NCBI RefSeq assembly: GCF_009914755.1
Contig: NC_060937.1
DNA: 64,000 nucleotides
Source: the human T2T-CHM13v2.0 reference genome, Homo sapiens
Strand: one strand, 5' to 3'
Below are positions 1 through 64,000 of the stretch, in pieces. The position numbers and the translations under genes were made by a program. The notes beneath the pieces were generated by a model, which saw only the letters and a list, made by a program, of their open reading frames with translations, searched no databases and was not told the DNA's origin. Position 1 is the first letter of the stretch; the number at the start of each line of letters is the position of its first letter.

Positions 1-400
<400 letters not shown>

Positions 401-986
401 TGAATGATCTTTGTGGTTAATCTGACCATTTCACTCTCCCATTAAAAGCCCCCTTTGCTTATAGGATAAAGTGTAAACTGCTTATGAAGCCATACAGAGT
501 TCTCCATGAACCTGACTTAACCAATTTCACTGCACATCCTGCCACCACTATCCTCTACTTGTAATGCAGGAACATATTTTGGCCATTTATGGCTTGGTTC
601 AAGCTCATAACCTCCTGTGTGAAGTCATTCCTAAACCTCTGTGAAGAGCTGATTACTCTCTTCTCTGTGGCTCTACCATGGCCTTGGTAGACTTCTGGAA
701 GACTTGGGTTTTTGTATGGCTACCTGTACTAAATTGCAAGGTTTTTAGGGATGAAACCAGGTCTGCTTGATTCCTGTGTTTCTCGTCATTAAGACAACCC
801 TGACACATAGTAACCACCCAATTCATTTTTTAACAAATGACAGAAGTGCAACAGTCATTCCCTCAGGAACTTTTGATTCTGCAAAAAGGCTTGGACAGTA
901 AATTGGGCTGCAGCAATTGCCTATTCTTCACTGAAGAAAAGTCTTAAGGACTTAACTCTGAAATTTTGGAAGACAAAGTAGCCTTA

Positions 987-1324
<338 letters not shown>

Positions 1325-2411
1325 TCAAATGCTTATAAATCACAAGATCAAATCAGTTGAAAGCAATACTTTCTTTTTACTCATTACAGTTTATTGAGCA
1401 CACACTAAGTGCTCAGAACTGTGTCAGGTGCTATACAGATTATAACCCTTTAAACTGTGAGAATTACCAATAAAACATGAAAGAGTGAAAGAGCTGGATT
1501 GCAATTAACTTTACCAATAATTATTATGGTGTAATTCTAGGTGCGTCATTGTTATATGGAAATAAAAATCTCAACAGTGAGTGAAGGCTGCTAAAAGTAG
1601 CAGCAGCAATTAAGCCTCATATGACTATATAACTTTAGAATGAAAATGTCAGGGAGGAGAAATGGAAAAATCATGCAATCAAGAGAGACACGTTTTATAA
1701 AATAATAAAGGACAGGACCTCTTTTTAAATGCTTGATGGCAAACACGTGTCACAAGTTAGAAAAATGTTCACTGTATTTGTTGAATGTTTTCCATATGTC
1801 ACACATATGGATTTTCTAATTCTATGAGAGGGTTTTCACTTAAAAATTCCAGTGTGTTGACAAGTTAATAAGTGATCTACTGACTTCTTCCCACGCAAGG
1901 GGCTGGAAAACCAATTTCGGCATAGTAGGTGGCATTGCTTTCCCTGGGTTCTCAGCCAGGGTCCATCTGGCTACAACAGAGGTGAGGCAGCCTCCCCAGT
2001 CCTGCTGCATGCCACCTCTCAGCCCACCTGCCAGCTACCACCCCGCTCAGGTCCCCTGTTTCCAGCCCTGCCAAACCGCCCACCTCACCCTGAAAATTCC
2101 CTCTGCCAACAAAGTCCTTTTCCCCTGTGCTGTACCTAGCCCATGTCTACTCATCCTTTTCTCTGAAGGTCTTAATGAAATGTCATCTCTCCTGTGAAGC
2201 CTACTTGGGTCTCCCAAGCAGAATCTGTAATCCCTGGTTCACTGGCTCCTTGGTACTTAATCAATTCCCCGTGTCATGCCACACTAACCGTTTCTATTCA
2301 TTTAGCTATTTCAATAAATACATTTATTTCAAAAGCTTATTTATTGAGCATCTGCTGGATCAGACATGGTGCCCAACCCTAGAAATAGAAAGATGAATGG
2401 TGCATGGGGTC

Positions 2412-2651
2412 TGCTAGAGACCTAGGCATCCAAATACAAGAAGCACAAAGAACACCCAGGAAATTTATCGCAAAAAGATCTTCCCCTAGGCACATTGTCA
2501 TCAGGTTATCCAAAGTTACGACAAAAGAAAGAATCTTAAAAGCTGTGAGACAGAAGCACCAGGTAACCTACAAAGGAAAACCTATCAGATTAACAGCAGA
2601 TTTCTCAGCAGAACCTCTACAAGCTAGAAGGGATTTGGGCCCTATCTTCAG
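2412..2651 (+). mobile_element. Isolated L1 ORF1 fragment, near-copy of 6882-7121
   Basis: 13 mismatches over ~240 bp by manual alignment; no A-tail or TSD. Confidence 0.9.
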
Positions 2652-2661
2652 AAATTCAAAG

Positions 2662-2800
2662 AATATGGCTCCTAGTTTTCCAGTATGGATGGGGTCCCAT
2701 ATAGATTGACTGTGCAGGATAAGACAAAAGTCAAATATGGCTCCTAGTTTTTCAGCATGGATAGGGTCCCATGTAAGATATGGACTACATAGGAGAAGTG
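2662..2800. repeat. Diverged ~72-bp tandem duplication
   Basis: aatatggctcctagtttt(c/t)cag(t/c)atggat(g/a)gggtcccat occurs at ~2662 and ~2734. Confidence 0.85.
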
Positions 2801-3459
2801 AATTTAGGAAGAAAGTTGATGCATTCAGTATACTTCACATAGAGCACTGGATGCGTATGGACATTTGGGTAAAGATATCTAAGAGGCAACTGAACGTCTG
2901 AGCCTGAAAGTTGGGGATGCAGAATGAGCTAAGGAGACAGATCTGCAAGTTGTCTGCCCCTGACTGGTAATCAGGGACCATGAGACCTTCAGAGAACCCC
3001 TGGAGAGGGCTCAACGTGGGAAGAAAGCCTAGGCAGAGCTCTGGAGAACACCAGGTAAAACGGCCTGGCAGAGGAAAAGGAGTCATGGAGGACACTGAGA
3101 AGCACAGTTAGAGAGGATGAAGGAGAACCAGGAGGACACGATGTGATTCGGTACAAAGGAAAGATATTACAGGAAAGAGGAAGGATAGTGCTAAGATTAA
3201 GGGCATAGCTTCTGAAGTCAGACCACCTTCATGCTGGTCTAGCACTTAATAATTGGGTGAAATAGAGCAAAGTATTCTTTTACGCTTTATACCTCAGTTT
3301 TCTCATCTGTAAATGGGTATCTTATAGGACTATTGTTAATATTAAAAACATTTAGACTAGCACCTGCCATGTATTATGTTCTTAATAAATATCATTTTTT
3401 ATTAATATTATAGATTTCTCTCTTCCATTTTTGTCAACTTCCCCAAGGGCAGAGACTAC

Positions 3460-3751
3460 TTTTTTTGAGACAAGTTCTCACTCTGTCACCCAGGGTGGAA
3501 TGCAGTGGTGCAATTATGGCTTACTGCAGCCTCAACCTTCTGGGCTCAAGTGATCTTCCCATCTTGGCCTTTCTAGTAGCTGGGACTACAAGTGTATACC
3601 ACCATGCCCAACTAAATTTTTTAAATTATTTTTTGTAGAGACAGGGTCTCACTATGTTGCCCAGGCTGCTCTCAAACTAGGGCTCAAGCAATTCTCCCAC
3701 CTCAACATCCTAAGTTGTTGGGATTATAGGCATGAGCCACCACACCCAGCC
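3460..3751 (-). mobile_element. Alu (J-like)
   Basis: Diverged antisense Alu. Confidence 0.92.
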
Positions 3752-5024
3752 ACAGAGACCACTTTTTAAAAATCTTCTTTGTATCTCATTCACCTACCAC
3801 AGCATATAACTCATAATAGGCACAAAGGAAATAGTTGTTGAATAAAATCACTCTACTAGGACCCTCTACGTGGCCAGAGCATCTTTTGTCATAATAGTTA
3901 GTCAGAGATTTGACCCACGGAGTCAACGTTCTGAGAAAAAAGTTTGTTTTTCTCCAAAGTCAGAAAAGTCTATTTTGGTTGTTTCCAAAGACATTTAATG
4001 TGCTTAAAAAATCCTAGAGTTGAAGAGACTTTAAAAGTTATCCAGTCCAATGTCCTTATTAATGCAAGAAACTTTATATGACATCCATAAAACTCAACTT
4101 CCAATGACAGCCAACCCACTCCCAGCCCATTTCTCTGTTAGAAGGTTTTATTTTATTCTTAGATCTTGAACACAAGGCGGCCTCCCTGCAATTTTTACCA
4201 ACTGATCCTAATTCAATCTTATAGAGCTACCCAGCCTACTTCTATACCCCTGAGAAGATAACAATCCTTCAAGAAACTGAAGACAACTACAGGCATCCCT
4301 TATTTTATTGGAAGAAGGTACCACCTAGGACTTTCACAGCTAGAGAAGAGAAGTAAATGCCTGGCTCCAAAGCTTCAAAGAACAGGCAGAGCCTCCTGTT
4401 AGGGGCTAATGCAGCTTGACTTGAAGTTGAAGTCAACGCACATTGACCATTCTGAAAATCTAGAGCCTTTAAGAATGGCGCTAAATCTACTCTACCTGTG
4501 CTCTATAAATGGAACAGAGCCTGGATGACAGCACCTGTGTACAGCATGGTTTACTGAATGTTTTAAGACCACTGTTGAGACCCAGTGTTCAGAAAAAGAT
4601 TACTTTCAAAATATTACTGCTCAGAGACAATGCACCTGATCACTTAAGAGTGCCGATGCAGACATATAAGGAAATTAATGTTCTTTTCATGCCTGTTAAT
4701 ATAACATCTGTTCTGCAGCCCAAGGATCAAGGACAAATTTTTAACTTTCGAGTCTTATTATTTAAGAAATACATTTCATATGGTTATTGCTGCCATAGAT
4801 ATTGATTTCTCTGACGGATCTGGGCAAAGTAAATTGAAACCCTTCTGGAAAGGATTCACTATTCTAGATGCCATTAAGAACATTCATGACTCATGGGAGG
4901 AGATCAAAATATCAACATGAATAGGAGTCTGGAAGAAGTTGATTCCAATGCTCATGGATGACTTGGAGAGGTTCCAGACTTCAGTGTAAGAAGTAACTGC
5001 AGATGTGACAGAAATAGCAAGAGA

Positions 5025-8000
5025 CAGCAATTCCAAGAGCAATTCCACAGACCCTCTAAAGAAAGGAGACTGCTCCTGTAGGACCCAGGTGAACCCTCAA
5101 AACTGTGAGTGCCCCAACTGTGGAAGTTGGGAAAGGGAGACCCTCCTCTCCTAAACACACACCCCCACTGGAAAAGCTGAAGGTCTGTTTGTGGGAGAAG
5201 TTTCTGACTTTATCTGGAGCTGAGTCAATGTGGAGAGCCAAGTGAAATACAGGGGTAGAGGAAGCAGCAGAAAGGCCCTGGGAGCTTGCTGGGTGCCTTA
5301 GCAGGCTACTCCTGCCTGGCACCTCAGGGATCCAGCGGGAGAGGAGCAGGGGGTAAAACTACACAGGAAGAAGCAAATCTCTAGCTGAACTTAGTAACAA
5401 TTTGAACAGGGTGAGAAGCCTCCTGGCCAGAACCAGGGGGAGGGTGCAAATCCAGTATGCAGACTCTACAGGCCTGGGAAAAATCCAGACCTTTTATTTC
5501 GCAACTAGGAGGCGAGTAGCCTGGGGCAGGTTTTCAAGCTGGTATTGCTCTCTGCCTGGAAACAGTCTGGGGGCTGATAAGGGACACGCAGGGAGTGAGA
5601 CCAGCCCTTCGGTTTGCATGGGAGCTGGGTGAGGCCTGTGACTGCCGGCTTTCCCCCACTTCCCTGACAACCTGCATGACTCAGCAGAGGCAGCCATAAT
5701 CCTCCCACGTACACAACTCCAGTGACCTGGGACTCTCACTCCCATCCGCCACAGCAGCCGCAGCAAGACCCACCCAAGGAGAGTCTGAGCTCAGACATGC
5801 CTAGCCCTGCCCCCACCTGATGGTCCTTCCCTACCCACTCTGGTAGCCGAAGACAAAAGGCATATAATCTTGGAAGTTCTAGGGCCCCGTCCACTGCCGG
5901 TTCTTCCCCGTAATACCACAGCTGATGCTGTCTGGAAAGCACCACCTCCTAGCAGGAGGCCAACCAGCACAAAAATAGAGCATTAAACCACCAAAGCTAA
6001 GAACACTCACAGAGTCCATTGTACTCCCTACCACCTCCACAGGAACAGGTGTTGGTATCCATGGCTGAGAGATCCATAGACAGTTCACATCATGGGAGTC
6101 TGTGCAGACAACCCCCAGTACCAGCCCAGAGCCAGGTAGACTTGCTGGGTGGCTAGACCCAGAAGAGAGACAACAATCACTGCAGTTCAGCTCACTGGAA
6201 GCCACATCCATAGGAAAAGGCGGAGAGTACTACATCAAGGGAACATCCTATGGGACAAAAGAATATGAACAACAGCCTTCAGTGCTAGACCTTCCTTCTG
6301 ACAGAGCCTACCCAAATGAGAAGGAACCAGAAAACCAACCCTGGTAATATGACAAAACAAGGCTCTTCAACACCCCCCCAAAAATCACACTAGTTCACCA
6401 GCAATGGATCCAAACCAAGAAAAAAATCCCTGATTTACCTGAAAAAGAATTCAGGAGGATAGTTATTAAGCTAATTAGGGAGGGACCAGAGAAGGTGAAG
6501 CCCAATGCAAGGCAATACAAAATATGGTACCAGAAGTGAAGGAAGAAATGTTCAAGGAAATAGACTGCTTAAAGAAAATACAGTAAAAAATTCAGGAAAG
6601 TTTGGACACACTTTTAGAAATGCAAAGTGCTCTGGAAAGTCTCAGTAATAGAATTGAACAAGTAAAAGAAATTCAGAGCTTGAAGACAAGGTCTTCAAAT
6701 TAACCCATTCCAACAAAGACAAAGAAAAAAGAATAAGAAAATATGAACAAAGCCTCCAAGAAGTCTGGGATTATGTTAAACGACCAAACCTAAGAATAAT
6801 TGGTGTATCTGAGGAAGAAGAGAATCCTAAAAGCTTGGAAAACATATTTGGGGGAATAATCAAGGAAAACCTCCCCAGCCTTGCTAGAGGCCTAGACATC
6901 CAAAAACAAGAAGCACAAAGAACACCAAGGAAATTCATCACAAAAAGATCTTCCCCTAGGCACATTGTCATCAGGTTATCCAAAGTTAAGACAAAAGAAA
7001 GAATCTTAAGAGCTATGAGACAGAAGCACCAGGTAACCTATAAAGGAAAACCTATCAGATTAACAGCAGATTTCTCAGCAGAAACCCTACAGGCTAGAAG
7101 GGATTTGGGCCCTATCTTCAGCCTCCTCAAACAAAACAATTATCAGCCAAGAATTTTGTAAATCCAGCAAAACTAAGCATCATAGATGAAGGAAAGAGAC
7201 AGTCTTTCAGACAAACAAATGCTGAGAGAATTCACCATTACCAAGCCACCTCTATAAGAACTGCTAAAAGGAGCTCTAAATCTTGAAACAAATCCTGAAA
7301 ACACATCAAAACAGAACCTCATTAAAGCATAAATCGGACAGGACCTATAAAATAAAAATATAAGTTAAAAAGCAAAAACAAAAAACAAAAAAACCAAAGT
7401 ACACAGGCAACAAAGAGCATGATGAATGCAACAGTACCTCAGGTTTCAATACTAACATTGAATGTAAATGGCCTAAATGCTCCACTTAAAAGATGCAGAA
7501 CCGCAAAATGGATAAGAACTCAGCACAGCAAAAGGAACAGTCAGCAGAGTAAACAGACAACCCACAGAGTGGGAGAAAATCTTTACAATCTATACATCTG
7601 ACAAAGGACTAATATCCAGAATCTACAATAAACTCAAACAAATCAGTAAGAAAAAAAACAAACAATCCCATCAAAAAGTAGGCTAAGGACATGAAAAGAA
7701 GATACACAAATGGCCAAGAAACGTGAAAAAAATGTTCAACATCACTAATGATCAGGGAAATGCAAGTCAAAACCACAATGAGGTACTACCTCACTCCTAT
7801 AAGAATGGCCATAATCAAAAAATCAAAAAACAGTAGATGCTGGCATGGATGCGGTAAACAGGGAACACTTCTACACTGCTGGTGGGAATGTAAACTAGTA
7901 CAGCCATTATGGAAAACAGTATGGAGATTCCTTAAAGAACTAAAAGTAGAACTACCATTTGATCCAGCAATCCCACTGTTGGCTATCTACCCAGAGGAAA

Positions 8001-8495
8001 GGAAGTCATTACTCAAAAAAGATACTTGCACACACATTTACAACAGTGCAATTCACAATTGCAAAATTGTGGAACGAACCCAAATGCCCATCAATCAAGT
8101 GGATAAAGAAACTGTGGTATATACCTATATGGTGGAATACTATGCAGCCATAAAAAGGAATGAATTAATAGCATTTGCAGTGACCTGGATGAGATTGGAG
8201 AGTATTATTCTAAGTGAAGTAACTCAGGAATGGCAAACCACACATCATATGTTCTCATTGATATGTGGGAGCTAAGATATGGGGACGCAAAGGCATAAGA
8301 ATGATGCAATGACTTTGGGGACTTGGGGGAAAGAGTGGGAGGAGGGTCAGGGCTAGAAGACTACAAATATGGTACAGTGTATACTGCTCGGGTGATGGGT
8401 GCATCAAATTCTCACAAATCACCACTAAAGAAATTACTCATGTAACCAAATACCACCTGTACCCCAATTACTTATGGAAAATTTTTTTTTAAAAA
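5025..8495 (+). mobile_element. L1PB-type LINE-1 with 5'UTR, ORF1 and an internally deleted ORF2, inside Tigger1
   Basis: ORF1 (IQKQEAQRTP...YKGKPIRLTADFS); ORF2 start (ILTLNVNGLNAPLKR) fused at ~7520 to the ORF2 C-terminal region ([14 protein letters not shown]); TSD agaaatagc(a/c)agaga. Confidence 0.92.
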
Positions 8496-9088
8496 AGAAA
8501 TAGCCAGAGAACTAGAATTATAAGTGGAGCCTGAAGATGTGACTGAATTGCTGCAGTCCCATGATAAAACTTTAGCAGATAAGGAGTTGCTTCTTAGAGA
8601 TGAATAACGAAAGTAGTTTCTTAAGATACAACCTACTCCTGGTGAAGATGCCATGAGCATTGTTGAAATGACAAGGGATTTAGGGATTTAGAATATTCCA
8701 TAATTTTAGTTGATAAAGCAATGGTAGGCTTCGAGAGGATTAACTCCAATTTTGAAAGACGTTCAACCATGAGTAAAATGCTGTCTAACAGCATCACATG
8801 CTACAGGCAAATCTTTTGTGAAAGAAAGTCAGTTGATATAACAAGCTTCATTTTTGTCTTAAGAAATTGCCACAGTCACCTCAACCTTCAACAGCCACCA
8901 CCCTGATCAGTCAGCAGCCATCGACACTGTGGCAAGTCCCTCCACCAGAAAAAATATTACACTTACTGAAGGTCCAGGTGAATGTTAGCATTTTTTAGGA
9001 ATAAGGTATTTCTGAATTAAGGTATGTACACTTTTTTAGACATAATGCTATTGCACACTTAATAGACTACAGTATACTGTAAACATAA

Positions 9089-9387
9089 CTTTTTTATTTT
9101 TTTGAGACAGGGTCTCACTCTGTCACCCAGGCTGGAGTCCAGTGGTGCAATCTCGGCTCACTGCAATCTCCACCTCCTGGACTCAAGTGATTCTCCCACT
9201 TCAGCCTCCTGAGAGCTGGGATTACAGGTGCACACCACCACCACATCCGACAAATTTTTCTATTTTTTATAAAGACAAGGTTTTGCTATATTGCTGAGGC
9301 TGTTCTCAAACTCCTGACCTCAGGCTATCTGCCAGCCTCAGCCTCCTAAAGTGCTGGGATTACAGGAATGAGCCACTACATTTGGCC
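9089..9387 (-). mobile_element. Alu inside Tigger1
   Basis: Antisense Alu; TSD aaacata(a/g)cttt. Confidence 0.92.
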
Positions 9388-9550
9388 AAACATAGCTTTT
9401 ATATGCACTGGAAAGCCAAAAAATTTGTGTGACTCACTTCATTGTGATATTTGCTTTATGCCAGTGATATGGAACTGACCCAGCAATATCTCTGAGGTAG
9501 GCTTATACATTCTAGGTTTTTAAAAAATTAACAGGACAAAAATCAACACT

Positions 9551-9662
9551 GTATCAGCTGGTGCTGTCATTTTAAAAATACCATAGACTGGGTGACTTAT
9601 ATAACCGAAATTTATTGCTCACAGTTCTGGAGGCTGGGAAGTCCAAGATCAAGGTGCTATTA
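9551..9662 (+). mobile_element. MLT1-type LTR fragment
   Basis: aaatttattgctcacagttctggaggctgggaagtccaagatcaagg motif. Confidence 0.75.
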
Positions 9663-12600
9663 GAATGAGCCAATTCTGATGCAAGTGGATGGAGCAAATA
9701 CAGTCTTAAGGCTCAATATTATGAGTATATACTTCAGAGTATCAACCCTCTGAGCTCTGTACCGGTCTGCACTAGGTGGGGACATTCACAGCCTAGCTTG
9801 CCCAGAAACAGATAATCAGGACTACTGGAGGTTTGGAAAGTGTGGCATTCATGTAAAGAAAGTTACAGCAACAAGTTAAGAAGCCCTGCCACACTTCTGG
9901 TTTGTGAACAACCAGCATTCAAGAGTGCACACCTATGCCTTACAGGACATCTCTGAACGCAAGTTGTTAAACTATTCAAATATATGTCTTGGTTTTAGTG
10001 TAGCTCTTCAGCCTGTCAAGACCACTTAAGATAGTATAATTTGATCTGAGATTGACCATCTCAGCTATCTGTTTTAGCTTAGTATCATCTATACATCTGA
10101 GTGAAATGTCTCCTACAGCTTCATCCAAAGCTCTGGAACAACATAGCAGCATCACTGGTTATCTAGCCCAGGAAAAATCACCTCACCTCTTTGATCCTCC
10201 ATGTATTTCCCTATAAAATTTGGTTAGGTAGTCTTTAAAGCTAAGTACAAAACAGCAGTTTGCATAAAACTTTAAGAAGCCTCCCTATGAAGTACACAAT
10301 ATACTATCACCAGGATTTTTACTGAAATTCACTAACATGAAATTATATGCCCAATTTTGTCTGAATGGGCATTTTCTAAAGAAAAGATCTATAGTTTTCA
10401 TGAGATTCTTAAAAGGGTCCAAGGGACCACTATTCCATGAAGATGGTTGTTCAAGTAGCTAGCTGCCCACCTCACTGCACTATTTTAACACATTCCTCTA
10501 CCTCTATCATGAAAATGAAAATATTGAAGCAGTCTACTATTTTCATAAAGTAACTGTGAATTCTCCTCAAACTTCCTAAAACCCATGAGCTTCCTCCCAA
10601 CTCAGGAAGCAGCTATGGTTTTCTATGTCTGCTGCCCTTCAGAAGGGTTGCCATAGCAGAATAGAAAAAAACTAAAGACTCAAGATCCCAGAATTTTAGT
10701 ATTAAAGCCTTTGAAAATGTAGGCTGCCGGACTCAAGGCCTGAAGTATATGCCTTAACCACTGGATATAGATGTCTACCAAATCAAAGACAAGTGCAGTT
10801 CCATCCCAAAAATAGACAAGGATTCTGCCAGTAAGGGGGAGTCAGAGGAAGAGAAGAGCTGAGATATTAAGGTATCTCTGAAATGGAGTCCCACTCCTGT
10901 CCCCATCACTGGTGGGAGAGGGTGAATAATAGAAACTCCAAATGGGTTTGGGGACATCTGTTAACACTGAAAACATTCCAGCAAGATCCACAGAGATATC
11001 CCACATCCAGAGTGGAAACAGTAGAAGAATCATCAATGTGTGGGCACCTGGGCAGACAAGCCTAAAACATCATCAGGGCCTCCAAAATCCAGTGAGGCAA
11101 AGGAAGAGTTCATGGTATTCCCCATGAGCCCAGGAGGGATGGGTAAATAACAGAAAAAGAGCAAAACCCATGAGGCCTCTGACTTGGTATGAGGCTGACA
11201 CAGCACAAACACCAGAGACCAGGGGCCAGAAGGAGCAAAGGTGTGTCTATCAAAGCCAGGTTAGATAGATGTTGCCAACCTAAGGCCTGACACTTGATGT
11301 CCCCTACCCGATGACTTGAGATGACATAAGTGTCCTCCCCCTCCCCACAATGTACAGGAAGGTGAAGGACAGGGAGATCCTGGGACCAACTAAGATTTAG
11401 TATTTGCCATTCAGCAGAATGGAGATTCAGTGAGAAAATGTGTTCAGTTACAGAAATTCTACAAAAGATACACTTCTTAAATACTCAAGTTTATGGGTAG
11501 AGACGTATATCTGCAACAGAAATCATGACAAACGATGACAAATGTTCTACTAAAATCACATAGCACCGTGCTCGTGTCTATGGCATTACCCAGGTCCATA
11601 CAGTCAAAGCAGCTTTTCAAGAAGGAAGTGTGACAACTCTGACGGTGGTGACCCTTTTCTCCTGCTAACCAGTGCTGATTTAGACCAAGTGTTCACTCTT
11701 CCACCTGATGAGCCAGGTATGGCCTGCCAGGTTCTTGTTTGACTGAAGCAGTCCATTGTCAACAAAAGCCCTTAAAATTTTCAGACCCATCTTATCCCTT
11801 CCATGTTTTATGGTGCTAAAGTCTGCTGTCTTAACTAGTCTTTTGAAGCACTTGAGGAAATTCAATGCTTCTTTTTGAGGCAAATATTGATCCTACCCAC
11901 GGGATATGGGTATATCCTATTCAACTGATGTATGACAAAAGATAGACATCAGGCTCTTGAACATTTTGACAATTCTGCATTATTCTGGAAGGATTGGGTG
12001 GATGGATTCTTCTGCAGTGAAACAGCATAGAACATAGATACTAAGATCCAAGTTGGAAAAAAATCCAATGACAAATCGGTTTAATTCCAGCCTTTGCCAA
12101 AGGCTCCTGTGAGACTTCCAATATTTAAGGGAGTCCTCAGGGTCATGATACTAGAGTATCCATTGCCCCTCTTCCAGATATTGCCCCCAGCCATGGGTTA
12201 CATAGCAGAAAGCAAGAATCTGGCTTATATCATTTAAGCTCCCAGCAGAAATGACTTCCCTTAATCAGGATTTTTATTCTCTGTAACTTTTATATATGAT
12301 TTATACGAAAAATATCCCTTTAAACAATGTTCCTGTGACTTTTGCAAGACCCGAGTTAGTTACTGCCTGTTAAATTGTCCCTTCTGTAAAGAGCCAGTTG
12401 ATAAATTACTTCGTGATTCAGAGCAAGAAAAGCTTGAGTTCCTGAAAGTGTTTGTCTCTGTCCTGCTGTCAAACAATAAAAATTACATAACTCAAAGATT
12501 TCCTTGTTTGCCTTATCTTTAGGAAACTCAGAAATAATTATTGTGCTCTCCTGCAGTAATTGATTTATCTCAAGGACATTGTGACATTGATTTCTCTGCT

Positions 12601-13671
12601 ATATTAATTTGTCTCTGGTTTAAATTGTGTATTGTGTTCGATTTTGTAAACAGCCTCAAGCTTTTCTGAAAATAAGTGGAATATCATTGAAAGAAATGCA
12701 TTTTAACTTCCCCGAGATTTGGTTTTCTTCAAAATATCTACCTCAGTTTTATGGTTATATGAATTCACCTATTTGACTAATTTCTGTCACCTCTATTAGA
12801 ATGTAAGTTCTATGAGGGACAAGAGTACATCAAATTTGCTCACTGTTCTACCTTCAGTGCCTAGCACCATGCTTGAGGGTTAGGGTGCTACAGTAACTAA
12901 CAACCTGAAAACTTCCCCATGGCTTAAAGAACAAAGGCTTCTTTTTTTCTTGCTCACTCTACATATCCACTATAGAGGTTGGCTGTGACTTTACCTCTCA
13001 TAACCACTGGAATGTTGTCCTGTCCTGGCAAAGAGAAAAGAGATATGACAAACCACAAATCATCTATTAGCACTGCATTGGCCAAACCCCAGTCACACGG
13101 CCAGGAAGGGAATGGGTAGCCCTCCCAGGGACAGGTACTGCAGGGAGGGTTTGGAATATCTGGAGACAATAATGCATCTATAACGTATAACATAACCTGA
13201 GCAATTAAGTCAACTGGACTTACAGATTACATTTTCCTAAATTAATGCGGTGCTCTTTAATTATTTCTTCCCATATTTCACCTTTGGTCTTTGAAACTTG
13301 TTTTAGAAAAAAAGTTCACTTCAAAGTATCCTGTTGTACTATCAACTTCGTTATACCTAGGTCAAATACACATGATCATGCATAATATCTCTCCCCTTCC
13401 CCCTGAATAGCTTAGGAAGTCTAGAGAGCAGGGTATTAACTTTTCCCACTCCAGTATACTCACAGAGGCCTCAGTGAATAGTTACAGAGCCCATGTCAGG
13501 GTTTCCATCTCCTACTATAGGGAAGAGCAGATCAACTGATAATCTGTCGTTGGATTTTTTTCAACCTGGATCTTAATATCTATGTTCTATGCTGTTTACA
13601 CTGCAGAAGAATCCATCCATCTAATTCTTCCAGAAGAATGCAGAATTGGGAATATGTTCAAGAGCCTGATT

Positions 13672-13726
13672 TGAAGTTTGAAACTTCACTTGAACACTTT
13701 GAAACTTCACTTGAACACTTTGAAAC
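13672..13726. repeat. 21-bp tandem repeat (x2.4) preceded by a perfect palindrome
   Basis: tttgaaacttcacttgaacac twice plus tttgaaac; TGAAGTTT-G-AAACTTCA at 13672-13688. Confidence 0.9.
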
Positions 13727-14032
13727 ACCTGAAAACCCCAAACAAAATAAAATATTCTTTTGAATGTATGCCTAAGCTTGGAAGAAAATAAGAGAACTGC
13801 AGGGGCCAAAGACAATGAGATGGAAACTATAGCAGGCAGCTAGAGAACAAAAAGTGCAACAGTCACGCTGGTGAAAGGCTTTCCGGTTTGATGCTAACAT
13901 TACAAACCTGAGGCTGAGGTTTTAATGGCTTCATAAAAGCAGAAGACCCCACTTAACTTGGGGAGTTACACTGAGGCCCCAAATAAAGCTATAATCCACA
14001 AAGGACCTCAGCCTAAGTAAAAGGTATACCCA

Positions 14033-14214
14033 GACTTGCCAGATTTAGCAAATAAAAATATAGGCTGGCCAGTTAAATTGGAATTACAAATGAACTTTTA
14101 ATATAAGTGTGTCCAATGCATTATCTGGAACATACTTCTCCTAGAAATTTTTGTTGCTGTTTATCTGAAATTTAAATTTAACTGGACACCCTGTATTTTT
14201 ATCTGGCTGTCCTA
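14033..14214. mobile_element. MER53-like palindromic MITE
   Basis: ttgccagatttagcaaataaaaata...ccagttaaatt / aatttaactgg...tgtatttttatctggc. Confidence 0.75.
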
Positions 14215-14756
14215 GAGACACTAGAAAAATTACCCACCAACCAGCACAAGGAGTCAACAAGAATGCTTGCCTATCTCCATGTGGACTCTCAGTAGTGGGG
14301 GACAGGTGGGAGGGAAAAATATCCTCCCTTAAAAATGAATAATCATGGGTCTGCCTTACACAGATTTATGGTTCAACTTTATACTGCATGAGCCTCATCT
14401 ACCAGGACAGAAATTAGCCTAACAAAGGCCCACCAGACCATGATACCTCAGCATTCCAAAGATAAGCTCACAACTCAAAATTGCAGTTGGGTCGCTTATG
14501 TACTACAAGCAAAGCAGGCTCCTTCACTTGTCAGTTTAAAAATTCAAACTGCACAAAGGCTTTGAGACACGTCTACAGAATCAAACAAGCTGATTCCTTC
14601 TCTGTATTCTCGTAGGTAGGGCAAATCAAAAGGTTCGATCCTGTGGCTTCACGCTGTGATTCTCATTTGGCCAAAAACACAGCTGAGAAAAAAAAAAAAG
14701 AAAAGGAAAAAACAAGCCAGTTCTAGCATTGGAAATGTAGCATTCATTAATCCATT

Positions 14757-15160
14757 AAGAATAAAAAGGAATGAGATCATGTCCTTTGCAGGGACATGGA
14801 TGAAGCTGGAAGCCATCATCCTTGGCAAACTAACACAGGAACAGAAAACCAAACACCGCATGTTCTCACTCATAAGTGGGAGTTGAACAAAGAGAACACA
14901 TGGACACAGAGAGGGGAATAACACACACTGGGACCTGTTGTGGCCGGGGCAGGGAGGGGGCGCGATGGGAGGGAGAGCATCATGACAAATAGTTAATGCA
15001 TGCGGGGCTTAAAACCTAGGTGACAGGTTGATAGGTGCAGCAAACCACCATGGCACACGTATACCTATGTAACAAACCTGCACATTCTCAACATGTAACC
15101 TGGAACTAAAAGTAAAATAAAATAAATAAATAGGTCCTTATGACCTAGAAAAAAAAAAGA
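14757..15160 (+). mobile_element. 5'-truncated L1PA 3' end
   Basis: KRNEIMSFAGTWMKLEAIIL..., 3'UTR and A-tail; short TSD aagaata. Confidence 0.9.
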
Positions 15161-15620
15161 ATAGACCTTAAGGCACTTTGAAGCTTTTAGTTCCCTTTAA
15201 TCATAAAAGCCACTTATTAACTAAAACTAGAGATAGCTCAAGCTATCTGATTTTAAAGGCTTAGTCTCAATGTGTCCCTTCCCTGAAATCCCAGTAGAGT
15301 AGCCAATTGTCCTGAAACCCGCTTGGATTTAGCAATGAAACACCTCAGTCCTGGCCAAACCAAGACAGTGGGTCTCAGGAAACATTCTTCATCCTAATAA
15401 AAGGCAAATTAAGTACAGTTGACCCTTGAACAACATGGGGGTTATGGGTGCTGACTTCCCATGCAGTAAAAAATCTGGGTATAACTTTCGATTCCACAAA
15501 AACTTTGCTAATAGCCTTAACTGTTAACTGGAAGCCTTACCAATAACACATACAGTTGATTAACACATATATTGTATGTATTATATTACAATAAATTAAG
15601 CTAGAGAAAAGAAAATGTAT

Positions 15621-16760
<1,140 letters not shown>

Positions 16761-16762
16761 AA

Positions 16763-16880
16763 TATGTGTGTGCCTGTGTGTGTGTGTGTATGTGTACACA
16801 CATATATACATGCATACACATATATGCATATATTCACACACATATATAAATACATACACATATACACATACACACATATA
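16763..16880. repeat. (TG)n/(TACA)n compound microsatellite at the pseudogene 3' end
   Basis: Directly visible; occupies the position expected for the polyA tail. Confidence 0.9.
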
Positions 16881-17055
16881 GTATTCATTAAGTAGAAGTG
16901 GATCACCACAAAGGTCTTCATCCTCGTCATCTTTACATTGAGTAGGCTGAAAAGTAGGAGGAAGAGGAGGGTTGGTCTTGCTGTGTCAGGGGTGGCAGAG
17001 GCAGAAGGGGTGAAGGAGGTAGAAGGGGAGGCAGGAGAGGCAGGGACGTTACATG

Positions 17056-17412
17056 TGTATTAGTCCGTTTTCACGCTAATAAAGACATAACTGAGACTGG
17101 GTAATTTATAAAGAGGAAGAGGTTTAACTGACTCACAGTGCCACATGGCTGGGGAGGCCTCACAATTATGGTGGAGGGCAAAGGAGGAGCAAGGGCGTGT
17201 CTTACATGGCAATAGGCAAGAGAGAGCTTATGCAGGGGAACTCCCACTTATAAAACCATCAGATCTCGTGAGACTTATTCACTACCACGAGATCAGTATG
17301 GAGAAAACCGCTCCCATGATTCAATTATCTCCCATAGCGTCCCTCCCATGACACATAGGGATTATTACAATTCAAGGTGAGATTTGCATGGTGACATGGC
17401 CACACTATATCA
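17056..17412 (-). mobile_element. THE1-family solo LTR (ERVL-MaLR) inside Tigger2
   Basis: TGTATTAGTCCGTTTTCAC...TATATCA; 5-bp TSD acatg/ccatg. Confidence 0.9.
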
Positions 17413-17511
17413 CCATGTAACTTTATGGAAATACATTGTTAATTCCGTCTGATTATTTTTTGGTTTTGCTTTTTAATTTATCTAAATGTTTCTATATGGT
17501 ACTAATCCTTC

Positions 17512-18042
17512 TACAACTAGGCCCCTTTAGATTTCAGTACCCCTGTATTTTTAGTGACTGAAATCATGAAAATTCTGGTCAGGTCCTGTCTTGTCTTGCT
17601 TGCACATGTTAACCACTCCCTCTTTGACCAATATCCCTTTTTCCCCACAATACAATTATAAACTGCTGATGTACTATTTCTTTGTCAAGCAGAGGGAAAT
17701 AACTTCAGGGTCACAAAACATTTTTGTAGAAGAAATGAATGCCTTTAAGAATGTTTCAACCAGCTGCTGACACCCAGAAATCTGGCTGCTCAAGGTGTTA
17801 TCTGAGACTGAAGACAGACTTTTCCCCTGGGTTCCCTGAAACTCCCCCTCCCTTACTCTCCAGCTGCATAAAAACTCTCTGCTTCATCTTTTTGTTAAGA
17901 TAGATTTGAGAGAGCTTGTTCTCCTGGCTTCTCACTTTAGCCAAATTGAAAAAACCTTTCTCTATCTCCAAGCACCGATGTCCCATTGTTTGGCTCCAGC
18001 TGCACATTGGGCACACGAGCCTGAATTTGGGATTCTACAACA
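17512..18042 (+). mobile_element. ERV1-class solo LTR inside Tigger2
   Basis: Interrupts the Tigger sequence with a 4-bp TSD cttc; LTR-like CATAAAA box and ...CTACAACA end; subfamily not identified. Confidence 0.65.
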
Positions 18043-19390
18043 CTTCCAATGTTTGCTTTAGTTTCAATGCTCATGTTATAGAAGAGTTCATGCCATAAAA
18101 TAAGTCAAAAGCAGTCTTGACTAATTGGAAGGCTTCTGCCAGGTTGTCTAATGTCAATTTGTTTTCTGGCCCTGCTTCTTTTGACCTCTATTCTTTATTG
18201 TCTGGTGCTAATTCAGAAGCACTCATCTCCATCAAGTCATCTCCTATTAATTCCTTTCATGTGACGTCTGCTAGTTCTTGGAGTTCTCTAAGATCTATAT
18301 CTTGAAACCCTTTATTCCTACCCTTTTTGCCATAGCCACAATCTCTTTTATTATTACCTTGACTGTCTCTGTCATAAATCCTATGAAGTCATGTGCAACA
18401 TCTGGGCACAGTTTTTTCCAAATGGAATTTATTATTTCAGGCTTAATGACCCAGGATTCTTTTTATCCCAATAATAGCATCTTTAATGGCAGGTAAGCCT
18501 TTCAGACTTTCATAATGTTCTCTCTCTCAGATACTCTTCCATAGAGACAATCCTTTCCATAGAGTACAGTGTGTAACGAGCCTTAAAGGTCTTTATGACC
18601 CCTGAGCTAGAGGGTGAATTAGAGACACTGTGTTTGGGGGCAAGTAGACACCTTTGACACCTTCCATGTTGAACTCATGGGGTTCTTAGTGGCCAGGGAC
18701 ATTGTCAAATATCAAAAGTACTTTTAAGTTCAGTCACTTACTAGCAAGGTGCTTCCTGACTTCAGGGACAAACCATCAAAGGGACCAATCCAGAAAAAGG
18801 GTTCTCATTGTCCAGGCCTTCTTGTTGTACAACCAAAAGACTGGCAGCTGGTGTTTAACTTTTCCCTTCAAGACTCAAGGGTTAACAGTATTATAGTTAA
18901 GGGCAATCCTAATCATAAACCTAACTGCATTTGTATAAAATGGTAGAGTCAGCCTATTCCTTCCTGCCTTCAGTCGTGTTGTTCGCTTGTCTTTCTTACT
19001 AATAAATGCCCTTTGTGGCATTTTTTTTCCAGAATAAAGCACTTTGATCTGCATTTTAAAAACCTCTTCTTGAAGATATCCATTCTCCTCAATGATTTTC
19101 TTAATGGCATCTGGAAACTTATCTGCTGCCTCTTCATTGGCAGAAGCTGCTTCTCCTGTTATCTTGACATTTTTTAAGCCAAATCTCTTTGTAAAATTAT
19201 CAAACCATCCTTTGCTGACACTAAATTCTCTAGCATTAGACCCTTCACCTTCATTTTGTTTTTAAGTTGTTATATAATGACTTTGCTTTTTTTGAATGAT
19301 ATTAGTATATAGGTATGCCTTTTTTATAGCAATCCCGCATCCACATAAAAAGCTGCATTTTCAATGTGAGATAAAAAGGTATTTCACCAA

Positions 19391-19689
19391 CACAGGAACA
19401 GAAAACCAAACACTGCATGTTCTCACTCATAAGTGGGAGTTGAACAATGAGAACACATGGACACAGGGAGGGGAACATCACACACCAGGGCCTGTTGGGG
19501 GGCCGGGGGCAAGGGGCAGGGAGAGCCATTAGGCAAATACCTAATGCATGTGGGGCTTAAAACCTAGATGACAGTTTGATAGGTGTAGCAAACCACCATG
19601 GCACATGTATACCTATGTAACAAAACTGCACGTTCTGCACATGTATCCCAGAACTTAAAGTAAAATTTAAAAAAACAAAAATAATTTTA
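19391..19689 (+). mobile_element. 5'-truncated L1PA 3' end inside Tigger2
   Basis: L1 ORF2 end, 3'UTR and A-tail; 18-bp TSD aaaaaggtatttcaccaa. Confidence 0.93.
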
Positions 19690-21122
19690 AAAAAGGTATT
19701 TCACCAAAAGTGCAAGATTTCTGCACCCACTGGCATAGCTGCAGCAATGGCTTTACAACATTCCTTTTCTTTTTTTACAATGATCCTTATGCTGGATTCA
19801 TTTATCTTGAAATGGAGGGCAACCACAGCTGCAGATCATGATCTACAGTACATATTATCAAACAATCCAACGTTTTCTTGTAATGTCATGACTTTTCTCT
19901 GCTTCTTGGGAGCATTTCCAGCATCACTAATGGCATTTTGAATGGGTCTCATGATGTTATCCACGGTTGATGGTATTGCACTAAACACGACAAGAAATAC
20001 ATGAGAACTGTGAGAAATCACTTTTTACCGTAACACCCAATTTACTGGAGAGATGAATTGCTCTTGTGAAGATGATTTTATGCAGTTATAATTATGATTT
20101 AATACTCATTCTTTATGTCTACATTTCTTTCAACTTCAAATGGCATAATGTGCGGTCTGCGTGTGTGCATAAGTTTTGATAAATTTTAACTTTCTTTAAT
20201 AGATTTGTGTATATTTTGTTGCAGTAAATGATAGACTAGTATCAACATACATTTTATGCATGCATGACATGCCTAGCTTTTCCTTAATTTTTTTCAATAT
20301 TTCTAGTCTACAGGGTTTATTTGTGAGTCTTTTCAAGTTGCCATAAAACTTCAAAAAAATTCCAATATATTTATTGAAAAAAATTCACATATAAGTGGCC
20401 TTGCTCAGTTCAAACTCATGTTGTTCAAGGGTCAACTGTAAATCTTTGAAAGTTTTTCTCTTTATCCTTCTACAAGCAACATTTGGGAAAAATAAGCTAA
20501 TAATAATTTCTTTAAGAGATAGGTTGCATAGAATGTCTATAACTGAAATATACATGAATAAATAAGTACATATGGATATACACTCACTCATAAGCTTCCG
20601 TGAGCTTCAGTTTCCTTATCTGTAAAATACAACCAACCATAGAACCAAAAGGTTTCAGTAAAGATTCAATGAGATTGTGCACAGTGTAAATAAAGCACTT
20701 AGCTTAGTTTCAGACACACAGTAAGCACTCAAAATTGTTATTTCTTATTAAGTTTCATACTTTTGTAGCACTTAGATTTTATATTTCAGTAATATTAAAT
20801 GAAGCCATTTTCACATTTTTGGTTTGAAGTAGCAGCTTTTTTGATATTGCTTGAAGATTCTCACACACAATATCTCAGAAACTGTTGATGGATGCAAATT
20901 ATTTTCTCTCACTATATGTGGACATTGATCATTCATCCTTTGACTTTCAAAATCCACACATTCTTATCAAGAATCAGGAAAAGTGACAATGCTTTCTTGA
21001 AAAATGTTATATTCTTCACAAATGTTTTAAAACTTTTTTAAAAAAACAAGCTTGATACATTTTATCTTGTCTGCTTGTCCTTTTTCCAAAATGTAAAGGT
21101 AATAGTGAAAATAGCCTTCCCA

Positions 21123-21468
<346 letters not shown>

Positions 21469-21889
21469 TTACCGTCAGTGACCCAGAACAAACAGCTTTC
21501 ATTTCTGATTTGCAAAGTATTCCTTTAAATTGAGTATATGTTTTATGTGAATCTATAGTTTTACTGATAAAAAAGGAGCCAAAACTATTTTTTAAAGTTC
21601 TTTTTTTCTTCCGGAATTAGCTGCATTGAGCATGTGCATATTAACAGTCTTTTAAATTGTTATTAATATGAAGACATTACCCTTCCTCTGTCGGAAGGAC
21701 ATAACGCTGAGCCATTTGGAGTGAGTTCTGACAGATTTGCCCCAAATCACCCATATCATCTTCTTACATCTTTTTTGTGGCCAGAATATAGTTTAATGCT
21801 ACAACTATTTCAGATATTGCTGTCAAATAAGGTTTTCCTTTGTTTGACATTGAAAGTCCTGAATGGGATCAAGACAGGTGACCCAAACC

Positions 21890-22258
21890 TGTGCTTCTCA
21901 AATTTGAATGTGCATATAAATTACATTTTCAGAAACTTGTTAAACATGGATTCTGATTCTGTAGGGGCTGATTAGGGCTGTGGCCCAGGATTCTGCATAT
22001 CTAGCAAGTTCCCAGGTGATGCCGACACTGCTAGTCTGGACCACATTTCAGCAGCACAGATCTAAAGCGATGGTTCTCAGCGTGTCGTCTTGGGACCAGC
22101 AGCCCAGGCATCACCTGGAAACTTATCCAAAAATGCAAATTCTCAGGGCACACCCCTGACATTCTGAATGAGAAACTTTGGGTTAAGGCCCAGTAATCTG
22201 TGTTTGCACTAGACAGCCTGAGGATTCAGATGCACAAAATGTTTGAGAACCACTGCTC
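21890..22258. mobile_element. Two adjacent MER5A-like hAT elements
   Basis: gattctgattctgtagg...caagttcccaggtgatgcc; tggttctcag...tttgagaaccactg. Confidence 0.7.
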
Positions 22259-23339
22259 TGAAAAATTAACACCCTGCTCTAAAGTAAATTTCCTGCCAAC
22301 ATGGACCGATTTTATTGTTTACTATTAAGACAGAAATCAAGGCTCTCTTGGGTCTGAGACATCCAGGACAGTCTGGCCATGGCTAAGTTAACTGCAGGAA
22401 AGGAGCACTTAACAAATCTGCCCACACTGGTGAGTGGGCCCTGGAAAAGCAGACCCTGCCACCAGCTCTGGCTGAAATTTCATCAGGCAGGAGCATTCCC
22501 TACATCTGAGCATATGGATGTCATTGAAACCAGCAGTCAGCAGGAGGGAAGTCTGACAGGGGTTAGTAGAGCAGTGCTGGATTGCCCAACACAGAGATAG
22601 GCATGTGCTTAAGGTACCCACTAAACAGGGACACTAAAATAATGAGAAAAAAATTTGTGAAGAATATAACATTTTTCAAGAAAACATGAAAATAGATATC
22701 ATGTTGAAAATCACATTATTCGGGTTCTTCATATTAATGTTATTGGTTAGTATGACTTGGTGTAATCTCTAGAGCCAGACTGCCTGTCTCTAAGTCCTGG
22801 CTCTACCATGTAACAGCTAGATAACTTTGGAATTTACTCATCTTGCATTGCCTCAGTTTTATCATCTATAAAATGGGGATAATGGATTTTTTGTTAGAAT
22901 TAAATATTACATCAGATTTGCAAAGCTCTTAGAATAATGCCTTCTATATAGTAAGTGCTTAATAAATATTTTTATTACAAGTGTGGGGAAAGAAAATAAG
23001 GGTTCCATATTTCTTTCAGTGCTTAGGGTTTTGAAAGAATTAACTGAACAAATTAACCAATAAACCAAAGAAGTTTAACACAACTTGTGAGAGATTAGAC
23101 AAAAGTCAGAAATGCAAGCAGATAAGAGGAGCCATCTGAAGAGATCTATGGGTCCTAGAGAAAGACCAAGCAAGAGTAGGATAGAACTAGGGAAAGGGCA
23201 GGACTCTGCCCAAAGTCAGGTACGTATCAGAAAAAAGGAACACACCTTAAATCTCTGGGGTACACATTAGGAGATGTGTGTGTGCTGGCCACCCACAAGG
23301 ATGTATCATCATCAGTAACTCTCAGAACTTAAGGCCGCA

Positions 23340-23505
23340 CCACTGGCTCTCACCTTAGCTGCAAATGGAATCACCTGGGGAGCTTTCTAAAATACCGGTA
23401 CCTGGGTTCTACCCCCAGAGTCTGTTTCATTGGTCTGGGGCATTACCTAGGCATCAGAGTTCCAAAATCTCCTCAAAGTGAGTTTATTAGTGTCCAGGGT
23501 TGAGT
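23340..23505. mobile_element. MER5A-like element
   Basis: gaatcacctggggagcttt...ccccagagtctgtttcattggtctgggg. Confidence 0.65.
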
Positions 23506-23627
23506 GTCTTGCATCTTTTAAGTTTGTCAGCATTGATCCTGGAAGTTGTGATGGGCCCAACTGCAGGTAAATGAGAAACTCAAGGATAGGAAAACACAGT
23601 CCGTGCTTATTCATCATCTCCACATTC

Positions 23628-23937
23628 TTTTTTTTTTTTTTTTTTTTTTTTGGAAATGGAGTCCCACTCTATCGCCCAAGCTGAAGTACAGTGGCACGAT
23701 CTCAGCTCACTACAACTTCTGCCTCTTGGGTTCAAGTGATTCTCCTGCCTCAGCCTCCCAAGTAGGTGGGATTACAGGTGTGCACCACCACACCTGGCTA
23801 ATGGATTTTATTTTTTTGGTGGAAACAGGGTTTTACCATGTTGCCCAGGCTGGTCTAGAGCTCCTAACCTCAAGTGATCTTCCCACCTCGGCCTCCTAGA
23901 GTGCTGGGATTACAGGCATGAGCCATCGTGCCTGGCC
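23628..23937 (-). mobile_element. Alu
   Basis: Antisense dimeric Alu. Confidence 0.95.
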
Positions 23938-24785
23938 CAGGTTCTTTATTCTTCATATTTATGCTCTAGACTTAGTTCCTTCCAAGCTGTTGCTAGTACA
24001 TAGGGTGCCTTTGTGCAATTCAGAAGCACATTTTCCTTCTTCAGGATGCTTTGTCAAGAACTGAGAACGGTCTGAGATGTTGCCCTACGTGCAAGCTAAC
24101 GGGTAAGCCTATCGCAGTTTCATGGATGGTGGCAGAAGACTTGAGACTTCTTGCTTTTGGACTTGTTTTATTTTTTTAATCATCTCATTCCTCAGATGAT
24201 TTCCTATTCATACTTCAACTTTTTACTAATTATTTACCCGAAGATTTTGATACTTTAAGACATGATCAACTCCATATACTACTGGGCCTAATCCTCGTTA
24301 TTGGCACATTGAAGCAACATAAGCCACCTCAGAACTGAGAAATACAGATTAAACTAGCCAAATCCATGACAATGACTGAGTTGTGTACAAATGACCCATA
24401 CCAAGTATTAGATGAAACAAGAGACTTCCAAGAATTGGCATGGCCTCAGGGAGACACAATGTGCCACTATGTCTGAAGATGTGCCATAACTGTTAAGCTG
24501 CCATCTTACCAGTTACAAGAACTCAAGTTTAATCTCTTGCAAGAACTATACTGAAAAGATGGCCTAACAACTATGTGCTGTCACGTGTCTGAGTGTTGCA
24601 ACAACAGGTGAATGATTAGTATGGAATTTTAAAAGGGGAACAAAGACAAAGAAGGAACAGAAGCTAACTAGCATAAACTGGGGAGAATTTGTATCTGGCA
24701 AATACCAACAGAGAAGTATCTGCTATGTTGGGGCAGGGACTTCCAACTGGCTTTCCCAAGGCCTTGGTAAATGTCCCTCCAATCC

Positions 24786-25248
24786 TGTGACGGTTAATTT
24801 TATGTATCAACTTGACTGAGCTAAGGGATGCCCAGATAGCTGGTAAAACATTATTTCTGAGTGTGTTTGTGGGGGTGTTTCTAGAAGAGATGAGCATTTG
24901 AATCAGTAGACTGAGCAAAGAAGATCCGCCCTCACCAATGTGGGAGGGCATCATCCAAGCCATTGAGGGCCTAAATAGAACAAAATGTCAAAGGAAGAGC
25001 AAATTTGCTCTCTTCCTTCTTGAGCTGGCACTTGCATCTTCTCCTGCCCTAGGATGTTGGAGCTTCTGCTTTTCAGGCCTTCAGACTTGGACTGAATTAC
25101 ACCATCTTTTAGTTCTCCAACTTACATATGGCAGATTGTGGGACTTCTTGGCCTCCATAATCATGTGAGCCAATCCCCATAATAAATCTCTTATATGTTT
25201 ACATATATCCTATTAGTTCTATTTCTCTGGAGAACCATGACTAATACA
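24786..25248 (+). mobile_element. MLT2 (ERVL) solo LTR
   Basis: TGTGACGGTTAATTTTATGTATCAACTTGAC...CTCTGGAGAACCATGACTAATACA. Confidence 0.88.
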
Positions 25249-25889
25249 CCCTCCCACTGCTTCATTCCAGTTCCACATTTGGCAAGCAACATTCCATGAC
25301 TCATCTGGCTTCCCAGCCATGTTGCTATAGGGAAGGACCCCAGATAATGAAAGAAACTAGCCTTGCAATATAAAGGAACTAAAATGATACGTTGGCATTC
25401 TGATCTATGCATCAGACTCTCACCAGTTTGTTAGTGAGACTGTCATTTCCCCGGTGGCAGATTGCCTGTAAATCCTCAGTACTAAAGCTGGATCCAGCCA
25501 TGGACATGCAGCTGACGACATGAAGGCATTTTCCCAAGAAGGCCACCTGGCCTCTCTAAACTCCCCCTCATTACTCCCTGATAGCAACTGGTCCCACCCC
25601 AGGTTTCATCCTATCCTAAGGTGAGTGCCTGAGCTGAAACTGGTCCCTAAAATTCCAGAAGTCTTTGGAGACAGGGCAATTCTAAACCCTTCAGGGAAGT
25701 CCCTGTTGTCCAATTTAGGACATGCAAGCAGAATGTCACTCTCAAGACTGAAATATTACTTCTCAACTGTTTAAAGACCAGAATGGGATGAGGACTTGGA
25801 ACTGCCATATGCACCCAGGATCCATATTTATTCATTCAGCACCCAGAATGTGGTAGATAATAGATACTATAGATACAGAGGAAAATGAG

Positions 25890-27779
25890 ATGGAACATTA
25901 ACCATGGGCTGATATTGTCACAGGACTAGTTATCAGCTTTGCAGGGCTTGAGTCAATCAGTGGACCCAAAGTTGACCAGGATCTTGGGGACTAACTCTCA
26001 CTAACCCAAGTTACATGAGAATGAAGAGTCAAGCAGAATTCCAATTTGTTAATTTATATTGATCAGAATTTTATCATTTCTAGTGTCTATAAGGAGTCTG
26101 CTATTAGACCGTTCTCTGTATCAAGGTGCCTGGAAAGGCAAGTTATCAATGTTCACTCGGTTAGTTAAAGGAAGAATGGATGCTGAGGGCCACCTCACAC
26201 ACAACACGGGAATGCCTAACTTTGATGGGTGCCTCCATGTTGAAAAACTACTATCTTTATAGCAATCCTGTCACCATGATATGAAATTTGTTTTTCTCTA
26301 GAAAATTAGCTAATACAGATGGTCACCCTAATTATCAAGTAAAGTTAGAATGAGCTGTGTGACAAATGGTGCTGTCATGTCTTCTTGAGAACTAGTTATT
26401 GTTTATCTTGACAACATGCAGGTAGTGGGTTGTATCTGCTTGGTTATATAAAAGGATGAGACTTCTGTCTTTGCCATCTCATAGAGGATTGCCTGTGATG
26501 TGCATTACATTCTGGTTTAACGCTTATTGAATAATAAATGTGTTTTCTTTCTCTGCTTTCTCAATAGAGAGGATTTCTGGGCTGGGAGGAGATTTTGTTT
26601 TTAACTGTATTTCCCTACCATCTTATTCTTCCACATGCACAGTCCTTAGCAGTGTTTCTCATGTATAAAAGATTTTCTGTTGATTTCTACCATTCCTTTT
26701 CCTATTTTCACACATCTAAGAGCAAGAAGGATTTTTTTTTTTTTTTTTAGTTTGTGGGGAAAAAGGTAATACTAATTCAAAATATAAAGCCATAGTCAGA
26801 AAGTTTGAAAATCTTTGCAAACTAGATTTTATTAATAATGTTAAACGGTGAGGGTGGGGAAATATGTTCTTAGTGGATACCAAGGGGTAAAAAAGAAGGG
26901 AAGGAGGAAGGGAGCTACATGAAGTAGGAATTCTGGAAGGCAGAACCCAAGTAGTCATACGGAAGGTACCAAGCCTTCGAAACATCACAAGAGGCTACAT
27001 TAATTCTAACTCTTTTCCTAAAATTTGGAGGAAGTATTAAGATGTTGAAATGCATAGCTAATTTGCATACTTTGAATGAGTCATGACAAATATTTCAACT
27101 GACAAGAATTTTTCACATTGAAACATGATGATAGTGAGCTTTTTGTATTAGCTGTCATCCCTATAATATTCAGAGACGGTGTTATTTTGTGTAATTCACT
27201 TGGAGGGTACAGATCTCACTTACCCACTCACAAAACAAGGGTAATGTGTTGGGGTATAAATTTAAAATCCAGGAATGTGTGATTGCATTGTGCTGTAAGT
27301 TCATGCTATGTTTTCACAAAGGCTAAAAGGTTAGCAAAATAAAGATAATTTATGAGAAGCAAAATAAGAAATTGGAAAAGTACATATAGCAGAGAATCTT
27401 GTGGACCCATATGTTTTGGGCACCAGGGAGATAGACGATATCATGGCTTCTCAGTGATCTGTGTGAGGGAGCCCTCAGCACTCATTCTTTCCCTACTAAC
27501 CAAGTGAGCATTGTTAACTTGCCTTCCCAGGCACCTTGATATAGAGAAGGGCCTCAAGAACACACTCCTGTACATATTAGAAATGATAAAATTCTGATCA
27601 ATGTAAATTAATAAATTGGAATTCTGATTGATTCTTCATTCTCATGTGACTTGGATTACTAGAGTCAGTCCCCAAGATTCTAGTCAACTTTGGGATTGAA
27701 TCAATCCCTGCAAAGCTGATAACTAGTCCTGTGAATATGTGGTCACTCGCCAAGATAAGCCCATGGGTAATGTTTCCAT
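25890..27779. repeat. Long diverged inverted repeat; arms ~25890-26097 and ~27564-27779
   Basis: For example cacaggactagttatcagctttgcaggg vs ccctgcaaagctgataactagtcctgtg, and ttgatcagaattttatcatttcta vs tagaaatgataaaattctgatcaa. Confidence 0.92.
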
Positions 27780-27914
27780 GGAGTCCAGACTCAGCAATCA
27801 GCTGATGGCTCTTTGTGATTCTCTCTCTCTCCTGCCCCTTCTCTCTCTCCCTTCCTTACTCCCTCTCCTCTAATTTCACAAAGCCATTTTTAGAATTCTC
27901 ATTTATCACCCAGG

Positions 27915-28784
<870 letters not shown>

Positions 28785-28906
28785 ACCATAAAAATACAAA
28801 TGGAGAAGGGGATAAAATCACCAAGATAGCAACAAAATATCTTGCTTAATGATCTATGATTTACTAAATGGGACAGTCAAAGCCACATGAAAAAATATGA
28901 AAAGCA

Positions 28907-29281
<375 letters not shown>

Positions 29282-29455
29282 TCATCATAACTGAAGAGCC
29301 AAGCCCAATAATGCGTGGCATGCCACCGTCCCCTCTGAAAACGAAGTGACCACGGAAGTCCCACGAGACTCCAGCAGCCCTGACCACAGCCGATTGGACC
29401 CACAGCAGACACGGAATATTCTAACGTTTAGTGTAATCCAAAATGAGATGACAGA

Positions 29456-29620
29456 GGCAGGGTGAGAGGCTCACACCTATAATCCCAGCTACTTGGGAGG
29501 CTGACGTGGTAGGATCACTTAAGCCCAGGAGTTTGGAGTTACAGCGAGCTATGACTGTGCCACTGCACTCCAGCCTGGGAGAAAAAGACTCTGTCTCAAA
29601 AATAAATTAATTAATTAAAA
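29456..29620 (+). mobile_element. Alu monomer (FRAM-like)
   Basis: Single arm with A-rich tail. Confidence 0.85.
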
Positions 29621-31696
29621 AGAGATAATAGTGAGTAAACCTGAAGCTCTCTCTGTAGGTCTGTGACCTGCATATTTTTTAAATGTTAACACTGTAATAT
29701 GAAAGCGTGGCTGAACAGTTAGCCTTGCTCTTTTGGCACCCTGACCAGTGCCTCTCACTTTAGCTGAGTTTAAGAGCTTCCTTAAGAAATGACCAGCAAA
29801 CTCCATGATCTCCAAGCCTAAGGGTGGTCATTTTAGCTTGGGGAATTGAGGACACAGAGGCAGGTCGACAGCAGTCAGAGAAATCCTGCAGTTGAGGGTC
29901 ATGTCCCAACACTACAATCTGACTTAATCTGTATTTGTCAATATATGAAAGAACAATGCAGAATCACTGGACATGAATAAAACCAACAGCATGAAAGAGA
30001 GGTGCCAAGATGAAGAAGCCTTGTAAAAGGTCCCAGAAGAAAACTTGTATTTAATATTTGAAGTAATTTTCTCAAAGACACTGAGAAGTTACAAGATTCA
30101 TAAAACAAGACATTACCGGCCATGCCAATGGATATGTTAATTAAGTTCACACTTACGGGCACTAACTCCAACAGAAGCTTCCACTTTCACAATGTCTCAA
30201 TAGCCAATTACATGTGATCAAATTCACTGTTTATACAGAGGACTTCACACACCACCAACCATGCAATTAATATCAACGCACAGGGAGTAATCAGAGGCAG
30301 GTAACAAACCGCAGCAACCGTGCTGGTGACCAATGGTTAACACACCAGTCAAGTGGGTCCTGAGTCCTTGGTAGGGTCACTGCTTCTCTCTGCTGACATC
30401 CACCAAGACAGGAGAAGGTCTCAGACTTACCCCGGGCAGAGTCTCCAAAGGCATCTCTGAGAAGGCCTGGTCTTTGCTGCTTTTATAATCCTCAGCCACT
30501 TTTCACTTTCTATTGGGTTCAGTCCAGGTCTTCGGTGGTACCTGGTGACAACAGGTGCTATTACCTCTGTCCATTACATGTATGTTTATCACATTGAGGC
30601 AGGTGCAGCTTCACTGTGGGCTTAATGCAGCTTGACATGAGTGACTCCCTTTTGAGACATTAGGATCACAAACCATTATGACATATCATAAGAAAACACT
30701 GCTATGTAAAATGTTCATCAGAGAACAAGAGTTAGTATAAAAGAAAAACATGGTTGCCAAAATAAGAAACATATTAGGAGCTGAAAAGCCAAATGAGCAC
30801 AACTGAGGAACAAATTAGTGATTAGAAGACCAAGTCATACAATTCTACCAGAACACTGAATGGAAATTCTATGCAAAACTATGGAGATTATAAAACTCAA
30901 GTGGAGACAAGGAGAAAAAATCCAGAGTCATAATAATCTATATTCAGAAAGAGAAATAAAGAAGAAATGGAATCCAGAAAATTGTAGAAAATTGCTCTGA
31001 GATGAAAAAAAAGACTTGATATTCCAATAGAGTCTCTGGTTTGAAATGGGAATATCAAAAGAATGTAACTAGATTTCTGCTGTTGAGATATTTAACTATA
31101 TTGCTTTTAAAGTCTGGGATAATTCTATATTTAAGTTTAAAAGAGCACAAACTACCTCAATTCCATTCTGTCTGCTAAATGTGCATAAACAATTTCTGCA
31201 TGGAATATTTTTTAAAGTCTGCTGGATTTATTCAAATAAGGCATCAATCCATCTTACTCTGTTTTTAGCAGACATTTGGTACAGGGCAATACAGCCCATG
31301 GATAATCACTCAATGTTTGCTAGTTAACTAAGAAACACTAACAGTCTATTTGATGCTTATGAGAAAGCAACAAACAATAGTTTTCTTCAAGGTAGAATGA
31401 TTTGGAGAATGCATCATAACCATGCTGAGCTTTCACAAATGTAAAGATTTCTTCACAATAAAATATGTTGAGACAGTCATATTTAAGCAATGCTTTTACA
31501 GCCACACAGCCATTCAATTGTACTGATTCCTCACTTTATAGTCCCTGCAACTTAATCCCTTCCTGTACGCTTAAAAAATTCCATACAAAGTTTAATAAAA
31601 CAAAGGCACAATGTACATATACATACAAAATAAACACTGACTCTATGAGGCATTCTCCTAAATATTCGTTTTTAAATATAGTTTCTTAATATTTTA

Positions 31697-32104
<408 letters not shown>

Positions 32105-32636
32105 TTATTTTAAAGAAATTAAACACAATTTGCCCCAAGTTTCATCTTTTATAAAACCATTCTCATGGTAAGTACGTTTCAATGACCCAAATGAATTAAC
32201 AAAAAATTAATCGGGGAAATGAACCCTGATTGCTACCGCTGTATTTTCTCCTAAAACATTGGCTTACAATCAAATGAAACTTAATCATAACAATCCAGAG
32301 ATTGACTCATCCGATGTTGCCCAATAGTGGCAAAGAAGGGCAAGTCAGAAAAAAAGGAAACTGAAATTCAAAGACTGTAATCAGCTATTTTGGACAAAAT
32401 TAAACAAATTAAATGGCTTTTCTTTTTTCAAAATAGTCTCTATTCTCACATTCCTGATTTGTTGTTTCAAATATTTCCAGTTTACTCTGACAGTTCACAT
32501 TCTCCCACAAGCATCCCTTATAGGGGAGCTGCTGTTATCAGGATGAAGATAAAGATCTATTCATTGTATTCTATTTGCTGGCAGACCAGCACTCCAGAAC
32601 AGGATAAAAGCCACAGCCATTAAAAAATAGATTCTC

Positions 32637-32930
32637 GGCTCGGTGTGGTGGTTCACACCTGTAATCCCAGCACTCTGGGAGGCCGAGGTGGGCAGATCAC
32701 CTGAGGTCAGGAGTTCAAAACCAGCTTGGCCAACATGGCAAAACCCTGTCTCTACTAAAAATATAAAAATTATCCAGGTGTGGTGGTGGGTTCCTGTAAT
32801 CCCAGGTACTCAGGAGGCTGGGGCACAAGAATTGCTTGAACTGGGAGGCAGAGGTTGCAGTGAGCCGAGATTGTGCCACTCCACTCCTGCCTGGGTGACA
32901 GAGCAAGACTTTGTCTCAAAAAAAATAAAC
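32637..32930 (+). mobile_element. Alu
   Basis: TSD aatagattctc. Confidence 0.95.
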
Positions 32931-33256
32931 AATAGATTCTCCTGACACATTTCTGTTGGGGATGAGGGCATGAGTTAATATGACTGACTAATTGAAAGCA
33001 TCAGGTTTGCATTAATTCATTCAACATTTACTGAGCACCACCTATGTGTGAAGTTGTGTGTGAGACCCTGGGATATTGTGATCAACAGGGTAGATCAGTT
33101 CCCTGCCTAAAAAGAATGTTCCTATCTAACAAAGGGTACAAAGAGGGGAAACTTATATCCCCTGGGAACATACAGGTAGGGCACATAACCTAAACTTAGG
33201 ATGTTGTGGTGGGCTCTTCGATGTAGTTCTTCCTTTTTTTTTTTTTGTAGAGACAG

Positions 33257-33921
33257 TGTTTCTGGACCAAACTGAGGGTCGGGCTGCTTATTCTCATGGC
33301 CCAATAATGAGATGCAGATGAACTGGGAAAGAAGCGAGGTTTTTATTTCTGTAACCAGTTACAGGGAGAAGGCCTGGAAATTATCACCAGACCAACTCAA
33401 AATTACAAAGTTTCCCAGAGCTTATATACCTTTTAAGCGATATGTCTGTGTGTAAGTGTGCATTCATCTAAAGACATACATGATTAACTTCTTCTAATCT
33501 ATGACTAAGATCTGAGTCCTGAAGACCTTCCTCTGGAGCCTCAGTAAATTTACTTAATCTAAATGCATTCAGGTGCTGGAGTGATTACCCTTAATTTGTC
33601 TGATGGAGGCAAGATCATGGAAGTCTGGAGAGTTCCTCTAGTCCCCAGTAAAGCTTGTTTGTGAAGGTCTGAGGAGTTCCTTCAGACCCACAAGAAAACT
33701 TGTTTAATCCTAAATGGGTCCTGTTAAGACTTCCTTCATTATTTTGTCATGCTATAAGACCCGGGAAAAGCCTAGGCAAAACTCTTGGTGGGCTTTTGTT
33801 GCATTCTAGCCTTTGTATGAGGGCACTGCCTCTATCAGCTTTTAACATTTAACCTAACCACTCAGTCAGTGCTGAAACAGTTGTTATGTAGGCCTGGGTT
33901 AGTGAGACCTGGCCTGCCACA
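33257..33921 (-). mobile_element. ERV1 (MER4-group) solo LTR inserted into an Alu monomer (33232-34027)
   Basis: TG...CA ends; the Alu monomer sequence is continuous across it; TSD acag/atgg. Confidence 0.85.
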
Positions 33922-34069
33922 ATGGAGTCTCATTATGCTGCCCAGGCTGGTCTCAAACTCCTGGGCTCATGTGATTCTCCTGCCTTAGCCTCCCAAAGTG
34001 CTGGGACTACAAGCATGAGCCCAGCCCTAGATGTAACTTCCTAAAGTAAAAATTGTGTAAAACTTTAGA

Positions 34070-34270
34070 CAGGGTTTTCTCAACTTTGGTGCTGTTAACA
34101 TTTTGGGCCTGGTAATTCTTTTGTTGTTGGGGTTGTACTGTACATTGTAGAATGTTTAGCAACATACCTGGACTCTACCCATAAGATGCCACAATTTGGT
34201 GACAACCAAAATATCTCCAGACATTGCCCAATGTCCTCTGGGAACAAACTCATCCCCAGTTAAGACCACT
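34070..34270 (+). mobile_element. MER20 hAT element
   Basis: cagggttttctcaactttgg...aatatctccagacattgcc...ccagttaagaccact. Confidence 0.85.
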
Positions 34271-34528
34271 AGCTTAGATGAAAGATAAGAAAAGGGAAGT
34301 TGTAGAGTGAAGGAGAAGAAAAAGGTAGAAGGGTAGGGAGAGAAGACATAAGAAGTAAGAGGGAATCGTTGCTACAAAGGTCCCTTAGACAATAAAAATC
34401 ATGGCCCCATAATGGGTGGTGGGTGGCAGACGCTAAGCTTGATTTGAGCATGAAGAGATAACTACAGTCTTATAAGGGCCCTTATAAGTCATATTATCAG
34501 CTTGGAGCTTTATTAACTATCTATTGCT

Positions 34529-34750
34529 ATGTGTGGTTATGTCAACTTAACTGGGCCACATGGTGCCCAGATAGCTGGTCCAACATTACTCTGGGTGTTT
34601 CTGTGATAATGTTTTGGATGAGTCTAACATTTAAATCAATAGATTGAGTAAAACAGATTTTCCTCCCTAAGGTGAATGGGCTTCATTTAACCAGTTGAAG
34701 ACCTGAATAAAACAAAAAGGCTGACCCATCCCAGGATAAGAGGGAATTCC
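34529..34750 (+). mobile_element. MLT2 LTR 5' fragment
   Basis: ttatgtcaacttaactgggccacatggtgcccagatagctggtc. Confidence 0.75.
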
Positions 34751-35411
34751 CCCCACCCACAAGAAAGATGGGCTTTTGCATTTTTACACAGAGCATTTTA
34801 ACTCCTTTGTCCCAAACTCTTCCCTAATAGGATTGAAATGGAACCTCAAGGCTCATGGAGATTTCCTCCATAATTTAAATGCTGTCTTCTCCAAAGACAA
34901 ATTCTGCCACCATATCTAGAACAACAGGTTCAGATTTGAAATCACTTGTTTTTGGTACCCACTGTAAGTGCAAACCAATTGGCCAGAAGTAGGCAATCCA
35001 GGGGAAGTGGCAATTGCCCAGAGGAGCAGAGTTAATTCCAGGCAAGCCATATCATAGTGATCGATAATAGGCAAAGAGGCCTGGACAAGCTGTGTTGAAG
35101 CAGACTCCAGCAATAGCAGGATGGCAGGGAGGAAGGCACTACATTCCAGAAGCCAGGCAGAGGATCAAGAATCAGAGATGTACAAATATGGAAAGAGCCA
35201 TTCAGGAATGAGCAAGGGTACAAGCTGGGGAAAAGTTCATTAACCCCCAATGCCCTTCCAGGTTCTTAATCTCAAGTTGCCAGAAACTTCTGGATGGCAC
35301 ATTTGTCTCTAGACAATGGTGACCAACAGGGTGAAGTGGAAGGGGAAAATGGGTGTGTACATTAAATATTGCACATGTCACATTTTACCTAACCGATTTG
35401 AGGGCATTTGA

Positions 35412-35731
<320 letters not shown>

Positions 35732-36016
35732 CATGTTTCCAATTTTTGATCTTATAAGCAAGGGTATGAATTTTGTTTGTGTGCAGGTGGAGTTTTTTCC
35801 CAAAAATTTTCCATACATCAATGCTTACTTCCTTAGGATAAATTTTGAGAAGTAGAATACCTAGTTAAAAGAGTGTGACTATTCTTCTAGTATTGATATA
35901 AGCTATGTAGGCACAAAAGGCAATCCTAGTTTTACTATAAATTTACTTTTTCTGATGCCTGTGAGTAATCATATGATCACGATTACTGTACATCCTAGCC
36001 TCATTGAATTCTTCAT

Positions 36017-36148
36017 CCACGTAAGAGTTAAACAATTCCTTAAAGAGGAAGTTAAAGTGAGTCTAGTCAGGAGGTGTTGAAATGACAGAAATTCTAGGGT
36101 TAGAACAAAATGAAGGGAAATGGGTTTGAGAGGAGTGAAGGGTATAAA
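36017..36148 (+). promoter_or_regulatory. ACOD1 proximal promoter (TATA box, PU.1/ETS site)
   Basis: TATAAA at 36143-36148; AAAGAGGAAGT at 36042-36052; CCACGTAA near 36017-36024. Function is inferred from position. Confidence 0.7.
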
Positions 36149-36223
36149 GGCAGTCAGACATCCAGCAAACAAATTACTCCTCTGGTTCACTCCTCCTGAA
36201 CTGAACCTCTTCTTTACAACGAA

Positions 36224-45635
<9,412 letters not shown>

Positions 45636-46286
45636 GGCTTACCAACATCTAAATGACTTTGCATTTGGGGAGATTCAATGATTTGGTTTGTAAAGCAAGG
45701 GTCTGCTGCTTGGTTTTCCCAGGAAAAATGAACAAAGATGGAGAGAGTCCAGAAACAGAACTACATATATCTGGAAGGAGCCTTCTCCTGAAAATTTTGC
45801 AGGACAGTTCCACTTACCTAAATCAAGATGAAACACACACACAAAAATGAGTTTGTAAGCATTCACAAGGGTGAAATTCAACTCACCTGTGATTTACTTA
45901 TAAAATTAATCTCTTCATAGGAATTATGTGTGGACTTCATGAGCCTCAAGGTTTTAGAGGGATGTGAACCTGCATGTATATTTTCTGACAGTGGAGAGGG
46001 CTCTGGTGCATTGTGTCACCAACAGATCTCCTAGACCATGGCTTATTACCAAGCCCTCCACAGTGCAAGGGGTGCTACTGGGGAATGGGTGGGTTTAAAT
46101 CCTGCCTCTGCCATTCACTAGATGTAGCCTTGAGCATGTTACCATTAGCCCTCTGCCTCAGTTTCCCTATTTGTCAAGCCGAAGTAAAAAGCAGTCTGGA
46201 AAAATCGCATTTTGGCTCTAGAACCCATGGTCTTAAGCACTGCAATATATCACCTTTCAGTATAAAAATATTTGAATCAGAGTTGC

Positions 46287-46292
46287 AATAAA
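46287..46292 (+). terminator. ACOD1 polyadenylation signal
   Basis: AATAAA about 650 nt after the stop codon. Confidence 0.75.
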
Positions 46293-46481
46293 GAATGAAA
46301 AGGAAAAAAGAGAAGTAAATACGTGAGTAATTATATAAATACTAAACTGTATTAAAATAATAGAAGTGTCATGGGGGTTAAAAATGCAACACTAACAATC
46401 ATAGTTAATGTGTTACAAATCCCTGGTATTGTTCAATAAAAGGGCAACCTATTAACTCTAGATGTTGATTAATAAGTATGC

Positions 46482-48851
46482 TGTATTAGTCCGTTCTCAT
46501 GCTGCTATAATGAACTGCCCAAGACTGGGTAATTTATAAAGGAAAGAGGTTTAATTGACTCACAGTTCCACATGACAGAGGAGGCCTCAAGAAACTTAGA
46601 ATCATGCCAGAAGGAGAAGCAAACACGTCCTTCTTCATATGAAGGAGAAGTGCTTCCTTCATAGGAAGGAGAAGTGCTGAGCAGAAGGCAGGAAAGCTCC
46701 CTATAAACCGTCAGATTTCAGGAGAACTTACTATCATAAGAATAGAAGCATGAAAGTAACTGGCACCATGGTTCAATTACCTCCCACCAGGTCCCTCCCA
46801 CAACACATGGGGATTATGGAAACTATAATTCAAGATGACATTTGGGTGGGGACACGGTCATACCATATCATTCTGCCTCTGGCCCCTCCCAAACATCATG
46901 TCTTCACATTTCAAAGCACAATCATGCCTTCCCTACAGTCCCTGAAAGTCTTAACTCATTCCAGCATCAAGGCAAAAGTCTAACTCCAAAGTCTCATCTG
47001 AGACAAGGCAAGTCCCTTCTGCCTATGGACCTGTAAAATCAAAAGCAAGTTAGTTACTTCCTAGATACAATGGGGGTAAAAGCACTGGGTAAATACATCC
47101 ATTCCAAATGGGAGAAATTGGCCAAAACAAAGGGGCTACAGCCCCCATGCAAATCCAAAACCCAGCGGGGCAGTCAAATCTTAAAGCTCCAAAATGACAT
47201 CCTTTGACTCCATGTCTCACATCCAGGTCATTCTGATACAAGAGGTGGGACTCCCATGGCCTTGGGCAGCTGTGTCCCTGTGGTTTTGCAGGGTACAGCC
47301 CCCTCCTCCCAGCTTCCTTCACAGGCTGGCATTGAGTGTCCACAGCTTTTCCAGGCACATATTGCAAGCCGTCGGTGGATCTACCATTCTGGAGTCTGGA
47401 GGACAGTGGCCCTCTTCTCACAGCTCCACTAGGCAGTGCCCCAGTGGGGACTTTCTGTGGGGGCTGCAGTCCCACATTTCCCTTCTGCACTGCCCAAGCA
47501 GAGGTTCTACATGAGGGCTCCACCCCTGCTGCAAACTTCTGCCTGGACATCCAGGCATTTCCATACATCCTCTGAAATCTAGAAGGAGGTTCTCAAACCT
47601 CAATTCTTGACTTCTGTGCACCCACAGGCTCAAAACCACATGGAAGCTGCCAAGACTTGGGGCTTACACCCCTTGAAGCCATGGCCTGAGCTGTACCTTG
47701 GCCCATTTTAGCCTCATCTGGGATGCAGGGAACCAAGTAAGCCCTGAGACTGTAGAAAGCAGCAAGGCCCTGGGCCCAGCCAATGAAACTATTTTTCTCT
47801 CCTAGGCCTCTGGGCCTGTGTTGGGAGGCACTGCTGTGAAGAGTTCTCACATGTCCTGCAGACATTTTCCCCATTGTCTTGGTGATCAACATTTGGCTCC
47901 GTGTTACTTATGTGAATTTCTACTGATGGCTTGAATTTCTTCTCAGAAAATGGGTTTTTCTCTTCCATCACATCATCAAGATGCAAATTTTCTGAACTTT
48001 CATGCTCTGCTTCTCTTTTAAACACAAGTTTCAATTCCAAACCATATCTTTGTGAATACATAAAATAGGATGCTTTTAACAGCACCTAAGTCACCTCTTG
48101 AATGCTTTGCTGCTTAGAAATTTCTCCCACCAGATACCCTAAATCTTCCCTCAAGTTCAAAGTTCCACAGATCTCTATGGCAGGGGCAAAACGCCACCAG
48201 TCTCTTTGCTAAAACGTAGCAACAGTCACCTTTATTCTAGTTCCCAACAAGTTCCTCATCTCCATCTGAGACCTGGATTCCATTGTCCATATCACTATCA
48301 TCATTTTGGTCAATGCCATTCAACATGTCTCTGGGAAGTTCCAAACTTTCCCATATCTTTCTGTCTTCTGAGCCCTTCAGACTTTTCCAACCTCTGCCTG
48401 TTACCCAGTTCCAAAGTCTCTTCCACATGTTGGGGTATCTTTATAGCAGTACCCCACTCCTAGTACCAATTTACTGTATTAGTCCATTCTCACACTGCTA
48501 TAAAGAACTGCCCGAGACTGGGTAATTTATAAAGGAAGGGGTTTAACTGACTCACAGTTCCGCTTGACTGGGGAGGTCTCAAGAACTTACAATCACGGCA
48601 GAAGGAGAAGCAAACATGTCCTTCTTCACATGATAGCAGGAAGAAGAAAAGCCAAGCAGAAGGGAGAAAAGCCCCTTATAAAATCATCAGATCTCAGGAG
48701 AATGCACTCACTAACATAAGAACAGCAGCATGAAAGTAAATTGCATCATAATTCAATTATCTCCCACAGGGTCCCTCCCACAACACATGGGGATTATGGG
48801 AACTGCAGTTCAAGATGAGATGTGGGTGGGGAACACAGCCAAACCATATTA
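46482..48851 (-). mobile_element. Full-length THE1-type MaLR provirus (LTR 46482-46870, internal region, LTR 48475-48851)
   Basis: Two related LTRs flank a ~1.6-kb THE1-internal sequence; TSD tatgc/tatgt. Confidence 0.93.
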
Positions 48852-48953
48852 TATGTCCACTGAAATTTCTAGGATAACCATTCGAGAACAGCAGTAGAAT
48901 GTACCACTTCCAGGTTAATAGAAGGAGAAAAATTGAATTAGAAAAATATAATC

Positions 48954-49247
48954 TGGCCAGGCATGGTGGTTCATGCCTGTAATCCCAACACTCTGGGAGG
49001 CCAAGGTAGGAGTACTGCTTGAGCCCAGGAGTTTGATGAGACAGTCTGGACAACATAGTGATATTTCATCTCTACAAAAAAAATCAAAAAAATTAGCCAA
49101 ACATGGTGACACACACTTGTAGTCCCTGCTACTCAGGAGGTTGAAGTTGGAGGATTGCTTGAGCCCCAGAGGCATAGGCTACAGTGAGCCATGATCATGC
49201 TGCTGTACTCCAGCGTAGGCAACAGAGCAAGACCCTCAAAAAAAAAT
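48954..49247 (+). mobile_element. Alu (J-like)
   Basis: Dimeric Alu. Confidence 0.92.
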
Positions 49248-49409
49248 CCAAAGGAAGGCAAAAAATGAGGGGGAAAGAAATATAAAAAAGGACATATAAA
49301 AAGCACAAAATAAAATGGTAGGAAAAATTCAAATATATCTATAATTACAAAAAGAGTAAATGGACTAAATGTTCCAGTTTAAAAAGACCAAGATTTCCTG
49401 AACATATTT

Positions 49410-50330
49410 TTTAAATGTTTAACAACTTTATTGATGTTTAATTTACATATTAATTCATCCATTTTAAGTGTACGGTTCAGTAAGTTTTAGTAAATTTATA
49501 GAGTTGTGCATGCATCACCACAATTCAGTTTTGGAATACTTCCTTTTACTCCAAGAAATTTTCTCATATTATCTGGGATCAATCCCCATTCCCACCTCCA
49601 GCCCATAGTAACCAGTGATGTATCTCTATAATTCTGTTGTTTCTAGACATTTCGGACAAATCAAATAATATAATAAGCAGTCATATGTGTTTGCCTTCTT
49701 TCACTGGCATAATGGTTTTGAGATTCTTCCACATATGTGTCAGCACTTTTTTGCTTTTCATTGCTGGACAGCTTTCCATTGTAGGGATATGCCAATGTTT
49801 GTTTACCCATTCACTAATTAATAGACAGTTGGGTTGCCTCCAGTTTGGGCTATTATGAATAGTGTTTCTATGAGCATTTACGTACAGGTCTTTGTGTGAA
49901 CATATGTTTCCATTTCTTTTTGATAGATACCTAGGAGTGACTCTGGGTCACTGGGTAAATATATTTTTAACTTTATAAAAAACGATTTTCCAAAGTAGCT
50001 CTATCATGTTACGTTTTCTCCAACAATATATGAGGGTTCCAGTTTCTCCTCATACTTACCAAACCTTAGAATTGTCAGTCATTTTTATTTCAGCCATTCT
50101 AGTGAGTGTGTAATGTTATCTCATTGTGGTTTTAATTTGCATTTCCCTAATGACTCATTCTCCTCCATTTTTCCAGTTCTTTTTATTGTGTGGTCTTCTT
50201 ATGGTATGGACGTATACCTGGAATATATAAGAGCTCTTTATATATTCTGGGTATAAATCCTTTATCAGATACATGTTTTGTAAAAATTTTCTCCCACTCT
50301 GTGGTTTGTCTTTTCATTTTTTAAAAAAAA
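49410..50330 (-). mobile_element. Old L1M 3' fragment nested in another + strand L1M remnant (~49260-52030)
   Basis: Antisense L1 3' motifs such as ttatctcattgtggttttaatttgcatttccctaatgac. Confidence 0.8.
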
Positions 50331-51074
50331 TTTATCATTCTGGCTTTGGATGTCATCAGAAGACTTTCTAAAATCCAATTATATACTTTATGCAAGACAA
50401 ATAAAAAATGCAGAAGGGTTGATGGTAAAAAAGATGGGGGATATACGGATGGAATATTAACAAAAGAAAACTGGACAAATAAATGTTAGTATTGGACCAA
50501 GCATTACTATAAATAGTGTCACTATGTAACGATAAAAAATTCAAATCACCAGCTAACTGAAATAATCCTAACCCTACATGCACCTAAATCATATTGAACT
50601 GCAAGAAGAAATCCATCTACCACCATACTGAGAGATTTTTAACATTCCTCTCCTATTAATTGATATTCAAGGAAACCAAAAATAAATGGGCTACATAATA
50701 TTTAAACACAATCAACATGTTTATACAACAGGAATTCTGTACCCAACAACTAGAGATTTCACAATCTTTTAGAAATCTCATAGAACATTTACAAAAGTGG
50801 ACTAACACTGAGCCATAATGCCAGTCTCAACAACTTTTCAAAGTACTGGATCATACAGTTATTTTCTCTAATCACAATGCAATTAAGTTAAAGATCAATA
50901 TTTTAAAAAAGATAATTAGAAAAGCTGCCAGCCGCAGTGGCACACATGTTCGTGCAGTCCTGGCTACTCAGGAGGCTGAGGCAGGAGGATCACTTGACCC
51001 CAGGAGATTGTGGCTACAATGAGATATGATGGCACCATTGCACTCCATCCTGGGCAACAAAGTAAGACCCTGTC

Positions 51075-51860
51075 TGGCCATCAGAGAAATGCAAATCAAA
51101 ACCACAATGAGATACCATCTCACACCAGTTAGAATGGCAATCATTAAAAAGTCAGGAAACAACAGGTGCTGGAGAGGATGTGGAGAAATAGGAACACTTT
51201 TACACTGTTGGTGGGACTGTAAACTAGTTCAACCCTTGTGGAAGTCAGTGTGGCGATTCCTCAGGGATCTAGAACTGGAAATAGCATTTGACTCAGCCAT
51301 CCCATTACTGGGTATATACCCAAAGGACTATAAATCATGCTGCTATAAAGACACATGCACACGTATGTTTATTGCAGCATTATTCACAATAGCAAAGACT
51401 TGGAACCAACCCAAATGTCCAACAATGATAGACTGGATTAAGAAAATGTGGCACATATACACCATGGAATACTATGCAGCCATAAAAAATGATGAGTTCA
51501 TGTCCTTTGTAGGGACATGGATGAAATTGGAAATCATCATTCTCAGTAAACTATCGCAAGAACAAAAAACCAAACACCGCATATTCTCACTCATAGGTGG
51601 GAATTGAACAATGAGATCACATGGACACAGGAAGGGGAATATCACACTCTGGGGACTGTTGTGGGGTAGGGGGAGGGAGGAGGGATAGCATCAGGAGATA
51701 TACCTAATGCTAGATGACGAGTTAGTGGGTGCAGCACACCAGCATGCACATGTATACATATGTAACTAACCTGCACAATGTGCACATGTACCCTAAAACT
51801 TAAAGTATAATAAAAAAAAAGAAAAATAAATAAATAAGATAAAATAATAAAATAAAATGT
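51075..51860 (+). mobile_element. Young 5'-truncated L1 (L1PA2-like) abutting an Alu monomer (50927-51074)
   Basis: Intact ORF2 C-terminus ([16 protein letters not shown]...FSLIGGN*); the 3'UTR has GCTAGATGACGAGTTAG (GAG rather than the L1HS ACA/ACG). Confidence 0.9.
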
Positions 51861-52521
51861 AATCCAAAAAATAAAAAAGCCTGAAGTATTTGTAAATGAA
51901 GACACACAAATTTTTTTTATTTTATATTTTGCATCACAAAATAAATAATGAAAATTATAAAATATTTGGGACTAACCAATGACAAAAATACTACAAATCA
52001 GAACTGGTAAGATGTAACTGAAGCAGTACTTTGAAATTACATGTAGAATCGCTGGCTCTCTATTATTACTTGGATTATGCTGTTCCACAGGACACATCAC
52101 AAATCCCTGATGAATTTGTCTGAACACAGCTGATCAAAGAAAAGGTAAAAGAGGTTTCTTTAATTGTAGCCCTGAGGTAAATTTAATTGTACTTTCTTGA
52201 TGCATTGCAGACGTTTCTAGGGGCAACATCTAAGGACTATTAATAATATCCTCAGATAAGACCTGACAGATGCCTCAGACCACCAGCAGGGGTTGGGGAA
52301 GCCACTCTCTCCTGAGGGGGACAAGAGTACTCAGGGTGACCTTGATGTTGGTCATTATGCCCACTGAGTAAACTGAAGGCAGGAGAATACATCAGGGAAA
52401 TGTTGGCCTATAGAGAGAGCTGAAGGCTCCTCTTCACTGGCAGGCCACACATATAAATGGGAGAGACAGAGAGGAAGAGAGGGGAGAGAGATCCACTCTC
52501 CACATCCTTTCCAGGTGATGA

Positions 52522-53232
<711 letters not shown>

Positions 53233-53559
53233 TAGGAATTGATCTGACGTCTAGGAATTGTGGCAAATGCTTGCGTTTTCCCTCTCATTCCCTTAGGGAG
53301 AACAACCAAAGATGCTGCTCAGTCCATTTTTATTGTTATAGGGCTTAGGTACAAGCAAATTAGCCCTCCACATGGATCAGGCCAGATCACCAGGGAGAAA
53401 CCCACCCTGAGCCTGGGACAAAGGCTTCAGGCTCACAGAGAAAGTTTCCATTTCAGCTCCCTCCCTGTACTTCTGCATCCTTGGCACACATCCATGGCCC
53501 CGAGTCAAACTGCCTCAGTCAGCAGAAACATTTTTGCCATCTTTAAAGAGCCCTAGTGC

Positions 53560-54103
53560 TGGCTATTGCATATGTTTCAGGGATGCCTGAGGCCATGCAC
53601 ACATTTGGTGATTCATGAGAAGGACCCAGCATTTAGTAGCCCCGTGGCTAGGGTTTACTACAGTGCAAGGATACATGACACGATAAGCAACAGAAAAACA
53701 CACATGCAAAGTCTGGAAAAATCCAAGCACAGGCTTTTAATGCTCTCTCCCTCCCCTGAGGAGACTCATGAAGCAGGCTCCTTTTGTCAGCAGCGAAAAA
53801 TTCAGTAATGTGTGTGCAATGTTTCTGCCCTAGAAAGAGACTCAGCATTCAAAGATTTTACATGGTTGGTTACGTAGGCACCCTCTCCCTAGAAATAATC
53901 AGAATTCCAAACTCAAAGAAGAAAAGCGGGTATTCAGCATAAACCAAGTTGCTTGCGCAGTCTAGATACAATGAATCATTCTTATCAGCTAGAGAGTGGG
54001 TTAAAGTGCTATGTTCCTAGACACCAGCCAAGGGCCAGCCTGGTAAGCAAGTGTTTCCTAAAGCAGCAGCCTCAGGTCTGCTATGTTATTTCTTTTCTGC
54101 GTG
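53560..54103. mobile_element. MER21-like LTR
   Basis: taggcaccctct...gtattcagcataaacc...ccagccaagggcca...ctcaggtctgctatgtta. Confidence 0.7.
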
Positions 54104-54287
54104 GCTTTTAAACCTGAAACCCCTTCCTTTCCTGTTTGTGCAGCTTTGTAGGGTAGGAAAATGTTATATAAAAGTTGGACCTCACCTCCACTTTAGGCAT
54201 TGCCACTGCTCTGTTGCACTTGAGCCCTGTAAGCTGTGTGTTCTATCACAGTATTAACTAAAGCTGATATCCCCAGTAGGCTTAAAA

Positions 54288-56350
54288 CTGTAGGATTTCT
54301 GCACAGAGATCCGCTGTTGGTCTGATGGGCTTCCCTTTGTAGGTGACCTGTCCTTTCTCTCTGGCTGCCCTTAACATTTTTTCCTTCATTTTGACCTTGG
54401 AGAATCTGATGATTATGTGTCTTGGGGTTGATCTACTCGTGGAGTGTCTTAGTGGTGTTTTCTGTATTTCCTGAATTTGCATGTTGGCCTGTCTTGCTAG
54501 GTTGGGGAAGTTCTCCTGGATAATATCCTGAAGTGTGTTTTCCAAGTTGGTTCCGTTCTCCCCATCTTCTTCGGGTACTCCAGTCAATCATAGGTTGAGT
54601 CTTTTTACATAGTCCCATATTTCTCGGAGGTTTTGTTTGTTCCTTTTCATTCTTTTTTCTCTAATCTTGTCTGTGTGCCTTATTTCAGCAAGATGGTCTT
54701 CCAACTCTGATACCCTTTCTTCTGTTTGGTCGCTTCGGCTATTGATACTTGTGTATGTGTTACAAAGTTCTCATGCTGTGTTTCTCAGCTCCATCAGGTC
54801 ATTTATGTTCCTCTCTAAACTGGTTATTCTAGTTAACAGCTCCTGCAACCTTTTATCAAAGTTCTTATCTTCTTTGCATTGGGTTAGAACACGCCCCTTT
54901 AGCTCAGCAGAGTTTGTTATTACCCATCTTCTGAAGCCTACTTCTGTCACTTCATCCATCTCATCCTCTGTTCAGTTCTGTGCCCCTGCTGGAGAGGTGT
55001 TGCGATCATTTGGAGAAGAGCCATTCTGGCCTTTCAGGTTTTCAGTGTTTTTTCGTTGATTCTTTCTCGTCTTCATGAGTTTCAATCTTTGAGGCTGCTG
55101 ACCCTTGAATGAGGTTTTTGTGGAGACTTTTTTGTTCATGCTGTTGTTGTTGCTTTCTGTTTGTTTTTCTTTCAATGGTCAGGTCCCTCTTCTGTAGGGC
55201 TGCCGCAGTTTGCTGGGGCTTCACTTCAGGCCCTATTCATCTAATTTGCTCCCACTCCTGAAGATGTCACTCAAGGAGGCTGGAGAACAGCAAGATGGGT
55301 GACTCCTCCTTCCTCTGGGATCTCTAACCCCAAGGAGCACTGACCTGATGCCAGTAGGAATGCTCCTGTATAGGGTATCTGGCAACCCCTGTTGGAAGGT
55401 CTCAGGTCTCACCCAGTTGGGTGGCACAGAGAACAGGACCCGTTTAATATAGCACTTTGAATATCCCTTGGTGGAGGGGGTGTGCTTCGCTGGGGGGAAA
55501 TGCACTCGTCTGGGCTGTCTGGGTTCCTCAGAACTAGCAGGAGGAAAGACTAAGTCAGCTAGTCCGTGGAGACTATGGCTACCCCTTCCCCTAGGGGCTC
55601 AGACCCAGGGAGATCAGGGTTCAGTCCCTGAGCCCCTGGCTGGAGTTGTTGGAGTTCCTGCAGGGAGGCCCCACCCAGTGAGGAGGGATGGGTCAGGGTC
55701 AGGCCTGAAGAGGCACTATGGCTGCATCTGCCACAGCCAGTGTATTGGGCTGTGGGGAATACCTCTTGGGACCAACCCGTCCAACCTCCCTGGCTTCAGC
55801 GGGGAGAAAAGCATGGCCTGGAGCTATAGTGATGGCTGCCACCCTTCCCCCACCCTGGGAGCTTAGTGTGTTAGGCAGCTAGCAGTCCCAGTGTTGGCTG
55901 CTGCCCCTCTCCCAAGGAGCTCAAATGGCTTAGACAGCAGGCAGTGACAGCTGTGGTGCTCGCCACTCCTCAGCTGGGAACTTGGCAGGCTTAAGCAGAT
56001 TCTAGCTGAGTGGCTGTTGAGAATCTCCATGGCTCCGTGGCTGAGACCCTAGGTCCCAGTGGAGTGGGCTCACGAGTGGGATCTTCCCATCCGTGGGTTG
56101 CACAGTTCCATGGAAAAAGCACGATTTCCCAGGCTAGGTAGCACGCTCACTCATCACCTCCCTTGGCTGGGGTGTGGGGGCTCCCCTGACCCACGTGGCT
56201 CTCGGGTGGGCCACCGCACCACACTGCTCTTCCTTGCTCTCCATGGATCATGCCAGCCTCCTAGTCAGTTCTGATAACAGAATCTGGACACCTCAGTTGC
56301 TGGCGCAGGATTCACACACTGTTATGGTTTTTGCTGGGAGCCTCCGATCT
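54288..56350 (-). mobile_element. Older L1PA/L1P 5'UTR plus ORF1 fragment
   Basis: LENTLQDIIQENFPNLARQANMQIQEIQ...GKPIR on the - strand, followed by a GC-rich 5'UTR. Confidence 0.9.
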
Positions 56351-56354
56351 CTGT

Positions 56355-56445
56355 TGCATAGTTTCACATGGCTGGGGAGGCCTCACAATCATGGCAGAAG
56401 ATGAAGACCAAAGAGATGTTTTACATGGCAGCAGGCAAAAAAGCT
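56355..56445 (-). mobile_element. Short internal piece of a THE1/MST LTR
   Basis: cacatggctggggaggcctcacaatcatggcagaag...ttacatggcagcaggcaa. Confidence 0.8.
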
Positions 56446-56856
56446 CTCATTCTCTTTATGGCTGCACAGTATTCCATAGTGTATATGTACCACATTTTCT
56501 TTATCTAGTCTATCATTGATGGGCATTTAGGTTGATTCCATGTCTTTGCATTGTGAGTAGTATTGCAATGAACGTACATATGCATATGTCTTTATAATAG
56601 AATGATTTATATTCCTTTGGGTATATACCCAGTAATGAGATTGCTGAGTCAAATGGTATATTTGTCTTTAGGTCTTTGAGGAATCACCACACTGTCTTCC
56701 ACAATGTTTGAACTAATTCACACCAACAGTGTATAAGCGTTCCTTTTTCTCCACAACCTCGCTGGCATCTGTTATTTATTGACTTTTTAGTAATAGCCAT
56801 TCTGACTGGTGTGAGATGGTATCTCATTGTGGTTTTGATTTGCATTTCTCTAATGA
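56446..56856 (-). mobile_element. L1 ORF2 3' fragment
   Basis: gccattctgactggtgtgagatggtatctcattgtggttttgatttgc. Confidence 0.88.
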
Positions 56857-57874
56857 AGATCTGTGATTATTTTAAGCCAGCTGCTTATAATGAGAACATG
56901 TGAGTTTTAAAGGAATGTTTATAAATTATATTTTATAACAACTTCGCTTGGAAGGTTTTATCTAAAAAACATCACACTCAGAGAACTCCCGTGTGATAGG
57001 CCCCAGGGACCACCGTTAAGTACTGTGATAGCTTGTGTAAAGGAAACTCTTTGGGGGATACTGGGTAAATAATGGGCTTTCATTCAATTTAACACGTGTG
57101 TATTGAGGGCTTACTATCTGCCAGGGGATATTCTCAGTGCAGGTAATAGAGCAATGGACAAAATAGGCAAAACCTCCTGTTCTCATGAGCTTACGATCTA
57201 TTATGGGTAGAGAGACAACAAGCAAAATAATTGAATAAGATGAGGAAAGTGCTCTGTGCCTGTTCTGGGCAGCCTCTGCTTGCTTTGTTCCTCCCCTGGT
57301 AGGAATGTAAGCTTCTGGTGCTGAGTTAGGTTCAGGGACTAGAAGAGTCCAAAGAATGTGAGCCTCCCTTTAATGGAATTAAAAGCTTCCAGTTCTTTCT
57401 GGGCCATGATATAACCTATGACTGCAAAAGACCAGTGGTACCATACAAAGGTAGCTTCCTTGTCGATTCTAGCAAGACTTCCCTGCACAGAGCAAAGCTA
57501 TAGGGAATCAAGGTAGGGGGCAAAGGGGCAAAGTCATGACAAAATGTGCTGCTTTTCATTCCAGCAGAGTTGTGCAAGTATGTACATGTGTGTGCAATCT
57601 CTTCTCCCAACAAAAGATCTACCTGCAATACTTCGCTTATTTAAAAAAATTATTCATTAGTAAAATTACTCATCCTCTGTTCTCTGACCATAAAAAAAAA
57701 TAGCACCGTAATAGTTCACAGAAAGTAATAATTCAAGACATTCAAAGCAGGTGAGTATGTCATAGGCAACTACTCAGGCTCTTGCTTAAACCCTGGGTGC
57801 CCAGTAGTTTGCAGCTGTGTGGCACATCAAAAGAATTTATGATACATGGTAACTTTCTTAAAGCTTCATGGCTC

Positions 57875-58530
<656 letters not shown>

Positions 58531-59023
58531 CCTTCCAAGAAATAACTAAAATTAGTTTAGTCTTCCAGCGCAGTTGTAAATGCAGAATTCAACATTCCGA
58601 TATTACCATCTCATTTAAAAAGTTATCCTTTTTGTGCAGTTATTACAAACAAGTCAACCAACCCCAGTTACAGCTGGCACCTATGAAGGAGCCAACCTGG
58701 AGGTTCAATAAAAACTTTAAAACAGCCCAATGCCCATCTTTCAGAAGCATGGCATGATAGTGTTGCTTCTGACTCTAAAAAATAAAAAATGTACTTTTTT
58801 AGAAACCATGTATGTCAGTATAATTGCTACTTACTTATGAGTCAAGATCACAATTAAAGTACCTACCATCAAGTGAAAGAGTATGTAATTCATCTGGTAG
58901 GAGCTAAACTATTTTTACCTGAACAATTTCTTCTAAATATTATACGTCAAGCACTATATCTCAAGCCTGCTGTAAAACATGTCCTACCATTTTTACTAAT
59001 CCACCAGAAATATCATGCAAAGA

Positions 59024-59191
59024 GCCAGGTGCAGTGGTGTGTGGCTATAGCCCCAGCTACTCGCGAGGCTGAGGCAGGAAGCTGGCTTAAACCCAAAAGT
59101 TCAAGACTGTAGTGCACAATGATCACATCAGTGAATAGCCACTGTACTCCAGCCTGGGCAACATAGTGAGACTTTATGCCTAAAAAAAAAA
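59024..59191 (+). mobile_element. Ancient Alu monomer (FAM/FRAM-like) inside the last exon of the GATD3-like pseudogene
   Basis: Monomer with gtgaatagccactg; degenerate TSD (atcatgcaaag / accatgcagaag). Confidence 0.85.
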
Positions 59192-59798
59192 CCATGCAGA
59201 AGGGCCATGCCATGAATGCACATGTCAGTGCCATTTTGTTGGTAACATCCCCATAGGATTTACTCACATCCATGTTTACAGCTAGGGCCCTGTACAGCAG
59301 TGTCTCTGTCATCACCAGAAAACATATCATGAAGAGAAGTTATAACTGAGTGGGGAAAAAAATGTTCCTTAGGCACCTGGCAACATGACCGTGAAAAAGG
59401 TTAAAATTACTGGCTTACACTGGCCTCTCAAACACTGCCAAGTTCAGAAAAAAAGCTCACAGATATTATGCACCCAAGAAATCGGTCCCAACATGAGGCT
59501 TCACTTAAATACCCAGTTAGTAAGATAAATGAAGGGTAAATGTACTAGGATCAATATGAAATAATTAAAGCAAGCGCCACTTGATTCTTACAGCTGAATG
59601 ATATGATAACAGAATTGCCACGTTGAATTTTTTTCTTTCAGAGTAAGCCAATGTATTAATAGTTTGAAAGAATATATTTTCCATATGATTCAAGCCATCT
59701 AGTCTTATCACCTTAAACCACAGCCCCTTATCACCTCCACCTCCACCCTAATGCCAATCACCAAATGCTGCAGCCCCGTAATGAATGATAATTTGTCT

Positions 59799-60069
59799 AG
59801 CACCCTGGGAGGCCGAGGCCGGGGGATCACTTGAGCCCAGGAGTTCAAGACCAGCCTGGGCAACATGGCAAAACCCCATCTCTACAAAAAATACAAAATT
59901 AGCCAGGTGTGTTGGTGCATACCTATGGTCCTAGCTACTCGAGAGGCCAAGGTGGGAGGGTCACTTGATCCCAGGAGGTCGAGGTTGCAGTGAGTCATGA
60001 TCACGCCACTGCAGTGCACTGCACTGCCAGCCTGGGTGACAGAGCAAGACTCTGTTACAAAAAAAAAAG
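59799..60069 (+). mobile_element. 5'-truncated Alu in the pseudogene intron
   Basis: TSD gataatttgtc(t/a)agc. Confidence 0.92.
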
Positions 60070-60605
60070 ATAATTTGTCAAGCTATTAGAAAAGTGGTCA
60101 CGTCTATATTTATCTGCAGGAAGGAAAATAGGAAAGCGCCGTAGGACCTGCTTACTCGGCAGGCAGCTTTCTATCCTTTTCTTTCCCTCTGTCCACATTA
60201 TTATCCTGACCCGCTGTGACTTCACCAGCAGGAAGGTTTCGGCTGCCAAGCCAGGGGAAATGCAGCAGCAGTAGCGATGGGCTTCCTCCCACAGGGGAAG
60301 GCTTGAAGTGTCCTTCACAGAACTGCCGACAGAGCAGTCTTTCCCATCCAGGGCAGCTCTGAGCTACTCCAAAGCCACCAGCAAAGACGACGACCCAGGA
60401 TTATTTAAGGCAGCTGACAAGAAGAATGGATGAACAAATCTTGGGCAAAGAATGAGGGTATAGAAGAGCAACACATAACACACGTGGTTAGGATGTAAAA
60501 ATAGTATTTCTTTAATGTCTTCTAGAATTGATAGTGACTTTGAATTAATTCATTAACTTTGTTTTTTTCTTTCCCATTAACTTTTTTTAAAAAGTCAGTA
60601 CCGCA

Positions 60606-60905
<300 letters not shown>

Positions 60906-61489
60906 CTATAATCGTCAAGATACCTTGGAGATCTTTTTGTAAAAAACTGATGACAAATTCTGAAACACACTCAAATCATTAAAGACATTACATAGCTTCA
61001 ATGTAGCCTTATAGCAAGTGGACTCAATAGACATAAAGGGCTTATATTAACCTAATAATAATAAATAATCATTTTGCATCAACAGTATGAAATTCTGAAG
61101 ATTCAAGCTGGGACACCTATCATGATGCTAATTTTTGCTAAATATTTCAAGTTTGGTACGAAGTAGAACTATATCTATTAAAAAGCTTTTGAGATAACTC
61201 CATACATTTTAAAAACATAAACCTATCCTTATGTGCTAAAATATTTTTTAAGTAGCAGTAATTTTGACATTAATTTGCTAGTAATACTACCTTAGATGTG
61301 AAAATACTAATATTAGCACCAGACTTCAGGAGCAATAACCCTTACAAACGTCTCTCGGGTTAACCGTATTAGCAGTAGAAGAAAAGAGTGAATTCTCAAA
61401 ACACCCACAACTCAAATAAAATGAATCTCCCTAGCCCTTTCTCTCTCTGGGGATTTGTAGATAGATTTAAACTTACATTTTATTCATAA

Positions 61490-62755
61490 TGTGTAGCATG
61501 TCTCCAAAGACAGTTATCCAATATCCATGCCTCCTGGTATTGATGCCCTTTTGGGGTCCCCTCTCCTTGAATCGAATCTCACTTTTGATCCATTGAAAGC
61601 TGCAGAAGTGATGCAGAGAGACTTCTTGGCTACATTGTAAGAGGAAAGCCCAAGTCTCTTGTGCTAAAATTCTTAATTGGGAGGACATTAGGTTGAGAGA
61701 GCTCAGCACTCTGGGTTCCTACAAAAGCAACCTGAAACCCAACTCAGAGTGAACGGTCACGGTCATCCCAGGAAAACAACACTTAAGCTTAACCAATCAG
61801 AAACCACCAACCAACCTCTAACTAGAGACTTTACCAATCAGAAATTGCCAATGAACCTCAAACTAGTGACTTTTCACTTTAACCACTCAAATGGTTTTTT
61901 GTGGGGTTTTTCTTTTTTTTGCCTTGCTTCCAAGAACATCTAGAGCTGCCCAATTCATGAGCTGTCTATTCAAATAAACTGGTTAAAATTTGAATGTGCC
62001 TAAGTTTGTCTTTTCACACTTAGAATCCTTGTTCTGGGGAATGCCAAATTCGCATGGAAAAAGCCTAACCACCCTGAGGCCTACGAGTTATGCGGAAGCC
62101 CAGGATTGCCACAGGGAATGGTCACATGGCTGCATGGCCAGCCTTCAGCTCTTCAGCCATCCTAGCCCAGGCACCAGACATGAGAGTGAAGACACTGTTG
62201 TGGATATCCAGCCAAGCCAAGCCTTTAGATAGCTGCAGCCCCAGCCTCTACCTCAATGCAACATTATTAGACACCCCAAGCAAAGCCCAGCTACCCCAGC
62301 TAGTACTGGGGCTCCTTTTTCTGCCTAAGATCCAGACCCACCAAAAGGTTTCCTCCCCCTCTCTCTAAGACCAAGAATGTCACCATACCTGATCAGACTC
62401 TTTCACAAGATAACGTGCAAGTTAATCTCTGTTCCCTGATCCATTCATTCATTGTCCCTAGAAATCCCCTCAATGGAATTCTTCCACCCCTTCCTGCAAC
62501 CTGTTTCGCCAGGATGATGTATAAGCTTTTGAACCCCCTTAGGGGATGGGTAATCACTCTGTGATTCGCCTGGTGTACACCTTAATTAAATTTGTATGCC
62601 TTTTCTCCAATTAATCTGCCTTATGTGGGCTGACTTTTCTGAGAATCTTCAGAGGGCAAAGAGAAAGCTTTCCTTTGACCTCTACGTTACTCAACCCACA
62701 GAACCAAGAAAGATAATAAATTATTGATTAAGCCATGAAATGTAAGCAATAAATG
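61490..62755 (+). mobile_element. MLT1-type LTR with nested ERV1-like LTRs (~61715-62017 and ~62300-62686)
   Basis: MLT1 motifs (cccaggcaccagacatgagagtgaag) interrupted by segments with CCAATC boxes and AATAAA/ATTAAA signals. Confidence 0.6.
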
Positions 62756-63061
62756 TCTGGAACACTATATATGTAAAATAGCAGTAAGCAACCTATTTGG
62801 TAGATGTATAGATAGCAACAAGCAACACACACTCCTGATCCAATACAATGATTCCCAATTCTCACTGTGGGACATCTCCAAAGTGTCTCCAAAAGCTTTA
62901 GAAACATTGTGAATGAACTGATATAATCTGACAATAAAACTAACTTTGTTTAGTTTGAAAAATATAAACATAGGACATACTATTCCTTATGAAGGGAATT
63001 AAAAAGAAGTCAAAGAAAAATATCTGAGAAAATTGTACTCATAAATGAATCTTTTATTTAA

Positions 63062-63379
<318 letters not shown>

Positions 63380-63599
63380 TAGTAAATCAATCTTTTATTT
63401 CAATTTATTTATTTCAATAAAAGATTGATTTATGTTTTATTGATCACAAATCAAATTAAAGTCTAATTTTAAATCTTTTATTTGAAAAGGGAGCGTTATC
63501 AATCTAAAACTGATTTCTGCCCTGAAAAGGTCCAGAAACAGGCAAAACCTCTACTGTAATTTTCAAAGTCTGAAGGCCTCAAAGGGTGGTCTGCCTGCA

Positions 63600-64000
63600 A
63601 CACCCCACCTGTTGCCTAGAAGCCGAATCAGAATCTGCATTGTAACAAGATCTCCAGGTGAGTCATGCGTCCATTGAAGTTGAAGAAGTACTGGCAGAGA
63701 GCAGCAGTTCCCAAACTTGTCTGCACATGAGAATCATCTGGGAATCTTTTTAAAATTCCGAAATCCAGGCCATACCCTAGACCAACGAAATCATGGGACA
63801 CAGGCGTTGATGGTTTTGAAGGCTACCAGGTGATTCCAATGTGCAGCCAACTTCGAGACCTAGTGGTCACCCTAGATAGGGCACTGGGAAATCACTTGGG
63901 GAGCATAAACACTAATATTGGTTTCCACCCCCGGAGAGTCTCATGTCGCTGGTCTCAGGTATGACCTATGCATCTGGAGTTTTTAAAAGCTCCAGGTAAT
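63600..64000. mobile_element. MER5A-like cluster
   Basis: aatcagaatctgcat...ccaggtga...; ccaggtgattccaatgtgcagcca. Confidence 0.7.

What the first reader, a model, noticed from the sequence alone, without database searches (positions are those of the whole stretch)
58961..60390. Hidden dead ES1/GATD3-like (DJ-1/PfpI) gene tail-to-tail with ACOD1
Seen: on the - strand, short frames hop through VFAGGFGVAQS / ALDGKDCSVGSSVKDT / QAFPCGRKPI / CCISPGLAAETF / GEVTAGQDNNVDRG (60390-60185). After an ~860-bp gap come FSGDDRDTAVQGPSCKHGC / VSKSYGDVTNKMALTCAFM (59322-59200), and beyond an Alu monomer LHDISGGLVKMVGHVLQQA-TGA (59020-58961). Established: these are, in order, the PGGFG loop, the nucleophile-elbow GKPIGLCCIxP motif and the C-terminal half of ES1/GATD3/ElbB proteins, and the stop falls where the family ends. 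Inference: the intron-like gap argues against a retrocopy of GATD3A. This looks like a separate paralogue that died in place (unitary pseudogene). I recall an intact ES1-like gene between ACOD1 and CLN5 in birds, which needs checking. If so, a DJ-1-family (glyoxalase/deglycase-type) enzyme linked to the itaconate-producing enzyme was lost in this lineage.
Basis: partly seen in the sequence, partly recalled or inferred. Interest (0 to 1): 0.9.

Follow-up and report, generated by a model that had tools for sequence, protein, structure and literature searches.

The report
Dead GATD3A-like paralogue beside ACOD1
Between ACOD1 and CLN5 the human genome holds the broken, intron-bearing remains of a second ES1/GATD3-type enzyme gene that is still intact from fish to marsupials, so it looks like a gene lost in placental mammals rather than a copy of GATD3A.

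Summary
All quoted peptides are present on the minus strand. They align colinearly with a vertebrate-wide ES1/ElbB-family paralogue of 224-226 aa, named GATD3AL1 in chicken.

The remnant is larger than reported. A well-preserved exon lies just past the window end at 64333-64163. The finding itself covers the next two exons, 60378-60188 and 59322-58961. The last exon is split by an Alu-like insert with a target-site duplication.

The two gaps fall exactly where isoforms of the intact bird and marsupial gene show exon borders. They do not fall at GATD3A's borders.

In a tree the human remnant groups (100/98) with partial gene models from deer, bat and other placentals. This group is sister to marsupials and lies inside the paralogue clade, away from GATD3A. 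Chimeric gene models tie the gene to FBXL3 and KCTD12.

Human lesions: at least 8 frame breaks, the Alu-like insertion, and no detectable first exon.

I found no annotation in the supplied RefSeq table and no paper. This is an apparently undescribed unitary pseudogene of moderate interest.

The parts
60379..64000 (-). Intron between exons X and Y, shown only up to the window end. The whole intron runs 60379-64162 (3.8 kb). It carries two stretches that the hub table lists as masked repeats (60550-60899, 63051-63425).

BEYOND THE WINDOW: the exon 2 remnant ('X', residues 38-95 of the marsupial protein P0017) lies at window-numbering 64163-64333, which is L008:163-333 on the minus strand. An acceptor (...tttttgaag|G) and a consensus donor (CCTG|gtgagt) are still present. 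There is one 1-base deletion near 64263. The form does not accept coordinates above 64000, so this exon is recorded here.
   Evidence: Exon X: the ElbB profile hit has E=2e-6. The sequence was read. tblastn with P0017 and P0013 gives E of 1e-16 to 1e-17. The frameshift-aware alignment has 40 of 58 residues identical, z=31 against 25 shuffles. Models from opossum, ptarmigan and other species start this exon at the same residue.

Intron: the border lies within the Gly95 codon. This is supported by bird isoform P0033 (an 11-residue insert exactly there), by P0072, and by deer, bat and metaclust models that splice X to Y. The start of the 60550-60899 repeat matches the SRP/Alu model.
60188..60378 (-). 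Exon 3 remnant ('Y', residues 95-163). It holds the GGFG loop, the KPI..CCISP nucleophile elbow and EVT.G..NVD. There are five frame breaks, near 60351, 60346, 60312, 60268 and 60230. The expected acceptor dinucleotide (60380-60379) reads TG.
   Evidence: 45 of 70 identical to P0017; z=28. Profile hits have E=1.1e-4 and 7.6e-4.
59323..60187 (-). It contains an Alu at about 59800-60060.
   Evidence: Bird isoforms P0021 and P0026 diverge right after DGR, and the metaclust model P0010 splices there. SRP/Alu matches lie at 59902-60056.
59192..59322 (-). Exon 4 remnant, first part ('Z', residues 164 to about 210). It runs FSGDDRDTAVQGPSCKH, then a frame break, then DVSKSYGDVTNKMALTCAFM, then a 1-base deletion and the left copy of the target-site duplication (59206-59192).
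   Evidence: E=0.003; E=0.052; z=11.
59027..59191 (+). Alu-like (monomer-sized) insertion inside the last exon, antisense to the gene. Its T run abuts the left flank. The flanking 15-base direct repeat is 12 of 15 identical.
   Evidence: Rfam Metazoa_SRP match at 59024-59182 on the + strand, E about 1e-3. The repeat was read. Both flanks align to the same residues (A-P/L-L-H) of the intact protein.
58961..59026 (-). Exon 4 remnant, last part: ..SLHDISGGLVKMVGHVLQQA followed by TGA at 58963-58961, which is the position of the stop in the intact proteins.
   Evidence: 10 of 22 identical, ending at the last residue of P0013 and P0031. One search gives z=4.2, and one of 25 shuffles tied.

Best explanation
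This is a unitary (unprocessed, in-place) pseudogene of the second vertebrate ES1/ElbB-family gene, which chicken annotation calls GATD3A-like 1 (GATD3AL1). The intact gene encodes a 224-226 aa DJ-1/PfpI-superfamily enzyme. It has the same catalytic Glu and Cys motifs as GATD3A but no N-terminal presequence, so it is probably a cytosolic glyoxalase/deglycase (inferred).

The gene has four coding exons and lies downstream of FBXL3 on the same strand. In the human lineage three of the four coding exons survive in order on the minus strand between CLN5 and ACOD1. They are disabled by at least eight frame breaks, an Alu-like insertion in the last exon, loss of an acceptor AG, and loss or decay of exon 1.

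Similar broken remnants occur in carnivores, deer, sheep, pangolin and bats. The branch leading to all of them is long. So constraint was probably already lost before boreoeutherian mammals diverged (inferred). The locus today most likely does nothing as a protein.
For: Homology and colinearity.

Orthology to the paralogue rather than to GATD3A:
- The tree has 39 rows. The human remnant is in a 100/98 clade with four other placental remnants. That clade is sister to marsupials (88/78) and sits inside a paralogue clade separated 100/100 (branch 0.39) from GATD3A-type proteins of mammals and fish.
- Paralogue-specific residues are kept: TCAFM, CCISP, NVD, and an ending of ..VL..A followed by the stop.

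Exon structure:
- The human gaps fall at residues 37|38, within Gly95, and after 163. Alternative or chimeric models of the intact gene break at the same places.
- The GATD3A borders are HEASA|ILV, ESR|NVL, AKNL|STF and KPIG|LCC (the last two are confirmed by exon-skipping isoform P0075). All of these lie inside contiguous chr13 DNA.

Synteny: the N-terminus of the opossum chimera maps to human FBXL3 exons at 90-96% identity. The deer chimera maps to KCTD12 at 94% identity.

No other copy in the genome: only the GATD3A exons and this locus were found.

Family of the intact orthologues: NF008747 scores 270-275 bits against a cut-off of 180, starting at residues 2-5. ElbB structures match at E=6.6e-55. 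The motifs holding GATD3A's E62 and C176 (Smith 2022, PMC8935817, passages read) are present in 15 and 16 of 16 intact paralogues.

Early loss of constraint: the placental stem branch is 0.37 and the tips are 0.3-0.66. At 106 columns invariant in 18 intact proteins, 111 of 434 remnant cells differ. Three columns differ in every remnant with data.
Against: - Exon 1 (residues 1-37, including the catalytic Glu) was not found up to window position 80000 or genome-wide. The 5' end of the remnant is therefore undefined.
- Synteny in birds and marsupials rests on chimeric gene models, not on genome coordinates.
- Exon borders of the intact gene are inferred from protein isoforms, not from genomic DNA.
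- One bird isoform (P0043) skips 25 residues starting at the GATD3A-like AKNL border, which I cannot explain.
- Candidate shared frameshifts among placentals are inconsistent between models. Human and bat share one that the metaclust model lacks. Human and deer share another that bat lacks. No single shared inactivating mutation is shown.
- Only Laurasiatheria and human were seen. Afrotheria, Xenarthra and monotremes were not identified.
- Species names of several proteins were cut off in the listings.
- GENCODE and Ensembl pseudogene tracks could not be consulted.
Confidence: 0.9

Rival explanations
1. It is a processed pseudogene (retrocopy) of GATD3A, later broken up by repeat insertions.
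For: Four GATD3A introns (after ESR, AKNL and KPIG, and near KEVV) are absent from the chr13 pieces. On its own this looks like a retrocopy. Nucleotide identity to the GATD3A coding sequence is 65-68%. The sequence VVVFAGG at 60394 overlaps AVILPG at 64161 like a target-site duplication.
Against: The tree places the remnant with the paralogue, sister to marsupials, and not with mammalian GATD3A. The gaps fall at the paralogue's own exon borders, with the acceptor and a GTGAGT donor kept at exon X. Orthologous remnants and intact genes are linked to FBXL3 and KCTD12 in other species. No A-run adjoins either end of the 3.8 kb interval.
Confidence: 0.02
2. The gene was lost several times independently within placentals, with the human copy dying later (for example in primates or Euarchontoglires), rather than once in the placental stem.
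For: No frameshift is shared by all placental models. Exon X is still an open frame in carnivore, deer and pangolin models. Candidate shared frameshifts conflict with the species tree.
Against: There is a long common stem (0.37) before the placental remnants split. Substitutions at otherwise invariant sites are shared: V to E in NVL.ESAR in 12 of 14 remnants, and K to Q in GVAKN in 4 of 5. No intact placental protein is among the named rows of the 68 hits. All placental models are partial or chimeric.
Confidence: 0.2
3. The locus is still used, for example as an exon of a non-coding RNA or for a short peptide from exon X.
For: Exon X keeps both splice sites and has only one frame break. Gene predictors build spliced models on the orthologous exons in other mammals.
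Against: The RefSeq table supplied shows no transcript here. Exon 1 is missing. Exon Y has five frame breaks and a TG at the acceptor. The amino-acid divergence looks unconstrained. No expression data could be examined.
Confidence: 0.05
4. The resemblance is due to chance.
For: Single-frame pieces gave no Pfam or NCBIfam hit. The last piece scores no better than the best of 25 shuffles.
Against: The z-scores are 28 and 11 for the two main pieces. The seven top profile hits are colinear on one strand. The stop is at the family's end.
Confidence: 0.005

Closest known systems
[quoted passage not shown]
   Same: It falls in the same clade in the tree. The inferred exon borders are the same. The neighbourhood with FBXL3 and KCTD12 is the same. 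The diagnostic residues and the stop position are the same.
   Different: The human copy is broken: there are frame breaks, an Alu-like insertion, and exon 1 was not found. It cannot encode the enzyme.
GATD3A (ES1 homologue, C21orf33), the mitochondrial deglycase / glyoxalase III on chr21
   Same: It belongs to the same ElbB/ES1 family (NF008747). It shares the GGFG, KPIGLCCI.P and TT.AFM motifs. Exon X peptides are about 50-58% identical to it.
   Different: GATD3A is a different gene. It has a presequence of about 40 residues (its profile match starts at residue 44, against 2-5 in the paralogue). It has at least six coding exons with other borders. It forms a separate clade and is intact. 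Its function comes from Smith 2022 (PMC8935817, passages read) and from PMC10209487 (search listing and highlights only).
E. coli ElbB (PDB 1OY1, 1VHQ)
   Same: It is the closest solved structure to the intact orthologue, at E=6.6e-55 over residues 4-225.
   Different: It is bacterial. The vertebrate paralogue has a 9-residue insertion around NVDGRFPD (alignment).
Zebrafish cone ES1 (mega-mitochondria factor, PMC4772128)
   Same: It belongs to the same family. That paper notes a second, broadly expressed zebrafish paralogue (passages read).
   Different: ES1 is described there as 31 kDa with a mitochondrial signal. A published RT-PCR primer translates to ..QIFAP, which is the GATD3A-type motif rather than the paralogue's VKIFAPN. 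So the dead human gene is probably not the cone ES1 orthologue. This inference is weak and rests on one primer.

Membership tests
ES1/ElbB family (NCBIfam NF008747; DJ-1/PfpI superfamily) | Full-length profile match above the curated cut-off (180 bits) | tested here: not met
   The human remnant gives only one exon-sized hit of 38.2 bits, as expected for a pseudogene. Its intact orthologues P0017, P0031 and P0022 score 270-275 bits. The remnant descends from a member but is not a working member.
ES1/ElbB family (NCBIfam NF008747; DJ-1/PfpI superfamily) | Nucleophile-elbow cysteine (GATD3A C176 in G-L-C-C-I-x-P) | tested here: met
   CCISP is still readable at 60267-60253. GLCCI[SA]P is present in 16 of 16 intact paralogues. 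The role of C176 is from PMC8935817.
ES1/ElbB family (NCBIfam NF008747; DJ-1/PfpI superfamily) | Catalytic glutamate (GATD3A E62 in D-G-[ST]-E-[IL]-H-E) | tested here: not met
   This residue lies in exon 1, which was not found in the human locus. It is present in 15 of 16 intact paralogues.
GATD3AL1 orthologous group | Groups with GATD3AL1-type proteins to the exclusion of GATD3A-type proteins | tested here: met
   The split is supported 100/100. The remnant lies within the tetrapod paralogues (98/95).
GATD3AL1 orthologous group | Same exon borders (37|38, within Gly95, after Arg163) | tested here: met
   The human pieces start and end at these residues. The borders are inferred from isoforms P0014, P0049, P0025, P0028, P0037, P0033, P0072, P0021 and P0026. 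No genomic DNA of those species was seen.
GATD3AL1 orthologous group | Conserved position next to FBXL3/CLN5 and ACOD1/KCTD12 | tested here: inconclusive
   The position is supported indirectly by chimeric FBXL3-paralogue models in opossum and ptarmigan and a paralogue-KCTD12 model in deer. The ptarmigan FBXL3 part is taken from its name and F-box domains and was not mapped here. Gene order in those genomes could not be read here.
Unitary pseudogene | Disabling lesions in an unprocessed copy that keeps its introns | tested here: met
   There are at least 8 frame breaks, an Alu-like insertion with a target-site duplication, and TG at an acceptor. The introns are retained.
Unitary pseudogene | No functional copy of the same gene elsewhere in the genome | tested here: met
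   A genome-wide six-frame search with P0017 gave 10 matches at E up to 10. Six are GATD3A exons, three are this locus, and one is a chr11 match at E=1.39 and 25% identity.
Processed pseudogene of GATD3A | Derives from GATD3A mRNA: nearest to GATD3A in a tree, contiguous, with a poly-A tail and flanking duplication | tested here: not met
   The tree, the exon-border gaps with splice signals and the orthologues in other vertebrates all contradict this.

The most novel reading that the evidence does not exclude
Placental mammals lost, early in their history, a presequence-less (probably cytosolic) ElbB/ES1-type glyoxalase/deglycase that every other jawed-vertebrate group sampled here still keeps. 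Chicken liver expresses it as protein. If the enzyme detoxifies dicarbonyls or early glycation adducts outside mitochondria, its retention could contribute to the known tolerance of birds to high blood glucose. Its loss would leave placentals dependent on GLO1/GLO2 and DJ-1 in the cytosol. The paralogue shares no intron position with GATD3A, so it may itself have begun as an ancient retrogene that later gained introns.
Probability: 0.2. Interest if true: 0.7.

Novelty: new member of a known kind. Interest (0 to 1): 0.5.

Why it matters
GATD3A has been described as the only primarily mitochondrial deglycase in mammals (PMC8935817). This locus shows that vertebrates ancestrally had a second family member without a targeting peptide, and that humans carry only its wreck.

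That matters in three ways:
- It gives a clean, datable gene loss in the placental lineage.
- It points to an unstudied enzyme (GATD3AL1) in birds, reptiles, amphibians, fish and marsupials that could matter for dicarbonyl and glycation biology.
- It warns that partial 'GATD3A' or 'FBXL3 isoform' gene models in many mammals and birds are artefacts of this remnant or its neighbour.

The RefSeq table supplied has no entry for it. Seven literature searches found nothing on the loss. The main text of PMC8935817 has no occurrence of 'pseudogene', 'duplicat', 'lost' or 'vertebrate'.

Tried and rejected
- Pfam and NCBIfam scans of the six single-frame pieces gave 0 hits each. The pieces are too short per frame.
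- GATD3A retrocopy. I first favoured this because GATD3A's introns are missing from the chr13 pieces. I dropped it after the splice sites of exon X, the isoform borders and the tree.
- Target-site duplication at the 3.8 kb gap. The flanks match at about 12 of 21 positions by eye. But no A- or T-run adjoins the gap, and the Y-side sequence reads as a pyrimidine tract plus a mutated acceptor. I rejected this in favour of an intron.
- Search for exon 1. tblastn, a profile over 56001-80000 and a genome-wide search found nothing credible. The best candidates had E=7.5 or worse.
- Shared inactivating frameshifts across placentals. Protein models gave conflicting patterns, so I make no claim.
- Link to zebrafish cone ES1. 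One primer translation suggests ES1 is GATD3A-type.
- I could not derive a canonical GT-AG pair for the last GATD3A intron (KEVV|EAHV) by eye against P0074. I left this open because it does not affect the conclusion.
- Literature searches returned nothing relevant.
Full report
**What is there**

Taken frame by frame the pieces are too short for library profiles: 6 of 6 gave no Pfam and no NCBIfam hit.

A six-frame search of the whole assembly with the ElbB/ES1 profile NF008747 found the GATD3A exons on chr21. It also found one further hit on chr13 at window 64155-64286, minus strand (E=2e-6, 38.2 bits, open frame). That is 155 bases beyond the end of the window and 3.8 kb upstream of the finding.

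Reading that stretch shows an exon-like block at 64333-64163. A pyrimidine tract and AG precede it, and a consensus donor GTGAGT follows it. It encodes VKVFAPNVEQMLIVNHLKGSPTE, then one lost base, then KRNVLEESARRARRDVQDLADLNSSKLDAVILPG.

**Which gene it comes from**

Against GATD3A exon peptides the chr13 pieces are 41-70% identical. At DNA level they are 65-68% identical to the GATD3A coding sequence (122 of 179 and 128 of 198 aligned bases).

GATD3A's exon borders were read from the chr21 locus. Two of them are confirmed by the exon-skipping isoform P0075. These borders fall inside contiguous chr13 DNA, which at first suggested a retrocopy.

A protein search with the upstream exon (8 hits among 48 candidates) and then with an alignment of those hits (68 hits among 8000 scored candidates) changed the picture. 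Two kinds of protein turned up:

- Partial or chimeric gene models carrying this same exon from fur seal, otter, pangolin, fallow and red deer, sheep and three bats.
- Intact proteins of 224-226 aa from marsupials, birds (chicken name: GATD3A-like1), lizards, a salamander, a frog, sturgeon, gar and many teleosts (carp name: Zgc:162944).

The intact proteins score 270-275 bits on NF008747 (cut-off 180). Their match begins at residues 2-5, whereas in GATD3A it begins at residue 44. So the paralogue lacks the mitochondrial presequence. Their nearest solved structure is E. coli ElbB (E=6.6e-55).

The motifs holding the residues that Smith et al. 2022 showed or predicted to be catalytic in GATD3A (E62, C176; PMC8935817, passages read) are present in 15 and 16 of 16 intact paralogues.

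**Alignment of the human locus to the paralogue**

tblastn and a frameshift-aware alignment with the dunnart protein P0017 gave colinear matches:

- residues 38-95 at 64333-64161 (40 of 58 identical);
- residues 90-166 at 60394-60173 (45 of 70 identical);
- residues about 164-203 at 59322-59211;
- residues 204-224 at 59033-58970, with the TGA where the intact proteins stop.

Against 25 shuffles of the protein the scores stand at z=31, 28, 11 and 4.2. For the last piece one shuffle tied.

A profile of 14 intact paralogues was searched over the 1536 six-frame ORFs of 56001-80000. The seven best hits are all on the minus strand and in protein order, with E from 1.1e-13 to 6.8. Noise follows them.

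A genome-wide search with P0017 found 10 matches at E up to 10: six GATD3A exon matches, three matches at this locus, and one weak chr11 match (E=1.39, 25% identity).

**The gaps are introns of the paralogue**

Alternative and chimeric models of the intact gene reveal its exon borders.

- Opossum and ptarmigan FBXL3 chimeras, and several bird isoforms and partial proteins, all begin the shared part at VKIFAPN. This places a border at 37|38.
- Bird isoform P0033 has an 11-residue insert exactly between FP and GGFG. P0072 also resumes at GFG. This places a border within Gly95, phase 1.
- Bird isoforms P0021 and P0026 diverge immediately after NVDGR. This places a border after residue 163.

The human pieces begin and end at these three points. 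Deer, bat and metaclust models splice the same exons together.

None of these borders coincides with a GATD3A border. It contains an Alu (SRP-model matches at 59902-60056). The 3.8 kb interval is the preceding intron.

The in-frame VVVFAG just upstream of GGFG is best read as the old pyrimidine tract and acceptor, which now reads TG instead of AG at 60380-60379. This last point is inferred.

**The last exon**

After ...TCAFM the sequence runs into a T-run and an SRP/Alu-like element at 59024-59182, on the + strand (E about 1e-3, below Rfam's gathering score). Both flanks carry a 15-base direct repeat with 12 of 15 bases identical. Both flanks align to the same residues of the intact protein. 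This is the signature of a retroposon insertion with a target-site duplication.

**Phylogeny**

The tree has 39 rows (IQ-TREE, LG+C20, 243 columns). The rows are:

- the X-joined human remnant;
- 4 other placental remnants;
- 22 intact paralogues, with chimeras trimmed to the shared part;
- 10 GATD3A-type proteins (7 mammals, 3 fish);
- 2 distant outgroups.

These rows are a hand-picked subset of the 68 hits and the 120 listed (of 351) hits. I chose them for named taxa and full length.

The paralogue clade is separated from GATD3A-type proteins with 100/100 support (branch 0.39). Within it the tetrapods are supported 98/95. The five placental remnants form a 100/98 clade that is sister to the two marsupials (88/78).

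The placental stem is long (0.37) and the tips are 0.30-0.66, against 0.02-0.03 for the marsupials. The rooting inside the GATD3A-type proteins looked unstable, and I draw nothing from it.

**Synteny**

Residues 1-161 of the opossum chimera P0014 map to human chr13 at window 109145-109495 and 106228-106362, minus strand, at 90-96% identity. This is inside FBXL3. Residues 79-212 of the deer chimera P0009 map to KCTD12 at 94% identity.

So the gene lies downstream of FBXL3 and upstream of KCTD12 on their strand in these species, as the remnant does in human. This is indirect evidence, because I could not read those genomes.

**State of the human copy**

- One 1-base deletion in exon X.
- Five frame breaks in exon Y.
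- At least two frame breaks in exon Z, plus the insertion.
- TG at the Y acceptor.
- No AG at the expected Z acceptor (inferred).
- Exon 1 not detectable.

**Timing**

At 106 columns that are invariant in 18 intact paralogues, 111 of 434 remnant cells differ. Three columns differ in every remnant that has data. These include V to E in NVL.ESAR in 12 of 14 remnants and the family-wide Lys of GVAKN becoming Q in 4 of 5.

Together with the long stem, this suggests that constraint was lost before human and Laurasiatheria split. However, candidate shared frameshifts conflict between models. I saw no Afrotheria, Xenarthra or monotreme rows that I could name. The timing is therefore an inference, which I rate at about 0.7.

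**Function of the lost gene (inferred)**

By family, the intact gene is a DJ-1/PfpI-superfamily ElbB/ES1 enzyme.

- GATD3A is reported as a mitochondrial deglycase (PMC8935817, passages read).
- Mouse ES1 is reported as a glyoxalase III (PMC10209487, search listing and highlights only).
- The paralogue keeps the catalytic motifs but has no presequence, so a cytosolic enzyme of the same chemistry is the most likely reading.
- Chicken GATD3AL1 was detected in a liver proteome (PMC12262841, one table row read).

Nothing links it functionally to ACOD1 beyond lying tail-to-tail 12.7 kb from it.

It is probably not the orthologue of zebrafish cone ES1. ES1 is described as 31 kDa with a mitochondrial signal, and a published primer translates to the GATD3A-type QIFAP (PMC4772128). 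This is weak evidence.

**Novelty**

The RefSeq table supplied has no feature at 46289-64000 or up to RPL7P44. The following searches found no description of the loss:

- GATD3 + pseudogene (11 papers, none relevant by title or abstract start);
- GATD3AL1 (one proteomics paper);
- 'zgc 162944' (none);
- GATD3 + eutherian (one unrelated paper);
- unitary pseudogene + CLN5 (none);
- IRG1 + CLN5 + synteny (none);
- GATD3A + gene loss (only PMC8935817).

The main text of PMC8935817 has no occurrence of 'pseudogene', 'duplicat', 'lost' or 'vertebrate'. GENCODE/Ensembl and the supplements were not seen.

**Verdict**

This is a genuine, apparently undescribed unitary pseudogene. It is a new member of a well-known kind and of moderate interest.

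Noticed in passing
L010/L011 (chr21 GATD3A) versus window 58961-64000 and L008:163-333: GATD3A and the paralogue share no intron position within the conserved domain. The paralogue has three introns and GATD3A has at least five, all at different residues. One of the two may have started as an ancient retrogene that later gained introns.
   Followed up: partly
window 60187-60150 (minus strand): Just past the exon-Y coding end the human DNA reads KEKDRKLPAE and then a donor-like GAG|TAAG. Bird isoform P0021 reads KEKPKSLE at the same place, and a bat model splices about 30 bases downstream too. This may be a conserved alternative donor.
   Followed up: partly
proteins P0014, P0017, P0049: Opossum, dunnart and ptarmigan annotations list the ES1-like protein as 'FBXL3 isoforms'. 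Two of the models fuse FBXL3 exons to it. This is either read-through transcription from FBXL3 or an annotation artefact.
   Followed up: partly
proteins P0035, P0045, P0020: Some teleost and one frog paralogue-clade proteins carry a 28-35 residue N-terminal extension. This could be a targeting peptide, so the paralogue may not be cytosolic in all lineages.
   Followed up: no
protein P0043: A bird isoform skips 25 residues beginning exactly at the AKNL border that GATD3A uses. In human this stretch is contiguous DNA. I have no explanation.
   Followed up: no
L011 about 2960-4440 (chr21): I could not find a canonical GT-AG pair that yields the KEVV|EAHV junction of human GATD3A (P0074) from the frames printed.
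   Followed up: no
window 59834-60038: There are sub-threshold Rfam matches to mir-3135 and mir-1268 inside the intronic Alu. They are probably Alu-derived look-alikes.
   Followed up: no
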